Part shown: piece after piece, positions 1-11,067 of the stretch
Layout: each line of letters starts with the position of its first letter
How positions within the stretch are numbered: the first letter of the stretch is position 1
Made by a program: the position numbers and the translations under genes
Source of the DNA: a virus
Lineage: Duplodnaviria; Heunggongvirae; Uroviricota; Caudoviricetes
Virus record (IMG/VR): IMGVR_UViG_2690316002_000013
Direction: 5' to 3' (one strand)
Length of the DNA stretch: 11,067 nt
Notes under the pieces: generated by a model
What the model was told of the DNA's origin: nothing
Seen by the model: the letters and a program-made list of their open reading frames with translations, nothing else
Database searches by the model: none

Positions 1-1461
1 ATGAAAAAATTACTGCATCTTTTTTTCCCGCTCTCGCTGCGGGTACGTTTTCTGTTAGCAACGGCAGCAGTAGTATTGGTGCTTTCGCTTGCCTACGGAA
101 TGGTTGCGCTGATCGGTTATAGCGTCAGTTTCGATAAAACCACGTTTCGGCTGTTACGTGGCGAGAGCAATCTGTTCTATACCCTTGCGAAGTGGGAAAA
201 CAATAAGTTGCATGTCGAGTTACCCGAAAATATCGACAAGCAAAGCCCCACCATGACGCTAATTTATGATGAGAACGGGCAGCTTTTATGGGCGCAACGT
301 GACGTGCCCTGGCTGATGAAGATGATCCAGCCTGACTGGCTGAAATCGAATGGTTTTCATGAAATTGAAGCGGATGTTAACGATACCAGCCTCTTGCTGA
401 GTGGAGATCATTCTATACAGCAACAGTTGCAGGAAGTGCGGGAAGATGATGACGACGCGGAGATGACCCACTCGGTGGCGGTAAACGTCTACCCGGCAAC
501 ATCGCGGATGCCAAAGTTAACCATTGTGGTGGTGGATACCATTCCGGTGGAGCTAAAAAGTTCCTATATGGTCTGGAGCTGGTTTATCTATGTGCTCTCA
601 GCCAATCTGCTGTTAGTGATCCCGCTGCTGTGGGTCGCCGCCTGGTGGAGTTTACGCCCCATCGAAGCCCTGGCAAAAGAAGTCCGCGAACTGGAAGAAC
701 ATAACCGCGAATTGCTCAATCCAGCCACAACGCGAGAACTGACCAGTCTGGTACGAAACCTGAACCGACTGTTAAAAAGTGAACGCGAACGTTACGACAA
801 ATATCGTACGACGCTCACCGACCTGACCCATAGTCTGAAAACGCCACTGGCGGTGCTGCAAAGTACGCTGCGTTCTCTGCGTAGTGAGAAGATGAGCGTC
901 AGTGATGCTGAGCCGGTAATGCTGGAGCAAATCAGCCGCATTTCACAGCAAATTGGCTACTACCTGCATCGTGCCAGTATGCGCGGCGGGACATTGCTTA
1001 GCCGCGAGCTGCATCCGGTCGCCCCACTGCTGGACAATCTCACCTCGGCGCTGAACAAAGTGTATCAACGCAAAGGGGTCAATATCTCTCTCGATATTTC
1101 GCCAGAGATCAGCTTTGTCGGTGAGCAGAACGATTTTGTCGAGGTGATGGGCAACGTGCTGGATAATGCCTGTAAATATTGCCTCGAGTTTGTCGAAATA
1201 TCTGCAAGGCAAACAGACGAGCATCTCTATATTGTGGTCGAGGATGATGGCCCCGGTATTCCCTTAAGCAAGCGAGAGGTCATTTTCGACCGTGGTCAAC
1301 GGGTTGATACTTTACGCCCTGGGCAAGGTGTAGGGCTGGCGGTAGCCCGCGAAATCACCGAGCAGTATGAGGGTAAAATCGTCGCCGGAGAGAGCATGCT
1401 GGGCGGTGCGCGGATGGAGGTGATTTTTGGTCGCCAGCATTCTGCGCCGAAAGATGAATAA
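1..1461 (+). CDS. phoQ: Sensor histidine kinase PhoQ (PhoP/PhoQ two-component system), complete 486 aa
   Basis: Full-length ORF starting at window position 1. Translation shows N-terminal TM helix, periplasmic acidic patch ([11 protein letters not shown]), H-box ([12 protein letters not shown]) and HATPase motifs ([15 protein letters not shown]). Matches my recollection of E. coli PhoQ almost residue for residue. Confidence 0.97.
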
Positions 1462-1971
1462 ATATGTCCTTTTATCACCACAGCAAGGCAACCAATTGAT
1501 TTAATTAAACAACTCACACTGCAAAAAGTGCTAAAAACAGCAAATTGACTACACCATTAACTACACCGTTCGGTGCACTGTATGAAACAACGTTGAACAA
1601 ATAGACACAAGAAATATACAGGCGGGTAATCTTTCCAGGGGGAAGCGCACCAATTCATGAGGGGCGTTAATGTCGATATGGGGATCCCCATAACGGGGCT
1701 ACCAGATTTTTTTTCCGGTTAACTGTTAATCAGGCTGGTGGGCTTTACCTGTTCGGTAGGTGTTATGATTATCGTAATACCTTTCCCCCAATGGGGTAAA
1801 AGCTCCAACCGTAACGATGTTCGTTATGGTTGCCTTGATGGTCTGAGTGGTCATTTTGACCATTCAGCCAATGACCTTAATCAGAATTTTTCGCTAAAAA
1901 ATGACGTTGGCCACGTCATCCGGAAAGCACAAAATCACGTCGATTTTTAATGAACGGTTAAACCGTCTTTT

Positions 1972-2007
1972 TGTCACGGTGTGTCACTGGTTGTCACTCT
2001 CCGTCAC
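1972..2007. repeat. Four (T/C)GTCAC hexamers phased at exactly 10 bp (starts 1972, 1982, 1992, 2002)
   Basis: Read directly: ttGTCACggtgTGTCACtggtTGTCACtctccGTCACg. Helical-turn phasing is typical of arm-type recombinase/Xis sites or other cooperative DNA-binding arrays. Confidence 0.6.
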
Positions 2008-2096
2008 GATTGAGGTGGTGGACATTCTGCCCGACCGCGCATTTTTGCGCTATCGGGAATATCAAACAGTTACCGCGCCGACTTCCTCAAATTGAG

Positions 2097-2237
2097 GTTT
2101 CCGAAAATATCAGCGGGTTAGCGATTAAGCTGACGAGTAATTAAACTGCGAAAATTTCGTAGTTTGTGACTATCTGAAAGATAGTCGGTTGTTCCGGCCT
2201 CAGCCGTTGGCTGTTTCCGAAAATATCAGTAGGTTAG
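2097..2237. repeat. 26-bp direct repeat pair GTTTCCGAAAATATCAG-YR-GGTTAG (2097-2122 and 2212-2237, 24/26 identical) flanking the palindrome GACTATC-tgaaa-GATAGTC (2168-2186)
   Basis: Seen in sequence, in the non-coding stretch between phoQ and the first element gene. Confidence 0.6.
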
Positions 2238-2238
2238 G

Positions 2239-2262
2239 CCAAAGCTCAAAAATGAGCTTTGG
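2239..2262 (-). other. Perfect 10-bp inverted repeat CCAAAGCTCA-aaaa-TGAGCTTTGG, 16 bp 3' of the 93-aa gene; weak terminator or protein-binding palindrome
   Basis: Seen in sequence. No strong U-tract follows on either strand, so the terminator reading is tentative. Confidence 0.35.
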
Positions 2263-2277
2263 AACAATATCAACAAG

Positions 2278-2559
2278 TTACCGCCGTAACCGCTCCGGCT
2301 TCTTCCAGTGGTACGTAATTTTCTCCGTTTCCCGATACAGTGCCACGCGGCGATTGTAGGCCAGCATTTCAAGAACGCGGATCCGTATGTTGCGCATATC
2401 CACATCATTAAGCTGGATACCATCACGGCGCATCACCTCAGCAACAACACGCGCATAATTTTCGGCTGTCACGCTGTCCGGCTGCGTGGCCTGTTCGTCA
2501 GTCTGCTGGCTGATTCCACCAGCACGGCGGATTAATCCCAGTATTTCGGCTTCTGTCAT
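2278..2559 (-). CDS. Hypothetical small phage-type protein (93 aa), function unknown
   Basis: Intact ORF co-directional with the other element genes; its start lies about 34 bp from the cos-1 inverted-repeat arm. No family recognised by eye. Confidence 0.5.
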   Translation of the reverse strand: MTEAEILGLIRRAGGISQQTDEQATQPDSVTAENYARVVAEVMRRDGIQLNDVDMRNIRIRVLEMLAYNRRVALYRETEKITYHWKKPERLRR

Positions 2560-2592
2560 TGTGCACCCATCGTTCTGATTGTCTGGTGTCGT

Positions 2593-2795
2593 CGGGTCCT
2601 TCCTGGAATTATGGACCCGTTACGGGGCGGCGACCTCGCGGTTTTTATCTGTTTATGAAAATTTTCCGGCAAAAGTCAGATCCGTTCTTCTTCTCTGTAA
2701 CAGACTGTTTAACAATGAAAATATTAAAAAAAGAAAGGATCTGACACGAGGCATTTTAGCCAGAAAATGCCATTATCAGATCCTTTCTCATTTTT
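2593..2795 (+). other. Lambda-type cohesive-end site cos-1: cosQ-like arm, cosN (GGGCGGCGACCT, 2625-2636) and cosB with R3/R2/R1-like repeats (GATCCGTTCTTC 2679-2690; GAAAGGATCTGA 2733-2744; AGATCCTTTCTC 2778-2789)
   Basis: 2619-2700 closely follows the phage lambda left end as I recall it (GGGCGGCGACCTCGCGGGTTTTCGCTATTTATGAAAATTTTCCGG...CCGTTCTTCTTC). Orientation is cosN then cosB toward higher coordinates. Confidence 0.8.
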
Positions 2796-2815
2796 GTTCA
2801 ATAATTGCGCGTCTG

Positions 2816-3358
2816 TTACTCGCCTTTCTTCTGTAGCAACTTTTCCGGTACGTTTCCGGTTGTTTCTTTCAAGTAATCAGTCAGTATCTGTGGGAGGTTG
2901 TCGGCAACTCTGGCACTGGCATTACAGGCTTTAACCACTTCCCTTTTAAGCCTATCCAGCATGGCGGGGGTAATCTGTGGGAAGCTCCTTTGCATAGTAA
3001 GCGGGAGGCTGTCCATGATTGATGAAATCTGACTCGCCAGCTTTGAAAGCGCGTACAGGCAAAACTCAGTATCAATCACGTCACCGCGATCGCGCTCGTT
3101 TTTAAGTTCCTGCGCCTCCGCCTGTGCTGTCAGTAATCTGATCCTGACTCGTAAGAGTTCATCATCATCAATATCGCCTTTGTCGTTTGTAAGCTGGCTA
3201 ATTGCATTGTTAACCCTATTGTCTATCACGCTGGCAACATCATAAAACGCCTCACGGCCTTTACGTTCAACGGGAGTCACTCCCCACTTGTCGAACGCTG
3301 TCGCACTTACACGGCAGCTTTTCGCCATGTTTTTTTTGTTCATCAGGTGCGATTTCAT
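2816..3358 (-). CDS. Terminase small subunit, lambda Nu1 family (180 aa ORF; true start may be the internal Met at 3341-3343)
   Basis: Translation aligns by eye with lambda gpNu1: LLTAQAEAQELKNERD vs LTRAQADAQELKNARD, and TEFCLYALSKLASQISSIMDSLPLTMQRSFP vs TAFCTFVLSRIAGEIASILDGLPLSVQRRFP. Sits directly downstream of cos-2, the canonical cos-then-Nu1 arrangement. No strong Shine-Dalgarno at either candidate ATG. Confidence 0.9.
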   Translation of the reverse strand: MKSHLMNKKNMAKSCRVSATAFDKWGVTPVERKGREAFYDVASVIDNRVNNAISQLTNDKGDIDDDELLRVRIRLLTAQAEAQELKNERDRGDVIDTEFCLYALSKLASQISSIMDSLPLTMQRSFPQITPAMLDRLKREVVKACNASARVADNLPQILTDYLKETTGNVPEKLLQKKGE

Positions 3359-3534
3359 TAATACACCAACTTAATTACTGCTTCAGGTTGGTGTATTGTT
3401 TGCATCTTTCCCTTTTTATTCATAAAGATAGATCAAACAACGAAACCACCACCACCCCCCTGAAAAGGCTCATAAATAGCGAAAAACCGCTAGGTCGCCG
3501 CCCCGTAACGGGCCATAATTCCAGGAAGGACCCG
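3359..3534 (-). other. Second lambda-type cos (cos-2), inverted: cosN complement AGGTCGCCGCCC at 3492-3503, cosQ-like arm to 3534, degenerate cosB and a 9-bp-stem hairpin (3364-3397) just upstream of terS
   Basis: Reverse complement of 3485-3534 matches 2593-2641 with only two differences (one 1-bp indel, one mismatch). Similarity to cos-1 and to lambda fades inside cosB. Confidence 0.75.
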
Positions 3535-3535
3535 T

Positions 3536-3557
3536 AAAAAAGCCGGATTTCTCCGGC
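3536..3557 (-). terminator. Intrinsic terminator closing the head operon (minus strand: GCCGGA-gaaa-TCCGGC then TTTTTT)
   Basis: GC-rich 6-bp stem, 4-nt loop, U6 tract, 7 bp after the stop of the 137-aa gene. First of three near-identical copies. Confidence 0.6.
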
Positions 3558-3563
3558 CTTGTC

Positions 3564-3977
3564 TCAGATGGTTTTCAGTATGCGATCGATGTCGCCGTCA
3601 TCGCCCTGGTTTCTGCCATCGTATGCCATGCCAGCTGATACGGCTTGCGGGCTGTGCATGTCCATAAAGTTTTCAAAGGCTGCGGTAAGTTCCGGCGCAA
3701 CCTTCGGACGTTCCTGCTCTATGGTCATGCTAAGGATGCTTTTAGCCGTACCAACATCGATACAAGGCACGTTTGCCATTGCACGCAACAGCGGCTGATA
3801 GTCTTTATGCTCATGAAGCGCCATAATCGCATCAGCGCGCGGCTTGTCCTGCTCTTCCAGTTTGTTTAGTTGATATACGGCCTCATAGGTTGATAAACCT
3901 CTGTCAGCCATTGCCCGCGCTTCGACTTTAAATTTACTCGCCAGCGGTAGCGTCATGATGCTTTCATTCGTTGCCAT
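3564..3977 (-). CDS. Hypothetical protein (137 aa) between the decoration gene and cos; possible packaging or head-completion factor
   Basis: Intact ORF with strong SD (AGGGGGAA) 12 bp after the decoration gene stop. No similarity recognised to lambda FI, FII, W or Nu3 by eye. Confidence 0.65.
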   Translation of the reverse strand: MATNESIMTLPLASKFKVEARAMADRGLSTYEAVYQLNKLEEQDKPRADAIMALHEHKDYQPLLRAMANVPCIDVGTAKSILSMTIEQERPKVAPELTAAFENFMDMHSPQAVSAGMAYDGRNQGDDGDIDRILKTI

Positions 3978-3989
3978 CGTTCCCCCTGC

Positions 3990-4325
3990 TTATCGGGCCA
4001 GCGGCTGAACGGATACGCCGGAACCCGCAAAGGCGGCGCATTTTTTCGCATCGGTGTCGACGCTCTCAGGCCAGTTAACGGCGGCAATATTGAATATCCC
4101 CGTCTTGTAACACTGTGCTGATTTCTGCTTTGACGTGCCCACAGGGTACGAGGTCAGATAAACAGCCTTGCCAGATTCCTGACCATCCCACGGCTTAAAC
4201 TCGCCATTGTCTGCCAGCATCAGCGGGGTAAATTCCTGAATAACGCCAGCATCAGCGGCAAAATGTACCAACGTCGTGGATACCTGCTGACTGCCTGCAA
4301 ATAACTCAATGTATGGAGTGTCCAT
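3990..4325 (-). CDS. Head decoration protein, lambda gpD family (111 aa)
   Basis: Aligns with lambda gpD: TPLMLADNGEFKPWDG vs TPLMLDTSSRKLVAWDG, CYKTGIF vs FYKSGTF, KKCAAFAGSGVSV vs KKRTAFAGTAISIV. SD GGGGGGA upstream, 12 bp after the capsid gene stop. Confidence 0.9.
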   Translation of the reverse strand: MDTPYIELFAGSQQVSTTLVHFAADAGVIQEFTPLMLADNGEFKPWDGQESGKAVYLTSYPVGTSKQKSAQCYKTGIFNIAAVNWPESVDTDAKKCAAFAGSGVSVQPLAR

Positions 4326-4337
4326 AGAATCCCCCCG

Positions 4338-5393
4338 TTAACCAATTTTGACGGTAACAAATTTGCGAATATCTGCCGGTACCGGCTGCGGTGCACTGTG
4401 TGTCTGCACGTACTCAATCGCCGGATCGCCGTCCTCAATCCAGTTTTTCGGGTAAAACATGTTTTGTGTTGCGCCCGTTCTTACCGCTTCCTGATCCATT
4501 ATCGCACCATAGGCCACCAGCCCTTTATTGTTGGTGTTACCCAGGACCAGCAAATCAGGCTCAAGGAAATATTTTTCGGTACCATCGCTGTCAGTGTATT
4601 TGCCGGAATAGACGATAAGGGCCAGATCACCAAGATAGCCTTTAAAGCTCACCACTTCGCCCAGGTTTTTACAGGCCAGTTCGGCGGCGGATTCTGAACC
4701 ACGGGAAAGATCGTACAGCTCACGGAATTTTTTAAAGCTGCCTAATGTGCGCCATACCTCAGCGCCCATAATCATGACGTTTGCGGGGCAACCAGCCTGA
4801 TCAGCATAAAGCTCGATGTCATAGATTGGGTCGTGCATGTCTTTATCCTGCTCGGACCATTTTTTACCCTTGGCCTGCTCTATGATGCAGTTTTCCGGTA
4901 TTTTCCAGTCGATTTCATAGCGTTCTATGCCTTCGCCCTCAATGATGTTTTTTCCGGTCGTTACCGCATTCACCGCCAGCCATTCCACGCGTGCCTTAAT
5001 GGCGTTTATCTGGCGGCGCATGTTGCCAGTAATCAGGCGCATACGGCGATAGGTAGGGTCGTTAAGCTGTGCCGGATCTTCTCCAGCCATGCGCATGATG
5101 GTTTTCGTTGGATCGATTTCGTGCTTTGGCTTCATGTAGCCAGGTTTGATTGTGCTGGTTTCGTACCCTTTATCGCGCTGAACCTGGCTACCCACCATAG
5201 GCGAACAAAACGCCGACATGGTGACTTCTTCAATGTCCAGGGTATCCAGCATGATGTTTTGCGTGCTGAATGTCGCCACGTTCGGGAAAAACAGCGTGGT
5301 AAACAGAGGGCTGAATTTAAAATCCGCAATATCCCCGCGATTCAGGTACATGAAAAGCTGGTTAGTGTTAAGTGCCGTTGCTTTGCCTGCCAT
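4338..5393 (-). CDS. Major capsid protein, lambda gpE family (351 aa)
   Basis: Extensive by-eye alignment with lambda gpE (FKFSPLFTTLFF vs FKFDPLFLRLFF; PGYMKPKHE vs PGYVKPKHE; DPTYRRMRLI vs DPAYRRRRII; VSFKGYLGDLALIVYSGKY vs VSYKGMYGDVAIVVYSGQY; LVLGNTNNKGLVAYG vs MVLGNTQARGLRTYG; YPKNWIEDGDPA vs YPKNWVTTGDPA). Confidence 0.95.
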   Translation of the reverse strand: MAGKATALNTNQLFMYLNRGDIADFKFSPLFTTLFFPNVATFSTQNIMLDTLDIEEVTMSAFCSPMVGSQVQRDKGYETSTIKPGYMKPKHEIDPTKTIMRMAGEDPAQLNDPTYRRMRLITGNMRRQINAIKARVEWLAVNAVTTGKNIIEGEGIERYEIDWKIPENCIIEQAKGKKWSEQDKDMHDPIYDIELYADQAGCPANVMIMGAEVWRTLGSFKKFRELYDLSRGSESAAELACKNLGEVVSFKGYLGDLALIVYSGKYTDSDGTEKYFLEPDLLVLGNTNNKGLVAYGAIMDQEAVRTGATQNMFYPKNWIEDGDPAIEYVQTHSAPQPVPADIRKFVTVKIG

Positions 5394-5599
5394 TATTCAC
5401 CCCCATAATTTTTATGCATCCCAAGCGCCGCAAGTAAATAAGAGCGTACAAGTGAACCTATCGACGGCTCCGGCGTCATCAGCGGATCCAGTCCAGCCGC
5501 AACGCCAGCTTCATAGTTTTTTTTGTGGCGCTGCTTGAGCACCTCCACGATTTCGGGGCTTATGTACACCGAAACACCGCCTTTTTTCTCTTCAGCCAT
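5393..5599 (-). CDS. Small ribbon-helix-helix-like protein (about 68 aa from Met at 5597-5599), translationally coupled to the capsid gene
   Basis: SD AGAGGA precedes the ATG at 5597-5599. Its stop overlaps the capsid start (TAATG). The segment KGGVSVYISPEIVEVLKQ looks like an RHH beta-strand plus helix; this is an inference from the pattern, not a search. Confidence 0.55.
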   Translation of the reverse strand: MAEEKKGGVSVYISPEIVEVLKQRHKKNYEAGVAAGLDPLMTPEPSIGSLVRSYLLAALGMHKNYGGE

Positions 5600-5631
5600 A
5601 GTAAGAAATTCCTCTTCGACTAAAAAAATCA

Positions 5632-5690
5632 TAACTGGATGTTTATCCAGTCCTGATTATAATCAGAATTGCATTTTATGCAATGATATT
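5632..5690 (-). promoter_or_regulatory. Candidate promoter/operator region of the RHH-capsid operon with three palindromes: CTGGAT-gttt-ATCCAG (5635-5650), TGATTATAATCA (5654-5665), TTGCAT-ttt-ATGCAA (5669-5683)
   Basis: Seen in sequence. TATAAT lies inside the central palindrome on both strands, and TTGCAT/ATTGCA sits 15-16 bp away as a possible -35. Confidence 0.45.
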
Positions 5691-5764
5691 GAGTTATGTT
5701 GCAAATTATGAAATGATTATCCCGATCACGAACGCCAGTGCATCCAAAAACCTCATATGCAAAA

Positions 5765-5802
5765 GCCCGATAAGAACCCTCTGACCTTATCGGGCTTTTT
5801 TT
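5765..5802 (+). terminator. Plus-strand intrinsic terminator (GCCCGATAAG ... CTTATCGGGC then T6)
   Basis: 10-bp GC-rich stem followed by TTTTTT on the plus strand only, although every annotated gene nearby is on the minus strand. Confidence 0.55.
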
Positions 5803-5808
5803 GGGCGC

Positions 5809-5830
5809 AAAAAAGCCGGATTGCTCCGGC
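5809..5830 (-). terminator. Intrinsic terminator after the 74-aa gene (GCCGGA-gcaa-TCCGGC then T6 on minus strand)
   Basis: Second copy of the AAAAAAGCCGGATTKCTCCGGC module. Confidence 0.6.
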
Positions 5831-5850
5831 TATGTGTGCTGTGTGCTGGC

Positions 5851-6075
5851 TCAGTCTCTGATCTCTTTCAGAAATTCTATCAATGCATCTATCTGTTCAG
5901 GATTTACCGCCAGCATTTCACCGGATAGAGCACATCTCACAAAACCATGCTGATCCTTTTCAATCAGTGCGCCCGTCTCCAGGAATGCGCGGTAATCATT
6001 GATGCTCATCGTCTCCATGTTGTCAGCATGGTATTTATCACGCTGTTTTAATATCTCATCAAATTTCATCGGCAT
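5851..6075 (-). CDS. Hypothetical protein (74 aa), stand-alone unit bounded by terminators
   Basis: Intact ORF with SD AGAGGA 9 nt before the ATG. No family recognised. Confidence 0.55.
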   Translation of the reverse strand: MPMKFDEILKQRDKYHADNMETMSINDYRAFLETGALIEKDQHGFVRCALSGEMLAVNPEQIDALIEFLKEIRD

Positions 6076-6171
6076 TGTTTTTTTCCTCTGTTGTGTCTGT
6101 TTGTTTCAGATAGTAACTATGCCTGACCGTGACGAAAACCCGGTAATGCGCCATACCGTTTCAACTGGTGC

Positions 6172-6194
6172 AAAAAAAGCCGGATTTCTCCGGC
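6172..6194 (-). terminator. Intrinsic terminator after the PerC-like gene (third copy of the GCCGGA-tttc-TCCGGC module with A/T tract)
   Basis: Hairpin 6179-6194 preceded on the plus strand by A7 (U-tract on the minus strand), 8 bp after the stop. Confidence 0.6.
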
Positions 6195-6201
6195 TGTTTG
6201 A

Positions 6202-6474
6202 TTAGCTGTCCTGGTAATTGCGCCATATTTCATCACCAGCACCATCTATACCCATTTCGGCATAAGTGCGATCGACTGCCTTTTTCAGGTCTCCGAAATT
6301 ATCCGGCGGCTCCGGTGCCCTCTGTGCCTTCCTTGAACATTCCAGCCGTCGCATCGTGATGTGATGCCGTTCCTTGTCTGTCTCCACCAGCTGCATGACT
6401 TCACCCCATCGCGCCGCCGCCCTCCGGTAAAAGCCTTTCGCCTCCAGTTCCTCCGCTATGCGGTCATGTACCAT
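6202..6474 (-). CDS. PerC-family transcriptional regulator homologue (about 90 aa from Met at 6472-6474)
   Basis: N-terminal MVHDRIAEELEAKGFYRRAAARWGEVM fits the conserved PerC/Pch signature as I recall it. Strong SD GGGGGTGA upstream. The longer 130-aa ORF in the track would overlap the SSB gene. Confidence 0.75.
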   Translation of the reverse strand: MVHDRIAEELEAKGFYRRAAARWGEVMQLVETDKERHHITMRRLECSRKAQRAPEPPDNFGDLKKAVDRTYAEMGIDGAGDEIWRNYQDS

Positions 6475-6484
6475 CGTCACCCCC

Positions 6485-6895
6485 TCAGAACGAAATATCA
6501 TCACCGTAAGAGTCATCGCCTCCCGCTGGTGGCTGATTACCCTGTGTGCCTGTGGTTTTGCGTCTGTTCCCGCCTGGACGTGCCGCGCGGGCACTGATTA
6601 CGCTGTCTGCGATAACCTGCCAGCCCTGCCGCGTTTCTCCGTTCTGTCCGGTCCACTGGCTTACCTGCATCGTGCCGGATACGCTGGCAACATCGCCTTT
6701 TTGATGTTTAGCCAGGAAGTCGGCCTGTTTGCCAAATGCGATGACCGATAACCATAACGTCGCCTGTCCGTCCTGTGCCTGGCTGCATGGCAAAGATACC
6801 GCCATACGCGCCAGCGTCATCGGTGTGCCCTTGCTGGTCTGTTTTACCTGCGGGTCGTCCACCAGCCGCCCGTAAGCGGCTATCTGTGCCGTCAT
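6485..6895 (-). CDS. Single-stranded DNA-binding protein (SSB family, 136 aa)
   Basis: OB-fold-like core (LWLSVIAFGKQADFLAKHQKGDVASVSGTMQVSQWTGQNGETRQGWQVIADSV), Gly/Pro/Gln-rich linker and acidic tail ...GDDSYGDDISF resembling the canonical SSB DDDIPF tip. SD GGAGAGG upstream. Confidence 0.8.
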   Translation of the reverse strand: MTAQIAAYGRLVDDPQVKQTSKGTPMTLARMAVSLPCSQAQDGQATLWLSVIAFGKQADFLAKHQKGDVASVSGTMQVSQWTGQNGETRQGWQVIADSVISARAARPGGNRRKTTGTQGNQPPAGGDDSYGDDISF

Positions 6896-7143
6896 AATTC
6901 CACCTCTCCGGTTTTAACGTTGATGGTTGTTACCTGTTCCGCTTCGGCAATCTCCCGTTCTGTCAGCGTGGCAAAGTTTGCCGCCGCCGTGGTCATGAAT
7001 GCGCTTATCAGGTCGGGATGTTCCTTCGCGTATCCTTCCCGCGTGTGGCGGTCTATCGTTCTGATTGCCACCTTTAAGGTGTGCTCAGTCATGTCTAACG
7101 CTTTATATTTTGGCTCTGTTCTGTCTCTGCGTTTTTGGGTCAT
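6892..7143 (-). CDS. Hypothetical small protein (about 83 aa from ATG at 7141-7143), translationally coupled to ssb
   Basis: Its stop overlaps the ssb start (ATGA). The track's longer ORF begins at a GTG. No family recognised. Confidence 0.5.
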   Translation of the reverse strand: MTQKRRDRTEPKYKALDMTEHTLKVAIRTIDRHTREGYAKEHPDLISAFMTTAAANFATLTEREIAEAEQVTTINVKTGEVEL

Positions 7144-7149
7144 TTCTCG

Positions 7150-7345
7150 CAACCTCTCACTTTTTCGCCTCACTTTTTCAAGCGTCTCACTTCGTCGCAG
7201 TTGGGATTTTCGGTTTTTCTATGTGTGTGTTTCATAAGTATTTTTTTACCCCTCACTTTTGAGGATGTATACAGGTCGAAAAGTGAGGGAGAGCGGGCTA
7301 ATTTTGGCCCTCTTTCTATCCCCCTCGCTTTTGCTCCTCACTTTT
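7150..7345. repeat. Iteron array, candidate replication origin: about 7 copies of CTCAC(T)TTT (7156, 7169, 7186, 7252, inverted at 7279-7288, variant CTCGCTTTT at 7324, 7337) plus an AT-rich stretch (7214-7248)
   Basis: Counted directly in sequence. Includes a convergent pair CCTCACTTTT / AAAAGTGAGG around GTATAC. Lies immediately 3' of the RepA-like gene; the last iteron overlaps its stop codon. Confidence 0.6.
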
Positions 7346-8385
7346 ATAGCGGCGCTACATCATCCCCATCGATACGAATAACCCCATCTTTTTCCAGCTT
7401 GTACAGCCAGCGCCGGAAGTTTTTCATTTCATACCCCAGCTTTTTCATGTCATCACGTAACAGCGGGATCGTGCACTTGTCGCCGTTCTGTGTGCGTGAA
7501 CGGATGCACCCCCATAGCGCGGTATGGTTTTCCGTCTTGTTCCCTGCCTCCTCGATGCGCTCCAGTTCAACAGGAGGGCGCGGATCATCCACCACCACCA
7601 GCGACGTGATTAATTCACCGTCAGCGTCGGTAAAAAGCTCCACCACGCGTAAGTCATATGCGGCTTCTTTGAGTTCCTCCGCGTCCTTCATTTTGGTGCA
7701 TGAGATAACCAGCGCTTCGCTTCCTGCGTCCTCCCTGCGTATCCGGTATTCAGCATCCAGCGAAGCACGAAATGCACTGGAACCGCGCGCGCCTTTCGTC
7801 TCATCCTTGCCGGAATGGTGAACCACCAGCACCGTGGCCCCTGTGCGTCGTTTCAGTTCGTCACAACCACGGATAAACGCCCCATATCACGGGAATCATT
7901 TTCATCATTCCCACCAAAGCAACGCGCCAGCGTATCCAGAATAATCATGCGTACAGGTTTACCCGTTTCCCGCTCCACCTGACGGGCAGCGATAACCATT
8001 TCATCAACATCAAGCGGGGCAGCCGGAAAGATGGGGCGGTTTACCAGATACAGATTTTTCACCTGCTCATCGTGCACAACCTCCCAGGCTTTTACACGAC
8101 GCGGAACACCTATACCGCCTTCACCAACCACATAGAGAACCGCACCATGTGCAACCCTGCGGCCTCCCCACTGGCGACCAGTGGCAACATGGCACGCCCA
8201 CGATCCGGCAAGGAATGATTTATAGGACCCGCTAGCCCCGTATATGCTGCATAGCGATACCGCCGGAATAATCCCCTTAACCACGTAATCCAGTTGCGTG
8301 TCGTATCCGGTAGATCCAACGCTCATCGGTAGCGTGGTTTTTCGCTGGTGGTTTTTTTCTTCCGCCGGCTCTTTCCCGCGCACCC
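7344..8385 (-). pseudogene. RepA-like replicative ATPase (AAA_25/RecA-fold, DnaB-like helicase family) with C-terminal winged-helix-like domain; reading frame broken by a 1-nt frameshift near 7872-7877, 5' end running into the N gap
   Basis: Walker A GASGSYKS, Walker B-like MIILDTLA and the LVVHHSGKD motif lie in two different frames (tracks 7853..8623 and 7344..7832). One extra A in the run at 7875-7877 would give a continuous ...DMGRFIRGCDELKRRTGATVLVVHH... . A possible ATG start is at 8324-8326 but has no SD. Confidence 0.6.
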
Positions 8386-8616
8386 NNNNNNNNNNNNNNN
8401 NNNNNNNNNNNNNNNNNNNNNNNNNNNNNNNNNNNNNNNNNNNNNNNNNNNNNNNNNNNNNNNNNNNNNNNNNNNNNNNNNNNNNNNNNNNNNNNNNNNN
8501 NNNNNNNNNNNNNNNNNNNNNNNNNNNNNNNNNNNNNNNNNNNNNNNNNNNNNNNNNNNNNNNNNNNNNNNNNNNNNNNNNNNNNNNNNNNNNNNNNNNN
8601 NNNNNNNNNNNNNNNN
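8386..8616. other. Assembly gap (231 N)
   Basis: Run of n characters. Truncates the RepA-like gene on one side and the pin gene on the other. Confidence 0.99.
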
Positions 8617-9063
8617 GGTACAAAGTCCGAAAGGCCGGGACTGAAAAAACTGCTCAGGACATTATCGGCAGGTGACACGCTGGTGGTCTGGAAACTGGAC
8701 CGGCTGGGGCGCAGTATGCGGCATCTTGTCGTGCTGGTGGAGGAGTTGCGCGAACGAGGCATCAACTTTCGTAGTCTGACGGATTCAATTGATACCAGTA
8801 CCCCAATGGGGCGCTTTTTCTTTCATGTGATGGGTGCCCTGGCTGAAATGGAGCGTGAACTGATTGTTGAAAGAACAAAAGCTGGACTGGAAGCTGCTCG
8901 CGCACAGGGACGAATTGGTGGACGTCGTCCCAAACTTACACCAGAACAATGGGAACAGGCCGGACGATTAATTGCATCAGGAGTTCCTCGCCAGAAGGTG
9001 GCGATTATCTATGATGTTGGTGTGTCAACTTTGTATAAGAGGTTTCCTGCAGGGGATAAATAA
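8617..9063 (+). CDS. pin: Serine recombinase / DNA invertase of the Pin-Gin-Hin-Cin family, 3' part only (N-terminal ~35-40 codons lost in the gap)
   Basis: In-frame translation from 8617 reads GTKSERPGLKKLLRTLSAGDTLVVWKLDRLGRSMRHL...FFFHVMGALAEMERELIVERT...GRIGGRRPKLT..., closely matching e14 Pin as I recall it. Followed by mcrA as in e14. Confidence 0.9.
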   Translation, partial: GTKSERPGLKKLLRTLSAGDTLVVWKLDRLGRSMRHLVVLVEELRERGINFRSLTDSIDTSTPMGRFFFHVMGALAEMERELIVERTKAGLEAARAQGRIGGRRPKLTPEQWEQAGRLIASGVPRQKVAIIYDVGVSTLYKRFPAGDK

Positions 9064-9169
9064 AGTTAAAGACACTTTGTGTACAAAAGAAAGTAAAACA
9101 ACAGCAACTTGTTGCAATTTTATCAATAAAAGTAGTATTGTCGTGAAAAATTGATTAAAGATTAATATT

Positions 9170-10003
9170 ATGCATGTTTTTGATAATAATGGAATTGAAC
9201 TGAAAGCTGAGTGTTCGATAGGTGAAGAGGATGGTGTTTATGGTCTAATCCTTGAGTCGTGGGGGCCGGGTGACAGAAACAAAGATTACAATATCGCTCT
9301 TGATTATATCATTGAACGGTTGGTTGATTCTGGTGTATCCCAAGTCGTAGTATATCTGGCGTCATCATCAGTCAGAAAACATATGCATTCTTTGGATGAA
9401 AGAAAAATCCATCCTGGTGAATATTTTACTTTGATTGGTAATAGCCCCCGCGAGATACGCTTGAAGATGTGTGGTTATCAGGCTTATTTTAGTCGTACGG
9501 GGAGAAAGGAAATTCCTTCCGGCAATAGAACGAAACGAATATTGATAAATGTTCCAGGTATTTATAGTGACAGTTTTTGGGCGTCTATAATACGTGGAGA
9601 ACTATCAGAGCTTTCACAGCCTACAGATGATGAATCGCTTCTGAATATGAGGGTTAGTAAATTAATTAAGAAAACGTTGGGTCAACCCGAGGGCTCCAGG
9701 AAACCAGTTGAGGTAGAAAGACTACAAAAAGTTTATGTCCGAGACCCGATGGTAAAAGCTTGGATTTTACAGCAAAGTAAAGGTATATGTGAAAACTGTG
9801 GTAAAAATGCTCCGTTTTATTTAAATGATGGAAACCCATATTTGGAAGTGCATCATGTAATTCCCCTGTCTTCAGGTGGTGCTGATACAACAGATAACTG
9901 TGTTGCCCTTTGTCCGAATTGTCATAGAGAATTGCACTATAGTAAAAATGCAAAAGAACTAATCGAGATGCTTTACGTTAATATAAACCGATTACAGAAA
10001 TAA
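9170..10003 (+). CDS. mcrA: 5-methylcytosine-specific (type IV) restriction endonuclease McrA, HNH family, 277 aa
   Basis: Translation matches my recollection of E. coli K-12 McrA along its whole length; C-terminal HNH/zinc motif (CENCG...HHVIPLSSGG...CPNCH). AT-rich gene typical of horizontally acquired DNA. Confidence 0.95.
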   Translation: MHVFDNNGIELKAECSIGEEDGVYGLILESWGPGDRNKDYNIALDYIIERLVDSGVSQVVVYLASSSVRKHMHSLDERKIHPGEYFTLIGNSPREIRLKMCGYQAYFSRTGRKEIPSGNRTKRILINVPGIYSDSFWASIIRGELSELSQPTDDESLLNMRVSKLIKKTLGQPEGSRKPVEVERLQKVYVRDPMVKAWILQQSKGICENCGKNAPFYLNDGNPYLEVHHVIPLSSGGADTTDNCVALCPNCHRELHYSKNAKELIEMLYVNINRLQK

Positions 10004-10141
10004 AATTGTTTATTAAAGTCACATTTAAGACGTAATACCCTACAGGGTAAAAATTTTCTCTGATCTTAACTTCTGCAAATGTTAACTGCTATTTTTATGC
10101 TAAAAATGGTTATCAAAACTCAAAAACACATGTTTATAATC

Positions 10142-10178
10142 AATGAGTTATAGAAATGCTAAGGGCTAATGAGTTATA
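10142..10178. repeat. Direct repeat AATGAGTTATA x2 (10142-10152, 10168-10178) in the AT-rich arm upstream of the icdC core
   Basis: Seen in sequence. Its position 60-100 bp from the icd homology boundary would suit arm-type binding sites of an att site. Confidence 0.4.
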
Positions 10179-10236
10179 TGCAAATTAGTAAAATTATGTT
10201 GCTATCTCAAATAGTTACGATTTAGTCATCTAACTA

Positions 10237-10401
10237 ATGCTGCGCCATATGGGCTGGACTGAAGCCGCAGACCTGATTGTTAAAGGTATGGAAGGCGCAA
10301 TCAACGCCAAGACCGTAACCTATGACTTCGAACGTCTGATGGAAGGCGCTAAACTGCTGAAATGTTCAGAGTTTGGTGACGCGATCATCAAAAATATGTA
10401 A
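10237..10401 (+). pseudogene. icdC: Duplicated 3' end of isocitrate dehydrogenase gene (icdC-type fragment, 54 codons), marking an e14-type attachment site
   Basis: Translation [54 protein letters not shown] is the Icd C-terminus with two substitutions relative to the host sequence I recall (D to E, E to K). No upstream icd body is present. Confidence 0.85.
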
Positions 10402-10424
10402 TTACCACATGTGTTAAATATTAT

Positions 10425-10453
10425 AACGGGCGTATAACACGCCCGTTGTTTTT
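10425..10453 (+). terminator. Intrinsic terminator after the icd 3' fragment (AACGGGCGT-ataac-ACGCCCGTT then T5)
   Basis: 9-bp GC-rich stem and U-tract 24 bp after the stop codon. Confidence 0.65.
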
Positions 10454-10662
10454 ATAAATATGTTAACCGTTATAAAATAACGTATCAAAAGTCAAGTGAA
10501 CACATTTCAAATATCAATTTGATCGTATTGGTCTGGTGATTATTTATGGGGAGCAATAAAAAGACAGTATTAATCATCCATAGGGATAGTCTCTGCACTT
10601 TTATTTCCATTATGCTAATGCCTTACTGAATTATGAAGCATTTTTTAAGCTCCCAACTTTAG

Positions 10663-11067
10663 CTAGATTAATGGTTTATTATTTTCTACATCTTCAATAT
10701 ATAAAAGCGTATTATCAATGGCGTAGTAACTGCGTTTGTTATGATTAACATCAGTAACCCACCGGAAAACGCCAGCGCCTGCCAGTGTTGAACAGTATTC
10801 CCGAAATGTAGATTTTCCGCGAATATGAAGCAATGCGGCCTCTTTTATTTTAGCTGGGTTCTTGGTCGTACTAACTTTTAACAGGTTCCTGGTTCCTCTT
10901 AATAACAAAACCGTGTCATCGTGAGTAATAATTCTGATGTTATCCGTAGCCAGATAATAAATGTAATGTGCAATACGGTGATGTTTTAATTCTGAATAAA
11001 ACCAGGAGAAGTTTTGCTCTTTTCTCACTTGCTCAAACATCTTTTGAAAAACAACGACCTGATCCAT
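10663..11067 (-). CDS. ycgX: 134-aa hypothetical protein, probably the DUF1398-family protein YcgX by position and length
   Basis: Complete ORF whose start codon is the last three bases of the window. Assignment rests on remembered K-12 synteny (mcrA-icdC-[iraM]-ycgX) and the matching 134-aa length, not on recognising the sequence. Confidence 0.55.
   Translation of the reverse strand: MDQVVVFQKMFEQVRKEQNFSWFYSELKHHRIAHYIYYLATDNIRIITHDDTVLLLRGTRNLLKVSTTKNPAKIKEAALLHIRGKSTFREYCSTLAGAGVFRWVTDVNHNKRSYYAIDNTLLYIEDVENNKPLI

Follow-up and report, generated by a model that had tools for sequence, protein, structure and literature searches.

One end of the locus described here resembles the e14 element of Escherichia coli K-12, in which pinE, mcrA and a duplicated 3′ end of icd lie in the same order and orientation and are followed by the ycgX side of the chromosome. 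The K-12 arrangement cited in the initial annotation, with phoQ on the strand opposite to icd and mcrA, holds in complete genomes such as that of strain EC06, where phoQ is on the minus strand, icd, pinE and mcrA are on the plus strand, and the roughly 23 kb from phoQ to mcrA comprise phoP, purB, hflD, mnmA, nudJ, rluE, icd and an e14-type element. The relative orientation of phoQ, icd and ycgX is the same in O55:H7. The other end matches a PICI-like phage satellite, and the two are linked by a scaffold gap. The Sanger assembly pipeline scaffolds only with reads that do not map as proper pairs, accepts joins down to five read pairs and runs 120 GapFiller iterations; its authors warn that greedy joins can be false and report 4–10 misassemblies per test genome (PMC5320598). 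The accession style of the records considered below suggests that they come from this pipeline.

The window, by which we mean the whole stretch of 11,067 nucleotides analysed (IMG/VR record IMGVR_UViG_2690316002_000013), shows phoQ, pin, mcrA and icdC on the plus strand within 10 kb together with a gap of 231 N, just as the initial annotation had reported. Its features are given below; the Pfam families of the satellite genes were taken from gene tables.

1–1461, plus strand: phoQ, complete (486 aa), an open reading frame annotated as phoQ under the matches
1470–8385, minus strand: left part (about 7 kb) of sat1, a PICI-like phage satellite lying between phoQ and roxA, collinear with closed genomes
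1543–1578, plus strand: att-proximal 36-nt repeat near the left end of sat1, with a partner copy by the integrase at the roxA end
2278–2559, minus strand: 93-aa open reading frame of sat1
2816–3358, minus strand: terS of sat1, Nu1-like
3564–3977, minus strand: 137-aa open reading frame of sat1
3990–4325, minus strand: gpD-like decoration protein of sat1
4338–5393, minus strand: gpE-like major capsid protein of sat1
6202–6474, minus strand: PerC of sat1
6485–6895, minus strand: SSB of sat1
7344–7832, minus strand: C-terminal fragment of sat1 repA
7853–8385, minus strand: N-terminal fragment of sat1 repA, cut by the gap
8386–8616, no strand: scaffold gap of 231 N, the sole run of N
8617–9063, plus strand: pinE (e14-type DNA invertase), codons 37–184, 100% identical to pinE of strain GF131
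9170–10003, plus strand: mcrA (5-methylcytosine-specific HNH endonuclease), cargo of the e14-type right end
10237–10401, plus strand: icdC, the displaced native 3′ end of icd (54-aa open reading frame), annotated as a partial isocitrate dehydrogenase
10406–10452, no strand: terminator-like hairpin marking a deletion of about 820 bp (iraM and ymgK lost)
10485–10610, minus strand: ymgL, chromosomal, beyond icd (gene table of CYEM01000008.1, offset 831)
10663–11067, minus strand: ycgX, chromosomal, beyond icd (same table and offset)

Since EC06 and O55:H7 show the K-12-type orientation, the two sides of the window are inverted with respect to each other. On the right, pinE and mcrA are followed by a duplicated 3′ fragment of icd, which shares 93% identity with the resident icd 3′ end in a scaffold of the same isolate (CYDY01000009.1); icdC marks the right attachment site of an icd-integrated element. 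In GF131 the hairpin segment has two alignments, one on either side of iraM–ymgK.

The left side is ordinary. PhoQ was matched exactly in more than 32,000 index blocks, and homology to satellite-free genomes stops at position 1469. An inversion breakpoint had been proposed just after phoQ, but the junction there is that of an ordinary satellite, integrated about 8 nt beyond the stop codon; closed genomes show the insertion with both flanks intact. Positions 1470–8385 are neither K-12 DNA nor e14, a point missed by the initial annotation. The segment 2266–8385 is collinear with the phoQ–roxA element of O55:H7 (98.99%), and at least 80% of positions 1–8385 is found in one place in 360 of 5,426 complete E. 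coli genomes; the 36-nt repeat matches 24522–24557 of the O55:H7 locus (L001) and 4839–4874 of locus L035 at 91.7%. The repA gene of sat1 is frameshifted in the window. Elsewhere in the lineage sat1 is read contiguously (ERZ15610015 NODE_491 and ABYOFZ010000027.1), and the closed genome JB2 contains both the satellite and the e14-type element in normal order. Because the DNA after phoQ is thus a satellite at its usual phoQ–roxA site, the gap is the only abnormal junction in the window.

Two public scaffolds have this gap largely filled. CYDY01000009.1 (GCA_001286345.2), from the same isolate, is 100% identical to both flanks of the window and has 715 nt including one N (714 nt added) in place of the 231 N; masking of public sequence by the dataset was rejected as the origin of the N run, as 231 N stands for 715 nt. 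CYEM01000008.1, from a sister isolate, differs from the flanks by two SNPs in 10.8 kb and has 570 nt including one N (569 nt added). In both scaffolds each flank runs on into its normal neighbour, and the hybrid junction is read in neither. The left fills, made up of the 5′ end of repA and DUF4222, match O55:H7 at 100% identity as far as L001 position 20550; sat1-specific bases are present at the window equivalents of 8393, 8415 and 8417, after which the sequence continues normally, for 525 uninterrupted nucleotides in CYDY. The right fills are normal e14 sequence that completes an apparently intact pin (184 aa), includes one complete parental pix site and reaches 1 nt outside this 26-bp site, ending at the exact base where assemblies with P(+) and P(−) diverge. 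The read-extended flanks are therefore normal neighbours that never overlap, and their sum (714 and 569 nt) exceeds the estimated 231 nt.

Both contig ends abut sequence that short reads do not resolve, with a repeat shared with a second satellite on the left and the P(+)/P(−) fork on the right. This second satellite, sat2, lies at yejM/narP in the same assembly as the CYEM scaffold (CYEM01000004.1), and the two satellites share a near-perfect repeat of about 790 nt that starts in the 5′ part of repA; the repeat is direct and involves another locus. From the window equivalent of 8418 onward, sat1 and sat2 are identical except at L035 positions 9067 and 8906–8922, and a perfect repeat common to both, at least 493 nt long, lies 33 nt away from where the left contig ends. 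Eighty-nine public contigs break at the same boundary, the AACCATGGTTTTC position. The single N of each filled scaffold falls exactly on a site that differs between the satellites (L035 9067 in CYEM and 8922 in CYDY). As proof of a contiguous sat1 this coincidence is weakened, since both alleles would still be in the genome after an inversion, and the contiguity argument now rests on the 525-nt CYDY fill. JNRU01000025.1 was withdrawn as proof of the normal arrangement because its integrase side is sat2, which makes it a repeat-hop contig; it is apparently chimeric, and two satellites with such a repeat can yield contigs of this kind.

These observations lead us to propose that the odd gene order is most likely a false join made by the scaffolder, that is, an assembly artefact and not a fixed chromosomal inversion. 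Of the two readings offered by the initial annotation, inversion or misjoin, the misjoin is borne out by the normal continuation of the flanks in the gap-filled scaffolds, while the inversion lacks a reciprocal or hybrid junction. The repeat, the stop positions, the normal continuation and the absence of either junction were observed directly. One contig (A) would run …icd–rluE–nudJ–mnmA–hflD–purB–phoP–phoQ into sat1 and die in the 5′ part of repA; another (C) would run pinE–mcrA–icdC–ymgL–ycgX… and die at its pin end, where the neighbouring P segment, occurring in both orientations, brings it to a stop. Both would belong to the same chromosomal neighbourhood, with the wrong ends joined. The real chromosome most likely has the ordinary order, which we infer to be ycgX–icdC–mcrA–pin–P segment–e14-type prophage–icd–…–phoQ–sat1–roxA; contig C then belongs at the far (prophage) end of the scaffold of contig A. 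A greedy paired-read scaffolder would have joined the two free ends and written the estimated 231 N, and later gap filling would have extended the flanks into their normal neighbours until the reads became ambiguous, leaving a single N.

Several candidate causes of the link itself were rejected. Ordering against a K-12-like reference would, we reason, have put phoQ and mcrA on opposite strands. A third element with repA beside pin was found in none of the 5,426 genomes and plasmids, and the DUF4222 genes of the satellite and of the icd prophage have no nucleotide similarity by which they could act as a repeat. No repeat or similarity able to generate linking read pairs was found; the satellite and the e14-type element have only chance-level 11-nt matches in common, and no inverted repeats were common to the two breakpoint regions.

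Against a misjoin stands the presence of the same link in scaffolds of two isolates, and probably in four records; random chimeric read pairs should not recur across isolates. Moreover, an inversion with one end at the pix site next to pin would give exactly the geometry of the window. A real inversion of about 50 kb in part of each culture, catalysed by Pin between this pix and a secondary site in repA/DUF4222, is nonetheless unlikely, as is the accompanying proposal that the scaffolder took the minority junction because repeats blocked the majority links. It would account for the recurrence of the link and for the joined ends, which are precisely those that recombination between the right-hand pix and a satellite site would bring together; pin appears intact, both P-segment orientations are represented among public assemblies, and AACCATGGTTTTC, at the end of the CYEM left flank, is the only pix-core-like sequence in 32 kb of the parental locus. 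Secondary-site recombination is known for related invertases (Cin). Yet the AACCATGGTTTTC site reads AATCATGG in the window's own isolate, where the fill passes straight through it, and its position is fully explained as a sat1/sat2 SNP. A junction there would put about 558 nt, not 231, between the contig ends. In a search of the satellite flank for a second, inverted 26-bp crossover-like site, nothing in the relevant 650 nt exceeded 4.5 bits, as against 28–32 bits for real pix sites under full 26-bp scoring. By our estimate the inversion would have to be present in about 5–30% of cells, far above known secondary-site frequencies, and the hybrid sequence occurs in no collection searched. The gap-filler argument builds on the base-ratio threshold of GapFiller, and a junction in fewer than about 30% of molecules could escape it. 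On balance the evidence does not favour this inversion.

The specific proposal that an e14-type Pin occasionally recombines pix with a weak secondary site in the neighbouring satellite, in a detectable fraction of cells and in more than one isolate, is less probable again. Two crossover positions were considered and rejected. TTCTCCCGCATA lies 33 nt beyond the end of the left contig and would predict a gap of 209 nt where the window has 231 N, but it matches in one half-site only, scores no better than background over the full site, and the fill with its sat1-specific SNPs continues normally; AACCATGGTTTTC is the SNP just described, is variant in the window's isolate and lacks outer arms. Were such recombination real, about 50 kb would be flipped, from icd to phoQ plus half of the satellite.

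An inversion fixed and inherited in the lineage, with breakpoints in the satellite and beside pin and a junction left unassembled only through the flanking repeats, is very improbable. At least two related isolates have the link, and the left flank lies in a two-copy repeat, from which part of the fill could derive as sat2 reads. The fill, however, keeps the sat1-specific bases at 8393, 8415 and 8417 before continuing normally, a 1:1 conflict with sat2 reads would have stopped it at the breakpoint whereas CYDY runs on unbroken, and the right fill holds a complete parental pix. In addition, ERZ15610015 NODE_491 has the terS allele of the window, which CYEM does not have, yet is normally arranged; the scaffold link therefore does not follow relatedness.

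A reciprocal junction, for which the initial annotation had pointed to the neighbourhood of roxA, was absent from the assemblies examined, whether as roxA-side satellite joined to the P segment or to the prophage tail. Where contigs cover the satellite on its roxA side, they either carry on in the usual way or stop within DUF4222 or a 79-aa gene; CXZF01000028.1, from one assembly in the same ENA accession series and the one listed of five similar places, ends inside DUF4222. P-segment or tail genes were joined to the satellite in none of the 19 contigs read, and four predicted reciprocal hybrid DUF4222 proteins are absent among about 15 billion proteins. The adjacency of repA and pin occurs in 0 of 5,426 complete E. 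coli genomes, and low-power scans of genome and metagenome collections gave no hybrid junction patterns. An IS element within the gap, through which an IS-mediated inversion joined the two regions, is scarcely credible: IS boundaries typically leave contigs ending within genes, the satellite repA of O145 strains does carry IS insertions, and in one metagenome scaffold (L040) a truncated pin lies directly beside an IS26-family element, but repA, DUF4222, pix and full-length pin are uninterrupted in the filled scaffolds, with no IS sequence or IS ends in the flanks, and an estimated 231 nt is too small for an IS.

With the false join as the preferred reading, the phoQ–pin adjacency is most likely not a real feature of the chromosome. 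The join stands in at least two public records, one per isolate, and mining of draft genomes for synteny or inversions would count it. Drafts with N gaps beside prophages, satellites or invertible segments can suggest rearrangements that are not real and should be read with caution. If the inversion were nevertheless present in a minority of cells, it would show a phage invertase rearranging its host chromosome in nature via a secondary site.

In its fixed insertion site the satellite resembles the PICIs of E. coli, including the capsid-forming EcCIEDL933 (bioRxiv 10.1101/2022.09.08.507074), and in complete relatives the element is about 11 kb long, with a P4-type integrase, an AlpA-type regulator, a RepA-type helicase and phage-like packaging and capsid genes. 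By gene content sat1 appears PICI-like and may be likened to the cf-PICIs. It differs from the latter in encoding only a λ gpE-like capsid protein, a gpD-like decoration protein and a Nu1-like small terminase; the portal, protease and large terminase of the cf-PICI packaging module (compare L023) were not seen in the satellite. The frameshift in repA is a further departure from PICIs.

The e14-type element departs from K-12 e14 at both ends. In the window's lineage an AAA ATPase gene directly follows icd at the left end, and in the complete relative EC06 the next genes after it are one for an HNH endonuclease and then intE; downstream of the right end iraM–ymgK is deleted, and the gap hides the first 108 nt of pin and the pix crossover site. 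As in the Pin/Gin/Cin/Hin systems, an invertase gene and a canonical crossover site stand together on one side of the join: the right flank reaches out to a genuine 26-bp pix site, TTCTCCCAAACCAACGTTTATGAAAA, 55–80 nt upstream of pin, adjoining a P segment whose two orientations in public assemblies indicate that Pin is active in this element family. The satellite side, unlike those systems, has no comparable crossover site, and a hybrid site was never recovered. The locus shares with the false joins of SSPACE and GapFiller (PMC5320598) a variable estimated gap, contig ends at sequence that short reads leave ambiguous, and later versions in which the flanks are extended to a single N and never merged; it is set apart from random false joins of this kind by its recurrence in two isolates, which is unusual.

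The adjacency of phoQ and pin in the window is most likely an assembly artefact and not a real genomic feature. The initial annotation had offered two readings of it, an inversion with a breakpoint just after phoQ or a scaffold misjoin at the 231-N gap, and the misjoin is the one supported. The features concerned are as follows.

1-1461, plus strand, phoQ
1470-8385, minus strand, phage-like genes (∼6.9 kb)
8386-8616, the single N run (231 N)
8617-9063, plus strand, last 148 codons of pinE
9170-10003, plus strand, mcrA
10237-10401, plus strand, icdC, a displaced 3′ fragment of icd
minus strand, ymgL and ycgX

These positions bear out the placement of phoQ, pin, mcrA and icdC on the plus strand, and the K-12-type order used for comparison agrees with the closed genomes EC06 and O55:H7. 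In EC06, phoQ lies on the strand opposite to that of icd, pinE and mcrA, with ∼23 kb between them comprising phoP, purB, hflD, mnmA, nudJ, rluE, icd and an e14-type element; phoQ, icd and ycgX have the same relative orientation in O55:H7. The right side of the window is inverted relative to its left side. A repA adjoining pin is absent from all 5,426 complete E. coli genomes, and the N gap is the sole abnormal junction of the window.

The DNA 3′ of phoQ is not e14 but a separate integrated, PICI-like satellite (sat1), a point missed by the initial annotation. At least 80% of window 1-8385 is held in one place by 360 of the 5,426 complete genomes. The closed genomes that were inspected carry the element in the phoQ–roxA interval, its roxA end bearing a P4-type integrase, and homology with satellite-free genomes stops 8 nt past the phoQ stop codon. 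Since this is an ordinary satellite insertion, the phoQ junction is not a rearrangement breakpoint.

Exact-protein look-ups located two scaffolds in which sequence replaces the N run: CYDY01000009.1 (CYDY; GCA_001286345.2), with flanks 100% identical to the window, itself probably an older version of this record or one without the gap fill, and CYEM01000008.1 (CYEM; GCA_001283345.2), from a sister isolate, with one SNP per side. In place of the 231 N they carry 715 and 570 nt, respectively, with one N in each; the fills (714 and 569 nt versus the 231-nt estimate) never overlap. To the left of the N the satellite continues normally through the 5′ end of repA, extending 145 nt further in CYDY into the upstream DUF4222 gene, and the fill is 100% identical to closed O55:H7 through L001 20550, a portion common to CYEM too. 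To the right, the e14-type element continues normally with the first 108 nt of pin, the upstream region and a complete 26-bp Pin crossover site (pix). No hybrid junction between the flanks was read in either fill.

The left extension crossed a two-copy repeat and then halted at a site differing between the copies. Another satellite (sat2) is present in the same CYEM assembly, in the yejM–narP interval (CYEM01000004.1, L058 3823-12012). In the 3′ part of repA the two satellites share only ∼88% identity; they are the same from window-equivalent 8418 on, through the repA 5′ end into DUF4222, apart from a single position (L035 9067) and a cluster (L035 8906-8922), forming a near-perfect direct repeat of ∼790 nt. 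The N lies exactly at L035 9067 in CYEM and exactly at L035 8922 in CYDY. The left contig of the window ends (8385) 33 nt short of the perfect repeat, and the same boundary breaks many public drafts, with 89 contigs finishing at DUF4222 codon 93.

On the right, the end point in each of the two scaffolds coincides to the base with the position at which opposite orientations of the P segment, the invertible DNA beside pin, diverge in public assemblies; a segment of mixed orientation halts read-based extension at that base. The right contig begins at pin codon 37 (window 8617), yet gap filling later gained 189 nt; a hypothetical second pin copy with the same first 108 nt would explain this start. 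Upstream of mcrA in one metagenome scaffold (L040 324-1588), an IS26-family transposase gene adjoins a copy of this pin allele that is truncated at its 5′ end.

Two assemblies, ERZ15610015 NODE_491 and ABYOFZ010000027.1, are contiguous from the roxA side via DUF4222 and repA to terS, and both carry the frameshifted repA (split in the former, uncalled in the latter). CXZF01000028.1, a roxA-side satellite contig from the same ENA accession series, comes to a dead end inside DUF4222; four further places are similar to it. The satellite is joined to P-segment or tail genes in none of the 19 contigs read, and a 15-billion-protein collection in which at least 1,000 contigs encode the normal DUF4222 protein contains none of the four hybrid DUF4222 proteins predicted for a reciprocal junction. 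JNRU01000025.1 does not serve as evidence of normal order: it is a repeat-hop contig, probably an assembly chimera, with the integrase side of sat2 joined to the capsid side of sat1 and phoQ.

The accession style suggests that the records come from the Sanger high-throughput pipeline. This pipeline scaffolds with SSPACE, excluding reads that map as proper pairs and lowering the threshold across 16 rounds to five read pairs, followed by 120 GapFiller iterations; its authors warn that greedy tools can join falsely and count 4-10 misassemblies in each test genome (PMC5320598). Such scaffolding would leave two neighbouring free contig ends open to a false join. This wrong link arose in both isolates, and we found nothing that would produce the linking read pairs; a minority inversion, possibly related to Pin, is therefore kept as an unlikely explanation and a fixed inversion as a highly improbable one.

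The geometry fits a Pin-mediated inversion, and a pix-core-like palindrome, AACCATGGTTTTC, with no second such match in 32 kb, is found where the CYEM flank ends, within the 3′ end of the satellite DUF4222 gene (L001 20549-20561; L035 9057-9072). However, its position is that of the sat1/sat2 SNP, the site is altered in the isolate of the window, whose fill continues across it, the satellite flank scores no higher than 4.5 bits over the full 26 bp versus 28-32 bits for true pix sites, and a junction at this point is incompatible with a 231-nt gap. The resemblance appears coincidental. As to a fixed inversion, gap fillers are expected to stop extending when reads conflict evenly. At window-equivalents 8393, 8415 and 8417 the fill has the bases specific to sat1, after which it runs for 525 nt uninterrupted in CYDY; had a fixed breakpoint lain in that stretch, an even split with sat2 reads should have ended the extension there. 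No similarity was found between the satellite and e14-type elements that could serve as a substrate for homologous recombination, and repeats at the two ends are short and at chance level. An IS-mediated inversion was rejected, as neither fill contains IS sequence.

To the right of the gap, ∼820 bp with iraM and ymgK that most E. coli carry is missing at window 10406-10452; the deletion falls between a pair of terminator-like hairpins similar to each other (AACGGGCGTAT..CACGCCCGTT). In this lineage icd is directly followed by the gene for a 510-aa AAA ATPase (CYDY, L048 20440-20543, cut at the locus end); in EC06 (L053 20741-23109) an HNH endonuclease gene comes after this ATPase gene, with IS1 and intE next, and the ATPase–HNH pair looks like defence-type cargo.

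The satellite encodes a Nu1-like small terminase, a lambda gpE-like capsid protein, a gpD-like decoration protein, PerC, SSB and a RepA-type helicase. A frameshift in this lineage splits the helicase gene (window 7344-7832 and 7853-8385, minus strand), giving products of 296 and 162 aa versus 466 aa unbroken, and the element may be unable to replicate by itself. Window 1868-2265, which lies between the left end of the satellite and its first ORF and close to the attachment site, is variable; it differs from the O55:H7 and O157:H7 copies, with a 96-nt island alone aligning. Two 66-nt inverted repeats (92% identical), kept in the O55:H7 copy, lie either side of terS (window 2593-2658, plus strand; 3470-3534, minus strand). 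Each contains GGGCGGCGACCT and then CGCGGTTTTT, which we take to match the cohesive-end (cos) region of lambda, suggesting two cos-like sites in opposite orientation around terS.

What the first reader, a model, noticed from the sequence alone, without database searches (positions are those of the whole stretch)
1462..2277. phoQ 3' junction: 0.8 kb non-coding, repeat-rich tract replacing the K-12 neighbour
In K-12, as I recall, roxA/ycfD follows phoQ almost immediately; here there is no roxA and no convincing ORF for 816 bp. The tract holds four (T/C)GTCAC hexamers phased at 10 bp (1972-2007), a 26-bp direct repeat pair (2097-2122, 2212-2237), and palindromes ATGGGGATCCCCAT (1676-1689), GACTATCtgaaaGATAGTC and CCAAAGCTCAaaaaTGAGCTTTGG. 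This looks like an element terminus or att arm, or the scar of a rearrangement breakpoint.
Basis: partly seen in the sequence, partly recalled or inferred. Interest (0 to 1): 0.55.

Follow-up and report, generated by a model that had tools for sequence, protein, structure and literature searches.

The report
Non-coding end of a phage satellite
The 0.8-kb gene-less tract after phoQ is the integrase-distal end of a known kind of phage satellite (an EcCICFT073-type PICI) inserted between phoQ and roxA, so it is ordinary as an element, though its internal repeats have no description that I could find.

Summary
All the repeats and palindromes exist, with one 2-nt coordinate slip, and no credible gene lies in 1462-2277.

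The tract is not core DNA and not a rearrangement scar. It is the non-coding, integrase-distal end of an EcCICFT073-family phage-inducible chromosomal island (PICI). K-12 has phoQ, 75 bp, then roxA. Here the island starts inside a 10-bp core, AAATATGTCC (1460-1469), that overlaps the phoQ stop codon. In a closed relative the same core recurs 11.9 kb away, next to int and roxA.

The tract has four zones:
- an att arm, with an IHF-consensus site, ACTACACC x2 also found in the int-side arm, and three repeats phased at 10 bp;
- a nearly invariant block, with a 22-bp GATC-centred palindrome and a Chi site facing the lambda-type cos end;
- an optional block holding GTCAC x4;

The identity of the tract is firm. 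What the GTCAC array and the modules do is not known.

Seen in passing: Chi is the most frequent 8-mer of these islands, about 1 per kb.

The parts
1460..1469 (+). att core AAATATGTCC; overlaps the last two bases of the phoQ stop codon (TAA, 1459-1461); left boundary of the island
   Evidence: K-12 empty site reads GAATAAATATGCCCATACTTC. The window diverges from K-12 after 1469. In RM10466 the same 10 bp lie at both ends of the 11.9-kb island.
1489..1501 (-). IHF-consensus site (AATCAATTGGTTG) about 20-30 bp from the core
   Evidence: Pattern match. The ATTGAT core is kept in all tract variants, including those at other att sites. Binding is inferred from the consensus only.
1542..1577 (+). 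arm-type repeat block: ACTACACC x2, 12 bp apart (1548-1555, 1560-1567)
   Evidence: Direct repeat D19. A 36-nt copy at 92% identity lies just upstream of the int start codon in the other arm of RM10466. That integrase has an Arm-DNA-binding domain, PF13356. Variants at clpS, thiM and yifB carry equivalent paired repeats.
1584..1610 (+). three direct repeats GAAACAA / GAACAA / GACACAA phased at 10 bp (ends at 1590, 1600, 1610); candidate sites for Int or an excision factor
   Evidence: Read from the sequence. A partial copy lies in the int-side arm. CGAACAA x3 stands at the equivalent place in the divergent arms L043 and L044.
1674..1695 (.).
   Evidence: Its core 14 bp (1678-1691) is invariant in 33 unique tracts; the outer 3' positions (1692-1697) vary. 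The invariance is partly forced, because the search anchor covers 1666-1689. A second copy sits deeper in island L024.
1734..1741 (+). Chi site GCTGGTGG inside the nearly invariant run AATCAGGCTGGTGGG; oriented to be read by RecBCD entering from the cos#1 side
   Evidence: Present at the equivalent position in all 41 related loci listed. The protective role is inferred.
1848..1862 (.). palindrome TGGTCATTTTGACCA
   Evidence: It forms the stem in the fold. It overlaps the start of the non-conserved 45-aa ORF.
1870..2036 (+). optional block: palindrome ATGACGTTGGCCACGTCAT (1901-1919), AAAATCACGTCGATTTT (1931-1947), hairpin plus T-run (1954-1972), then the GTCAC array
   Evidence: The GTCAC array (1972-2007) that the block carries is present in 10 of 39 related islands and absent from CFT073, O55:H7 and cf-PICI versions; one island (L035) keeps the left part of the block but lacks the array.
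1972..2007 (+). four YGTCAC units at exactly 10-bp spacing; probably a head-to-tail protein-binding array, protein unknown
   Evidence: It is the only such array in 485 kb of related loci. L044 and L045 carry 5 units directly abutting the stop codon of the ORF93-like gene. The overlapping ORF is not coding.
2037..2072 (+). module 1: hairpin GCGCA-TTTT-TGCGC (2037-2050), 9 nt, TATCAAACAGTTA (2060-2072)
2143..2186 (.). two further palindromes: AAACTGCGAAAATTTCGTAGTTT (2143-2165) and GACTATCTGAAAGATAGTC (2168-2186)
   Evidence: stems in both strands.
2201..2236 (+). module 3: hairpin CAGCC-GTT-GGCTG (2201-2213), 10 nt, TATCAGTAGGTTA (2224-2236); holds the second copy of the 26-bp repeat
2239..2280 (+). 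module 4: hairpin CCAAAGCTCA-AAAA-TGAGCTTTGG (2239-2262), 5 nt, TATCAACAAGTTA (2268-2280); its TTA is the ORF93 stop codon on the other strand
   Evidence: The ORF93 C-terminus PERLRR* is conserved.
2278..2559 (-). ORF93, last gene of the island's late operon (phrog_1561, function unknown); defines the right edge of the tract
   Evidence: Homologues end classical PICIs and cf-PICIs alike. None in 50,697 phage records.
2593..2788 (+). cos#1: lambda-type cosQ/cosN (GGGCGGCGACCT near 2625-2636) followed by three R-like repeats GATCC(G/T)TTCT (2676-2688, 2732-2744 inverted, 2776-2788)
   Evidence: I1, I2, I3, I6, D16. Two cos sites are published for EcCICFT073 (PMC6092414, PMC6739421).
2816..3358 (-). 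180-aa Phage_Nu1-family protein in the slot where EcCICFT073 has RppA
   Evidence: Pfam PF07471, E 2.4e-23. No PDB match. The CFT073 gene in this slot matches RppC, PDB 6hlk.
3459..3535 (-). cos#2, inverted copy of cosQ/cosN
   Evidence: Inverted repeats I1 and I2.
3990..5393 (-). gpD-like head decoration gene (3990-4325) and gpE-like major capsid gene (4338-5393)
   Evidence: Pfam PF02924 and PF03864. Same genes as c1500 and c1499 of EcCICFT073.
7140..8387 (-). CTCACTTTT iterons (about 7140-7345, putative ori) and the RepA-type helicase gene, cut by the N-run
   Evidence: AAA_25.

Best explanation
Positions 1462-2277 are the non-coding, integrase-distal terminal region (the prophage att junction on the phoQ side) of an EcCICFT073-family phage-inducible chromosomal island. 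The island is integrated by a tyrosine integrase into the phoQ-roxA intergenic spacer.

Shown:
- The island begins in a 10-bp core, AAATATGTCC, that rebuilds the phoQ stop codon.
- The next 150 bp or so form the recombination arm. It holds an IHF-consensus site, two ACTACACC repeats that recur in the int-side arm, and three repeats phased at 10 bp.

Inferred:
- 1617-1760 is a nearly invariant cis-acting block.
- Its Chi site faces the right cohesive end made at cos#1. It would therefore stop RecBCD after about 0.9 kb, when the linear satellite DNA enters a cell that has no helper Gam protein.

Inferred, weakly:
- The right half (2037-2280) is a one-way array of composite modules, each a short hairpin of variable sequence, 9-10 nt, then an IHF-consensus 13-mer.
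- These modules most likely act together as the structured end of the late operon's transcript and as IHF-bent DNA between that operon and attP/int in the excised circle.
- Their shared 20-mers also serve as the joints at which islands exchange or lose end segments.
- The GTCAC x4 array is an optional insert of the same kind. It probably binds a protein head-to-tail on one face of the helix. The protein is unknown.
For: Identity of the element:
- K-12 has 75 bp between phoQ and roxA.
- RM10466 has roxA, int, alpA, RepA helicase, SSB, capsid, decoration protein, Nu1-like protein, ORF93, the tract, then phoQ.
- CFT073 carries the published EcCICFT073 at the same site, with a 554-bp version of the tract.
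- roxA|phoQ is listed as a prophage-like insertion site in O157:H7 (PMC8190617).

att:
- The core is duplicated at both ends.
- A 36-nt arm repeat lies in both arms.
- The integrase has an arm-binding domain.
- Equivalent paired repeats occur in islands at clpS, thiM and yifB.

Not core DNA:
- Parts of the tract occur in 1147 of 5426 complete E. coli genomes. In every locus examined it lay at the end of a satellite.
- There is no match in 50,697 phage records.

Not coding, and no known RNA.

Chi:
- The run around the tract's Chi site is nearly invariant.
- Its orientation relative to cos is consistent across the loci that carry the lambda-type cos.
- Chi is the most frequent 8-mer of the islands.

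Modules:
- 107 consensus hits lie on the + strand of the tract zone of 42 loci, 76 of them with a perfect hairpin just upstream. Elsewhere, about 418 kb read on both strands gives 167 hits, 7 with a hairpin.
- In 30 of 33 modules with a perfect stem, the spacer is 9-10 nt. There are 16 distinct stem-loops.
- The N4 positions of the 13-mer vary while WATCA and TTA do not.
- The same end module is joined to three different packaging modules.
Against: - No binding, transcription or packaging data exist for any site in the tract. IHF, Int and Chi roles rest on consensus matches and position.
- The conserved block extends about 290 bp from the core, which is long for an att arm. I cannot say where the arm ends.
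- The hairpins lack U-tracts on either strand, so they are not classic terminators.
- The GTCAC array is essentially one conserved sequence, so its periodicity has no independent evolutionary support. Across the variant copies, substitutions hit spacers 4 times and repeat units 2 times.
- Chi sites are frequent on both strands throughout the island (115 on + and 163 on -), so the single tract site is not uniquely placed.
- Helper Gam would inhibit RecBCD during lytic growth anyway.
- In this window the island's int side is missing, so this copy may be immobile.
Confidence: 0.88

Rival explanations
1. The tract is ordinary core intergenic DNA downstream of phoQ, shared by strains without any element.
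For: The first 8 bases after the stop codon resemble K-12.
Against: K-12 has 75 bp here and none of the tract. The tract is always followed by satellite genes. It also occurs at four other chromosomal sites. Only 1147 of 5426 genomes hold any of it.
Confidence: 0.01
2. The tract is the scar of a rearrangement breakpoint, or decayed pseudogene debris with no function.
For: The window does hold a real discontinuity elsewhere: the island's RepA upstream region is joined to e14 tail-fibre DNA under the N-run. The right half of the tract is mosaic, with block presence or absence between relatives. Modules ending GTTACCGC look like copies of the ORF93 3' end.
Against: The phoQ junction is a clean site-specific one, with a duplicated core. 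1495-1750 is nearly invariant across 33 unique versions. The modules keep hairpin geometry, a fixed spacer and a single orientation while stem sequences differ, which is not how debris behaves.
Confidence: 0.06
3. The tract hides a small gene or a small RNA. One candidate is the hydrophobic 41-45-aa peptide on the minus strand (1863->1726; MV(K/I)MTTQTIKAT...), which could be a type I toxin. Another is an sRNA from the invariant block.
For: Two divergent alleles both keep an open frame from the same ATG in 4 of 8 relatives, and the RM10466 allele is strongly hydrophobic. The invariant block has alternative GGGG/CCCC pairings.
Against: There is no Shine-Dalgarno sequence. The frame is stopped in 2012C-4221, absent in CFT073, and has lost its first ATG in S. 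flexneri. No family matches. No promoter-like or terminator-like signal lies around the block. The block's folding is no better than shuffles (z 0.3 and -0.3). No Rfam match even at E<=10.
Confidence: 0.08
4. The right half is an empty or decayed accessory-gene slot of the satellite. In this reading the hairpin + 20-mer modules are cassette junctions left by gain and loss of cargo, and have no role of their own in the life cycle.
For: SaPI-type islands carry accessory genes at this end (PMC6092414). Tract length varies from 470 to 952 bp, with 1-7 modules. Break points between relatives fall at module edges. The same end is joined to three different packaging modules.
Against: None of about 45 related island ends examined carries a recognisable cargo gene in the slot. 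The only annotated ORFs there are short hypothetical ones. L024 has island structural genes there, not cargo. This reading overlaps with the best explanation rather than excluding it.
Confidence: 0.25

Closest known systems
EcCICFT073, the prototype Gram-negative cos-type PICI (Fillol-Salom et al. 2018, PMC6092414; 2019, PMC6739421)
   Same: Same insertion site next to phoQ. Same gene order at this end: gpE-like capsid, gpD-like decoration protein, 137-aa ORF, a gene flanked by two inverted lambda-type cos sites, a 93-aa ORF, then a non-coding tract. Left 290 bp of the tract nearly identical. Modules present.
   Different: The CFT073 tract is 554 bp and lacks the GTCAC block. The gene between the cos sites is RppA there and a Phage_Nu1-family protein here. 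In the passages of those papers that I searched, which were term searches and not a full reading, I found no description of the tract's repeats.
cf-PICIs such as EcCIEDL933 (Alqurainy et al., bioRxiv 10.1101/2022.09.08.507074)
   Same: Islands with hnh-terS-terL end in an ORF93 homologue followed by the same tract, at phoQ and at other sites.
   Different: A different packaging module. Up to 7 modules and no GTCAC block in the phoQ copy examined.
Lambda-type attP arms, for tyrosine integrases with an arm-binding domain plus IHF
   Same: A short core duplicated at both junctions, arm-type direct repeats in both arms, a WATCAA-type site beside the core, and an integrase with an Arm-DNA-binding domain.
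   Different: Site order and distances differ from lambda. The conserved stretch is longer than usual arms. Nothing has been footprinted.
RIP / BIME-1 elements of E. coli (an IHF site combined with REP palindromes; recalled from the literature, not tested against a library)
   Same: An IHF-consensus site joined to short GC-rich palindromes, repeated in non-coding DNA at the ends of transcription units.
   Different: Here there is one hairpin of variable sequence on one side only, a fixed 9-10-nt spacer, tandem one-way arrays and no REP sequence. The modules were found only in the tract zone of the satellite loci examined, and the whole tract has no match in the phage collection.
Chi sites and cos orientation in phage lambda (orientation rule recalled from the classical literature)
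   Same: A Chi on the strand that ends 3' at the right cohesive end, which is the orientation active for RecBCD entering at cos.
   Different: Wild-type lambda has no Chi and encodes Gam. These satellites carry about 1 Chi per kb on both strands and show no recognisable Gam in the parts examined.

Membership tests
PICI, EcCICFT073 family (criteria of Fillol-Salom et al. 2018) | Insertion at a specific att site with a duplicated core | tested here: met
   Core AAATATGTCC at 1460-1469. K-12 empty site. Both copies present in RM10466. EcCICFT073 lies at the same site.
PICI, EcCICFT073 family (criteria of Fillol-Salom et al. 2018) | Integrase and alpA at the other end | tested here: inconclusive
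   Not present in the window or in the identical contig L030, where the island is cut upstream of the helicase gene. Present in the closest complete relative, RM10466: PF00589 + PF13356 integrase and PF05930 AlpA.
PICI, EcCICFT073 family (criteria of Fillol-Salom et al. 2018) | Own replication protein with an iteron origin next to it | tested here: met
   AAA_25 RepA-type helicase at 7344-8387 and beyond. CTCACTTTT repeats at about 7140-7345.
PICI, EcCICFT073 family (criteria of Fillol-Salom et al. 2018) | Helper-type cos sites, with a packaging-redirection gene between them | tested here: met
   Two inverted lambda-type cosQ/cosN copies. The gene between them is Nu1-family, not Rpp, so this is a variant within the family.
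PICI, EcCICFT073 family (criteria of Fillol-Salom et al. 2018) | About 10-15 kb, with no tail or lysis genes | tested here: met
   The RM10466 relative is 11.9 kb with no tail or lysis genes. The window part holds only capsid, decoration, PerC, SSB and helicase genes.
PICI, EcCICFT073 family (criteria of Fillol-Salom et al. 2018) | Induction, packaging and transfer by a helper phage | not testable with these tools
   Shown experimentally for EcCICFT073 only (PMC6092414).
att arm of an arm-binding tyrosine integrase | Arm-type repeats present in both arms, away from the core | tested here: met
   36-nt repeat with ACTACACC x2: 81-116 nt from the core on the phoQ side, and just upstream of int on the other side.
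   They lie 500-770 bp from the core. They are absent from many islands that have the same arm and the same site. They have no counterpart in the int-side arm.
Intrinsic (Rho-independent) terminator | GC-rich hairpin directly followed by a U-tract | tested here: not met
   The module hairpins are followed by TTTCC, TATCG or ATTGT on + and by AAGTC on -. The only terminator-like hit in the tract is 1954-1966.
RIP / BIME-1 | IHF site flanked by inverted REP sequences | tested here: not met
   There is a single hairpin on one side, in 16 different stem-loop sequences. None reads as a REP sequence as I recall REP; no REP library was searched.
Known RNA family (Rfam 15) | Covariance-model match | tested here: not met
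   No hit in the tract at E<=1 on the whole window, and only two chance-level hits at E<=10 on the tract alone.

The most novel reading that the evidence does not exclude
The ends of enterobacterial PICIs may carry two adaptations that I could not find described.

1. Saturation with Chi sites: about 1 per kb, the most frequent 8-mer, with one conserved copy facing the cos end. This would let a Gam-less satellite survive RecBCD when it arrives alone in a new cell.
2. A new family of one-way composite repeats: a structure-conserved hairpin, a fixed spacer and an IHF site. These would insulate the late operon from attP/int and act as the joints for modular exchange between satellite lineages.
Probability: 0.3. 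Interest if true: 0.5.

Novelty: new member of a known kind. Interest (0 to 1): 0.28.

Why it matters
As an element it matters little. It is one more copy of a well-studied satellite family at a known site, and this copy appears to have lost its integrase side.

Two by-products could be worth a specialist's time.
- These satellites are about five times richer in Chi than my recalled figure for the E. coli chromosome (about 0.22 per kb), whereas the neighbouring lambdoid helper prophage region is nearly Chi-free. That suggests a testable way for satellites to cope with RecBCD without a Gam protein.
- The island end shared by classical PICIs and capsid-forming PICIs carries an ordered set of cis elements (a palindrome with Chi, an optional GTCAC array, hairpin-IHF modules). 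I found no description of them in the parts of the satellite papers I searched. They may explain how different packaging modules are swapped onto one integration module.

Tried and rejected
- Rfam on the window and on the tract alone: nothing.
- Promoter and terminator scan: no promoter-like site in the tract and one terminator-like hairpin.
- Coding tests: six small ORFs and two allelic forms against NCBIfam and PHROGs gave nothing. Frame conservation across relatives was rejected.
- Phage and plasmid collections with the tract: no phage hit. There were five plasmid-collection records, two with no island-sized plasmid context and all with the same partial coverage.
- The search for related loci with ORF93 in one-genome-per-species contigs: only S. 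flexneri, so no cross-genus comparison was possible.
- Association of the GTCAC array with any island protein: only linkage to the adjacent ORF93 allele and to overlapping spurious ORFs.
- A scan for inverted Chi pairs in viral contigs returned unrelated chance hits and was dropped.
- ORF93 as a possible DNA-binding partner of the repeats: no PDB, Pfam or NCBIfam match. The family is narrow. The AlphaFold model is all-helical at pLDDT 71.5, too weak for a fold search, which I did not run.
- Formal covariation counting on the module hairpins was abandoned, because loop length and register differ between modules, so ungapped columns do not correspond. Per-module hairpin detection with an inside/outside control was used instead.
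- Ideas considered from memory and dropped for lack of fit: Pho-box or OmpR-type sites for GTCAC (the period is 10, not 11, and the spacers are GC-rich); lambda Int arm-type sites (there is no second array near any core); integron attC (GTTRRRY is met by only some modules and there is no inverse core); IS200/IS605-type ends (no transposase, and the arrays are tandem).
Full report
**Observation.**
The window opens with phoQ (1-1461). No gene follows until a 93-codon ORF on the minus strand (2278-2559).

- Four YGTCAC hexamers lie at 1972, 1982, 1992 and 2002.
- The 26-bp pair 2097-2122 / 2212-2237 matches at 23 of 26 positions.
- The palindromes are at 2168-2186 and 2239-2262.
- ATGGGGATCCCCAT lies at 1678-1691, two bases right of the stated place, and is the centre of a 22-bp palindrome.

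The right half folds much better than shuffled sequence on both strands (z down to -6.4). The left half does not.

**What surrounds it.**
The genes to the right, all on the minus strand, are these:
- ORF93;
- a lambda-type cos site;
- a Phage_Nu1-family gene;
- a second, inverted cos site;
- a 137-codon ORF;
- gpD-like and gpE-like head genes;
- PerC and SSB;
- CTCACTTTT iterons;
- a RepA-type helicase.

This is the layout of EcCICFT073, the prototype cos-type PICI. Its two cos sites and its capsid and decoration genes are published (PMC6092414, PMC6739421). In the CFT073 genome, EcCICFT073 sits at this same place beside phoQ, with a 554-bp version of the tract. Its gene between the cos sites matches RppC of PDB 6hlk. 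The window's gene in that slot does not.

**The junction.**
- K-12 reads phoQ-TAA-ATATGCCCATACTTC..., with 75 bp to roxA.
- The window reads TAA-ATATGTCC and then diverges.
- In the closed genome RM10466 the same tract (91.5% identity) lies between phoQ and an 11.9-kb island. The far end of that island is int, then the core AAATATGTCC, then the K-12 sequence ATACTTCACG, then roxA.

The 10-bp core is therefore duplicated, overlaps the phoQ stop codon, and marks a site-specific insertion. roxA is displaced, not replaced. roxA|phoQ is also listed as an insertion site of a 10.4-kb prophage-like element in O157:H7 (PMC8190617).

In addition, pieces of the tract lie at the ends of satellites inserted at tqsA, clpS, thiM and yifB.

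**Zone 1, the att arm (1460 to about 1616).**
- A WATCAANNNNTTR match lies 20-30 bp from the core (1489-1501, minus strand).
- ACTACACC occurs twice, 12 bp apart (1548-1567). A 36-nt block containing both copies recurs at 92% identity in the other arm, directly upstream of the int start codon.
- That integrase has an Arm-DNA-binding domain.
- Next come GAAACAA, GAACAA and GACACAA, ending at 1590, 1600 and 1610. This is another 10-bp phased set. It is partly repeated in the other arm, and CGAACAA x3 takes its place in divergent islands.

**Zone 2, the conserved block (about 1617-1760).**
I gathered 33 unique versions of the tract from IMG/VR and complete genomes. Across them this stretch is nearly invariant, although selection by an exact 24-nt anchor (1666-1689) forces part of that.

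It holds the GATC-centred palindrome, a CCGGA-T8-CCGG hairpin, and GCTGGTGG at 1734-1741. That 8-mer is Chi.

cos#1 has lambda's order, cosQ-cosN-cosB, from low to high coordinates. The right cohesive end therefore lies at about 2636, and the + strand ends 3' there. By the classical orientation rule, which I recall and did not test, a + strand Chi is the active orientation for RecBCD entering at that end. It would be met after about 0.9 kb.

Every related locus listed has this Chi, and where the lambda-type cos is present the relative orientation is the same.

The block is not better folded than shuffles. It has no Rfam match, no promoter-like site and no conserved reading frame. I read it as protein-binding DNA, but I cannot say where the att arm ends.

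**Zone 3, the optional block (1870-2036).**
Its GTCAC array occurs in 10 of 39 related islands and is missing from CFT073, O55:H7 and the cf-PICI at phoQ. One island (L035) keeps the left part of the block but stops just before the array.

The block carries two palindromes, a hairpin with a T-run, and the GTCAC array. The array is one conserved 36-nt sequence and is found nowhere else in 485 kb of related DNA. Two islands at other sites have five units, and there the array abuts the stop codon of the ORF93-like gene.

The 64-codon ORF that covers the array is frameshifted in one relative. No island protein co-occurs with the array beyond linkage to its neighbours. A head-to-tail protein-binding array on one face of the helix is the natural reading. 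The protein is unknown.

**Zone 4, the modules (2037-2280).**
Each unit is a perfect hairpin (5-11 bp stem, 3-4-nt loop), then 9-10 nt, then (T/A)ATCA(A/G)NNNNTTA. The window has four units. The last one overlaps the ORF93 stop codon.

Evidence across 42 loci:
- The + strand of the tract zone holds 107 matches to the 13-mer, 76 of them with a hairpin just upstream.
- The rest of the loci, about 418 kb read on both strands, holds 167 matches, 7 of them with a hairpin.
- Among 47 unique modules, 33 have a perfect stem. These comprise 16 different stem-loop sequences.
- In 30 of those 33 the spacer is 9-10 nt.
- The WATCA and TTA positions are fixed, while the four middle positions vary, as in the IHF consensus.

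Structure and spacing are therefore kept while the stem sequence is not. The hairpins lack U-tracts on either strand, so they are not classic terminators.

Islands carry 1-7 modules, and the break points between relatives fall at module edges. The same end region is joined to three different packaging modules:
- lambda-like E/D head genes with Rpp or a Nu1-family protein;
- hnh-terS-terL of cf-PICIs;
- a Terminase_2 plus HK97-type capsid set.

**How it most likely works.**
Firm: the tract is the phoQ-side att junction and terminal non-coding region of the satellite.

Inferred:
- In the excised circle the order is late operon, ORF93, modules, Chi block, arm, core, arm, int, all in one direction.
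- The modules and palindromes therefore sit exactly between a strongly induced operon and the recombination site and int gene.
- I take them to be a combined transcript-end and DNA-bending buffer, and the place where lineages recombine.
- The Chi site would limit RecBCD attack from the cos end when the linear DNA enters a cell without helper Gam.

None of this has been tested.

**Comparison and novelty.**
The element is a new member of a known kind, since EcCICFT073 and cf-PICIs are published. In the parts of those papers that I searched by term, I found no description of the tract's internal organisation. A search for Chi together with PICIs found nothing relevant. Absence from my searches is not proof of novelty.

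**Seen in passing.**
- Chi occurs 11 times in the window against 0.32 expected from shuffles. Nine of these are in the 6.9-kb island part, where it is the most frequent 8-mer.
- In 31 related islands Chi occurs 278 times in 269 kb. It ranks first of 47,636 8-mers and is about 8 times an order-3 Markov expectation.
- The 45.8 kb of CFT073 from phoQ through the lambdoid prophage holds 2.
- The window's N-run hides 1391 bp in which the island's helicase gene start is joined to e14 tail-fibre DNA. This copy therefore lacks int and alpA. The joint may be a real inversion or an assembly artefact.

**Verdict.**
The element is ordinary. The internal repeats and the Chi load are modestly interesting leads.

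Noticed in passing
window 1462-8387 (Chi at 1734+, 2516-, 4514-, 6384-, 6525+, 6859-, 7595-, 7823-, 8344+), plus 8679+ and 8733+ in pinE: Chi (GCTGGTGG) occurs 11 times in the window against 0.32 expected from shuffles, and it is the most frequent 8-mer of the island part. In 31 related islands it occurs 278 times in 269 kb (1.03 per kb), ranking first of all 8-mers. The 45.8 kb from phoQ through the neighbouring lambdoid prophage in CFT073 has 2. I found no paper on this.
   Followed up: partly
window 8388-8627 (N-run); L030 8386-9776: The 240 N stand for 1391 bp in an otherwise matching IMG/VR contig (99.98-100% identity). That stretch holds the 5' part of the island's helicase gene, then, about 10 bp upstream of its start codon, an e14-type tail-fibre assembly gene and a tail-fibre fragment, then pinE. 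The island's int/alpA side is therefore missing, and the two halves of the window are in opposite K-12 orientations. This could be an inversion joint at the Pin-invertible segment or an assembly chimera. An ambiguous base sits at the joint.
   Followed up: partly
window 2593-2640 and 3459-3535: Two lambda-type cosQ/cosN copies in inverted orientation flank one gene. cos#1 is followed by three R-like repeats GATCC(G/T)TTCT arranged like lambda R3, R2 and R1. This is known for EcCICFT073 (cos1 and cos2).
   Followed up: partly
window 2816-3358 (-): The slot that holds RppA in EcCICFT073 holds a 180-aa Phage_Nu1-family protein here (match to Pfam profile positions 35-162, so the N-terminal DNA-binding part may differ). 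It has no PDB match. It may be a different way of redirecting helper packaging.
   Followed up: partly
window 2278-2559 (-): ORF93 (phrog_1561) is the last gene of classical PICIs and cf-PICIs alike. It is absent from 50,697 phage records and has only 41 cluster representatives in 1.8 billion proteins. Its C-terminus YxWKKPERLRR is conserved. The predicted structure is all-helical at pLDDT 71.5. Function unknown.
   Followed up: partly
window 1726-1863 (-): A 45-codon ORF (41 codons and strongly hydrophobic in the RM10466 allele) starts inside the palindrome TGGTCAT.ATGACCA. Two divergent alleles keep a frame open, but it is broken in several relatives and has no ribosome-binding site. Probably not a gene.
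   Followed up: yes
window 2662-2767: A long imperfect hairpin lies between cosN#1 and the Nu1-like gene. It produced chance-level Rfam hits (XIST intron, mir-1284). It is formed by the inverted R-like repeats of cosB.
   Followed up: no
window 7140-7345: CTCACTTTT-type iterons in both orientations lie next to the helicase gene. They are the presumptive island origin.
   Followed up: no
window 10415-10563 (-): A weak match to STnc150 (31 bits against a gathering score of 60, E 0.0016) lies downstream of the icd 3' fragment, outside the island.
   Followed up: no
L024 (oriented coordinates about 2180-2420 relative to the window): This island at phoQ has a different packaging set (Terminase_2 TerS, HK97-type capsid, D5-type primase-helicase). 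In place of ORF93 it carries a second partial copy of the palindrome + Chi block, bracketed by two copies of CGATATGGTGATCCCCATATCG. The block therefore behaves as a repeatable unit.
   Followed up: partly
L043 (clpS site) and L044 (thiM site): Divergent island ends carry Chi on both strands as an inverted pair around a GATC-centred palindrome (GCTGGTGG ... CCGATACCGAGATCCCGG.ATCGG ... CCCACCAGC). The window keeps only a degenerate left copy (CTACCAGA, 1699-1706).
   Followed up: no

What the first reader, a model, noticed from the sequence alone, without database searches (positions are those of the whole stretch)
2278..8385. Compact lambda-family capsid/terS/cos module with its own replicon but no large terminase, portal, protease, tail or lysis genes: candidate capsid-encoding lambdoid satellite
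All element genes share one strand and run RepA-like ATPase, iterons, small ORF, SSB, PerC-like, 74-aa ORF, RHH, gpE-like capsid, gpD-like decoration, 137-aa ORF, cos, Nu1-like terS. The ORFs are intact, closely spaced, carry SD sequences and translational coupling, and each unit ends in an intrinsic terminator, which argues for a maintained module. The order E, D, X, cos, terS cannot be produced from the lambda order (Nu1-A-W-B-C-Nu3-D-E) by deletion alone. As I recall the defining gene sets, it fits neither P4-like (psu/delta/sid/alpha), classical PICI (Pri-Rep, AlpA) nor capsid-forming PICIs (which carry portal, protease and TerL). An element that keeps only capsid, decoration protein and small terminase could borrow a helper's portal, protease, TerL and tail while imposing its own shell and cos specificity. 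An integrase or regulatory end may be hidden by the gap.
Basis: partly seen in the sequence, partly recalled or inferred. Interest (0 to 1): 0.85.

Follow-up and report, generated by a model that had tools for sequence, protein, structure and literature searches.

The report
Known E. coli phage satellite (PICI)
This is a copy of an already catalogued E. coli phage-inducible chromosomal island (EcCIRM12579 type, sister of the well-studied EcCICFT073) that parasitises lambda-like phages, so it is a real satellite but not a new kind.

Summary
The interpretation as a new satellite class fails.

- **Identity.** The block is 97-100% identical in protein to EcCIRM12579. That 11.2-kb PICI is listed in Table S1 of Fillol-Salom et al. 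2018, between ycfD(roxA) and phoQ, with att core GGACATATTT. The core is in the window at 1460-1469.
- **What the gap hides.** Closed genomes show the integrase, AlpA and RgdR there, and no portal, TerL, protease, tail or lysis genes.
- **Family definition.** Int, AlpA, replicase, capsid gene and terS are the five core components used to define PICIs.
- **Sister element.** EcCICFT073 sits at the same site with 96-97% identical capsid, decoration and 137-aa proteins. Knocking those genes out did not stop its transfer, and its DNA was packaged in phage-sized heads.

Points I did not find in the papers read:
- The 137-aa ORF is a Nu3-like scaffold domain.
- There are two inverted cos sites.
- terS replaces Rpp inside a swappable cassette.
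- repA carries a 1-nt frameshift.
- The gap is a scaffold join to the e14 prophage.

The parts
1460..1469 (-). att core GGACATATTT (phoQ-proximal end of the island), overlapping the phoQ stop codon
   Evidence: The only exact match in the window. The same 10-mer flanks EcCIRM12579 as direct repeats 11,212 bp apart. It is listed as the att core in PMC6092414 Table S1.
1470..2277 (.). Non-coding variable tail of the island. Includes a 210-bp segment (1868-2077) absent from the O55:H7 and CFT073 alleles.
   Evidence: The segment is present in 60 complete genomes. No Rfam match.
2278..2559 (-). 93-aa conserved ORF of unknown function (last gene of the island)
   Evidence: phrog_1561, E=1e-55. 91% identical to the last EcCICFT073 ORF. 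No phage match by tblastn.
2593..2800 (+). cos2: cosQ/cosN repeat (cosN 2625-2636) plus a lambda-type cosB. R-box-like repeats CAGATCC[G/T]TTCT lie at 2677-2688 (+), 2732-2743 (-) and 2777-2788 (+).
   Evidence: 89.5% identical to the phage 21 cosN/I2 region.
2816..3358 (-). Nu1-like small terminase, 180 aa
   Evidence: PF07471, E=2.4e-23. phrog_57, E=5e-53. 35% identical to lambda Nu1, 46% to N15 gp1, 97% to EcCIRM12579 TerS. Not an Rpp.
3359..3534 (-). cos1: cosQ/cosN repeat (cosN 3492-3503) plus a short island-specific cosB directly upstream of terS
3533..3562 (-). Intrinsic terminator after the head genes (first of three similar copies)
   Evidence: Repeat family D1.
3564..3977 (-). 137-aa Nu3-like scaffold-domain protein (c1501 homologue)
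   Evidence: Matches the C-terminus of phrog_53 (head protease/scaffold), E=6e-9. Matches the last ~85 aa of PhiR12 gpC/Nu3 at 39% identity (tblastn E=4e-5; pairwise E=3e-11). No match to lambda's own Nu3.
3990..4325 (-). gpD-like head decoration protein (c1500 homologue)
   Evidence: PF02924, E=6e-17. 97% identical to CFT073.
4338..5393 (-). gpE-like major capsid protein (c1499 homologue)
   Evidence: PF03864, E=2e-49. 96% identical to CFT073 and 43% to lambda E. At most 47% identical to any phage record. dN/dS 0.14.
5393..5599 (-). 68-aa ORF, overlapping the capsid start codon by one base (79 aa if started at 5632).
   Evidence: phrog_3255. RefSeq calls it 68 aa. No Pfam or NCBIfam hit.
5806..6075 (-). 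74-aa ORF (5851-6075) with its terminator (5806-5835). This insert is absent from EcCICFT073.
6170..6474 (-). PerC-family regulator (6202-6474, 90 aa) with its terminator (6170-6199)
   Evidence: PF06069, E=1e-42. Terminators. 100% identical to the EcCIRM12579 PerC.
6485..6895 (-). SSB
   Evidence: PF00436, E=2e-16.
6892..7143 (-). 83-aa ORF of unknown function, overlapping the SSB start
   Evidence: phrog_1231. RefSeq annotation.
7155..7345 (.). Putative replication origin: six AAAAGTGAGG iterons immediately 3' of repA
   Evidence: 0 of 200 shuffles reach 6 matches..
7344..8385 (-). C-terminal ~347 codons of the RepA/AAA_25 replicase. Truncated by the N gap, and frameshifted by a 1-nt deletion in the G-run at 7880-7883.
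   Evidence: 1042 of 1042 nt identical to EcCIRM12579 repA apart from the single deletion. Sequence shown. PF13481, E=2e-43, on the full-length orthologue.
8386..8616 (.). Run of 231 N. A scaffold join, not a small internal gap.
   Evidence: The right side is pinE-mcrA-icd'. In closed genomes repA is followed by rgdR, small ORFs, alpA, int and roxA.

Best explanation
The block is the phoQ-proximal two-thirds of a classical Gram-negative phage-inducible chromosomal island (PICI). It is of the type catalogued as EcCIRM12579 and is an allelic sister of the model island EcCICFT073.

**Shown here.**
- It is integrated at the GGACATATTT core that overlaps the phoQ stop codon.
- In closed genomes the element is 11.2 kb and runs int, alpA, Icd-like and small ORFs, rgdR (DUF4222), repA, ori iterons, ssb, perC, capsid E-like, D-like, Nu3-like, cos1, terS, cos2, 93-aa ORF.
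- It is flanked by roxA and phoQ and has no TerL, portal, protease, tail or lysis genes.

**Inferred from experiments on EcCICFT073.**
- A lambda-family cos helper phage switches on alpA.
- The island then excises, replicates from its own replicase and iteron origin, and is packaged from its cos sites by the helper's terminase into helper-made virions.

**Inferred here for this allele.**
- EcCICFT073 uses Rpp to re-target the helper's TerS. This island instead carries a full-length Nu1-type TerS.
- Its N-terminal DNA-binding half travels with the adjacent cosB, and its conserved C-terminal half presumably recruits the helper's gpA-type TerL.
- cosN is identical to that of lambda and phage 21, so a lambda-type TerL can cut it.

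**Unresolved.** The E-like/D-like/Nu3-like head trio is conserved under purifying selection. In the sister island it is dispensable for transfer and for interference with lambda, so its role is unknown.
For: **Identity with a catalogued PICI.**
- Window proteins are 97-100% identical to those of EcCIRM12579 (L005).
- That element, its 11.2-kb size, its att core and its ycfD-phoQ site are listed in Table S1 of PMC6092414.
- The att core is in the window at 1460-1469, and direct repeats lie 11,212 bp apart in L005.

**Closed copies.**
- They show a tyrosine integrase, AlpA (PF05930, E=5e-17), DUF4222/RgdR and an AAA_25 replicase.
- The core genes roxA and phoQ lie on either side.

**Relation to EcCICFT073.**
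- It is at the same site with the same order, and its E, D and 137-aa proteins are 96-97% identical.

**Packaging and replication signals.**
- Two exact lambda cosN sites in inverted orientation flank terS, as published for EcCICFT073 cos1 and cos2.
- Iterons lie 3' of repA.

**Family definition.** The five PICI core components are int, regulator, pri-rep, capsid gene and terS (PMC10085698).

**Conservation.**
- The head module is in 592 and the terS cassette in 595 of 5426 complete genomes.
- dN/dS is 0.14 for the capsid gene.

**TerS domain logic.** The RM10466 allele shares the C-terminal half, but has a phage-21-like N-terminal half together with phage-21-like R boxes in its cos1.
Against: - The window itself holds no int or alpA. 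They are inferred from orthologous closed copies, and the DNA after the gap belongs to another prophage.
- repA is frameshifted in this assembly, so this copy may be replication-defective unless that is a homopolymer sequencing error.
- No experiment on a terS-type E. coli PICI was found in the papers read. The TerS-TerL recruitment step rests on analogy with SaPI TerS and on domain architecture.
- The replicase is a RepA/AAA_25 helicase, not the primase-type Pri-Rep of EcCICFT073. The 2018 paper does report four allelic Pri-Rep variants in E. coli PICIs; I did not check whether this RepA/AAA_25 type is one of them.
Confidence: 0.93

Rival explanations
1. A new class of capsid-encoding lambdoid satellite. 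It builds its own shell from its E-like, D-like (and Nu3-like) proteins on a borrowed helper portal and protease, and packages itself through its own terS and cos.
For: - The island encodes a coherent shell set: capsid, decoration and, newly recognised here, a Nu3-like scaffold domain.
- The set is under purifying selection and widely conserved.
- These proteins are at most 47% identical to any phage homologue in the phage collection, so they form an old, island-specific lineage.
- Only three helpers (phage 4, lambda, phi80) were tested on the sister island.
Against: - The gene set is the published PICI core set, not a new class.
- In EcCICFT073, whose proteins are 96-97% identical, several knock-outs all left transfer intact: capsid replaced by cat, capsid deleted, decoration deleted, and the tetA marker inserted in c1501.
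- All of that island's packaged DNA was phage-sized, and its authors found no phenotype for c1499.
Confidence: 0.05
2. A decaying remnant of an ordinary lambdoid prophage (cryptic prophage).
For: - The homologous region in O157 and CFT073 was historically annotated as a cryptic prophage, CP-933C/CP073-3 (PMC3378721).
- repA is frameshifted in this copy.
Against: - Closed copies are 11.2 kb, bounded by att repeats and core genes, with no phage remnants alongside.
- The gene order E, D, Nu3-like, cos, terS cannot arise from the lambda order by deletion.
- The genes are intact across hundreds of genomes, with low dN/dS.
- No near match exists in 50,697 phage records apart from about 100 bp of cos.
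- The sister island is experimentally mobile.
Confidence: 0.01
3. A capsid-forming PICI (cf-PICI), or a P4-like satellite.
For: - A cf-PICI, EcCIEDL933/OI-51 (15.4 kb), occupies the same ycfD-phoQ site in O157:H7 EDL933 and Sakai.
- The integrase and AlpA are P4-like.
Against: - No portal, protease, head-tail connector, HNH or TerL is in the window or in closed copies.
- No Psu, Delta, Sid or P4-alpha-type primase was detected.
Confidence: 0.01

Closest known systems
EcCIRM12579 (E. coli O55:H7 RM12579; Fillol-Salom et al. 2018, Table S1)
   Same: - Same site and att core, same gene content and order.
- Proteins are 97-100% identical, except the 93-aa ORF at 89%.
- repA DNA is identical except for 1 nt.
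   Different: - The window copy has an extra 210-bp non-coding segment at 1868-2077.
- terS is 97% identical, not 100%.
- repA carries a frameshift.
- The assembly is incomplete beyond repA.
EcCICFT073 (model Gram-negative PICI; helpers: resident phage 4, lambda, phi80)
   Same: - Same att site and the same architecture.
- E, D, 137-aa and SSB proteins are 96-97% identical, and the 93-aa ORF 91%.
- Two inverted cos sites with lambda cosN.
- A PerC gene is present.
   Different: - The packaging cassette differs: a Nu1-type TerS (180 aa) replaces RppA (144 aa), and both cosB regions differ.
- A RepA/AAA_25 replicase replaces the primase-type Pri-Rep.
- There is an extra 74-aa ORF.
cf-PICI EcCIEDL933 (OI-51/CP-933C/Sp7)
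   Same: Same chromosomal site and a related int/alpA/rep left arm. It encodes a capsid protein and TerS.
   Different: The cf-PICI also has portal, protease, head-tail connectors, HNH and TerL, and it makes its own small capsids. None of these genes is present here.
SaPI-type pac islands with their own TerS, and SaPIbov5 Ccm (a capsid homologue)
   Same: Works alike in principle. A satellite-encoded TerS redirects helper TerL to satellite DNA, and a satellite-encoded capsid homologue is present.
   Different: These are Gram-positive elements with unrelated sequences, using pac rather than cos for the TerS types. Ccm causes size redirection, whereas no phenotype has been found for the E. coli PICI capsid gene.
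Helper-embedded PICI 11capE (PMC10111431)
   Same: A Gram-negative PICI that carries a lambda-E-family capsid gene and a cos site.
   Different: It integrates inside the helper's capsid gene and lacks terS. The present island sits in the chromosome at roxA-phoQ and has terS.

Membership tests
Gram-negative PICI (Fillol-Salom 2018; SatelliteFinder core set) | Tyrosine integrase at one end | tested here: met
   Not in the window (hidden by the gap). Present in orthologous closed copies L001, L005 and L007: 409 aa, PF00589 and PF13356.
Gram-negative PICI (Fillol-Salom 2018; SatelliteFinder core set) | AlpA-type regulator downstream of int, transcribed in the same direction | tested here: met
   A 62-aa protein in L005, PF05930, E=5e-17. 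Not in the window itself.
Gram-negative PICI (Fillol-Salom 2018; SatelliteFinder core set) | Own replication protein, with the origin immediately 3' of it | tested here: met
   RepA/AAA_25 replicase. Six AAAAGTGAGG iterons at 7155-7345, directly after its stop codon. Caveat: the type is RepA, not primase-type Pri-Rep, and the gene is frameshifted in this copy.
Gram-negative PICI (Fillol-Salom 2018; SatelliteFinder core set) | Capsid (morphogenesis) gene | tested here: met
   gpE-like gene at 4338-5393, PF03864, E=2e-49.
Gram-negative PICI (Fillol-Salom 2018; SatelliteFinder core set) | Small terminase and/or cos site for packaging | tested here: met
   Nu1-like terS and two exact lambda cosN sites.
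Gram-negative PICI (Fillol-Salom 2018; SatelliteFinder core set) | No tail, holin/lysis, portal or head-tail connector genes | tested here: met
   The window ORFs and the closed copies bounded by phoQ and roxA contain none.
Gram-negative PICI (Fillol-Salom 2018; SatelliteFinder core set) | Integration at a PICI-specific att site; size about 10-15 kb; unidirectional transcription | tested here: met
   GGACATATTT at roxA(ycfD)-phoQ, the published site of EcCICFT073 and EcCIRM12579. The att repeats are 11,212 bp apart. All island genes are on one strand.
Gram-negative PICI (Fillol-Salom 2018; SatelliteFinder core set) | Induction by a helper phage and high-frequency helper-dependent transfer | not testable with these tools
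   Shown experimentally only for the sister island EcCICFT073.
Rpp-type packaging subtype (EcCICFT073, RppA/B/C) | Rpp protein (144-153 aa) between cos1 and cos2 | tested here: not met
   The slot holds a 180-aa Nu1 homologue. It has no BLASTP match to RppA at E<=0.01, and no PDB sequence match at E<=1 other than six marginal, unrelated chains; I expected the published RppC structure to be in that library but did not confirm it.
cf-PICI | Portal, prohead protease, head-tail adaptor/connector, HNH and TerL | tested here: not met
   None in the window or in closed copies. Definition taken.
P4-like satellite | psu-delta-sid operon, epsilon, and alpha primase-helicase | tested here: not met
   No such Pfam or annotated products in the window or in L005. 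Only int and AlpA are P4-like.
Lambdoid prophage (complete or remnant) | Contiguity with TerL, portal, protease, tail and lysis genes, in lambda gene order | tested here: not met
   Closed copies are flanked directly by core genes. Megablast against 50,697 phage records finds only about 100 bp of cos.

The most novel reading that the evidence does not exclude
With some helper phage not yet tested, the conserved E-like, D-like and Nu3-like trio assembles, or co-assembles with helper proteins, into island-specified shells on the helper's portal and protease. Alternatively it rescues helpers whose own capsid gene is disabled. Either would make terS-type classical PICIs a functional intermediate between classical PICIs and cf-PICIs. 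In this reading, the [cosB1-terS/rpp-cosB2] segment bounded by inverted cosN repeats is an exchangeable specificity cassette that sets which helpers can be exploited.
Probability: 0.12. Interest if true: 0.55.

Novelty: already known. Interest (0 to 1): 0.12.

Why it matters
As a discovery it matters little. The element type, its att site, its capsid and decoration genes, its paired cos sites and its satellite lifestyle were published in 2018-2019, and it is detected routinely by SatelliteFinder.

The residual value is in the annotation details:
- The head block contains a Nu3-like scaffold domain as well as capsid and decoration genes. This sharpens a question the 2018 authors left open: they found no phenotype for the capsid gene in these islands.
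- The terS/Rpp slot behaves as a cassette bounded by the inverted cos repeats. TerS N-terminal halves travel with their cosB, which gives a concrete handle on helper specificity.

The case also shows that a scaffold gap can make a standard island look novel by hiding its int/alpA arm.

Tried and rejected
- **Rpp in the terS slot.** I tested whether the 180-aa protein is an Rpp. It has no sequence match to RppA and nothing beyond six marginal unrelated chains at E<=1 in a PDB sequence search. It is a full-length Nu1 homologue.
- **A phage source for the head and terS genes.** The best phage identities are only 46-47%. The 93-aa ORF has no phage match.
- **RNA genes.** Rfam and tRNA scans of the window found nothing in the element.
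- **The 'RHH' call and the small ORFs.** Pfam at E<=5 and NCBIfam gave nothing usable.
- **Lambda Nu3 against the 137-aa ORF.** There is no alignment. The homology is to the phage-21/PhiR12-type gpC/Nu3 C-terminus instead.
- **cos2 as a copy of a known phage's cosB.** The R-box cores differ: CAGATCC here, CGTTTCC in lambda, CATGTCGG in phage 21 and the resident CFT073 prophage, and a CATGTC-type core in PhiR5_1. No helper could be named from this.
- **Later literature.** I searched for work assigning a function to the PICI capsid genes or to terS-type E. coli PICIs and found none.
- **Not used.** Structure prediction and the large protein-database searches, because the identification did not depend on them.

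Full report
**What is in the window**

The window is a piece of an E. coli scaffold.
- phoQ occupies 1-1461 on the + strand.
- A block of co-oriented minus-strand genes runs from about 2278 to 8385.
- A run of 231 N occupies 8386-8616.
- To its right lie pinE, mcrA, a 3' fragment of icd and a DUF1398 gene, which is the right end of prophage e14.

- Nu1-like terS, 2816-3358.
- A 137-aa ORF, 3564-3977.
- gpD-like decoration gene, 3990-4325.
- gpE-like capsid gene, 4338-5393.
- A 68/79-aa ORF overlapping the capsid start.
- A 74-aa ORF, 5851-6075.
- PerC, 6202-6474.
- SSB, 6485-6895.
- A small ORF, 6892-7143.
- The C-terminal two-thirds of a RepA/AAA_25 replicase, 7344-8385.

Other features of the finding also hold.
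- Six AAAAGTGAGG iterons lie directly after repA, and 0 of 200 shuffles reach that count.
- Three near-identical terminator hairpins close the sub-units.
- An exact lambda cosN, GGGCGGCGACCT, lies between the 137-aa ORF and terS.

**What it is**

Megablast against complete E. coli genomes finds the block in 369 genomes at 80% coverage or more, including O157:H7, O55:H7 and O111:H8.

In closed chromosomes the element sits between phoQ and roxA (ycfD). It continues beyond repA with rgdR (DUF4222), five small ORFs, an Icd-like gene, an AlpA regulator (PF05930, E=5e-17) and a tyrosine integrase.

Table S1 of Fillol-Salom et al. 2018 (PMC6092414) lists exactly this element. It is named EcCIRM12579, from O55:H7 strain RM12579, at NC_017656.1 1438155-1449376. 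It is 11.2 kb, has att core GGACATATTT at site ycfD-phoQ, and carries the accessory genes rgdR and perC.

I fetched that region as L005.
- Its proteins are 97-100% identical to those of the window, apart from the 93-aa ORF at 89%.
- The att core flanks it as direct repeats 11,212 bp apart.
- The same 10-mer occurs once in the window, at 1460-1469, overlapping the phoQ stop codon.

The island therefore starts about 800 bp to the left of the coordinates given in the finding.

**Relation to the model island**

EcCICFT073, the experimentally studied Gram-negative PICI, sits at the same site with the same order. Its order is int, alpA, rgdR, pri-rep, ssb, perC, a 68-aa ORF, capsid c1499, decoration c1500, a 137-aa ORF, RppA (c1503), a 93-aa ORF, then phoQ.

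Compared with the window:
- The capsid, decoration, 137-aa and SSB proteins are 96-97% identical, and the 93-aa ORF 91%.
- The differences are confined to cassettes.
- A Nu1-type TerS replaces RppA.
- A RepA helicase replaces the primase-type Pri-Rep.
- A 74-aa ORF is added.

SatelliteFinder defines PICIs by five core components: integrase, regulator (alpA), primase-replicase, capsid-morphogenesis gene and small terminase. Elements with all five were found almost only in E. coli (PMC10085698). PMC10111431 notes a capsid gene in 21 of 29 reference Gram-negative PICIs.

That is mistaken, and the gap hid exactly the int/alpA arm that would have made the classification obvious.

The other families considered do not fit.
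- cf-PICI fails: there is no portal, protease, connector, HNH or TerL.
- P4-like fails: there is no psu, delta, sid or alpha primase.
- Prophage remnant fails: the island is bounded by att repeats and core genes, and only about 100 bp of cos matches any of 50,697 phage records.

**How it most likely works**

By homology with EcCICFT073, a lambda-family cos helper activates alpA. The island then excises, replicates from its own replicase and origin, and is packaged from its cos sites into helper-made particles.

*The packaging region.*
- There are two cosQ/cosN repeats in inverted orientation, each with a cosN identical to lambda's, at 2625-2636 (+) and 3492-3503 (-). They flank terS, as published for cos1 and cos2 of EcCICFT073.
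- Homology with EcCICFT073 breaks exactly at the inner edges of these repeats, at 2669/2670 and 3461/3462.
- So [cosB1-terS/rpp-cosB2] behaves as an exchangeable cassette.

*The two cosB regions.*
- cos2 has a lambda-like cosB. It has three R-box-like repeats, CAGATCC[G/T]TTCT, at the positions and orientations of lambda R3, R2 and R1.
- cos1, directly upstream of terS, has a shorter and different cosB.

*The TerS.*
- It is a full-length Nu1 homologue: 35% identical to lambda Nu1, 46% to N15 gp1.
- It is not an Rpp.
- A third allele at the same site, in strain RM10466 (L007), shares the C-terminal half of this TerS almost exactly.
- That allele has a phage-21-like N-terminal DNA-binding half, together with phage-21-like R boxes in its cos1.
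- This fits a model in which the N-terminal domain reads cosB1 and the island-specific C-terminal half recruits the helper's gpA-type TerL.
- That last step is inference by analogy with SaPI TerS. I found no experiment on a terS-type E. coli PICI.

**The head genes**

The 137-aa ORF is homologous to the C-terminal scaffold domain of gpC/Nu3 of phage-21/PhiR12-type lambdoid phages.
- phrog_53 C-terminus, E=6e-9.
- tblastn, E=4e-5.
- 39% identity over 83 aa to the last ~85 residues of a 501-aa protease-scaffold protein.
- There is no match to lambda's own Nu3.

The island thus carries capsid, decoration and scaffold-domain genes in the order E, D, Nu3-like.

The genes look maintained.
- The capsid protein is at most 47% identical to any phage homologue.
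- dN/dS between the window and CFT073 is 0.14 for E and 0.22 for D. It is 0.55 for the 137-aa ORF, which rests on few substitutions.
- The block is present in 592 of 5426 complete genomes.

The proposed function, an island-specified shell, was effectively tested on EcCICFT073.
- c1499::cat (capsid replaced), deletion of c1499, deletion of c1500, and c1501::tetA (by locus-tag order the 137-aa ORF, carrying the marker) all still transferred.
- Deletion of c1499 or c1500 did not relieve interference with lambda.
- All packaged DNA was phage-sized.
- The authors state they found no phenotype for c1499.

The function of this trio therefore remains open.

**Caveats about this particular copy**

- repA differs from the EcCIRM12579 allele by a single deleted G in a G-run at 7880-7883, and is otherwise identical at 1042 of 1042 nt. 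This splits the reading frame. It may be a real inactivation or a homopolymer sequencing error.
- The gap is not a short internal gap. It joins the island's repA to pinE of e14, which in real chromosomes lies on the other side of the phoPQ-icd region.
- The window has a 210-bp non-coding segment at 1868-2077 that is missing from the O55:H7 and CFT073 alleles but present in 60 complete genomes.

**Verdict**

- The 'new kind of satellite' reading is not. This is a named, catalogued member of the classical Gram-negative PICI family.
- Novelty: already known. Interest: low.
- The most novel reading still open is that the conserved capsid/decoration/scaffold trio builds or modifies shells with helpers not yet tested. 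I put that at about 0.12.

Noticed in passing
window 7880-7883 (repA): There is a single-base deletion in a G-run relative to the otherwise identical EcCIRM12579 repA (1042 of 1042 nt match). It frameshifts the replicase into two ORFs, 7853-8385+ and 7344-7832. It is either a real inactivating mutation or a homopolymer sequencing error.
   Followed up: partly
window 8386-8616 and 8617-11067: The N run joins the island's repA to the middle of pinE, followed by mcrA, an icd 3' fragment and a DUF1398 gene of the e14 region. In closed genomes these lie on the opposite side of phoPQ. Both contig ends fall in repeated mobile-element genes, so this looks like a scaffolding join and not true adjacency.
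   Followed up: partly
window 2669/2670 and 3461/3462: Homology to EcCICFT073 stops exactly at the inner edges of the two inverted cosQ/cosN repeats. The segment cosB1-terS-cosB2 (or cosB1-rppA-cosB2) therefore looks like an exchangeable cassette bounded by inverted repeats.
   Followed up: partly
L007 14003-14850 (E. coli RM10466, same att site): This is a third packaging allele, a 194-aa TerS. Its C-terminal half is nearly identical to the window's TerS. Its N-terminal half is phage-21 gp1-like and is paired with phage-21-like R boxes in cos1, while cos2 is the same as in the window. This suggests domain shuffling of TerS together with its cosB.
   Followed up: partly
window 1868-2077: A 210-bp non-coding segment lies between the att core and the last island ORF. 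It is absent from the O55:H7 and CFT073 alleles but present in 60 complete E. coli genomes. It contains partial duplicates of neighbouring sequence (2058-2076 versus 2266-2284; 2097-2121 versus 2213-2237).
   Followed up: partly
window 3533-3562, 5806-5835, 6170-6199: Three copies of nearly the same terminator hairpin (GCCGGATTTCTCCGGC plus a T-run) close successive gene units of the island.
   Followed up: no
window 10415-10563 (-): There is a weak Rfam match to the STnc150 Hfq-binding sRNA (31 bits against a gathering score of 60; E=0.0016). It lies between the icd fragment and the DUF1398 gene, outside the element.
   Followed up: no
L002 39745-39933 (CFT073 prophage at icd): The resident lambdoid prophage next to EcCICFT073 has a cos region that looks the same as phage 21's by eye (cosN plus R boxes). 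The R boxes of EcCICFT073 cos2 (CATGTCCGG) resemble that type without matching it.
   Followed up: no

What the first reader, a model, noticed from the sequence alone, without database searches (positions are those of the whole stretch)
2593..3534. Two lambda-type cos sites in inverted orientation bracketing the small terminase gene
cosN GGGCGGCGACCT occurs at 2625-2636 on the plus strand and as its complement at 3492-3503, each inside a ~49-bp arm (2593-2641 vs 3485-3534) that is a near-perfect inverted repeat of the other. cos-2 sits in the canonical position upstream of terS; cos-1 lies just past the terS stop, pointing the other way. If lambda rules apply (DNA on the cosB side is packaged first), the two sites would start packaging in opposite directions and neither would act as a terminal cos for the other. 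Recombination between the arms would also flip the terS cassette. I do not know a described lambdoid element with this layout. If packaging starts in situ, cos-2 would drive it leftward across the junction into phoQ.
Basis: partly seen in the sequence, partly recalled or inferred. Interest (0 to 1): 0.8.

Follow-up and report, generated by a model that had tools for sequence, protein, structure and literature searches.

The report
Two facing cos sites in a phage satellite
The two inverted lambda-type cos sites are real, but they are the packaging module of a known kind of E. coli phage satellite (the EcCICFT073 family of PICIs, whose "cos1" and "cos2" were published in 2018-2019), here in a version that carries its own small terminase instead of RppA.

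Summary
cosN GGGCGGCGACCT lies at 2625-2636 (+) and 3492-3503 (-), inside 77/76-nt inverted arms (2593-2669 and 3459-3534) that bracket a Nu1-family terS (2816-3358, -).

It is neither an artefact nor a new layout. The window holds a phage-inducible chromosomal island (PICI) at the roxA-phoQ site. The model PICI EcCICFT073 sits at the same site with the same gene order. Its published cos1 and cos2 flank rppA in the same convergent arrangement.

What I add:
- The cos next to the terS start has a satellite-private cosB that co-varies with the cassette gene (TerS or RppA).
- The other cos is a complete phage-type cosB. Its R3/R2/R1 cores sit at the same positions as in real lambdoid phages. It is swapped among at least three phage cosB types and is missing from many relatives.
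- The cassette occurs in both orientations in closed genomes: TerS type 5 flipped versus 484 native, RppA type 24 versus 68.

Most likely function (inferred): two packaging signals of different specificity, one private and one helper-type, kept convergent. The identification is secure; the function of the second cos is not. Moderate interest; a new member of a known kind.

The parts
2593..2669 (+). Left arm of the inverted repeat: cosQ-like (2593-2624), cosN (2625-2636) and an I2-like stretch (2637-2669). This cos points rightward. It corresponds in position to EcCICFT073 'cos2'.
   Evidence: The arm aligns to lambda cosQ-cosN-I2. The homologous site in CFT073 is at L006 18263-18339.
2670..2800 (+). 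Phage-type cosB of the left cos: R3 (2675-2692), R2 (2728-2745, inverted) and R1 (2776-2794), with core AGATCC/GGATCT.
   Evidence: The R elements appear as inverted repeats I8 and I12. The cores lie at +53, +112 and +153 from cosN, the same positions as in genuine lambdoid phage contigs where a forward Nu1-type terS starts at +182. Similarity to phages ends just after R1. In terS-sense RNA, R2/R1 fold as a hairpin followed by U7 (-41.7 kcal/mol, z -6.3).
2816..3358 (-). Satellite-encoded small terminase (180 aa, Nu1 family), with no terL after it.
   Evidence: The closest phage TerS is N15 gp1 at 46% identity. All 76 IMG/VR relatives lie in satellite context (ORF93 downstream in nearly all) and none is followed by a terL-sized ORF.
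3359..3458 (-). Satellite-private cosB ('cosX') between cosN and the terS start. It has a G-run plus GGTGGTGGTGG (3441-3460 on +) and an inverted repeat ACACCAAC/GTTGGTGT (3363-3370 and 3387-3394).
   Evidence: It has no DNA match in phage genomes beyond the arm. It always accompanies TerS, whereas RppA cassettes carry a different cosB (GGTGACACCACCACCAC).
3459..3534 (-). Right arm of the inverted repeat: I2-like stretch, cosN (3492-3503 on the minus strand) and cosQ-like. This cos points leftward through terS toward phoQ. It corresponds in position to EcCICFT073 'cos1'.
   Evidence: The homologous site in CFT073 is at L006 17529-17605, directly upstream of rppA (Fig. S1A of PMC6739421 read).
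3536..3562 (-). GC hairpin plus T-run (GGCCGGAGAAATCCGGCTTTTTT on the minus strand) after the 137-aa gene. It looks like a terminator and sits immediately before cosQ.
   Evidence: Read directly from the sequence. It is one of three copies of this hairpin in the island (family D1). The consensus scan did not flag it.
3564..3977 (-). Conserved 137-aa gene flanking the cassette on the capsid side (equivalent of EcCICFT073 c1501). Used as the anchor for the survey.
   Evidence: It matches PHROG 1999, with weaker similarity to the C-terminal part of head maturation protease (phrog_53, E=6e-9).
2278..2559 (-). Conserved 93-aa gene flanking the cassette on the phoQ side; function unknown.
   Evidence: It matches PHROG 1561 and has no Pfam match.

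Best explanation
The region is the packaging module of an EcCICFT073-family cos-type PICI (a phage satellite) integrated between roxA and phoQ. A 0.94-kb cassette is bounded by two convergent cos sites that share the cosQ-cosN-I2 arm but differ in cosB.

The cos at 3359-3534 corresponds to published 'cos1'. Its cosB is private to the satellite and always travels with the specificity protein encoded next to it. Here that protein is a full-length Nu1-type TerS; in CFT073 it is RppA. Inferred step: the satellite TerS recruits the helper's TerL to this site and packages leftward.

The cos at 2593-2800 corresponds to 'cos2'. It is a complete copy of a lambdoid phage cos with AGATCC-type R3/R2/R1. 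Inferred step: an unmodified helper terminase of matching specificity can use it and packages rightward.

So the satellite carries two packaging signals of different specificity, which widens the range of usable helpers. Two further inferences follow from the convergent orientation. Under lambda rules, neither site can terminate packaging started at the other. Recombination between the arms can only invert the cassette, not delete it. Inversions have in fact happened repeatedly in nature.
For: Identity of the element:
- Same chromosomal site and same gene order as EcCICFT073: int, alpA-like HTH, replication genes, SSB, PerC, capsid, decoration, 137-aa gene, cassette, 93-aa gene.
- CFT073 has cosN at L006 17559(+) and 18298(-), with 77-nt inverted arms around rppA.
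- These are the published cos1 and cos2, whose sequences are in Fig. S1A of PMC6739421.

Experimental results for CFT073, taken from the papers:
- Both cos sites allow plasmid transduction.
- cos1 is needed for island transfer, and its cosB is what RppA-TerS recognises.
- Deleting cos2 raises transfer. This is what mutual interference between convergent sites would predict.

The cosB beside the gene start is private:
- It strictly co-varies with the cassette gene in 80 IMG/VR loci and in closed genomes.
- It has no phage DNA match.

The second cosB is phage-type:
- 34 of 44 IMG/VR matches to cosN plus the AGATCC-type R3 are lambdoid phages with a forward terS at +182.
- Their R3/R2/R1 cores are at the same positions as in the window.
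- TerS cassettes carry at least three different phage-type cosBs. One resembles the cosB of CFT073's natural helper prophage. In every case, similarity between cassettes resumes at the same point after R1.

Inversion:
- Exact arm-to-arm reversal in L007 and L008, and a reversed rppA in L255.
- The identical TerS protein (WP_047090823.1) occurs in native and flipped states.
- The identical RppA protein (WP_000565609.1) also occurs in both states.
- Counts are 5 flipped versus 484 native for TerS, and 24 versus 68 for RppA.
Against: - No experiment exists for this TerS-type island. Binding of its TerS to the private cosB is inferred only from co-variation.
- In CFT073, deleting cos2 improved transfer with lambda and phi80, so the second cos can be a cost.
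- The second cos is dispensable. At least 21 of about 76 TerS-type relatives lack it, with the TerS stop followed directly by ORF93.
- Satellites with an AGATCC-type second cos never shared an IMG genome id with an AGATCC-type phage contig (0 of 9, comparing ids). There is therefore no sign of matching to a resident helper.
- The advantage of the convergent orientation is argued from lambda biology and from general recombination logic. It was not tested here.
Confidence: 0.6

Rival explanations
1. The second cos (2593-2800) has no adaptive role. It is a by-product of recombination between the satellite and phage cos regions, and persists because losing it is nearly neutral.
For: Many relatives lack it. 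Gene-less, decayed cassettes still keep two cos sites in either orientation, 5 flipped versus 4 native. Deleting cos2 in EcCICFT073 increased transfer (PMC6092414). There is no co-residence with matching phages (0 of 9).
Against: All three R cores are intact and at exact phage positions. At least three distinct complete phage-type cosBs have been swapped into the same slot with a fixed inner boundary, which suggests repeated acquisition of whole functional sites rather than decay. The cloned cos2 of CFT073 is functional for transduction (PMC6092414).
Confidence: 0.25
2. The second cos acts mainly against the helper or as a regulator. It could be a decoy that titrates helper terminase. Alternatively, its R2/R1 hairpin could act as the transcription terminator of terS.
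For: In terS-sense RNA the R2/R1 inverted repeat folds at -41.7 kcal/mol (z -6.3) and is followed by U7. PICIs of this family interfere with helper packaging (PMC6739421).
Against: The hairpin is an intrinsic property of any lambda-type cosB. Single-cos relatives have terS followed directly by the next gene, with no such element. A decoy would not need an intact cosQ and cosN in a precise arm.
Confidence: 0.08
3. The cassette is a programmed invertible switch, like Gin/Hin/Pin segments, that toggles terS expression or packaging direction.
For: Both orientations exist in nature with identical proteins. A terminator-like hairpin precedes the cassette, so the cassette may carry its own promoter.
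Against: No invertase is encoded in the complete homologous islands. The pin fragment at 8683-9063 lies beyond an N-gap, in e14-like DNA. The repeats are the cos sites themselves. Flips are rare for the TerS type (5 versus 484), and the flipped RppA hits listed share one identity value, which suggests clonal inheritance. All four CFT073 assemblies in the collection are in the native orientation.
Confidence: 0.03
4. One cos copy is an assembly artefact, either a collapsed or a chimeric repeat.
For: The window contains an N-run (8386-8616) and a junction seen in no complete genome. So this assembly is not flawless.
Against: The identical two-cos structure is present in hundreds of closed genomes and in about 50 of the 80 anchor-derived IMG/VR contigs.
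Confidence: 0.01

Closest known systems
EcCICFT073 (E. coli CFT073 PICI) with its cos1 and cos2 sites and RppA (Fillol-Salom et al. 2018, PMC6092414; 2019, PMC6739421)
   Same: The integration site (roxA-phoQ) and the flanking genes are the same, at 94-95% DNA identity up to the inner ends of the arms. Both have two convergent cos sites with ~77-nt arms. In both, the cos next to the gene start has a non-phage cosB, and the distal cos has repeated R-like elements.
   Different: The cassette gene here is a 180-aa full-length Nu1-type TerS, including the C-terminal region that aligns with Nu1's C-terminal part. In CFT073 it is the 144-aa RppA, which matches TerS profiles only over its DNA-binding domain. 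Both cosB sequences differ from those of CFT073. Neither paper's text mentions the inverted orientation or inversion of the cassette.
Bacteriophage lambda cos (cosQ-cosN-cosB) and Nu1
   Same: cosN is identical and the cosQ/I2 arm is very similar. The left cos has the lambda R3 -> / R2 <- / R1 -> architecture at lambda-like spacing. TerS is 35% identical to Nu1.
   Different: There are two sites, in convergent orientation. The R cores are AGATCC, where lambda has GTTTCC. The site upstream of terS lacks R elements. There is no terL and there are no other phage genes.
TerS-encoding Gram-negative PICIs mentioned in 2018 (islands of E. coli IHE3034 and 18098)
   Same: These are E. coli PICIs that carry a terS homologue (PMC6092414).
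   Different: Those islands transferred poorly or not at all in the published tests, and their cos sites were not described. I did not verify that they carry this same cassette.
SaPIbov4 and SaPIbov5 (cos-type staphylococcal PICIs)
   Same: They are satellites packaged through a helper-type cos. SaPIbov4 is said to have two putative cos sites (PMC6092414).
   Different: They are an unrelated lineage with HNH-dependent cos phages as helpers. The orientation and specificity of their sites were not examined here.

Membership tests
EcCICFT073-type Gram-negative cos PICI | Integration at a PICI-specific att site not used by prophages | tested here: met
   The window runs from the phoQ stop (1461) directly into the island. 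Homologous islands lie between roxA and phoQ, as EcCICFT073 does.
EcCICFT073-type Gram-negative cos PICI | Gene set and order (int, alpA, pri/rep, accessory and morphogenetic genes), about 10-20 kb, transcribed in one direction | tested here: inconclusive
   This is met in the complete homologues L001 and L002. The window itself shows only the distal half (RepA helicase fragment, SSB, PerC, capsid, decoration, cassette). It breaks at the N-run 8386-8616, so int and alpA are not in the window.
EcCICFT073-type Gram-negative cos PICI | No terL, tail or lysis genes | tested here: met
   See the annotation of L001, L002 and L006 and the Pfam scan of the window ORFs. No long ORF follows TerS in 76 relatives.
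EcCICFT073-type Gram-negative cos PICI | Carries cos with helper-like cosQ and cosN | tested here: met
EcCICFT073-type Gram-negative cos PICI | Helper-phage-dependent induction, packaging and high-frequency transfer | not testable with these tools
   This requires induction and transduction experiments.
Lambda-type cos site | 12-nt cosN with adjacent cosQ and I2 | tested here: met
   Both sites meet this.
Lambda-type cos site | cosB with three R elements in R3 -> / R2 <- / R1 -> arrangement | tested here: met
   This verdict is for the cos at 2625-2636, which meets the feature. The cos at 3492-3503 does not meet it: its cosB has no R elements.
Lambda-type cos site | Nicked by terminase; forms the ends of virion DNA | not testable with these tools
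   This has been shown only for the cloned cos1 and cos2 of EcCICFT073, by transduction assays (PMC6092414).
Nu1-family small terminase | Sequence membership over the full length | tested here: met
   Pfam PF07471 scores 83 bits against a cut-off of 30, over residues 33-148. PHROG 57 matches residues 1-174. BLASTP gives 35% identity to Nu1 over residues 6-166.
Nu1-family small terminase | N-terminal winged helix-turn-helix that binds cosB | tested here: inconclusive
   The N-terminus aligns to the Nu1 DNA-binding domain only with gaps. No PDB chain matched by sequence. No structure was predicted.
Rpp (redirecting phage packaging) proteins | 144-153 aa; a TerS-like DNA-binding domain plus a dimerisation domain; homology to RppA, RppB or RppC | tested here: not met
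   tblastn separates the loci cleanly into TerS and RppA classes. The window protein is a full-length TerS homologue.
Site-specific invertible segments (Gin/Hin/Pin type) | A dedicated invertase next to short crossover sites | tested here: not met
   There is no recombinase in the complete islands other than the distal tyrosine integrase. The repeats are the cos arms themselves.

The most novel reading that the evidence does not exclude
The convergent cos pair makes the specificity module (cosB, terS or rpp, cosB) a terminase-excisable cassette. Cutting both cosN sites would release a fragment with two identical 5' overhangs. It would also leave a backbone with the two complementary overhangs. 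The cassette could then religate in either orientation, or into any other satellite or phage that shares cosN. This would be a recombinase-independent route. It could explain two things seen here: the arm-to-arm inversions, and the mosaic swapping of cassettes and cosB types among islands. My data show that the inner part of each arm stays with its own cosB after inversion. That fits a break at or outside cosN. It fits equally well with ordinary homologous recombination in the 44-bp outer arm.
Probability: 0.1. Interest if true: 0.7.

Novelty: new member of a known kind. Interest (0 to 1): 0.38.

Why it matters
PICIs of this family are common in pathogenic and commensal E. coli, including O157:H7, CFT073 and Nissle 1917. 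They move virulence regulators and defence genes at high frequency.

The authors who described them asked why some PICIs carry two different cos sites. The comparative picture here turns that into testable predictions: one private cosB tied to the cassette protein, and one swappable cosB of true phage type. The second site should work with helpers whose cosB matches it. The two sites should interfere with each other when both are active.

The survey also shows that the cassette flips in nature. This matters for anyone engineering these islands as delivery vehicles or interpreting assemblies of this locus.

Tried and rejected
- **Species-wide survey.** A scan of genome contigs with the 137-aa anchor protein confirmed nothing. 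I used IMG/VR instead.
- **PDB sequence search with TerS.** It gave only noise. Neither the Nu1 DNA-binding domain nor RppC was found.
- **Promoter and terminator scan of 2200-3650.** Results were at shuffle level, and it missed the obvious hairpin at 3536-3562. I make no claim about a promoter inside the cassette.
- **Rfam on the whole window.** No family matched.
- **In-situ cos-to-cos packaging of phoPQ.** A lambdoid prophage at icd has a cos in the same orientation as the terS/rpp-proximal cos. The distance is 37.2 kb in CFT073 but 21.7 kb in O157:H7 TR01. There is no conserved, packageable spacing. I rejected this as a general mechanism.
- **Matching of the second cosB to a resident prophage.** 0 of 9 AGATCC-type satellites share an IMG genome id with an AGATCC-type phage contig. 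This is weak, because the sample is small and prophage calling is incomplete.
- **A phage origin for the TerS cassette.** No phage in INPHARED exceeds 46% identity to TerS. No IMG/VR relative has terL after it.
- **Literature.** Only the 2018 and 2019 papers mention cos2. No text on cos sites in opposite orientation in satellites was found.
Full report
**1. The observation**

The 12-mer GGGCGGCGACCT occurs exactly twice in the window, at 2625-2636 on the plus strand and 3492-3503 on the minus strand. Chance expectation is 0.07.

The arms span 2593-2669 and 3459-3534 (77 and 76 nt), with 68 of 77 aligned positions identical and one single-base indel. Similarity stops sharply at both ends of the arms. 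Each arm aligns to lambda cosQ-cosN-I2.

Between the arms lies a 180-aa ORF (2816-3358, minus strand). It is a full-length Nu1 homologue:
- 35% identity to lambda Nu1 over the whole length;
- Pfam PF07471, E=2.4e-23;
- PHROG 57, matching residues 1-174.

**2. What the element is**

phoQ occupies 1-1461. To its right every gene is on the minus strand:
- a 93-aa ORF;
- terS;
- a 137-aa ORF;
- a gpD-like decoration protein;
- a gpE-like capsid protein;
- PerC;
- SSB;
- a RepA helicase fragment.

The same block lies between phoQ and roxA in 361 of 5,426 complete E. coli genomes. There it continues to an AlpA-like regulator and a tyrosine integrase, with no terL, tail or lysis genes. That is the organisation of a Gram-negative phage-inducible chromosomal island (PICI).

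The model PICI EcCICFT073 sits at exactly this site in strain CFT073, with the same gene order. CFT073 has cosN at L006 17559(+) and 18298(-), inside 77-nt inverted arms that flank rppA (17660-18094). Those are the published cos1 and cos2 (Fig. S1A of PMC6739421).

The flanks of the window align to CFT073 at 94-95% identity up to the inner ends of the arms. Everything between the arms is different. So the window holds an allelic cassette: terS in place of rppA, bracketed in the same way.

**3. What is already known about the pair**

For EcCICFT073 the papers report the following (PMC6092414; PMC6739421):
- Both sites, cloned on a plasmid, allow transduction by lambda and phi80.
- cos1 is required for island transfer.
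- The RppA-TerS heterocomplex recognises the cosB of cos1.
- Deleting cos2 increases transfer.

[quoted passage not shown] No other paper in the library discusses cos2.

**4. The two sites are not equivalent**

The left cos has a complete lambda-architecture cosB:
- R3 at 2675-2692;
- R2 at 2728-2745, inverted;
- R1 at 2776-2794.

The R cores are AGATCC, where lambda has GTTTCC.

I scanned IMG/VR for cosN followed by this R3 and obtained 44 loci. About ten are satellites. The other 34 are lambdoid phage contigs in which a forward Nu1-type terS starts at +182. In both groups the R3/R2/R1 cores lie at +53, +112 and +153, as in the window. Similarity to the phages ends just after R1, where the phage terS would begin.

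The cosB on the other side (3359-3458) has no R elements. It has a G-run followed by GGTGGTGGTGG, and an ACACCAAC/GTTGGTGT inverted repeat just before the terS start. Beyond the arm it has no match in phage genomes.

**5. Survey of relatives**

I used the 137-aa gene as an anchor outside the cassette and retrieved 80 IMG/VR loci. Searches gave these results.

- *Two convergent cos sites are the majority state.* There are 23 TerS cassettes, 19 RppA cassettes and about 10 gene-less decayed cassettes.
- *The cosB beside the gene start always goes with the gene.* TerS has the G-run/GGTGG type. RppA has GGTGACACCACCACCAC.
- *The distal cosB varies independently of the gene.* TerS cassettes carry one of at least three types:
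  - the AGATCC type;
  - a CATGTCGG.../AAGAAACGACACGG/CATGTCGTTTCTC type, also present in E. coli Nissle 1917;
  - a type resembling the cosB of the CFT073 helper prophage (L072 versus CFT "phage 4").
- *All three types share one inner boundary* (TTTTGTTCAATAATTGCGCG).
- *The distal cos is dispensable.* In a TerS-anchored set of 76 loci, 29 have it and at least 21 do not. None has terL after TerS.

**6. The cassette inverts in nature**

I built a chimeric query joining the left flank and arm to the reverse complement of the interior. It was covered completely in 5 complete genomes. The native junction was covered in 484.

In two of the five genomes, window 2593-3534 maps reversed exactly from arm to arm, while both flanks keep their orientation. 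The identical TerS protein (WP_047090823.1) occurs in the native state in L001 and in the flipped state in L007.

For the RppA cassette the counts are 24 flipped and 68 native. In strain WP4-S17-ESBL-08 the island is at the same roxA-phoQ site, and an RppA identical to that of CFT073 is encoded on the opposite strand. Gene-less cassettes are split 5 flipped to 4 native.

Two caveats apply.
- The flipped RppA hits listed share one identity value, so they may be a single clone.
- All four CFT073 assemblies in the collection are in the native orientation.

This looks like occasional recombination rather than a fast switch. After inversion, the inner third of each arm stays with its own cosB. The exchange point therefore lies at or outside cosN.

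**7. How it most likely works**

*Shown:* the anatomy, the homology to cos1 and cos2, the phage-type nature of one cosB, the co-variation of the other cosB with the cassette gene, and the inversions.

*Taken from the literature on EcCICFT073:* both sites can function, the gene-proximal one is the island's main packaging site, and the second one lowers transfer with lambda and phi80.

*Inferred:*
- The island's TerS binds the private cosB and recruits helper TerL there.
- A helper terminase with AGATCC specificity can use the second site.
- Because lambda packaging runs from cosN toward cosB and termination needs cosQ in the right orientation (established lambda biology, not tested here), the two sites package in opposite directions and cannot terminate for each other.
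- If both sites are cut on one molecule, each run would end after about 0.9 kb. This would explain why deleting cos2 helped in CFT073.
- Inverted repeats allow inversion of the cassette but not its deletion.

I put 0.6 on this dual-specificity model as a whole. The identification as the cos1/cos2 module of an EcCICFT073-family PICI is close to certain.

**8. Rivals**

- *Neutral relic of recombination with phage cos regions (0.25).* This fits the frequent absence of the second cos and the CFT073 deletion result. It fits less well with the intact R cores at precise phage positions, and with the repeated replacement of the whole cosB by other complete types.
- *Decoy or terminator role (0.08).* The R2/R1 hairpin plus U7 in terS-sense RNA folds at -41.7 kcal/mol, z -6.3. 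That hairpin is, however, a built-in property of lambda-type cosB.
- *Programmed invertase switch (0.03).* No invertase is encoded in the complete islands.
- *Assembly artefact (0.01).* This is excluded by hundreds of closed genomes.

**9. Comparison and novelty**

The layout is published for EcCICFT073, and TerS-encoding E. coli PICIs were noted in 2018. This is therefore a new member of a known kind.

I found three points not stated in the searchable literature:
- the convergent orientation of the two sites;
- the natural inversion of the cassette;
- the finding that the second cosB is a swappable, bona fide phage-type site.

They bear on an open question raised by the original authors. They remain comparative inferences without experiment.

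Noticed in passing
window 8386-8616 and 8617-11067: A 231-base N-run interrupts the island's RepA helicase gene. Beyond it the sequence is e14-like: the C-terminal part of a Pin invertase (8683-9063), McrA (9170-10003), and a YcgX-like ORF by my recollection (10663-11067, not checked with any tool). No complete E. coli genome has this junction (0 records cover 80% of 7300-9200). It is therefore a scaffold gap, a masked insertion or a rearrangement, and the island's int/alpA half is missing from the window.
   Followed up: partly
L006 17559 (+) and L005 34745 (+) in CFT073; L002 10876 and L256 11818 in O157:H7 TR01: A lambdoid prophage at icd carries a cos in the same orientation as the island's gene-proximal cos. 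The distance is 37.2 kb in CFT073, where that prophage is the island's natural helper, and 21.7 kb in TR01. In CFT073 this is near the lower size limit for lambda-type packaging (from my own knowledge of lambda). A cos-to-cos fragment carrying phoPQ-purB-icd is therefore conceivable there, but the spacing is not conserved.
   Followed up: partly
window 3564-3977 (-): The conserved 137-aa protein next to the cassette resembles the C-terminal part of phage head maturation protease (phrog_53 positions 496-567, E=6e-9). From my own knowledge of lambda, that region corresponds to the Nu3-type scaffold domain. Together with the gpE-like and gpD-like genes, this suggests the island may encode a scaffold-like protein.
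   Followed up: no
L068, L070, L071, L075, L090 (IMG/VR), about 60-400 nt after the anchor gene: Some relatives have no cassette. Instead they have a degenerate cosN (GGGCGGGAGCGG...), then a TGTCCGG-type R-element cosB, then a short ORF beginning VATQTEVARHLSLTDRQLRRLQK (helix-turn-helix-like), and then the 93-aa gene. L089 has the same cosB followed by a hybrid of that N-terminus with the RppA C-terminus, and an inverted non-R cos after it.
   Followed up: partly
L296-L308 (IMG/VR), several in contigs of 33-60 kb: These are TerS homologues (90% identity, residues 1-174) with the 93-aa gene downstream. Most have no detectable cosN core within 400 nt upstream of TerS, and none has a second, inverted cos downstream. 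They may be satellites embedded in prophages, or they may use a different cos.
   Followed up: no
window 3533-3562, 5806-5835, 6170-6199: There are three copies of the same terminator-like hairpin (AAAAAAGCCGGATTTCTCCGGC on the plus strand), placed after successive gene blocks of the island.
   Followed up: no
window 2058-2284: Two pairs of direct repeats lie between phoQ and the 93-aa gene: 2097-2121 with 2213-2237 (25 nt, 92%), and 2058-2076 with 2266-2284 (19 nt, 89%). They are near the expected attachment junction. This stretch is also where most E. coli relatives differ from the window (88% versus 96% coverage).
   Followed up: no

What the first reader, a model, noticed from the sequence alone, without database searches (positions are those of the whole stretch)
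2637..3491. The two cos sites share cosQ/cosN but differ in cosB: possible dual terminase specificity
cos-1 cosB keeps lambda-like R-site repeats (GATCCGTTCTTC, GAAAGGATCTGA, AGATCCTTTCTC) at lambda-like spacing. cos-2 diverges from lambda and from cos-1 soon after the conserved TTTATGA and instead carries GGGGGG, GGTGGTGGTGG and a 9-bp-stem hairpin before terS. Since cosB determines small-terminase recognition in lambda versus 21, one site could serve a helper-type TerS and the other the element's own Nu1-like TerS.
Basis: partly seen in the sequence, partly recalled or inferred. Interest (0 to 1): 0.55.

Follow-up and report, generated by a model that had tools for sequence, protein, structure and literature searches.

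The report
Two inverted cos sites in PICI
A small phage-parasitic island next to phoQ in E. coli carries two oppositely oriented DNA-packaging start sites: one appears matched to the island's own small terminase and the other copies the site of a different phage group, which probably widens the range of phages that can spread the island.

Summary
Two complete cos sites in inverted orientation flank a 180-aa Nu1-family terS gene (2816-3358, minus strand). Both share cosQ, a lambda-identical cosN and about 45 bp of spacer, then diverge completely.

The element is a phage-inducible chromosomal island allelic to EcCICFT073, at the same phoQ-roxA site. EcCICFT073's two cos sites are published: cos1 is read by RppA-TerS, and cos2 has no explained role.

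In this island a full-length N15-type TerS replaces Rpp.
- **cos-2 (terS-proximal)** has an N15-like "simple" cosB. Its single (TGG)3TTTCGTTGTT element is conserved in 78 of 79 related loci.
- **cos-1 (distal)** has a "complex" phage-type cosB, R3-I1-R2-R1, at lambda's positions. Its repeats are CAGATCC(G/T)TTCT. That is not lambda's sequence but that of a lambdoid prophage group found in 210 of 5426 complete E. coli genomes.

Across relatives, the proximal cosB tracks the island's TerS or Rpp type. The distal cosB is swapped independently (AGATCC type, 21-like, a third type, or absent).

The dual-specificity reading is therefore supported by comparison and by precedent, but no binding or packaging was tested. 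I class it as a new variant of a known kind, of moderate interest.

The parts
2594..2600 (+). cos-1 cosQ heptamer GGGTCCT. It lies 31 nt upstream of cosN bp 1, against 30 nt in all other lambda-cosN sites compared.
2625..2636 (+). cos-1 cosN, GGGCGGCGACCT, identical to lambda's 12-nt cohesive end.
2637..2676 (+). cos-1 conserved cosN-R3 spacer, including TGTTTATGA. Similarity to cos-2 ends near 2669, and so does homology with EcCICFT073 cos2.
2677..2688 (+). cos-1 R3, CAGATCCGTTCT, at bp 53-64 from cosN (the same position as lambda R3).
2698..2710 (+). cos-1 I1-like IHF element, TAACAGACTGTTT, at bp 74-86. It has 2 mismatches to YAAN4TTGATW, the same quality and position as lambda's.
2732..2743 (-). 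cos-1 R2, inverted, CAGATCCTTTCT, at bp 108-119.
2777..2788 (+). cos-1 R1, CAGATCCTTTCT, at bp 153-164.
2816..3358 (-). Island terS, 180 aa. [quoted passage not shown]
3360..3397 (-). Hairpin with an 11-bp stem (AATACACCAAC / GTTGGTGTATT) and a 16-nt loop, ending 2 nt before the terS ATG. A strong hairpin is present in only 23 of 79 related loci.
3434..3460 (-). cos-2 cosB core: G-run, then (TGG)3, then TTTCGTTGTT, at bp 44-70 from cosN. This is the candidate single R3 for the island TerS.
3461..3491 (-). cos-2 conserved cosN-cosB spacer, including CTATTTATGA.
3492..3503 (-). cos-2 cosN, GGGCGGCGACCT on the minus strand.
3527..3533 (-). cos-2 cosQ heptamer GGGTCCT, 30 nt upstream of cosN as in lambda.
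2670..3461 (.). Variable specificity cassette: distal cosB, terS, proximal cosB. It has no similarity to the corresponding EcCICFT073 cassette, while both flanks are 93-96% identical.
2278..2559 (-). Conserved 93-aa ORF flanking cos-1. It is present in EcCICFT073 and other relatives; function unknown.
3564..3977 (-). Conserved 137-aa ORF upstream of cos-2, followed by a terminator-like hairpin at 3533-3562.

Best explanation
The window holds the packaging end of an ~11-kb phage-inducible chromosomal island (PICI) of the EcCICFT073 family, inserted beside phoQ. Two complete cos sites lie in inverted orientation around the island's own small-terminase gene.

**cos-2 (terS-proximal)** has a simple, N15-type cosB: one R3-like element, (TGG)3TTTCGTTGTT at bp 50-68, with no IHF site and no R2 or R1. 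I infer that it is the cognate site of the island's N15-type TerS. That TerS keeps a lambda/N15-class C-terminal tail, so it could bring a helper phage's TerL to the island's cosN.

**cos-1 (distal, convergent)** is a complete phage-type site: cosQ-cosN-R3-I1-R2-R1. Its R sites, CAGATCC(G/T)TTCT, are those of a natural lambdoid prophage group distinct from lambda and 21. I infer that a helper of that group can package the island with its own TerS-TerL holoenzyme.

On excised, concatemeric island DNA, packaging from the two sites would run in opposite directions. Each run would end at the next copy of the same site, so either site alone transfers the whole island.

**Shown here:** the anatomy, the family assignments, the covariation and the modular exchange.
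**Inferred:** who binds what, and that both sites are used.
For: **Identity of the element**
- Same insertion site and gene order as EcCICFT073: capsid E, decoration D, 137-aa ORF, cos, specificity gene, inverted cos, 93-aa ORF, phoQ.
- Flanks are 93-96% identical to EcCICFT073, with homology ending at about bp 42-45 of each cos.

**cos-1**
- Three R sites against 0.06 expected by chance, at lambda's positions and orientations, with an I1-like element at bp 74-86.
- The same R type at the same positions occurs in the E. coli O43 RM10042 prophage, which reads lysis-cos-terS-terL-W-portal, and in phage SerU-LTIIb.
- That prophage module is in 210 of 5426 complete E. coli genomes.
- Its TerS recognition helix differs from those of lambda, 21 and the island.

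**cos-2 and TerS**
- TerS is 46% identical to N15 gp1, including the DNA-binding domain, and aligns with Nu1 over its full length.
- The motif (TGG)2-4 plus T-run plus GTTGTT is present in 78 of 79 loci and starts at bp 59 in 76 of them. This holds across several different cosN sequences.
- N15 R3 is GAGGTTGTTGTT at bp 48-59 (PMC4669245).
- cos-2 and N15 both lack IHF-like sites.

**Covariation**
- The STEC306 island TerS has a 21-type DNA-binding domain, and its proximal cos has CATGTCGG R sites.
- L018 has a 99% identical TerS but a 21-like distal cosB. Other loci have a third distal type or none.

**Precedent**
- EcCICFT073 cos1 and cos2 are both functional, and only the cos1 cosB responds to RppA (PMC6092414, PMC6739421).
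Against: - No binding, cleavage or transfer data exist for this island.
- The GTTGTT element lies 9 bp further from cosN than N15 R3. In lambda the cosN-R3 distance tolerates only 1-2 bp of change (PMC4669245).
- No rR2-like copy was found inside terS.
- The window's own motif reads TTTCG, where the great majority of the 79 loci read TTTTG.
- The window's cos-1 has a 1-nt insertion between cosQ and cosN. The DEC5A copy has a substitution in R3.
- In EcCICFT073, deleting the distal cos2 increased transfer by lambda and phi80 (PMC6092414), so a distal site can be costly.
- About 32 of 71 informative related loci have no distal cos, so it is dispensable.
- N15-specific terminase packages lambda DNA (PMC4669245), so cross-recognition by the island TerS cannot be excluded.
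- The structure model of TerS was low-confidence (pLDDT 57).
Confidence: 0.6

Rival explanations
1. cos-1 is a by-product of recombination between the island and lambdoid phages at the conserved cos core. It is carried along without a role in island transfer, and may even be costly.
For: - Distal cos is absent in about 32 of 71 informative relatives and in the Enterobacter relatives.
- Deleting EcCICFT073 cos2 raised transfer by lambda and phi80 (PMC6092414).
- The window copy has a 31-nt cosQ-cosN spacer, and DEC5A has an R3 substitution.
Against: - All three R sites and the I1-like element are intact and in register.
- At least three internally consistent R-site types occur at this position in different islands. 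That is unexpected for decaying DNA.
- The EcCICFT073 double cos deletion abolished the residual transfer left after deleting cos1, so cos2 is functional (PMC6092414).
Confidence: 0.15
2. The island TerS works like Rpp. It acts only as a hetero-oligomer with the helper's TerS, redirecting it to cos-2 and away from the phage cos, and does not recruit TerL by itself.
For: - It occupies exactly the rpp slot.
- Its central coiled-coil region is very similar to that of phage TerS proteins (RLTxAQAxAQELKN), so mixed oligomers are plausible.
- EcCICFT073 needs helper TerS (PMC6092414).
Against: - It shows no sequence or profile similarity to RppA.
- Unlike Rpp, it keeps the whole C-terminal region that aligns with the TerL-binding tail of Nu1 and N15 gp1.
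Confidence: 0.1
3. cos-1 is mainly an interference device. On replicating island DNA, a multicopy helper-type cosB would titrate the helper's TerS or terminase, or provoke unproductive cutting, and so lower phage yield.
For: - It is a complete helper-type cosB with no cognate terS behind it.
- PICIs of this family are known to interfere with helper packaging (PMC6739421).
Against: - A complete cosQ-cosN-cosB site bound by terminase would also start island packaging, so a decoy role cannot be separated from use.
- There is no evidence of interference from EcCICFT073 cos2. Interference there maps to rppA (PMC6739421).
Confidence: 0.08
4. Both cos sites are served by the island's own TerS, and the second site simply increases initiation frequency.
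For: N15-type terminase is promiscuous: it packages lambda DNA, whose R3 differs from N15's (PMC4669245).
Against: - The distal cosB varies among at least three R types, or is absent, next to near-identical TerS genes.
- The proximal motif is almost invariant.
- The AGATCC R sites have their own cognate TerS type in prophages.
Confidence: 0.07

Closest known systems
EcCICFT073 (E. coli cos PICI) with cos1, cos2 and RppA (Fillol-Salom 2018, PMC6092414; 2019, PMC6739421)
   Same: - Same phoQ-roxA insertion site and the same gene order.
- Flanks are 93-96% identical.
- Two inverted cos sites bracket the packaging-specificity gene.
- The proximal cosB is specific to the island's own protein, and the distal site carries R-type repeats.
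   Different: - Rpp (144 aa, no TerL-binding tail, needs helper TerS) is replaced by an unrelated full-length Nu1-family TerS.
- The proximal cosB has (TGG)3TTTYGTTGTT instead of CACCACCACCA.
- The distal R sites are CAGATCC rather than CATGTCCGG.
- The published papers state that no phage cosB could be identified in the island.
Phage N15 cos and gp1 (simple cosB; Feiss et al. 2015, PMC4669245)
   Same: - TerS is 46% identical, including the recognition helix (xxAFDKWG).
- cosB has a single GTTGTT-containing element and no IHF site, R2 or R1.
   Different: - The GTTGTT element starts at bp 59, not bp 51, and is preceded by (TGG)n.
- There is no rR2 inside terS.
- cosN is lambda's, not N15's.
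- The TerS has a 14-aa C-terminal extension.
Complex cosB of lambda, 21 and phi80 (R3-I1-R2-R1)
   Same: cos-1 has identical architecture and spacing, and the same cosQ, cosN and spacer.
   Different: - The R-site sequence differs at bp 54-56, positions known to set the lambda versus 21 specificity (PMC4669245, PMC9026076).
- The cognate TerS is of the RM10042-prophage type.
- In the island, the site is followed by the 3' end of a convergent, non-cognate terS.
SaPI-encoded TerS (pac SaPIs), and cos SaPIs or P4 that carry the helper's cos
   Same: It works alike: a satellite either encodes its own TerS to redirect helper TerL, or copies the helper's packaging site. This island appears to do both. 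SaPIbov4 is also reported to have two putative cos sites (PMC6092414).
   Different: - SaPI TerS uses headful (pac) packaging in Gram-positive hosts.
- There is no sequence relationship.
- Nothing was tested here beyond what those papers state.

Membership tests
Lambda-like complex cos site (cos-1) | cosQ heptamer about 30 nt upstream of a 12-nt cosN related to lambda's | tested here: met
   GGGTCCT at 2594-2600; cosN at 2625-2636 is identical to lambda's. The spacer is 31 nt rather than 30.
Lambda-like complex cos site (cos-1) | Three related R sequences: R3 at about bp 50-65, R2 inverted, R1 direct | tested here: met
   bp 53-64 (+), 108-119 (-), 153-164 (+), against lambda's 53-64, 109-120, 155-166. 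Three matches against 0.06 expected by chance.
Lambda-like complex cos site (cos-1) | IHF site I1 between R3 and R2 | tested here: met
   TAACAGACTGTTT at bp 74-86, with the same position and the same 2 mismatches to the consensus as lambda's element. IHF binding itself was not tested.
Lambda-like complex cos site (cos-1) | Bound by a cognate TerS and nicked by TerL | not testable with these tools
   Needs gel shift, footprinting or cos-cleavage assays.
N15-type simple cosB (cos-2) | A single R3-like element near bp 48-59, with no I1, R2 or R1 | tested here: inconclusive
   A single (TGG)3TTTCGTTGTT lies at bp 50-68, and there is no IHF-like site. However, its GTTGTT core is about 9 bp further from cosN than in N15.
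N15-type simple cosB (cos-2) | Remote inverted rR2 copy about 200 bp away, inside terS | tested here: not met
   The best inverted match is 10/12 at bp 635-646, and nothing lies near bp 250. rR2 is non-essential in N15 (PMC4669245).
N15-type simple cosB (cos-2) | Adjacent cognate TerS with an N15-type recognition helix | tested here: met
   ATAFDKWG against N15's VQAFDKWG; 46% identity overall.
Nu1-family small terminase (TerS) | Pfam Phage_Nu1 match and full-length homology to lambda Nu1, including the C-terminal TerL-binding region | tested here: met
   PF07471, E = 2.4e-23. hhalign probability 99.9%, residues 6-166 against Nu1 3-180.
Nu1-family small terminase (TerS) | [quoted passage not shown] | tested here: inconclusive
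   The AlphaFold model has pLDDT 57. The order of elements (helix, helix, beta-hairpin, helix) is compatible, but confidence is too low for a fold search. No PDB sequence hit was found.
Rpp (redirecting phage packaging) proteins | Homology to RppA/B/C; about 140-155 aa; lacks the TerL-binding tail | tested here: not met
   BLASTP E = 1.4 and hhalign probability 0.1% against RppA. The protein is 180 aa with a Nu1-like tail.
Gram-negative cos PICI (EcCICFT073 family) | int-alpA-replication module, capsid E/D homologues and a cos-bearing 3' end at a specific att site | tested here: met
   The complete copy in O55:H7 DEC5A runs int, HTH regulator, Icd-like, RepA helicase, SSB, PerC, capsid, decoration, terS, between roxA and phoQ. 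It is allelic to EcCICFT073. The int end is missing from the window itself, beyond the N-run.
Gram-negative cos PICI (EcCICFT073 family) | Helper-phage-dependent induction, packaging and transfer | not testable with these tools
   Needs induction and transduction experiments.

The most novel reading that the evidence does not exclude
The two inverted cos cores (cosQ-cosN-spacer, about 80 bp each) may act as portable recombination arms around a swappable specificity cassette. The cassette holds the proximal cosB, a TerS or Rpp gene, and the distal phage-type cosB.

Exchange with other islands and with phages would re-tune which helpers can package the island. In this variant the island would use two routes at once:
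- its own N15-type TerS recruiting lambda/N15-class TerL to cos-2;
- a copied cosB (cos-1) for phages whose TerS-TerL pair belongs to the other class (phi4/RM10042 type), which the island TerS tail may not reach.

This would also explain the so far unexplained cos2 of EcCICFT073.
Probability: 0.4. Interest if true: 0.6.

Novelty: new variant of a known kind. Interest (0 to 1): 0.45.

Why it matters
Islands of this family carry PerC/RgdR-type regulators of type III secretion in EHEC and EPEC lineages, so which phages can move them matters for the spread of virulence traits.

The comparison offers a testable explanation for the second cos site of the model island EcCICFT073: it may be a copied helper-type cosB. 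The published papers report that no phage cosB could be found in that island.

It also shows that the Rpp strategy has a sibling in which the island encodes a complete cos-type TerS. That would be a Gram-negative, cos-packaging counterpart of the SaPI TerS.

The natural set of matched pairs is ready material for the long-standing question of how TerS reads cosB, and could help in designing cos-based DNA delivery vehicles:

| TerS DNA-binding type | Matched cosB element |
|---|---|
| lambda | CGTTTCC |
| 21 | CATGTCGG |
| RM10042 prophage | CAGATCC |
| N15 / PICI | GTTGTT |

Tried and rejected
- **Species-representative genomes.** A scan for TerS relatives found nothing. The family is largely confined to E. 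coli/Shigella, with relatives at about 58% identity in Enterobacter and Citrobacter.
- **Solved structures.** A PDB sequence search with TerS gave only chance hits.
- **Structure prediction.** The AlphaFold model was too poor (pLDDT 57) to justify a fold search.
- **N15-style rR2 inside terS.** None found near bp 250.
- **Hairpin before terS.** I considered it a possible conserved regulatory or binding element. It is real in this lineage but strong in only 23 of 79 relatives, and absent in L007 and the Enterobacter loci, so it is not a family feature.
- **Resident O157 Stx1 phages as owners of the cos-1 R type.** They do not carry it. Their cos and Nu1 are lambda-type.
- **cos-1 as a lambda cosB.** Rejected, because the repeats differ from lambda R3 at bp 54-56.
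- **Island protein as an Rpp homologue.** Rejected.
- **Co-occurrence.** I could not test whether AGATCC-type prophages and islands carrying an AGATCC distal cos occur in the same genomes, because hit lists are capped.
Full report
**1. What is in the window**

Bases 1-1461 are phoQ. From about 1462 to the N-run at 8386-8626 lies the 3' part of a small island, read on the minus strand:
- a RepA-type helicase, an SSB and a PerC-family regulator;
- a lambda gpE-type capsid protein and a gpD-type decoration protein;
- a 137-aa ORF, a 180-aa Nu1-family small terminase (2816-3358) and a 93-aa ORF.

A 98.9% identical complete copy in E. coli O55:H7 DEC5A is about 11 kb. It sits between phoQ and roxA and begins with an integrase and a small HTH regulator.

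EcCICFT073, the model Gram-negative PICI, occupies the same site in strain CFT073 with the same gene order. The one difference is that the terS slot holds rppA (c1503, 144 aa) (PMC6092414; PMC6739421).

**2.

The two arms of an inverted repeat, 2593-2669 and 3459-3534, are two cos sites.
- cos-1 is on the + strand: cosQ at 2594-2600, cosN at 2625-2636.
- cos-2 is on the - strand: cosN at 3492-3503, cosQ at 3527-3533.
- Both cosN sequences equal lambda's cohesive end.
- Identity between the two sites is 37/45 over bp 1-45 to the right of cosN. It falls to 2/15 in bp 46-60.

*cos-1.* It has CAGATCC(G/T)TTCT three times, against 0.06 expected by chance, and nowhere else in the window.

| Element | cos-1 (bp from cosN) | lambda (bp from cosN) |
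|---|---|---|
| R3 (+) | 53-64 | 53-64 |
| R2 (-) | 108-119 | 109-120 |
| R1 (+) | 153-164 | 155-166 |

An IHF-like element sits at bp 74-86, the same place as in lambda, 21-type phages and the other complex cos sites compared.

*cos-2.* It has a G-run, then (TGG)3, then TTTCGTTGTT at bp 44-70. It has no IHF-like site and no repeats. An 11-bp-stem hairpin lies just before the terS start codon.

**3. What cos-1 is**

Its repeats are not lambda's CGTTTCC(G/T)TTCT. They differ at bp 54-56, positions that help discriminate lambda from 21 (PMC4669245, PMC9026076).

The same CAGATCC repeats, at the same positions, form the cosB of a bona fide lambdoid prophage in E. coli O43 RM10042. That prophage reads lysis genes, cos, terS, terL, W, portal. 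The repeats also occur in phage SerU-LTIIb.

That prophage's cos-terS-terL segment is present at 95-100% identity in 210 of 5426 complete E. coli genomes. Its TerS has recognition helix RTIT(A/G)WQS, against RTIQNWQE in lambda and RTI(E/D)RWQ(S/T) in 21-type phages.

So cos-1 is a full copy of the packaging site of a third lambdoid specificity group. In the island it is not followed by a cognate terS. Instead it runs into the 3' end of the convergent island terS.

**4. What cos-2 and the island TerS are**

The island protein is a complete Nu1-family TerS:
- Pfam PF07471;
- 46% identity to N15 gp1 over residues 5-166;
- a profile match to lambda Nu1 residues 3-180, probability 99.9%.

It shows no similarity to RppA. 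Its DNA-binding domain is the short N15 type, with recognition helix ATAFDKWG against N15's VQAFDKWG. Its C-terminus keeps the lambda/N15-type tail motif.

N15 has a "simple" cosB with a single critical R3, GAGGTTGTTGTT, at bp 48-59 and no IHF site (PMC4669245). cos-2 has the same simple layout and a GTTGTT core.

In 79 IMG/VR loci encoding this TerS at 80-99% identity (38 distinct upstream sequences):
- 78 carry (TGG)2-4 followed by a T-run and GTTGTT;
- in 76 the T-run begins at bp 59;
- this holds even where cosN itself differs.

The motif also occurs in Enterobacter relatives whose TerS is only 58% identical.

Points that do not fit N15:
- the core lies about 9 bp further from cosN;
- no rR2 copy was found in terS;
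- the hairpin is not conserved.

**5. Covariation and modularity**

Homology between this island and EcCICFT073 stops at about bp 42-45 of each cos site. It leaves a 792-bp cassette (2670-3461) with no similarity.

Within the TerS-type islands:
- The STEC306 variant has a chimeric TerS, with a 21-type DNA-binding domain (DPRTIERWQ) joined to the island-type C-terminal half. Its proximal cos then has 21-type R sites, CATGTCGG.
- The distal site varies independently. Among the 80 loci it is AGATCC type, 21-like, a third type with a different cosN, or absent.
- Locus L018 has a TerS 99% identical to the window's but a 21-like distal cosB.

In EcCICFT073 the distal cos2 likewise has R-type repeats, CATGTCCGG, at bp 50-61 and 107-118. 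They resemble those of its natural helper, phage 4.

So the proximal cosB follows the island's own specificity protein, and the distal cosB is an exchangeable phage-type module.

**6. How it most likely works (inference)**

- **Route 1.** The island TerS binds the single element of cos-2 and, through its lambda/N15-class tail, brings a helper's TerL to cosN.
- **Route 2.** A helper whose own TerS reads CAGATCC repeats initiates at cos-1.

Because the sites are inverted, the two routes would package the concatemer in opposite directions. Each would terminate at the next copy of the same site, so either route moves the whole island.

A further inference concerns TerS-TerL pairing. TerS tails and TerL N-termini fall into two classes: lambda/N15, and phi4/RM10042. 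The island TerS tail is of the first class, while the phage group that owns the cos-1 cosB is of the second. The copied site may therefore reach helpers that the island TerS cannot.

Simultaneous use should be costly, because a cut at the nearby inverted site would abort a packaging run. This fits the rise in EcCICFT073 transfer after cos2 deletion (PMC6092414).

**7. Comparison with what is known, and novelty**

Already published for EcCICFT073: two cos sites, both functional, with only the proximal cosB read by the island's protein (PMC6092414, PMC6739421). Murialdo and Feiss (PMC9026076) analysed only the proximal type.

I did not find the following in the searchable literature:
- an account of the TerS-type variant with an N15-like cosB;
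- recognition that the distal sites are complete phage-type cosBs of several specificity groups;
- the cassette boundaries.

Those papers state that no phage cosB could be identified in the island. I therefore rate this a new variant of a known kind, of moderate interest.

**8. Limits**

- Nothing here shows binding, cleavage or transfer.
- The structure model was poor.
- Co-occurrence of islands and matching prophages could not be tabulated.
- The window copy may be damaged. It has a 1-nt insertion in the cos-1 cosQ-cosN spacer and a 1-nt deletion in the helicase gene. Its integrase end is missing beyond an N-run.

Noticed in passing
window 8386-8626 and 8627-11067: A 241-nt N-run joins the island's helicase gene directly to e14-type genes (pin invertase, mcrA, icdC) and ycgX. 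The integrase/alpA half of the island is therefore absent from the window. The junction looks like an assembly gap or masked stretch, not a real neighbourhood.
   Followed up: partly
window ~7876-7884 (helicase gene, ORFs 7344-7832 and 7853-8623): The window has a run of four C where O55:H7 DEC5A has five. This splits the RepA-type helicase gene into two ORFs. It is either a real inactivating frameshift or a homopolymer read error.
   Followed up: partly
window 2594-2625: cos-1 has 31 nt between the start of cosQ and cosN, because of an extra A near 2614. Every other lambda-cosN site compared has 30 nt, including cos-2 and the DEC5A copy of cos-1. It might weaken cosQ-dependent termination at cos-1.
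   Followed up: partly
window 3533-3562, 5806-5835, 6170-6199: Three copies of a terminator-like hairpin, AAAAAAGCCGGAT(T/G)(T/C)CTCCGGC, which reads GCCGGAGAAATCCGGCTTTTTT on the minus, coding strand. They separate gene blocks of the island, and one sits immediately upstream of the cos-2 cosQ.
   Followed up: no
window 7134-7345: Iteron-like repeats, TTTTnCnCCTCACTTTT, occur three times, spaced 83-85 bp apart, just downstream of the helicase gene. This is where PICI replication origins are reported to lie (PMC6092414).
   Followed up: no
L013 (E. coli STEC306) 3657-4259 and 4260-4480: A chimeric island TerS joins a 21-type DNA-binding domain to the island-type C-terminal half. It is paired with 21-type R sites in its proximal cos, and with an AGATCC-type distal cos that has a different cosN.
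   Followed up: partly
L010-L012 (Enterobacter metagenome and run assemblies): Relatives with a TerS 58% identical to the window's sit inside a lambdoid prophage capsid gene E. These match the described "helper-embedded satellites" (bioRxiv 10.1101/2022.07.18.500453). They keep the proximal (TGG)3GTTGTTGTT element but have no distal cos.
   Followed up: partly
L006 7553-7660 compared with window 3434-3460: The EcCICFT073 cos1 (Rpp-type) has CACCACCACCA at bp 54-64. The TerS-type cos-2 has the complementary repeat TGGTGGTGG at bp 50-58. The same trinucleotide repeat therefore occurs in opposite orientation at the R3 position of two unrelated specificity proteins. This is unexplained.
   Followed up: no
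window 2851-2870 (inside the terS 3' end): On the + strand, CGTTTCCGGTTGTTTCTTTC resembles a lambda-type R sequence (CGTTTCCGTTCTT). It lies about 230 bp to the right of the cos-1 cosN. It is probably chance within coding sequence.
   Followed up: no
window 1868-2265: The stretch between phoQ and the 93-aa ORF differs from DEC5A. It contains a 25-nt direct repeat, GTTTCCGAAAATATCAG..., at 2097 and 2213, 116 bp apart. This may be an att-proximal duplication.
   Followed up: no

What the first reader, a model, noticed from the sequence alone, without database searches (positions are those of the whole stretch)
5597..5700. Capsid operon headed by an RHH-like protein and a triple-palindrome control region
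Upstream of the RHH gene are three perfect palindromes (CTGGATgtttATCCAG, TGATTATAATCA, TTGCATtttATGCAA) overlapping -10/-35-like hexamers. The RHH ORF is fused to the capsid gene by a TAATG overlap. A DNA-binding-type protein made with the capsid protein from an operator-rich promoter suggests autoregulation or helper-responsive derepression, unlike lambda where head genes are read from pR'.
Basis: partly seen in the sequence, partly recalled or inferred. Interest (0 to 1): 0.5.

Follow-up and report, generated by a model that had tools for sequence, protein, structure and literature searches.

The report
SOS-controlled promoter of satellite capsid operon
The three palindromes sit in the promoter of the capsid operon of an E. 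coli phage satellite and are three different things: a likely binding site for the host DNA-damage repressor LexA, one of two copies of a satellite-specific operator probably read by the small first protein of the operon, and the promoter's own -10 box.

Summary
All three perfect palindromes, the 68-aa ORF and the TAATG overlap are present, all on the minus strand. The element is an EcCICFT073-type Gram-negative phage-inducible chromosomal island (PICI) next to phoQ.

The "triple operator" reading does not hold, because the palindromes are three different things:
- **CTGGAT-N4-ATCCAG (5635-5650)** is a strong LexA/SOS box. It scores 20.3 bits against the next best 6.1 in the window, has the same arms as the ruvAB box, and overlaps the predicted transcription start. 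Natural variants that break the hairpin score higher as LexA boxes.
- **TTGCAT-N3-ATGCAA (5669-5683)** overlaps the -35. The pair is kept in six lineages that carry a homologue of the 68-aa gene, down to 43% protein identity and with a different downstream cargo.
- **TGATTATAATCA** is the -10 TATAAT with symmetric flanks.

The 68-aa protein is satellite-specific. It looks ribbon-helix-helix (RHH)-like, but only by sub-threshold evidence.

Best model: the promoter is repressed by LexA and induced by the SOS response, with feedback from the RHH-like protein. This parallels the LexA-controlled operon I of SaPIs and P22 Arc. I found no report of it for Gram-negative PICIs.

The parts
5808..5831 (-). 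Intrinsic terminator T1, which ends the upstream PICI transcription unit (PerC and the 74-aa gene)
   Evidence: stem AGCCGGAGCAATCCGGCT followed by a T-run. Sequence.
5761..5795 (-). Second tandem intrinsic terminator T2 (GCCCGATAAG...CTTATCGGGC followed by TTTT). It insulates the late promoter from upstream transcription.
   Evidence: Sequence. The stem is invariant and the loop variable across the E. coli copies.
5699..5713 (-). O1: degenerate upstream copy of the dyad (TTTCATAATTTGCAA), at about -64 to -50.
   Evidence: It matches 10 of 12 arm positions and lies 30 bp (centre to centre) upstream of O2. The same two-site layout is found in six lineages.
5669..5683 (-). It contains the -35 hexamer TTGCAT (5683-5678).
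   Evidence: The consensus of 14 sites is TTGCAT-AAW-ATGCAA. The arms are conserved where the 15-nt stretch between the sites has drifted to 4 of 15 identity (L149).
5653..5666 (-). It is the -10 hexamer TATAAT (5661-5656) with symmetric flanks.
   Evidence: The core is nearly invariant. Changes at the outer pair are not convincingly compensatory (about 38 of 62 variants paired, against about 30 expected). The palindrome is lost in L149.
5633..5652 (-). It spans roughly -3 to +17 relative to the predicted transcription start near 5649.
   Evidence: It scores 20.3 bits (19.4 when the CTGG-type training sites are left out) and has a heterology index of 6.26, within the range of proven boxes. The next best score in the window is 6.1. 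Random sequence gives about 0.5 sites of at least 20 bits per Mb. The arms are identical to those of the ruvAB box.
5600..5632 (-). 5' leader: a U-run (5628-5622), the Shine-Dalgarno sequence AAGAGGAA (5616-5609), and a predicted structure that sequesters the Shine-Dalgarno sequence and the AUG
   Evidence: -22.6 kcal/mol for 5654-5585, z = -4.8. The small hairpin over the Shine-Dalgarno sequence is kept with different bases in Salmonella (GGAA/UUCU against GGUG/UACC).
5393..5599 (-). 68-aa satellite-specific protein (phrog_3255, function unknown). It is RHH-like and is the candidate binder of O1/O2.
4338..5393 (-). Major capsid protein of the lambda gpE family (351 aa)
   Evidence: PF03864, E = 2e-49; phrog_29.
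3990..4325 (-). Head decoration protein of the lambda gpD family (111 aa)
   Evidence: PF02924, E = 6e-17.
3564..3977 (-). 137-aa protein, last gene of the operon. It resembles the C-terminal (Nu3 scaffold-like) part of head maturation proteases.
   Evidence: phrog_1999; phrog_53 positions 496-567, E = 6e-9.
3536..3557 (-). Intrinsic terminator (GCCGGAGAAATCCGGC followed by a T-run) that closes the four-gene capsid operon before the cos/terS module

Best explanation
**What it is.** The flagged region is the sigma-70 promoter of the "late zone" of an EcCICFT073-type Gram-negative PICI. Two tandem terminators insulate it from upstream transcription. It drives a four-gene operon: the 68-aa protein, a gpE-like capsid protein, a gpD-like decoration protein and a Nu3-like protein.

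**Two repressors are predicted to control it.**
1. Host LexA binds the CTGGAT-N4-ATCCAG box that overlaps the transcription start. The operon is therefore silent until DNA damage triggers LexA self-cleavage. That same signal induces lambdoid helper prophages.
2. The first gene product is a satellite-specific protein of about 68 aa with an RHH-like strand-helix-helix pattern. It binds the two TTGCAT-N3-ATGCAA dyads, O2 over the -35 and O1 30 bp upstream on the same face of the helix. This gives negative feedback on the operon, as Arc does on Pant in P22.

**The third palindrome** is simply the -10 TATAAT with symmetric flanks.

**Shown.** The sequence features, their statistics, their conservation, and the linkage between the gene and the dyads.

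**Inferred.**
- That LexA binds the box (my estimate, about 0.8).
- That O1/O2 are protein-binding sites (about 0.75).
- That the 68-aa protein is the binder and is an RHH protein (about 0.5-0.6).
- The position of the transcription start.
For: **Context**
- The full element in L001 runs int, HTH regulator, Icd-like, RepA helicase, SSB, PerC, 74-aa gene, 68-aa gene, capsid, decoration, 137-aa gene, Nu1-like terS. It lies between roxA and phoQ.
- The published EcCICFT073 element has c1499 as capsid and c1500 as decoration protein (PMC6092414).

**LexA box**
- A position weight matrix (PWM) built from 18 UV-induced E. coli sites (PMC3009722 Table 4) gives 20.3 bits at 5633-5652. The next best in the window is 6.1.
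- The score is 19.4 bits when ruvA, cho and dinG are left out of the training set.
- The heterology index is 6.26, against 0.27-9.29 for the known sites. In 2 Mb of random sequence there was 1 site of at least 20 bits.
- The arms are identical to those of the ruvAB box, which I verified in K-12.
- 60 of 62 distinct promoter variants keep a box of 16-22 bits. The recurrent ATCCAG-to-ATACAG variants break the palindrome and hairpin but raise the LexA score to 21.6.

**Dyads O1/O2**
- Two sites 30-32 bp apart are found in all six lineages that carry a homologue of the 68-aa gene, at 43-100% protein identity.
- The arms match at 9-12 of 12 positions, while the sequence between the sites falls to 4 of 15.
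- L149 keeps the dyads and the gene although its downstream cargo is different (a tail-spike context) and SSB, PerC and the 74-aa gene are absent.
- Within the window and L001, sites with 0 or 1 mismatch occur at this promoter and at only two other places: 6159-6173, just after the PerC gene, and L001 4217-4231.

**The protein**
- The conserved pattern is GGV(S/T)VYISP-helix...PSxGxxVRxxLRxxLG.
- AF2 predicts an extended segment at residues 8-14, then helices 15-34 and 47-58, with pLDDT 74.
- 9 of 17 family members give sub-threshold hits to Pfam RHH_1 or to the RHH antitoxin family BrnA.
- No homologue is found in 50,697 phage records.
Against: **RHH assignment**
- No test of RHH membership is significant. 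There is no Pfam hit above threshold.
- Foldseek against PDB and BFVD found nothing meaningful.
- hhalign against a CopG-family profile gave a P-value of 0.056 and a probability of about 1%.
- The AF2 monomer model shows no beta-strand.

**LexA box**
- Binding is predicted, not measured.
- The box is absent from three of the six lineages (L153, L149, L265), so it is an add-on and not part of the ancestral promoter.
- Published work found that alpA induction in EcCICFT073 depends on the helper phage and not on SOS (PMC6092414). Nothing has been measured for this promoter.

**O1/O2**
- They could be read by AlpA or by another protein shared by all PICIs, which co-occurrence cannot exclude.
- The promoter variants are close relatives, so conservation counts are not independent.

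**Functional importance**
- One natural recombinant (KY176) carries the promoter without the 68-aa gene.
- c1498-c1501 can be replaced by cas9 without loss of transfer (PMC10530653), so the operon and its control are not essential in the laboratory.
Confidence: 0.55

Rival explanations
1. All three palindromes are operators for the RHH-like protein, which autoregulates the operon until a helper-phage protein lifts repression.
For: The three palindromes cluster more than chance would give. Their arms are conserved while the linkers and loops vary. The gene and the promoter are tightly linked.
Against: - The three palindromes have unrelated half-sites: TTGCA, TGATTA and CTGGAT.
- Only the TTGCA dyad follows the gene into distant lineages.
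- The CTGGAT element scores as a bona fide LexA box, and its natural variants drift toward the LexA consensus rather than toward palindromy.
- No helper-responsive element was found, and the region has no similarity to phage DNA.
Confidence: 0.1
2. The CTGGAT palindrome acts at the RNA level rather than as a LexA site. It would be a stem-loop at the 5' end of the mRNA that stabilises the transcript. Alternatively, together with the U-run, it would be a leader attenuator or terminator that an antiterminator reads through.
For: - The hairpin folds at -9.8 kcal/mol with z = -3.9, and the terminator scan flags it.
- Its loop varies while its stem is conserved.
- It would lie at the very 5' end of the transcript.
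Against: - Six to seven nucleotides separate the stem from the U-run, which is poor geometry for a terminator.
- The recurrent ATACAG variants introduce an uncompensated G-A mismatch in the stem.
- No compensatory pairs were seen.
- The element is absent from three lineages that keep the rest of the promoter.
- No pause-inducing -10-like element is conserved, and nothing resembles a lambdoid pR'/qut region.
- An RNA role and a LexA role are not mutually exclusive.
Confidence: 0.12
3. The O1/O2 dyads are read by some other factor, such as AlpA, PerC or a host regulator. The 68-aa protein would then not be a transcription factor, but for example a capsid-assembly or size-determining accessory protein made together with the capsid protein.
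For: - The RHH evidence is sub-threshold.
- The ORF is translationally coupled to the capsid gene in E. coli.
- AlpA is present in all such PICIs, so co-occurrence cannot exclude it.
- A GCAACA-like motif between O1 and O2 resembles the direct repeats in the alpA promoter region.
Against: - The alpA promoter region carries GCAACAA/GGAACAA direct repeats, not TTGCA dyads.
- PerC is absent next to the promoter in the Salmonella, L153 and L149 elements.
- L149 keeps the gene and the dyads but has no gpE-type capsid gene.
- The translational coupling is not conserved.
- A site over the -35 and spacer suits a repressor.
Confidence: 0.2
4. The palindromes have no regulatory meaning. They would be by-products of AT-rich promoter hexamers in a constitutive promoter.
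For: TATAAT is nearly self-complementary. The region is 33% GC. The perfect 6-bp arms of O2 are specific to this lineage.
Against: - The local-composition shuffle gives P = 0.007.
- About 100 bp is conserved between E. coli and Salmonella while the flanking sequence cannot be aligned.
- The two-dyad layout is kept at 43% protein identity.
- The LexA score is far above background.
Confidence: 0.03

Closest known systems
SaPI operon I, the packaging operon of Staphylococcus aureus pathogenicity islands, which is repressed by LexA (Ubeda et al. 2007, cited in PMC6092414 and PMC6739421)
   Same: It is a morphogenesis/packaging operon of a phage satellite placed directly under the host SOS repressor. 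Its expression therefore coincides with helper prophage induction.
   Different: - The host is Gram-positive, with an unrelated LexA box consensus and unrelated genes.
- No small autoregulator encoded as the first gene has been described there.
- The case here is a prediction from sequence only, and I found no report of LexA control for Gram-negative PICIs.
The arc-ant operon (Pant) of phage P22 immI, with the RHH repressor Arc. This comparison rests on my own knowledge.
   Same: A small RHH protein is encoded as the first gene of an operon. It binds a dyad operator that overlaps the promoter of that same operon, giving a burst of expression followed by shut-off.
   Different: - There is no detectable sequence relationship.
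- The operator sequence and spacing differ.
- The cargo here is capsid genes rather than an antirepressor.
- Binding is not shown here.
The ruvAB SOS box of E. coli (CGCTGGATATCTATCCAGCA)
   Same: It has identical CTGGAT and ATCCAG arms with a 4-nt centre. Its LexA PWM score and heterology index are similar to those of the box found here (18.4 bits, heterology index 6.54).
   Different: The central four bases and the flanks differ. The ruvAB box controls a chromosomal repair operon, not a mobile element.
EcCICFT073 and related Gram-negative PICIs (Fillol-Salom et al. 2018 and 2019; Nielsen et al. 2023)
   Same: - The gene order is the same and the late zone is of the same kind, with gpE-like capsid, gpD-like decoration and Nu1-like (Rpp-type) genes.
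- The promoter and the 68-aa gene are present in ST73 strains (Nissle 1917, ATCC 25922, clone D i14), the lineage I take CFT073 to belong to.
   Different: The published work covers AlpA-dependent induction and Rpp-dependent packaging. It reports no phenotype for c1499 or c1500. It does not describe this promoter, its LexA box, the dyads or the 68-aa protein.
Lambdoid late promoter pR' with Q antitermination
   Same: A strong promoter is followed closely by a hairpin and a U-run, upstream of head genes.
   Different: - There is no sequence similarity to any phage record.
- The hairpin is better explained as a LexA box.
- The hairpin and U-run do not have terminator geometry.
- No pause element is conserved.
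I rejected this as a model.

Membership tests
LexA (SOS) box of Enterobacteria | A 16-bp CTG-N10-CAG core within a 20-bp dyad resembling TACTGTATATATATACAGTA | tested here: met
   GACTGGATAAACATCCAGTT has intact CTG and CAG. Its arms are the same as those of the ruvAB box.
LexA (SOS) box of Enterobacteria | A score or heterology index within the range of experimentally supported sites and far above background | tested here: met
   - 20.3 bits, against 6.6-27.6 for the 18 known sites scored leave-one-out.
- Heterology index 6.26, against 0.27-9.29 for the known sites.
- Next best score in the window is 6.1.
- About 0.5 sites of at least 20 bits per Mb of random sequence.

LexA (SOS) box of Enterobacteria | A position that lets LexA block RNA polymerase (overlapping the promoter or the transcription start) | tested here: met
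   The box starts 3 nt after the perfect -10 TATAAT. The transcription start itself is predicted, not mapped.
LexA (SOS) box of Enterobacteria | LexA binding and SOS-dependent derepression | not testable with these tools
   This needs gel-shift or footprint assays, and reporter assays in lexA(Ind-) or recA backgrounds.
Ribbon-helix-helix (MetJ/Arc/CopG) superfamily | A significant sequence match to an RHH family profile | tested here: not met
   - Only sub-threshold hits were found: BrnA_antitoxin at E = 0.017 and RHH_1 at E = 0.15-0.2, in 9 of 17 members.
- hhalign against a CopG-family profile gave a P-value of 0.056.
- A profile search of PDB sequences found no RHH protein.
Ribbon-helix-helix (MetJ/Arc/CopG) superfamily | An N-terminal beta-strand followed by two helices | tested here: inconclusive
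   - The AF2 monomer model shows an extended segment at residues 8-14, then helices 15-34 and 47-58, with pLDDT 74. No strand can form without the partner subunit.
- Foldseek was negative.
Ribbon-helix-helix (MetJ/Arc/CopG) superfamily | A dimer formed by pairing of the two strands; binding to repeated or inverted DNA sites | not testable with these tools
   No multimer prediction was available. The conserved O1/O2 dyads linked to the gene are indirect support only.
Gram-negative PICI (EcCICFT073 type) | int, alpA-type regulator and primase or replicase helicase in one orientation; size of about 10-15 kb; no tail or lysis genes | tested here: met
   L001, the same element at 100% identity over the query, has int, a 62-aa HTH regulator, a RepA helicase, SSB, PerC and the late zone in about 11 kb between roxA and phoQ. 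The window itself lacks the left part: it has an N-run at about 8370-8620, then pin and mcrA.
Gram-negative PICI (EcCICFT073 type) | A late zone with captured lambdoid head genes, a Nu1-like Rpp/TerS gene and a cos site | tested here: met
   Pfam hits to Phage_cap_E, HDPD and Phage_Nu1. Exact lambda cosN sequence GGGCGGCGACCT present.
Gram-negative PICI (EcCICFT073 type) | Helper-phage-dependent induction and transfer | not testable with these tools
   Shown in the literature for EcCICFT073 only (PMC6092414).
Lambdoid pR'/Q-antiterminated late promoter | A Q-binding element, a sigma-dependent pause signal and a downstream intrinsic terminator; similarity to phage late regions | tested here: not met
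   No DNA match in 50,697 phage records. The candidate -10-like element TATGAT is not conserved (it reads TGTGAT, CCTGAT or TCTGAT). The spacing between stem and U-run is wrong for a terminator.

The most novel reading that the evidence does not exclude
Gram-negative PICIs of this family carry their own late-zone repressor. It would be a satellite-specific RHH-like protein whose TTGCAT-N3-ATGCAA operators are shared across otherwise different satellites. This repressor would combine with host LexA to form a two-key switch. Because the operator is conserved between lineages, the protein could also act in trans between co-resident satellites. That would give cross-immunity or cross-regulation, for example for recombinants such as KY176 that keep the operators but have lost the gene. 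It would also supply the "missing repressor" of Gram-negative PICIs, for the late module at least.
Probability: 0.2. Interest if true: 0.6.

Novelty: new variant of a known kind. Interest (0 to 1): 0.42.

Why it matters
**The gap.** For Gram-negative PICIs only AlpA-dependent induction and Rpp-dependent packaging are understood. The 2018 description states that whether a repressor exists is unclear. The capsid and decoration genes have no known phenotype.

**What this adds.**
- A LexA box on the late-zone promoter would mean the satellite senses DNA damage directly, in parallel with its helper prophage. That would be convergent with staphylococcal SaPIs.
- The linked dyads and the RHH-like gene point to a satellite-encoded feedback regulator.

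**Why it is testable.** Both predictions can be checked cheaply by gel shift and by reporter assays in lexA(Ind-) cells. The strains needed are already widely used: about 600 of 5,426 complete E. coli genomes carry the element, including O157:H7, Nissle 1917 and ATCC 25922.

**Limits.** The components (LexA box, RHH autoregulator) are well-known kinds. The operon is dispensable for transfer in the laboratory.

Tried and rejected
- **Q-antitermination / pR'-like reading** of the promoter, hairpin and U-run. Rejected: no phage DNA similarity, poor terminator geometry, no conserved pause element.
- **Leader terminator or 5' stabiliser hairpin.** Kept only as a minor rival, because the ATACAG variants break the stem yet improve the LexA score.
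- **Covariation at the outer pair of the -10 palindrome** (C/G against A/T). About 38 of 62 variants are paired against about 30 expected. Given how closely related the variants are, this is not convincing.
- **Scan of genome contigs for the upstream box** AATCATTTCATAATNTNCAAC.
- **Scan of viral contigs for two perfect dyads 14-18 bp apart.** It gave 74 hits, nearly all coding repeats. Only L210, which has the same upstream sequence as L153, carries a homologue of the 68-aa gene.
- **Structure and profile searches.** Foldseek against PDB and BFVD returned nothing significant. The afdb50 library was unavailable. PDB sequence-profile searches found only chance hits. hhalign against a CopG profile was not significant. 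NCBIfam gave no hits.
- **Nu1-like protein against PDB.** No hit, so identity with a solved Rpp could not be checked.
- **Other regulators for O1/O2 and the -10 palindrome, judged from memory only.** The ArgR, PurR, FNR and CRP consensus sequences do not fit the spacing or half-sites of O1/O2. The -10 palindrome matches a Fur 7-1-7 box at 10-11 of 14 positions, which I regard as a by-product of AT-rich -10 sequence. PutA's RHH domain is remembered to bind GTTGCA; this lead could not be verified in the paper library.
- **Literature.** Searches for the protein accessions and for LexA control of Gram-negative PICIs found nothing.
Full report
**1. What is in the window**

The window starts with phoQ (1-1461, plus strand). 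It then carries, on the minus strand, the right-hand two thirds of a small mobile element. Pfam and PHROG searches give this gene order along the direction of transcription:
- a RepA-type helicase, interrupted by a run of N;
- a 93-aa protein;
- SSB;
- a PerC-family protein;
- a 74-aa protein;
- the 68-aa ORF (phrog_3255, function unknown);
- a lambda gpE-type major capsid protein;
- a gpD-type decoration protein;
- a 137-aa protein resembling the Nu3 end of head proteases;
- a Nu1-like small terminase;
- a 93-aa protein.

The same DNA at 100% identity occurs in E. coli 14EC047. There the complete element lies between roxA and phoQ and also has an integrase, a 62-aa HTH regulator and Icd-like genes. 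This is the architecture of the Gram-negative phage-inducible chromosomal islands typified by EcCICFT073, in which c1499 is the capsid homologue, c1500 the decoration homologue and c1503 is Rpp (PMC6092414; PMC6739421). The region around the finding is present in about 590-600 of 5,426 complete E. coli genomes, including O157:H7, O55:H7, O26, O103, Nissle 1917 and ATCC 25922.

**2. The observation**

The three perfect palindromes are real:
- 5635-5650, CTGGAT-N4-ATCCAG;
- 5654-5665, TGATTATAATCA, extendable to 14 bp;
- 5669-5683, TTGCAT-N3-ATGCAA.

On the coding (minus) strand they follow two tandem intrinsic terminators (5831-5808 and 5795-5761). They overlap a promoter made of TTGCAT, a 16-nt spacer and TATAAT. 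The 68-aa ORF (5599-5393) overlaps the capsid ATG by one base, giving TAATG. The longer 79-aa reading is not conserved.

Three such palindromes within 50 bp are unusual. They appeared in 2% of whole-window shuffles and in 0.7% of shuffles with the local composition.

**3. Comparative evidence**

I collected 62 distinct versions of the promoter from E. coli genomes, Salmonella and IMG/VR contigs. I also collected four more distant lineages through homologues of the 68-aa protein:
- HE-PICIs, 51% identity (L150-152);
- a lineage at 56% identity (L265-270);
- a lineage at 51% identity (L153-155, L210);
- a satellite-like contig at 43% identity, whose downstream genes are different and end in a tail spike (L149).

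Between E. coli and Salmonella about 100 bp, from -69 to +35, is conserved, while the flanks cannot be aligned and the protein is only 55% identical. The three palindromes behave differently from one another across this set.

**3a. TTGCAT-N3-ATGCAA**

- Its perfect 6-bp arms are particular to this lineage. Most copies read TTGCAC, TTGCGC or TTGCGA on the left while the right arm stays ATGCAA. There is therefore no compensatory change, and the dyad usually has 4-5 bp arms.
- A second, degenerate copy (O1) lies exactly 30 bp upstream: TTTCATAATTTGCAA, 5713-5699. In the distant lineages both copies are good dyads. L153 has TTGCACTTTATGCAA and TTGCATGTTATGCAA, 32 bp apart. L149 has TTGCGTTTTATGCAA and TTGCATTTAGATCAA, 30 bp apart.
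- Against L149 the arms match the window at 9 of 12 positions in each site, while the 15 nt between the sites match at 4 of 15. This is a phylogenetic footprint of a protein-binding dyad.
- The only gene that accompanies the dyads everywhere is the 68-aa homologue. PerC, SSB and the 74-aa gene are missing next to the promoter in several lineages.
- AlpA cannot be excluded by co-occurrence. However, the region upstream of alpA in L001 carries GCAACAA/GGAACAA direct repeats rather than such dyads.

**3b. TGATTATAATCA**

This contains the perfect -10.
- Its core is almost invariant.
- The outer pair switches between C/G and A/T, but mispaired combinations are frequent. About 38 of 62 variants are paired, against about 30 expected.
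- The symmetry is reduced or lost in L153 and L149.

I read it as the -10 with symmetric flanks. A further role cannot be excluded.

**3c. CTGGAT-N4-ATCCAG**

This begins 3 nt after the -10 and so spans the predicted transcription start.
- It fits CTG-N10-CAG and has exactly the arms of the ruvAB SOS box. I confirmed that box in the K-12 sequence and in a published table of LexA motifs upstream of UV-induced genes (PMC3009722).
- A position weight matrix (PWM) built from those 18 sites gives 20.3 bits. That is about the median of the leave-one-out scores of the known sites. The next best score in the 11-kb window is 6.1.
- Leaving out the three CTGG-type training sites still gives 19.4 bits.
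- The heterology index is 6.26, against 0.27-9.29 for the training sites. Random sequence yields about 0.5 sites of at least 20 bits per Mb.
- Sixty of the 62 variants keep 16-22 bits.
- The recurrent ATCCAG-to-ATACAG variants destroy the perfect palindrome and put a G-A mismatch into the RNA hairpin, yet they score higher (21.6 bits) as LexA boxes. This argues for LexA and against both an RNA hairpin and a symmetric operator for another protein.
- The box is absent from L153, L149, L265 and from the HK97-type capsid-forming PICI (L148). It is therefore a lineage-specific addition found in the E. coli, Salmonella and HE-PICI copies.

**4. The 68-aa protein**

The family is small and restricted to Enterobacteria (25 clusters among 5.8 billion; 17 representatives in the exhaustive HMM search). 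It has no homologue in 50,697 phage records.

The conserved pattern is GGV(S/T)VYISP, a helix, a loop, then PSxGxxVRxxLRxxLG. This reads like the strand-helix-helix signature of RHH proteins.
- AF2 gives an extended segment at residues 8-14 and two helices, at pLDDT 74.
- Nine of 17 members give sub-threshold hits to Pfam RHH_1 or to the RHH antitoxin family BrnA, aligned on the strand and first helix.
- Foldseek was negative, and a profile-profile comparison with a CopG-family alignment was not significant.

I therefore call the protein RHH-like, with a probability of about 0.6. Family membership is not established.

**5. Mechanism proposed**

In the resting cell LexA sits on the transcription start of a promoter that would otherwise be strong. 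DNA damage, which also induces lambdoid helper prophages, removes LexA. The operon is then transcribed. Its first product binds O2 over the -35 together with O1 three helical turns upstream, and damps further initiation.
- Shown: the sequence statistics and the conservation.
- Inferred: all binding, the sign of regulation by the 68-aa protein, and the transcription start.

A predicted leader structure that sequesters the Shine-Dalgarno sequence and the AUG may additionally limit translation of the first gene. It has z = -4.8, and its small hairpin is kept by different bases in Salmonella.

**6. Comparison with known systems and novelty**

LexA control of a satellite packaging operon is established for SaPI operon I in S. 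aureus. A small RHH protein encoded first in the operon it represses is the Arc/Pant arrangement of P22 (my own knowledge).

The Gram-negative PICI papers I could search describe AlpA, Rpp and the lack of phenotype for c1499 and c1500. They show that c1498-c1501 can be replaced by cas9 (PMC10530653). They mention LexA only when citing the SaPI work.

This is therefore a new variant of known kinds of control, predicted for a widespread element. It is not a new kind of system. Its practical interest is that it is cheap to test in standard strains.

**7. Limits**
- The promoter copies are closely related, so counts of variants are not independent events.
- No multimer structure prediction was available.
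- No expression data were examined.

Noticed in passing
window 2593-2669 (+) and 3459-3534 (-): Two lambda-type cos regions, each with the exact cosN sequence GGGCGGCGACCT, lie in inverted orientation on either side of the Nu1-like terS/rpp gene. The arms are 85-96% complementary. The meaning of a pair of inverted cos sites in a PICI is unclear.
   Followed up: partly
L001 3406-3425 and 3517-3536 (int-alpA intergenic region of the complete element; not in the window): Two further LexA-like boxes lie upstream of alpA. TACTGGTTTTTTATACACTA scores 19.0 bits but ends in CAC rather than CAG. TACTGGATATGCGAACAGAT scores 13.4 bits. Published work found alpA induction to be SOS-independent, so these need testing.
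   Followed up: no
L001 3425-3470 and 3683-3706: Four direct repeats of GCAACAA/GGAACAA/CGAACAA, spaced about 10-11 bp apart, lie upstream of alpA, and similar motifs lie nearer the gene. They are candidate AlpA sites. A related GCAACA(T/C)AAC lies between O1 and O2 of the late promoter.
   Followed up: no
L007 (E. coli JNEC-KY176) 1500-1830; compare L148: A natural recombinant. The late promoter of this PICI type, up to the CTGG of the LexA box, is fused to the long structured leader and HK97-type capsid gene of a capsid-forming PICI. It has no 68-aa gene and no LexA box.
   Followed up: partly
window 5585-5632 (-): The U-run and AGUCG of the leader are predicted to pair with the first codons (GGCUGAAGAGAA), burying the Shine-Dalgarno sequence and the AUG. 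The fold of 5654-5585 as a whole is -22.6 kcal/mol with z = -4.8. In Salmonella the small Shine-Dalgarno hairpin is kept with different bases.
   Followed up: partly
L149 440-640: Six or more copies of GTGAGGAG lie between the RepA-type helicase gene and the promoter of the 68-aa homologue in a distant satellite-like contig. They are probably origin iterons.
   Followed up: no
window about 8370-8620 and 8683-11067: A run of N interrupts the RepA helicase gene. Beyond it the window continues into pin, mcrA and ycgX (the end of the e14 prophage) instead of the PICI's alpA/int end next to roxA as in L001. This is either a rearrangement or an assembly join.
   Followed up: no
window 3564-3977 (-): The 137-aa last gene of the operon matches only the C-terminal 70 residues of head maturation protease profiles (phrog_53, E = 6e-9). 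This is the part that corresponds to the lambda Nu3 scaffold. The satellite may therefore carry capsid, decoration and scaffold-like genes but no protease or portal gene.
   Followed up: no
window 3542-3557, 5815-5830, 6179-6194: Nearly the same terminator hairpin (GCCGGA-N4-TCCGGC followed by a T-run) is used three times in the element, at module boundaries.
   Followed up: no

What the first reader, a model, noticed from the sequence alone, without database searches (positions are those of the whole stretch)
7150..7345. Iteron-type origin directly downstream of the RepA-like gene
About seven copies of CTCAC(T)TTT in direct and inverted orientation, with a convergent pair around GTATAC and an adjacent AT-rich stretch, lie between the RepA-like stop and the next gene. 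This is the classic layout of an iteron origin bound by the adjacent initiator, and it shows the element carries its own replicon.
Basis: partly seen in the sequence, partly recalled or inferred. Interest (0 to 1): 0.55.

Follow-up and report, generated by a model that had tools for sequence, protein, structure and literature searches.

The report
Satellite-island replication origin beside its helicase
The repeats are real and are almost certainly the replication origin of a known E. coli phage-satellite island (a PICI), read by the DNA-binding tail of the neighbouring helicase gene; this is an expected feature of such islands, not a new kind of element.

Summary
The 200-bp gap between the rep stop codon (7344-7346) and the next gene holds five exact and two one-mismatch copies of CTCACTTT. 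There is no exact copy elsewhere in the window, and 0 of 300 shuffles reach this repeat count. The layout is a direct array, a 30%-GC spacer, a convergent pair around GTATAC, then a second direct array that overlaps the rep stop.

The island is EcCIRM12579, a catalogued phage-inducible chromosomal island (PICI) between ycfD/roxA and phoQ. PICI origins are already described as iteron sets flanking an AT-rich region just 3' of rep. The sister island EcCICFT073, whose ori was tested experimentally, has the same backbone but a different helicase and different iterons. So the helicase core, winged helix and ori form one swapped cassette.

In about 80 relatives from about 30 genera the layout is kept. 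The iteron core changes together with one residue at the start of the predicted recognition helix: N goes with CTCAC, H or K with CCCAC, and RKS with CGCAC.

Differences from characterised cases are a RecA-fold (RSF1010 RepA-like) helicase, no DnaA boxes, and a frameshifted, gap-truncated rep in this assembly. Verdict: a new member of a known kind, of modest interest.

The parts
7146..7204 (+). Left iteron array. Three clear direct copies sit at 7156-7164 (CTCACTTTT), 7169-7177 (CTCACTTTT) and 7186-7194 (CTCACTTCG). They are flanked by degenerate copies at 7146-7154 (CTCGCAACC) and 7196-7204 (CGCAGTTGG), where relatives carry full copies.
   Evidence: copies; alignment with 8 relatives shows five copies in this array
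7205..7249 (.). AT-rich spacer and candidate unwinding region. It holds the least stable 30-bp duplex (7219-7248) and the blocks TGTTT and T-run/TTTTTAC that are conserved in E. coli.
   Evidence: GC 0.30; -32.3 kcal/mol against mean -41.3, sd 3.4; invariant columns
7250..7289 (.). Central element. Convergent iterons 7252-7260 (+) and 7279-7287 (-) surround TATACA (7267-7272), which is invariant in E. coli relatives and kept as a TATA(TA)C core in other genera. Extra half-sites TTGAGG (7259-7264) and a degenerate GTCGA (7275-7279; GTGAG in relatives) lie inside.
   Evidence: I2, 11/11 complementary; same element in 6 genera; half-sites co-vary: GAG/GGG and GTGAG/GTGGG; hairpin -9.7 kcal/mol, z -3.7
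7310..7346 (+). Right iteron array. It has a degenerate copy at about 7310-7318, then 7324-7332 (CTCGCTTTT) and 7337-7345 (CTCACTTTT). The last copy overlaps the rep TAA stop at 7344-7346.
7347..7544 (-). C-terminal winged-helix domain of Rep (residues about 401-466), the predicted iteron reader. Asn442, the specificity-correlated residue at the N-cap of helix 3, is encoded at 7419-7421.
   Evidence: H-H-H-beta-beta, pLDDT above 90; local matches are to winged-helix domains only; co-variation; residues 401-466 travel with the ori, independently of residues 1-400
7344..8386 (-). rep, a RepA-family (AAA_25, RecA-fold) helicase-initiator of 466 aa in intact copies. Here it is frameshifted by a 1-nt deletion in a C5 run at about 7880, and its 5' end is lost in the N-run 8387-8617.
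6892..7143 (-). First gene downstream of the ori (83 aa, phrog_1231, function unknown). Its first ~24 codons belong to the swapped rep-ori cassette, and the rest is shared with EcCICFT073 (73% aa identity). An SSB gene follows at 6485-6895.

Best explanation
Window 7146-7346 is the vegetative replication origin of an EcCICFT073-type phage-inducible chromosomal island, the one catalogued as EcCIRM12579, which sits between roxA/ycfD and phoQ.

Proposed mechanism. After helper-phage induction, AlpA-driven rightward transcription produces Rep. Rep is a 466-aa protein with three parts: an N-terminal domain shared with other PICI Reps, a RecA-fold hexameric helicase core related to RSF1010 RepA, and a C-terminal winged helix. 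The winged helix binds the 9-bp iterons (C)CTCACTTTT, and residue 442 at the start of the recognition helix reads the base pair just before CAC (Asn with T:A; His or Lys with C:G). Rep molecules bound to the two direct arrays and to the convergent sites then assemble into helicase rings. These rings open the DNA at the adjacent 30%-GC spacer and/or at the conserved TATACA between the convergent sites, with no separate loader and no DnaA. The island's own SSB, encoded two genes downstream, would coat the opened strands, and host primase and polymerase would do the rest.

What is shown here: the repeats, their statistics, the conserved layout, the cassette swap, the predicted winged helix and the residue-base co-variation. 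What is inferred: binding, melting, ring loading and the order of events.
For: 1. The repeat cluster is far beyond chance and confined to this gap.

2. The island identity is settled. It shares the att site and proteins of EcCIRM12579 in Table S1 of Fillol-Salom 2018, and the ori is 199/200 identical.

3. That paper states that in Gram-negative PICIs the region immediately 3' of rep is the ori, with two iteron sets flanking an AT-rich region. It also shows rep- and ori-dependent plasmid maintenance for EcCICFT073. Qiao 2022 gives the same definition for SaPIs, with a C-terminal winged helix reading the iterons.

4. EcCICFT073 has the same backbone and the same downstream gene (73% aa identity). 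It carries a D5/SF3-type Rep and TCTACC iterons at the same position. DNA homology between the two islands is lost exactly over window 7072-8378, which is the helicase core, winged helix, ori and first ~24 codons of the next gene.

5. In 68 loci from about 30 genera of Enterobacterales, 59 have 5-12 copies of the best repeated 9-mer in the 332 bp after the rep stop (seven have 2-4), against about 2.8 in control windows. The same left array / AT-rich / convergent pair around TATA(TA)C / right array layout was drawn for six of these loci and seen in a seventh Klebsiella element.

6. Iteron class follows the helix motif without exception: K-N-[F/M] with CTCA[C/T] in 33/33, K-H-[F/L] with CCCAC in 14/14, K-K-F with CCCCCAC in 24/24, and R-K-S-F with GCCGC[A/G][C/T] (GCCGCGC in L039) in 8/8. 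Among 12 E. coli Reps, residue 442 is the only one of 466 alignment columns that separates the two iteron types.

7. Three different helicase-core lineages each occur with both iteron types, while residues 401-466 always match the ori.

8. AlphaFold models residues about 401-466 as a winged helix with pLDDT above 90, and residue 442 is the N-cap of helix 3.

9. A 16,971-bp circular Klebsiella record is a PICI-like element with this rep type and the same ori layout.
Against: - No experiment on this rep type or this ori was found in the searchable literature. Function is transferred from EcCICFT073 and SaPIs, whose helicases belong to other superfamilies.
- The winged helix and the ori are physically adjacent, so some co-variation would arise from linkage alone. 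The single-residue signal rests on related, non-independent sequences.
- Only one clear inverted iteron exists in the window, whereas SaPI origins are described as having at least two on each side facing opposite ways.
- The Foldseek match to winged-helix folds is not statistically significant (best E 0.03).
- In this assembly rep is frameshifted and truncated, so this copy may be inactive.
- Five of the 68 loci gave no usable iteron consensus: L079 (4 copies, the same CCCCCAC core but too few for a consensus), L081 and L082 (no clear array), and L038 and L068, for which the script printed a consensus but could not place it on the core anchor.
Confidence: 0.85

Rival explanations
1. The repeats are a transcriptional control region with no origin function. 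They would act as operators or a roadblock, bound by Rep or another island protein, to set expression of the downstream ssb-perC-capsid operon.
For: The array lies between two co-directional genes of a unidirectionally transcribed island. The leftmost copies sit 3-13 bp upstream of the next gene's ATG and overlap a GAGG Shine-Dalgarno-like sequence. The central palindrome can form a hairpin (-9.7 kcal/mol, z -3.7).
Against: No sigma-70-like promoter and no minus-strand terminator is found in 6800-7700. The downstream operon is conserved in EcCICFT073, while the repeats are replaced together with the helicase and winged helix. The equivalent region of EcCICFT073 was needed for plasmid maintenance. 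The AT-rich spacer and the layout match published PICI/SaPI origins. A regulatory side-role in addition to origin function is not excluded.
Confidence: 0.06
2. It is a real PICI origin by descent but a dead relic in this genome. rep is broken by the frameshift, so the element can no longer replicate on its own.
For: The window lacks one C of a C5 run at about 7880 relative to all best E. coli hits, which splits rep into two ORFs. The 5' part of rep runs into an N-gap followed by unrelated e14-like DNA. Some iterons are degenerate here where relatives have perfect copies.
Against: Homopolymer indels and N-gaps are typical draft-assembly artefacts. The ori is 199/200 identical to intact islands, and 369 E. 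coli records match at 99% or better (636 cover at least 80% of the query); the best hits are annotated with an intact helicase RepA gene. This rival concerns activity in one strain, not what the feature is.
Confidence: 0.25
3. It is a DNA-packaging site (cos or pac) recognised by the island's or the helper's small terminase.
For: Terminase small subunits often bind short repeated sequences, and the island encodes a TerS homologue.
Against: Two exact lambda-type cosN sequences (GGGCGGCGACCT) flank terS at 2625-2636 and 3492-3503, which is 3.6-4.5 kb away. This matches the two cos sites shown to function in EcCICFT073. The repeats co-vary with Rep, not with terS.
Confidence: 0.01
4. It is a classical plasmid-type iteron origin, in which a dedicated dimer/monomer initiator binds the iterons and recruits host DnaA and DnaB.
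For: There are direct repeats next to an AT-rich stretch and a gene named RepA.
Against: Rep has only an AAA_25 helicase domain plus a single winged helix, and no Rep_3-type domain. The iterons have a 9-bp core at 13- and 17-bp spacing rather than phased 17-22-mers. No DnaA box with up to 2 mismatches lies in 7144-7343. The ori lies downstream of rep, not upstream.
Confidence: 0.03

Closest known systems
EcCICFT073 rep-ori module (Gram-negative PICI; Fillol-Salom et al. 2018, PMC6092414)
   Same: It uses the same att site (ycfD/roxA-phoQ) and the same island backbone and gene order. The ori sits in the same gap between rep and the hypothetical-ssb-perC genes. It has short iterons in direct and inverted orientation around an AT-rich stretch. 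Even the N-terminal ~122 aa of Rep are shared.
   Different: Its Rep is a 584-aa D5_N/DUF5906/Pox_D5 (SF3-type) protein, and its iterons are (T)GTCTACC. Here Rep is a 466-aa AAA_25 RecA-fold helicase, the iterons are CTCACTTTT, and there is no detectable similarity in the C-terminal domains. Only the EcCICFT073 version was tested experimentally.
SaPI replication origins and Rep initiator-helicases (SaPI1, SaPIbov1, SaPI5; summarised in Qiao et al. 2022, PMC9371898)
   Same: The ori lies immediately downstream of rep and has 6-12 short iterons with an AT-rich region near the centre. Rep is both initiator and helicase, with a C-terminal winged helix that reads the iterons, and no separate loader is known.
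   Different: SaPI Reps are SF3 or SF6 (MCM-like) AAA+ helicases with 3'-5' polarity, and their iterons are penta- or hexanucleotides with at least two per side facing opposite ways. Here the core is RecA-fold (SF4-like), the two arrays point the same way, and a conserved convergent element around TATACA is added.
Satellite phage P4 alpha protein with ori and crr
   Same: It is a satellite of an E. coli phage. It has a multidomain replication protein whose C-terminal winged helix binds octamer repeats in the origin (own knowledge; P4 ori/alpha is mentioned).
   Different: P4 alpha carries a primase and an SF3 helicase and needs a second repeat cluster (crr) at a distance. Here no second cluster exists in the 19.5-kb locus, and only AAA_25 is detected.
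RSF1010 (IncQ) RepA hexameric helicase, PDB 1G8Y
   Same: It is the only solved relative by sequence (E 0.0055 over residues 150-321). It has the same Pfam AAA_25/RecA-fold core.
   Different: In RSF1010 a separate protein (RepC) binds 20-bp iterons and a separate primase (RepB') is needed. Here the origin-binding domain is fused to the helicase, and no RepC or RepB homologue is annotated in the island.

Membership tests
PICI/SaPI-type replication origin | Lies immediately 3' of the rep open reading frame | tested here: met
   The last iteron (7337-7345) overlaps the rep TAA stop (7344-7346), and the array fills the 200-bp gap to the next gene.
PICI/SaPI-type replication origin | Six to twelve short iterons | tested here: met
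   There are 7 clear copies of a 9-bp unit, and up to 10-12 when degenerate copies and half-sites are counted.
PICI/SaPI-type replication origin | [quoted passage not shown] | tested here: met
   The left array is 7146-7204, the 30%-GC spacer is 7205-7249, and the central and right sets are 7250-7346.
PICI/SaPI-type replication origin | [quoted passage not shown] | tested here: inconclusive
   Both arrays point the same way, and only one clear inverted copy (7279-7287) is present in the window. Relatives have two tandem inverted copies plus a half-site in the central element.
PICI/SaPI-type replication origin | Adjacent Rep is an initiator-helicase with a C-terminal winged helix that recognises the iterons | tested here: met
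   Rep has an AAA_25 helicase core and a predicted winged helix at residues about 401-466. Iteron class follows the recognition-helix motif in 79 of 79 scorable loci. Physical binding was not tested.
PICI/SaPI-type replication origin | Rep ATPase of the SF3 (D5-like) or SF6 (MCM-like) class, as in all characterised cases | tested here: not met
   The only Pfam hit is AAA_25. The closest solved structure is RSF1010 RepA, and no D5_N, Pox_D5 or MCM domain is found.
PICI/SaPI-type replication origin | Host element has PICI hallmarks (integrase, AlpA, one-way transcription, its own att site, about 11 kb) | tested here: met
   Intact copies L001 and L094 have int, an AlpA-family gene, all genes on one strand and the ycfD-phoQ site. 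The island is listed as EcCIRM12579. The window itself lacks the int-alpA end because of the scaffold gap.
PICI/SaPI-type replication origin | Rep- and ori-dependent autonomous replication | not testable with these tools
   This needs the plasmid-maintenance or induction assay. It has been done only for EcCICFT073.
Classical iteron plasmid origin (pSC101, F, R6K, RK2, P1) | Rep_3-type initiator with tandem winged helices and no helicase | tested here: not met
   Pfam finds only AAA_25 in Rep.
Classical iteron plasmid origin (pSC101, F, R6K, RK2, P1) | 17-22-bp iterons in regularly phased tandem array | tested here: not met
   The core is 9 bp, the spacings are 13, 17, 66 and 85 bp, and orientations are mixed.
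Classical iteron plasmid origin (pSC101, F, R6K, RK2, P1) | DnaA boxes in the origin | tested here: not met
   No TTATCCACA match with up to 2 mismatches lies between 5726 and 7359.
IncQ (RSF1010) replicon | Separate RepC iteron-binding initiator and RepB' primase alongside the RepA helicase | tested here: not met
   The helicase core is related, but no such genes are annotated in the 11-kb island. The DNA-binding domain is fused to the helicase.
P4-type satellite replicon | Second distant repeat cluster (crr) and a primase/SF3-helicase alpha protein | tested here: not met
   The only other exact copy in 19.5 kb is a single one outside the island, at L001 17571. No primase or SF3 domain is found.

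The most novel reading that the evidence does not exclude
This rep-ori cassette may define an uncharacterised class of self-loading initiator-helicase. In it, a RecA-fold (SF4-like, RSF1010-RepA-type) ring helicase is fused to a winged helix, and a single residue at the start of the recognition helix sets origin specificity (Asn for CTCAC; His or Lys for CCCAC; Arg-Lys-Ser for CGCAC). That would create replicon specificity groups, which recombination shuffles among PICIs of many Enterobacterales. The conserved TATACA between convergent sites would be where the rings are loaded.
Probability: 0.5. Interest if true: 0.45.

Novelty: new member of a known kind. Interest (0 to 1): 0.3.

Why it matters
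It confirms that the island next to phoQ in O157-type E. coli carries a complete PICI-style replication module, and it pins the cis-acting site to 200 bp. The island is PerC-encoding and, per Table S1, rdgR-encoding.

The comparative result adds something directly testable. The helicase core, origin-binding domain and ori behave as an exchangeable cassette, and one amino acid appears to set which iteron is read. That gives a simple route to predict which co-resident satellites share or avoid each other's replication proteins. It also offers a way to engineer orthogonal Rep-ori pairs, and a reason to examine an SF4-type helicase that may load itself without a loader.

It does not change the current picture of how satellites replicate.

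Tried and rejected
- Foldseek of the 162-aa model against the PDB gave nothing significant (best E 0.03). Only 60-70-residue local matches to assorted winged-helix domains appeared, so the fold call rests mainly on the predicted secondary-structure order.
- A PDB sequence search found only the RSF1010 RepA helicase core, and nothing for the C-terminal domain.
- BLASTP of the C-terminal domain against the EcCICFT073 Rep showed no similarity. The two origin-binding domains are therefore not demonstrably homologous.
- A DnaA-box scan found none in the ori.
- The promoter and terminator scan found no promoter. It found only two plus-strand terminator-like sites, at chance level.
- A search for a fragment copied from the text around the Fig. 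S4/S5 legends of the EcCICFT073 supplement (its identity was not checked; it may not be part of cos) gave no match. The lambda cosN 12-mer then located two exact sites around terS, which rejects the packaging-site idea.
- The search for homologous proteins with the 162-aa fragment returned only partial proteins. These were useful as an alignment for folding but not for family size.
- L081 and L082 showed no clear repeat array after rep, L079 had only four copies (same CCCCCAC core), and L063 ended too close to the contig end. These were left unexplained.
- I could not see Fig. 2a of Fillol-Salom 2018, so I cannot say whether this exact ori was already drawn there.

Full report
**What is in the sequence**

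The window starts with phoQ (1-1461, + strand). A run of minus-strand phage-like genes follows:
- terS (2816-3358)
- a head-decoration gene (3990-4325)
- a lambda-E-type capsid gene (4338-5393)
- perC (6202-6594)
- ssb (6485-6895)
- a small ORF (6892-7143)
- a RepA-family helicase gene that ends with TAA at 7344-7346

The finding lies in the 200-bp gap between the last two. Exact CTCACTTT occurs at 7156, 7169, 7252 and 7337 on the + strand and at 7280-7287 on the - strand. One-mismatch copies sit at 7186 and 7324. No exact copy occurs elsewhere in the 11 kb.

In the intact reference locus L001 (19.5 kb) there are six exact copies against 0.44 expected, and five of them lie in the gap. A motif-blind test gives six copies of the best 9-mer in 7140-7349. 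The 142 control windows give a mean of 2.3 and a maximum of 4, and no shuffle out of 300 reaches six.

- a direct array at 7146-7204
- a 30%-GC spacer at 7205-7249, which holds the least stable duplex of the neighbourhood
- a convergent pair with 11/11 complementary arms around GTATAC
- a second direct array whose last copy overlaps the rep stop codon

**Which element this is**

The region is 99-100% identical to a chromosomal island found in several hundred E. coli genomes (at least 99% identical in 369 records; the listed hits include many O157:H7 and other Shiga-toxin-type serogroups), where the gene is annotated 'helicase RepA family protein'.

The intact island has an integrase, an AlpA-family regulator, Icd-like genes, DUF4222, rep, ssb, perC, capsid, decoration and terS. 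All are on one strand, between roxA/ycfD and phoQ.

Table S1 of Fillol-Salom et al. 2018 lists exactly this island as the PICI EcCIRM12579: NC_017656.1 1438155-1449376, att gene ycfD-phoQ. I fetched it as L094. It encodes the same proteins, and its rep-downstream gap is 199/200 identical to window 7144-7343.

[quoted passage not shown] It shows that the EcCICFT073 rep-ori segment keeps a temperature-sensitive plasmid alive only when both rep and ori are intact. Qiao et al. 2022 give the same definition for SaPIs and add that Rep's C-terminal winged helix reads the iterons.

**Positional evidence from the sister island**

EcCICFT073 (L093) sits at the same att site with the same gene order. However, its Rep is a 584-aa D5_N/DUF5906/Pox_D5 protein, and its rep-downstream gap carries (T)GTCTACC repeats in both orientations.

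DNA homology between the two islands runs through the first ~122 codons of rep, disappears, and resumes at window 7071, inside the small downstream ORF. The downstream protein is 73% identical between the two islands.

The non-homologous block is window 7072-8378. It comprises the helicase core, the C-terminal domain, the repeats and the first ~24 codons of the next gene. The repeats therefore belong with the helicase, not with the downstream operon.

**Comparative evidence**

Eleven divergent E. coli relatives (73-90% identity) keep the layout position for position. They fall into two groups, in which every copy reads either CTCACTTTT or CCCACTTTT. The half-sites inside the central element change in step as well: GAG/GGG and GTGAG-AAA-GTGAG/GTGGG-AAA-GTGGG.

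Among the 12 Rep proteins, exactly one alignment column out of 466 separates the two groups. It is residue 442 in LGYEMK[N/H]FRRWL, with Asn for CTCAC and His for CCCAC. Three different helicase-core lineages each occur with both iteron types. Residues 401-466 always match the ori. For example, L003 and L004 are 99% identical over residues 1-400 but belong to different classes, while L001 and L002 are 61% identical over 1-400 but 100% over 401-466 and share a class.

A scan of one genome per species returned 80 loci. Of these, 68 had an intact Rep C-terminus and enough downstream sequence to analyse; they come from about 30 genera of Enterobacterales.
- The best repeated 9-mer in the 332 bp after the rep stop occurs 5-12 times in 59 of the 68 loci (2-4 times in the other nine), against about 2.8 in control windows.
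- Maps from Xenorhabdus, Kosakonia, Pantoea, Pectobacterium and Morganella show the same architecture: left array, AT-rich spacer, convergent pair around TATA(TA)C, right array ending at the stop codon.
- The consensus iteron sorts perfectly by the motif preceding the conserved aromatic-x-R/K-W of the last helix:
  - K-N-[F/M] gives CTCA[C/T] in 33/33 loci.
  - K-H-[F/L] gives CCCAC in 14/14 loci.
  - K-K-F gives CCCCCAC in 24/24 loci.
  - R-K-S-F gives GCCGC[A/G][C/T] (GCCGCGC in L039) in 8/8 loci.

The Asn-with-A:T and His/Lys-with-G:C pairings fit general amino-acid-base preferences. That point rests on my own knowledge and is an inference here.

**The protein**

Pfam finds only AAA_25 (residues 148-315). 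The only solved relative by sequence is the RSF1010 RepA hexameric helicase (E 0.0055).

An AlphaFold model of the last 162 residues, built from a 40-sequence alignment, has mean pLDDT 81 and above 90 for the last 60 residues. Its secondary-structure order is helix 101-115, helix 122-131, helix 139-148, then two short strands, which is a winged helix. Asn442 is fragment residue 138, the N-cap of the third (recognition) helix. Foldseek gives no significant hit, but the short low-rmsd matches are all winged-helix domains.

**Rivals**

- *Packaging site.* This is excluded in practice. Two exact lambda cosN sequences flank terS at 2625-2636 and 3492-3503, mirroring the two functional cos sites of EcCICFT073.
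- *Pure transcriptional operator.* This is unlikely. There is no promoter or minus-strand terminator signal, the repeats are swapped with rep rather than with the operon, and the homologous position in EcCICFT073 is functionally an ori. A secondary regulatory effect is possible, since the leftmost iterons abut the next gene's ribosome-binding site.
- *Classical plasmid iteron origin.* It fails three defining tests: no Rep_3 initiator, no long phased iterons and no DnaA boxes.
- *RSF1010 or P4 membership.* RSF1010 membership fails for lack of RepC/RepB. P4 membership fails for lack of a second repeat cluster and of primase/SF3 domains.

**Most likely mechanism**

The shown steps are listed above. 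The rest is inferred by analogy with SaPI Reps and viral initiator-helicases.

Rep's winged helices would occupy the arrays and the convergent sites, and this concentrates subunits that assemble into rings. DNA would open at the weak 7205-7249 spacer and/or at the invariant TATACA between the convergent sites. The island SSB would stabilise the opened strands, and host enzymes would complete replication.

The RecA-fold core predicts 5'-3' polarity, unlike the SaPI Reps. This has not been tested.

**Caveats for this window**

rep lacks one C of a C5 run at about 7880 relative to every close relative, which splits the ORF. Its 5' end runs into a 231-N gap, after which come an e14-like pin fragment and mcrA. 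This may be a draft-assembly artefact or a real lesion. The ori itself is intact.

**Verdict**

The feature is expected for a catalogued island, so its novelty is low: a new member of a known kind. Two points I did not find in the literature I could search. One is the RecA-fold helicase class fused to a winged helix. The other is the one-residue/one-base specificity pattern across about 80 loci, which is readily testable.

Noticed in passing
window 7876-7884: rep lacks one C of a C5 homopolymer relative to all best-matching E. coli genomes. This splits the 466-aa gene into ORFs 7344-7832 and 7853-8623. It could be a sequencing error or a strain-specific pseudogene.
   Followed up: partly
window 8387-10003: A 231-base N-run cuts the 5' end of rep. 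Beyond it lie a Pin-like invertase C-terminal fragment (8683-9063) and a 277-aa HNH protein that I recognised from memory as e14 McrA; no family or similarity search was run on either ORF (9170-10003). This is e14-type DNA rather than the int-alpA end of the island, so it is probably a scaffold join.
   Followed up: no
window 2625-2636 (+) and 3492-3503 (-): Two exact lambda-type cosN sequences (GGGCGGCGACCT) lie in inverted orientation, flanking the island's terS gene. They appear to match the two functional cos sites reported for EcCICFT073.
   Followed up: partly
L012 1107-1227 (E. coli O103 ML775): This locus has a natural 83-bp deletion inside the ori. It fuses the second full copy (CCCCACTTTT) of the left array to the first arm of the convergent pair and removes the AT-rich spacer. 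The RepA protein is identical to that of L007. It looks like recombination between iterons and would serve as a ready-made ori mutant.
   Followed up: partly
L014 (Xenorhabdus beddingii), about 230-330 bp beyond the rep stop: A second, partial ori-like module built from CCCAC-type repeats around ATATATACAG lies just beyond the CTCAC-type ori that matches the resident Rep. It may be a remnant of a replaced cassette.
   Followed up: no
L001 10580-10945 / L093 5742-6116; plasmid hits H76, H85: The N-terminal ~122 aa of the RepA-type Rep are shared (82% DNA identity) with the D5-type Rep of EcCICFT073, and also with 'primase-like DNA-binding' and DUF5906 proteins. This common N-domain of unknown function is joined to different helicase cassettes and always follows a DUF4222 gene.
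   Followed up: partly
L095 (CP018459.1, K. pneumoniae pKp_Goe_795-4, 16,971 bp circular): A record deposited as a plasmid is really a PICI-like element. It has an integrase, capsid, head-tail adaptor and terminase genes, a RepA-type rep (5081-6445) and GCCGCAC iterons in the same layout at 4880-5083. This suggests an excised episomal form.
   Followed up: partly
window 7144-7160: The leftmost iterons lie 3-13 bp upstream of the ATG (7143) of the next gene, and their complement supplies a GAGG Shine-Dalgarno-like sequence. Rep binding could therefore also affect translation or transcription of the downstream ssb operon.
   Followed up: no

What the first reader, a model, noticed from the sequence alone, without database searches (positions are those of the whole stretch)
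7844..7890. Single-nucleotide frameshift splits the RepA-like ATPase between Walker B and the HHSGKD motif
Frame A ends ...DSRDMGRLSVVVTN* at 7853 while frame B carries FIRGCDELKRRTGATVLVVHHSGKD... from 7887 downward. One additional A in the run at 7875-7877 would restore a continuous ~325-aa protein. Either the replication gene is inactivated (a domesticated or helper-dependent element) or this is a homopolymer error in a draft assembly that already contains a gap.
Basis: seen in the sequence. Interest (0 to 1): 0.45.

Follow-up and report, generated by a model that had tools for sequence, protein, structure and literature searches.

The report
Broken replication gene in phage satellite
A one-base deletion really does split the replication helicase gene of a phage-parasitic island next to phoQ in one E. 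coli lineage, so it is an ordinary recent pseudogene and not an assembly error.

Summary
The coding (-) strand reads GATATGGGGCGTTTATCC. Every orthologue with an intact gene has five G; the window has four (window 7880-7883, CCCC on the + strand). The A run at 7875-7877 is unchanged.

The intact gene encodes a 466-aa "helicase RepA family" protein (Pfam AAA_25, RSF1010-RepA-like), not about 325 aa. Its first 120 codons lie in the window's N gap. The break falls between Walker B and the HHSGK motif.

The gene is the replication module of an EcCICFT073-type phage-inducible chromosomal island (PICI) at the roxA/phoQ site, with an iteron origin just downstream.

The four-G allele is not an error of this assembly. 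The same split gene (296 aa + 162 aa) occurs in nine other independent assemblies, all 0-2 SNPs from the window wherever they cover the 6.9-kb arm. It is absent from all 435 complete E. coli genomes that match the site, and from 44 of 45 matching metagenome and viral contigs.

All other island genes in the window are intact.

Best reading: one recent loss-of-function deletion inherited within one lineage. It should abolish autonomous island replication and cut transfer about 100-fold, as reported for EcCICFT073 delta-pri-rep. Low interest.

The parts
7880..7883 (-). Frameshift site. The coding strand has a run of four G where all intact orthologues have five (a one-base deletion in codons Gly286/Ala287).
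   Evidence: Alignment with O157 TR01. All 435 complete E. coli genomes that match carry the extra base. Regex count over all loci: 10 with 4 G, 45 with 5 G.
7853..8385 (-). 5' fragment of repA as visible in the window: residues 121-286 of the 466-aa protein, then a 9-codon out-of-frame tail (RLSVVVTN) and a premature TGA at 7855-7853. Codons 1-120 are lost in the N gap. In sister assemblies this fragment is a 296-aa ORF.
   Evidence: Pfam AAA_25 E=1.9e-31. 296-aa ORF in L002-L004.
8216..8239 (-). Walker A-type P-loop, GASGSYKS.
   Evidence: Read from the sequence. Aligns with the GGAGKS P-loop of RSF1010 RepA 1G8Y.
7934..7948 (-). Walker B, MIILD (followed by TLAR).
   Evidence: Read from the sequence. 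Aligns with LMVLDTLRR of RSF1010 RepA.
7344..7886 (-). 3' part of repA in the -1 frame (residues 287-466, stop at 7346-7344). It carries the HHSGK motif and the C-terminal region, which has no Pfam match.
   Evidence: phrog_2850 positions 284-465.
7803..7820 (-). HHSGKD motif (helicase motif H3 equivalent), now out of frame with the P-loop.
   Evidence: Aligns with FLHHASK of RSF1010 RepA.
7830..7832 (-). GTG, the first possible restart codon of the 162-aa downstream ORF. An AGGGG lies 5 nt upstream (7842-7838) and the premature stop is 20 nt upstream. Expression is not shown.
   Evidence: Gene callers annotate this 162-aa ORF in NCBI records.
7155..7345 (-). Putative island replication origin. 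Five direct copies and one inverted copy of the iteron AAAAGTGAGG (some with mismatches) lie in two sets, flanking an A+T-rich stretch at about 7205-7249, immediately 3' of repA.
   Evidence: The layout matches the description of E. coli PICI origins in PMC6092414 (Fig. 2 legend).
8386..8616 (.). Run of 231 N (scaffold gap). It hides the first 358 nt of repA. It also hides whatever joins the island to the e14 pin gene.
   Evidence: The same interval is 1391 nt in L050 and 570 nt in L002, each with a single N at the join.
2278..7143 (-). The rest of the island's right arm, all intact. It holds an 83-aa ORF (6895-7143), SSB (6485-6895), PerC-family regulator (6205-6474), small ORFs, a lambda gpE-like major capsid protein (4338-5393) and a gpD-like decoration protein (3990-4325). 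It also holds a 137-aa scaffold-like protein (3564-3977), a Nu1-like small terminase/Rpp-like protein (2816-3358) flanked by two inverted cosN copies (3492-3503 and 2625-2636), and a 93-aa ORF (2278-2559).
   Evidence: Full-length gap-free tblastn matches to the O157 island proteins. Pfam labels. PHROGs. cosN 12-mers.
1..1461 (+). phoQ, the chromosomal flank on the island's right side.

Best explanation
The feature is a genuine, heritable one-base deletion (G5 to G4) in the replication gene of an EcCICFT073-type phage-inducible chromosomal island inserted between roxA and phoQ. The gene normally makes a 466-aa RepA-type helicase/initiator with three parts: an N-terminal region, a RecA-like AAA_25 core and a C-terminal region. 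This protein is expected to load at the iteron origin immediately downstream and replicate the excised island once a helper phage switches the island on. The deletion ends translation after residue 286 plus 9 wrong residues. The product therefore keeps the P-loop and Walker B but loses the HHSGK motif, everything downstream in the ATPase core, and the whole C-terminal region. Inferred consequences: the island can still be excised and packaged, because int, alpA, cos sites and morphogenesis genes are intact. It can no longer amplify itself, so its transfer should fall by about two orders of magnitude unless a co-resident island supplies the same RepA in trans. The mutation arose once, recently, and is inherited within one E. 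coli lineage. Shown: the deletion, its position, its recurrence in independent assemblies, and the integrity of the neighbouring genes. Inferred: loss of helicase function, the effect on replication and transfer, and single origin.
For: The deletion is located by alignment. The 5-G allele is present in all 435 matching complete E. coli genomes, in 10/10 metagenome contigs and in 34/35 IMG/VR contigs. The 4-G allele was verified base by base in L002/L016 (GCA_001283345.2), L003 (ENA metagenome ERZ28571872), L004 (GCA_000704845.1, E. coli 3-073-06_S1_C1) and L005 (GCA_000447105.2, E. coli C93-11 per PMC3897749). It was also verified in four Logan assemblies of separate SRA runs (L008-L011) and in L050 (an IMG isolate genome). 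The two ORFs are also deposited under four further ENA-derived protein accessions. All full-length 4-G loci differ from the window by 0-2 SNPs and no indels over 6885 nt. The nearest 5-G locus (L065) differs only by the indel over 1463 nt. That pattern fits one recent origin and a low indel error rate in these assemblies. Family: Pfam AAA_25 E=2.4e-43. The protein aligns with RSF1010 RepA 1G8Y across P-loop, Walker B and HHxxK, with the break between the last two. The helicase parts of phage primase-helicases also match. Context: same site and gene order as EcCICFT073, with an iteron origin 3' of the gene. PMC6092414 Table 1 reports EcCICFT073 transfer falling from about 8e3 to about 50 on deleting pri-rep, and pri-dependent replication after AlpA expression. 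All other right-arm genes are intact. In L003, int and alpA are intact too.
Against: No reads were available, so the base call in this particular isolate rests on agreement with sister assemblies. Several of those may share an assembly pipeline (L002, L050 and the four ENA-annotated genomes). Loss of function is inferred from motif positions and was not tested. EcCICFT073 carries a different (primase-type) replication protein, so the 100-fold figure is an extrapolation. A restart at GTG 7832 could yield the C-terminal fragment, and split RecA-like folds occasionally reassemble. Whether the host genome holds a second island with an intact copy is unknown. Up to three copies per genome occur elsewhere.
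Confidence: 0.85

Rival explanations
1. The missing G is a homopolymer sequencing or consensus error of a low-quality gapped draft, and the gene is intact in the real genome.
For: The site is a homopolymer and the window carries a 231-N gap 500 nt away. Complete genomes all show five G.
Against: The same allele is present in nine other assemblies from different projects and assemblers, including a metagenome and four Logan assemblies of separate runs. It is strictly linked to one island haplotype. The window has no indel difference from these assemblies over about 9.5 kb. A four- versus five-base run is short for a systematic error.
Confidence: 0.03
2. The mutation is real but adaptive rather than neutral decay. 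Losing RepA locks a useful island (PerC-family regulator, phage-interference genes) in the chromosome, and avoids the cost of runaway island replication.
For: PMC6092414 reports that uncontrolled EcCICFT073 replication harms growth and viability, and that many E. coli PICIs carry activators of the LEE island. One host, C93-11, appears in a list of E. coli genomes used in a study of LEE regulation. All other island genes remain intact. The same frameshifted arm is found with two different left arms (L003 and L004).
Against: The allele is rare: 0 of 435 complete genomes and 1 of 45 other contigs. The 4-G copies are nearly identical, so there has been too little time to see selection. Nothing distinguishes it from a neutral recent pseudogene.
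Confidence: 0.08
3. The split gene is still functional. Either ribosomes or RNA polymerase slip to restore the frame, or the 296-aa and 162-aa pieces work together, or the C-terminal piece works alone as an origin-binding regulator.
For: The downstream frame is -1 relative to the upstream one. A GTG with an AGGGG 5 nt upstream lies 20 nt after the premature stop. Gene callers predict the 162-aa ORF.
Against: The 31-nt overlap of the two frames (7856-7886) holds no X XXY YYZ slippery heptamer in phase. Its longest runs are 4 G and 3 T, far below known transcriptional slippage sites (read). The break cuts through the RecA-like core between Walker B and the H3 motif. 5-G is the only state in hundreds of relatives, so there is no sign of a conserved recoding site.
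Confidence: 0.04

Closest known systems
EcCICFT073, the prototype Gram-negative phage-inducible chromosomal island of E. coli CFT073 (Fillol-Salom et al. 2018, PMC6092414; 2019, PMC6739421)
   Same: Same insertion site between roxA and phoQ. Same one-directional gene order: int, alpA-type HTH, Icd-like, small ORFs, DUF4222, replication gene, origin, SSB, PerC, gpE-like capsid, gpD-like decoration, 137-aa protein, packaging-redirection gene flanked by two inverted cosN copies, 93-aa ORF.
   Different: The replication protein is a 466-aa RepA-type helicase instead of CFT073's 584-aa primase-family Pri-Rep. The packaging gene is a 180-aa Nu1-like protein instead of the 144-aa CFT073 protein. In the window's lineage the replication gene is frameshifted.
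Intact allele of the same gene, WP_000833628.1 'helicase RepA family protein', in E. coli O157:H7, O55:H7, O111, O145 and others
   Same: 100% amino-acid identity over residues 121-286 and 287-466, and identical DNA apart from the one G over 1042 nt.
   Different: Five G and one 466-aa ORF. The exact protein is seen on at least 1000 contigs, against 6 for the 162-aa fragment.
RepA hexameric helicase of plasmid RSF1010 (PDB 1G8Y, 1NLF, 1OLO)
   Same: Same RecA-like core with P-loop, Walker B (DTL) and HHxxK motif in the same order. Same Pfam family, AAA_25.
   Different: The sequence relation is only weak (E=0.0055). The island protein has an extra N-terminal region of about 145 aa and a C-terminal region of about 145 aa that RSF1010 RepA lacks. 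It sits next to its own iteron origin and probably also acts as initiator (inferred).
SaPI Pri/Rep replication module with downstream iteron origin (staphylococcal pathogenicity islands)
   Same: A replication initiator-helicase gene followed directly by an origin made of two iteron sets around an A+T-rich stretch. PMC6092414 states that Gram-negative PICI origins share this organisation.
   Different: No detectable sequence relation was tested here. The host and helper phages are different.

Membership tests
RepA-like (AAA_25) RecA-fold replicative helicases | Match to Pfam AAA_25 above the gathering score | tested here: met
   Intact orthologue 148.5 bits against a cut-off of 27, residues 148-315. 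The window's 5' fragment scores 109.7 bits but covers only profile positions 19-169 of 195.
RepA-like (AAA_25) RecA-fold replicative helicases | P-loop, Walker B and H3 (HHxxK) motifs in one polypeptide | tested here: not met
   All three motifs are present in the DNA and align with RSF1010 RepA. In the window, HHSGK (7803-7820) is in a different frame from the P-loop and Walker B, beyond a premature stop. The gene is therefore a pseudogene of this family.
RepA-like (AAA_25) RecA-fold replicative helicases | Hexamer formation with ATP-dependent DNA unwinding | not testable with these tools
   Needs biochemistry.
Gram-negative PICI, EcCICFT073 type | Integrase at the left end and a dedicated chromosomal site (roxA/phoQ intergenic region) | tested here: met
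   Met in sister loci with the same right arm: L003 (roxA, 409-aa int) and L001 and CFT073. In the window itself only the phoQ side is visible, because the left arm lies beyond the N gap.
Gram-negative PICI, EcCICFT073 type | alpA-type activator gene | tested here: met
   The 62-aa HTH protein is 100% identical to the O157 copy in L003. It is not visible in the window.
Gram-negative PICI, EcCICFT073 type | Replication gene followed by an origin with two iteron sets around an A+T-rich stretch | tested here: met
   Iterons AAAAGTGAGG at 7155-7345 flank an A+T-rich stretch at about 7205-7249. Origin function was not tested.
Gram-negative PICI, EcCICFT073 type | All genes transcribed in one direction, size about 10-15 kb, no tail or lysis genes, and cos sites with phage-like cosN | tested here: met
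   All island ORFs are on the - strand. The island is about 11 kb in L001. Two exact lambda cosN 12-mers are present, with 0 expected by chance.
Gram-negative PICI, EcCICFT073 type | Induction by a helper phage and packaging into phage particles | not testable with these tools
   Needs experiments. Shown only for EcCICFT073 in PMC6092414 and PMC6739421.
Programmed -1 ribosomal frameshift site | In-phase X XXY YYZ slippery heptamer within the overlap of the two frames | tested here: not met
   The overlap at 7856-7886 reads AUG GGG CGU UUA UCC GUG GUU GUG ACG AAC. No heptamer of that form is in phase (read).

The most novel reading that the evidence does not exclude
The frameshifted allele is kept because it is useful. 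The 162-aa C-terminal piece would be re-initiated at GTG 7832 and carry the presumed origin-recognition region. It would bind the island origin, or that of incoming related islands, as a replication inhibitor or immunity factor. Loss of the helicase would meanwhile fix a PerC-carrying island in an attaching-and-effacing E. coli lineage.
Probability: 0.04. Interest if true: 0.4.

Novelty: new member of a known kind. Interest (0 to 1): 0.1.

Why it matters
It matters little beyond annotation. It shows that a split 'AAA domain protein' plus 'hypothetical protein' pair in several E. coli records is one frameshifted PICI replication gene. It also shows the allele is real and lineage-specific, so it could serve as a clonal marker. 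It offers a natural replication-null variant of an EcCICFT073-type island, with everything else intact, for anyone studying how much island replication contributes to transfer. Finally, it is a reminder that a gap nearby does not make a homopolymer indel an error.

Tried and rejected

(2) L006 and L007 carry the 162-aa ORF only because their contigs start about 40 nt upstream of it. They do not cover the frameshift site and were not counted.

(3) Pin-mediated recombination was considered as the cause of the island/e14 junction. It was rejected because in L002 the whole 26-bp crossover site next to pin is retained and the break lies outside it, not at its central dinucleotide. In L050 the e14 side ends 822 nt further in.

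(4) Sequence searches of the PDB with the C-terminal 147 aa and with the Nu1-like protein gave no significant match. The idea that the C-terminal region is a winged-helix origin-binding domain therefore stays an untested inference.

(5) NCBIfam gave only sub-threshold RadA matches.

(6) A literature search for SpLE2 of O157 Sakai was not followed up. Any equivalence of that element with this island rests on my memory only.

(7) Structure prediction and the large protein-database searches were not run, because the answer did not depend on them.

Full report
**The observation**

On the - strand, one reading frame runs from the N gap (8385) through a P-loop (GASGSYKS, 8239-8216) and a Walker B box (MIILD, 7948-7934). 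It ends ...DSRDMGRLSVVVTN-TGA at 7855-7853. The -1 frame opens at 7886 and reads YGAFIRGCDELKRRTGATVLVVHHSGKD... to a stop at 7346-7344.

Alignment with the orthologue in E. coli O157:H7 TR01 shows one difference in 161 aligned bases. The orthologue has GATATGGGGGCGTTT and the window has GATATGGGGCGTTT. The lost base is a G of a five-G run (window 7880-7883, C on the + strand). It is not an A of the run at 7875-7877.

The intact product reads DSRDMGAFIRGCDELK and is 466 aa long (WP_000833628.1, 'helicase RepA family protein'). The true first 120 codons lie in the 231-N run at 8386-8616.

**What the gene is**

The intact protein matches Pfam AAA_25 over residues 148-315 (E=2.4e-43). It aligns, weakly but across all motifs, with the hexameric helicase RepA of plasmid RSF1010 (PDB 1G8Y). 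P-loop, Walker B (LDTLAR against LDTLRR) and VVHHSGK against FLHHASK appear in the same order. PHROGs links the same core to the helicase halves of phage primase-helicases.

The deletion falls after residue 286, between Walker B and the HHSGK motif. The 296-aa product therefore lacks part of the ATPase core and the whole C-terminal region of about 145 aa. That C-terminal region has no Pfam, NCBIfam or PDB sequence match.

**What the element is**

In O157 the gene lies in an island of about 11 kb between roxA and phoQ. Its genes, in order, are:
- integrase, an AlpA-type HTH protein, an Icd-like protein, small ORFs and DUF4222;
- RepA, an 83-aa ORF, SSB and a PerC-family regulator;
- a lambda gpE-like capsid protein, a gpD-like decoration protein and a 137-aa protein resembling the scaffold end of head proteases;
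- a Nu1-like small terminase and a 93-aa ORF.

E. coli CFT073 has an element with the same order at the same site. This is EcCICFT073, the prototype Gram-negative phage-inducible chromosomal island (PMC6092414). CFT073 carries a primase-family replication protein instead. PMC6092414 states that E. coli PICIs have four allelic Pri-Rep variants.

Directly 3' of repA, the window has copies of AAAAGTGAGG in two sets around an A+T-rich stretch (7155-7345). This is the origin layout described for these islands. Two exact lambda cosN 12-mers in inverted orientation flank the Nu1-like gene, as in CFT073. These are the known cos1 and cos2 (PMC6739421).

**Real mutation or assembly error**

Among complete E. 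coli genomes, 435 match a 61-nt probe across the site. None matches at 99% or more, and 431 match at 95-99% (98.4%, the value for a single gap, in the rows listed), so none carries four G. All 10 metagenome contigs and 34 of 35 IMG/VR contigs with the flanking sequence also have five G.

An exact look-up of the 162-aa downstream ORF nevertheless found it on 16 contigs. I checked the DNA of each locus. Four G are present in:
- GCA_001283345.2 (L002/L016);
- an ENA metagenome contig that carries the complete island from roxA to phoQ (L003);
- GCA_000704845.1, E. coli 3-073-06_S1_C1 (L004, name);
- GCA_000447105.2, E. coli C93-11 (L005, name from PMC3897749);
- four Logan assemblies of separate sequencing runs (L008-L011);
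- an IMG isolate-genome contig with the same ends as the window (L050).

Two further contigs (L006, L007) start just downstream of the site and are uninformative. The fragment proteins are also deposited under four more ENA-derived accessions.

All full-length four-G loci differ from the window by 0-2 substitutions and no indel over 6885 nt. The closest five-G locus (L065) differs only by the indel over 1463 nt. An error private to this draft is therefore very unlikely. The allele behaves as a single, recent deletion inherited in one lineage. It is rare: the intact protein is seen on at least 1000 contigs, against 6 for the 162-aa fragment.

**State of the rest of the island**

Every other gene of the right arm gives a full-length, gap-free match to its O157 counterpart. 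RepA itself has no amino-acid change in the visible 346 residues. In L003 the integrase and alpA are intact too. There is no sign of general decay.

**Likely consequence**

This part is inferred. The truncated protein cannot be an active helicase, so the island should not replicate after induction.

For EcCICFT073, deleting pri-rep lowered transfer from about 8e3 to about 50. AlpA-driven replication also required pri (PMC6092414 Table 1 and Fig. 6e). I expect a similar drop here, unless a second island supplies the same protein. Some genomes hold up to three copies of this gene.

I looked for signs of recoding. The downstream frame is -1, but the 31-nt overlap has no in-phase slippery heptamer, and its longest runs are only 4 G and 3 T. 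A GTG at 7832, with AGGGG 5 nt upstream and the premature stop 20 nt upstream, could allow re-initiation of the C-terminal piece. This is possible but unsupported.

**The gap and the neighbours**

Beyond the N run the window continues with the 3' part of pin, then mcrA, the icd remnant and ycgX, which form the right end of prophage e14. In reference genomes phoQ and e14 are about 7 kb apart (about 25 kb from the island across e14 to pin) and in the opposite relative orientation. The scaffold therefore implies an inversion.

Every assembly that shows this adjacency has an N exactly at the join. On the island side the break is always 22 nt upstream of the repA start. On the e14 side it is at the pin-proximal crossover site in L002 but 822 nt further into the invertible P segment in L050. 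Of ten contexts returned for the same McrA protein, only the one from the L002 assembly has pin next to the island. I regard the adjacency as unverified. It may be a scaffolding join through repeats or a real rearrangement, and reads are needed to decide.

**Verdict**

The feature is a true frameshift pseudogene of the replication helicase of a known type of phage satellite. It is correctly spotted, slightly mislocated, and not an assembly artefact. It is of low general interest.

Noticed in passing
window 8386-8616 and flanks; L002 5040-5090; L050 8760-9600: The scaffold joins the phoQ-proximal arm of the island to e14 pin-mcrA-icd' in an orientation that implies a chromosomal inversion of roughly 25 kb relative to reference E. 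coli. All three assemblies showing this (window, L002, L050) have N at the join. The e14-side breakpoint differs between them, while the island-side break is always 22 nt upstream of repA.
   Followed up: partly
L004 1-4360 versus L003 1-5090: The identical frameshifted right arm is attached to two different left arms. L003 has roxA, a 409-aa integrase and alpA. L004 has a 413-aa integrase only 24% identical, plus a Phage_ASH-domain protein. Their similarity changes sharply near the repA start, the same point where contigs break in L002 and L050. This suggests module exchange between islands, or two islands in one genome.
   Followed up: partly
window 2593-2669 and 3459-3534: A 77-nt inverted repeat flanks the Nu1-like gene. 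Each arm holds an exact lambda cosN 12-mer (GGGCGGCGACCT at 2625-2636 + and 3492-3503 -). The same pair exists in EcCICFT073 (L023 17559 and 18298) and corresponds to the published cos1/cos2. PMC6739421 still lists the reason for two cos sites as an open question.
   Followed up: yes
window 2816-3358 (-): In the slot where EcCICFT073 has a 144-aa ORF (presumably rppA; not checked), this island has a 180-aa Phage_Nu1 / phrog_57 small-terminase homologue. It has no significant sequence match to any PDB chain, so it appears to be a different packaging-redirection variant.
   Followed up: partly
window 3564-3977 (-): The 137-aa protein after the decoration gene matches the C-terminal (scaffold-like) end of phage head maturation proteases (phrog_53, E=6e-9). 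The island thus carries capsid, decoration and scaffold-like genes but no portal or large terminase.
   Followed up: no
window 10402-10662: Between the icd remnant and ycgX the window lacks about 860 nt, including iraM, that the best-matching complete genomes have. The match spans 3311-3318 nt in those records against 2451 nt in the query. Only a YmgL-like ORF remains in sister locus L016.
   Followed up: no
L016 14902-17350: In the sister assembly, chromosomal genes right of e14 look truncated compared with other strains: an EAL-domain protein of 285 aa against 507 aa, and an autotransporter of 175 aa against 882 aa. This hints at several pseudogenes in this lineage.
   Followed up: no
L003 4097-4562 versus L001 7651-8115: A 154-aa ORF of the O157 island corresponds to two overlapping ORFs of 79 and 77 aa in a different frame in L003. 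This is a second frame difference between island variants, and which state is ancestral is unclear.
   Followed up: no
proteins P0006 and P0015: Other E. coli records hold 327-aa versions of RepA starting at internal Met140. These are either other disruptions of the 5' part or gene calls on cut contigs.
   Followed up: no
window 2097-2121 and 2213-2237: A 25-nt direct repeat (92% identical, 116 nt apart) lies in the non-coding stretch between the island's last ORF and phoQ. It is possibly related to the attachment site.
   Followed up: no
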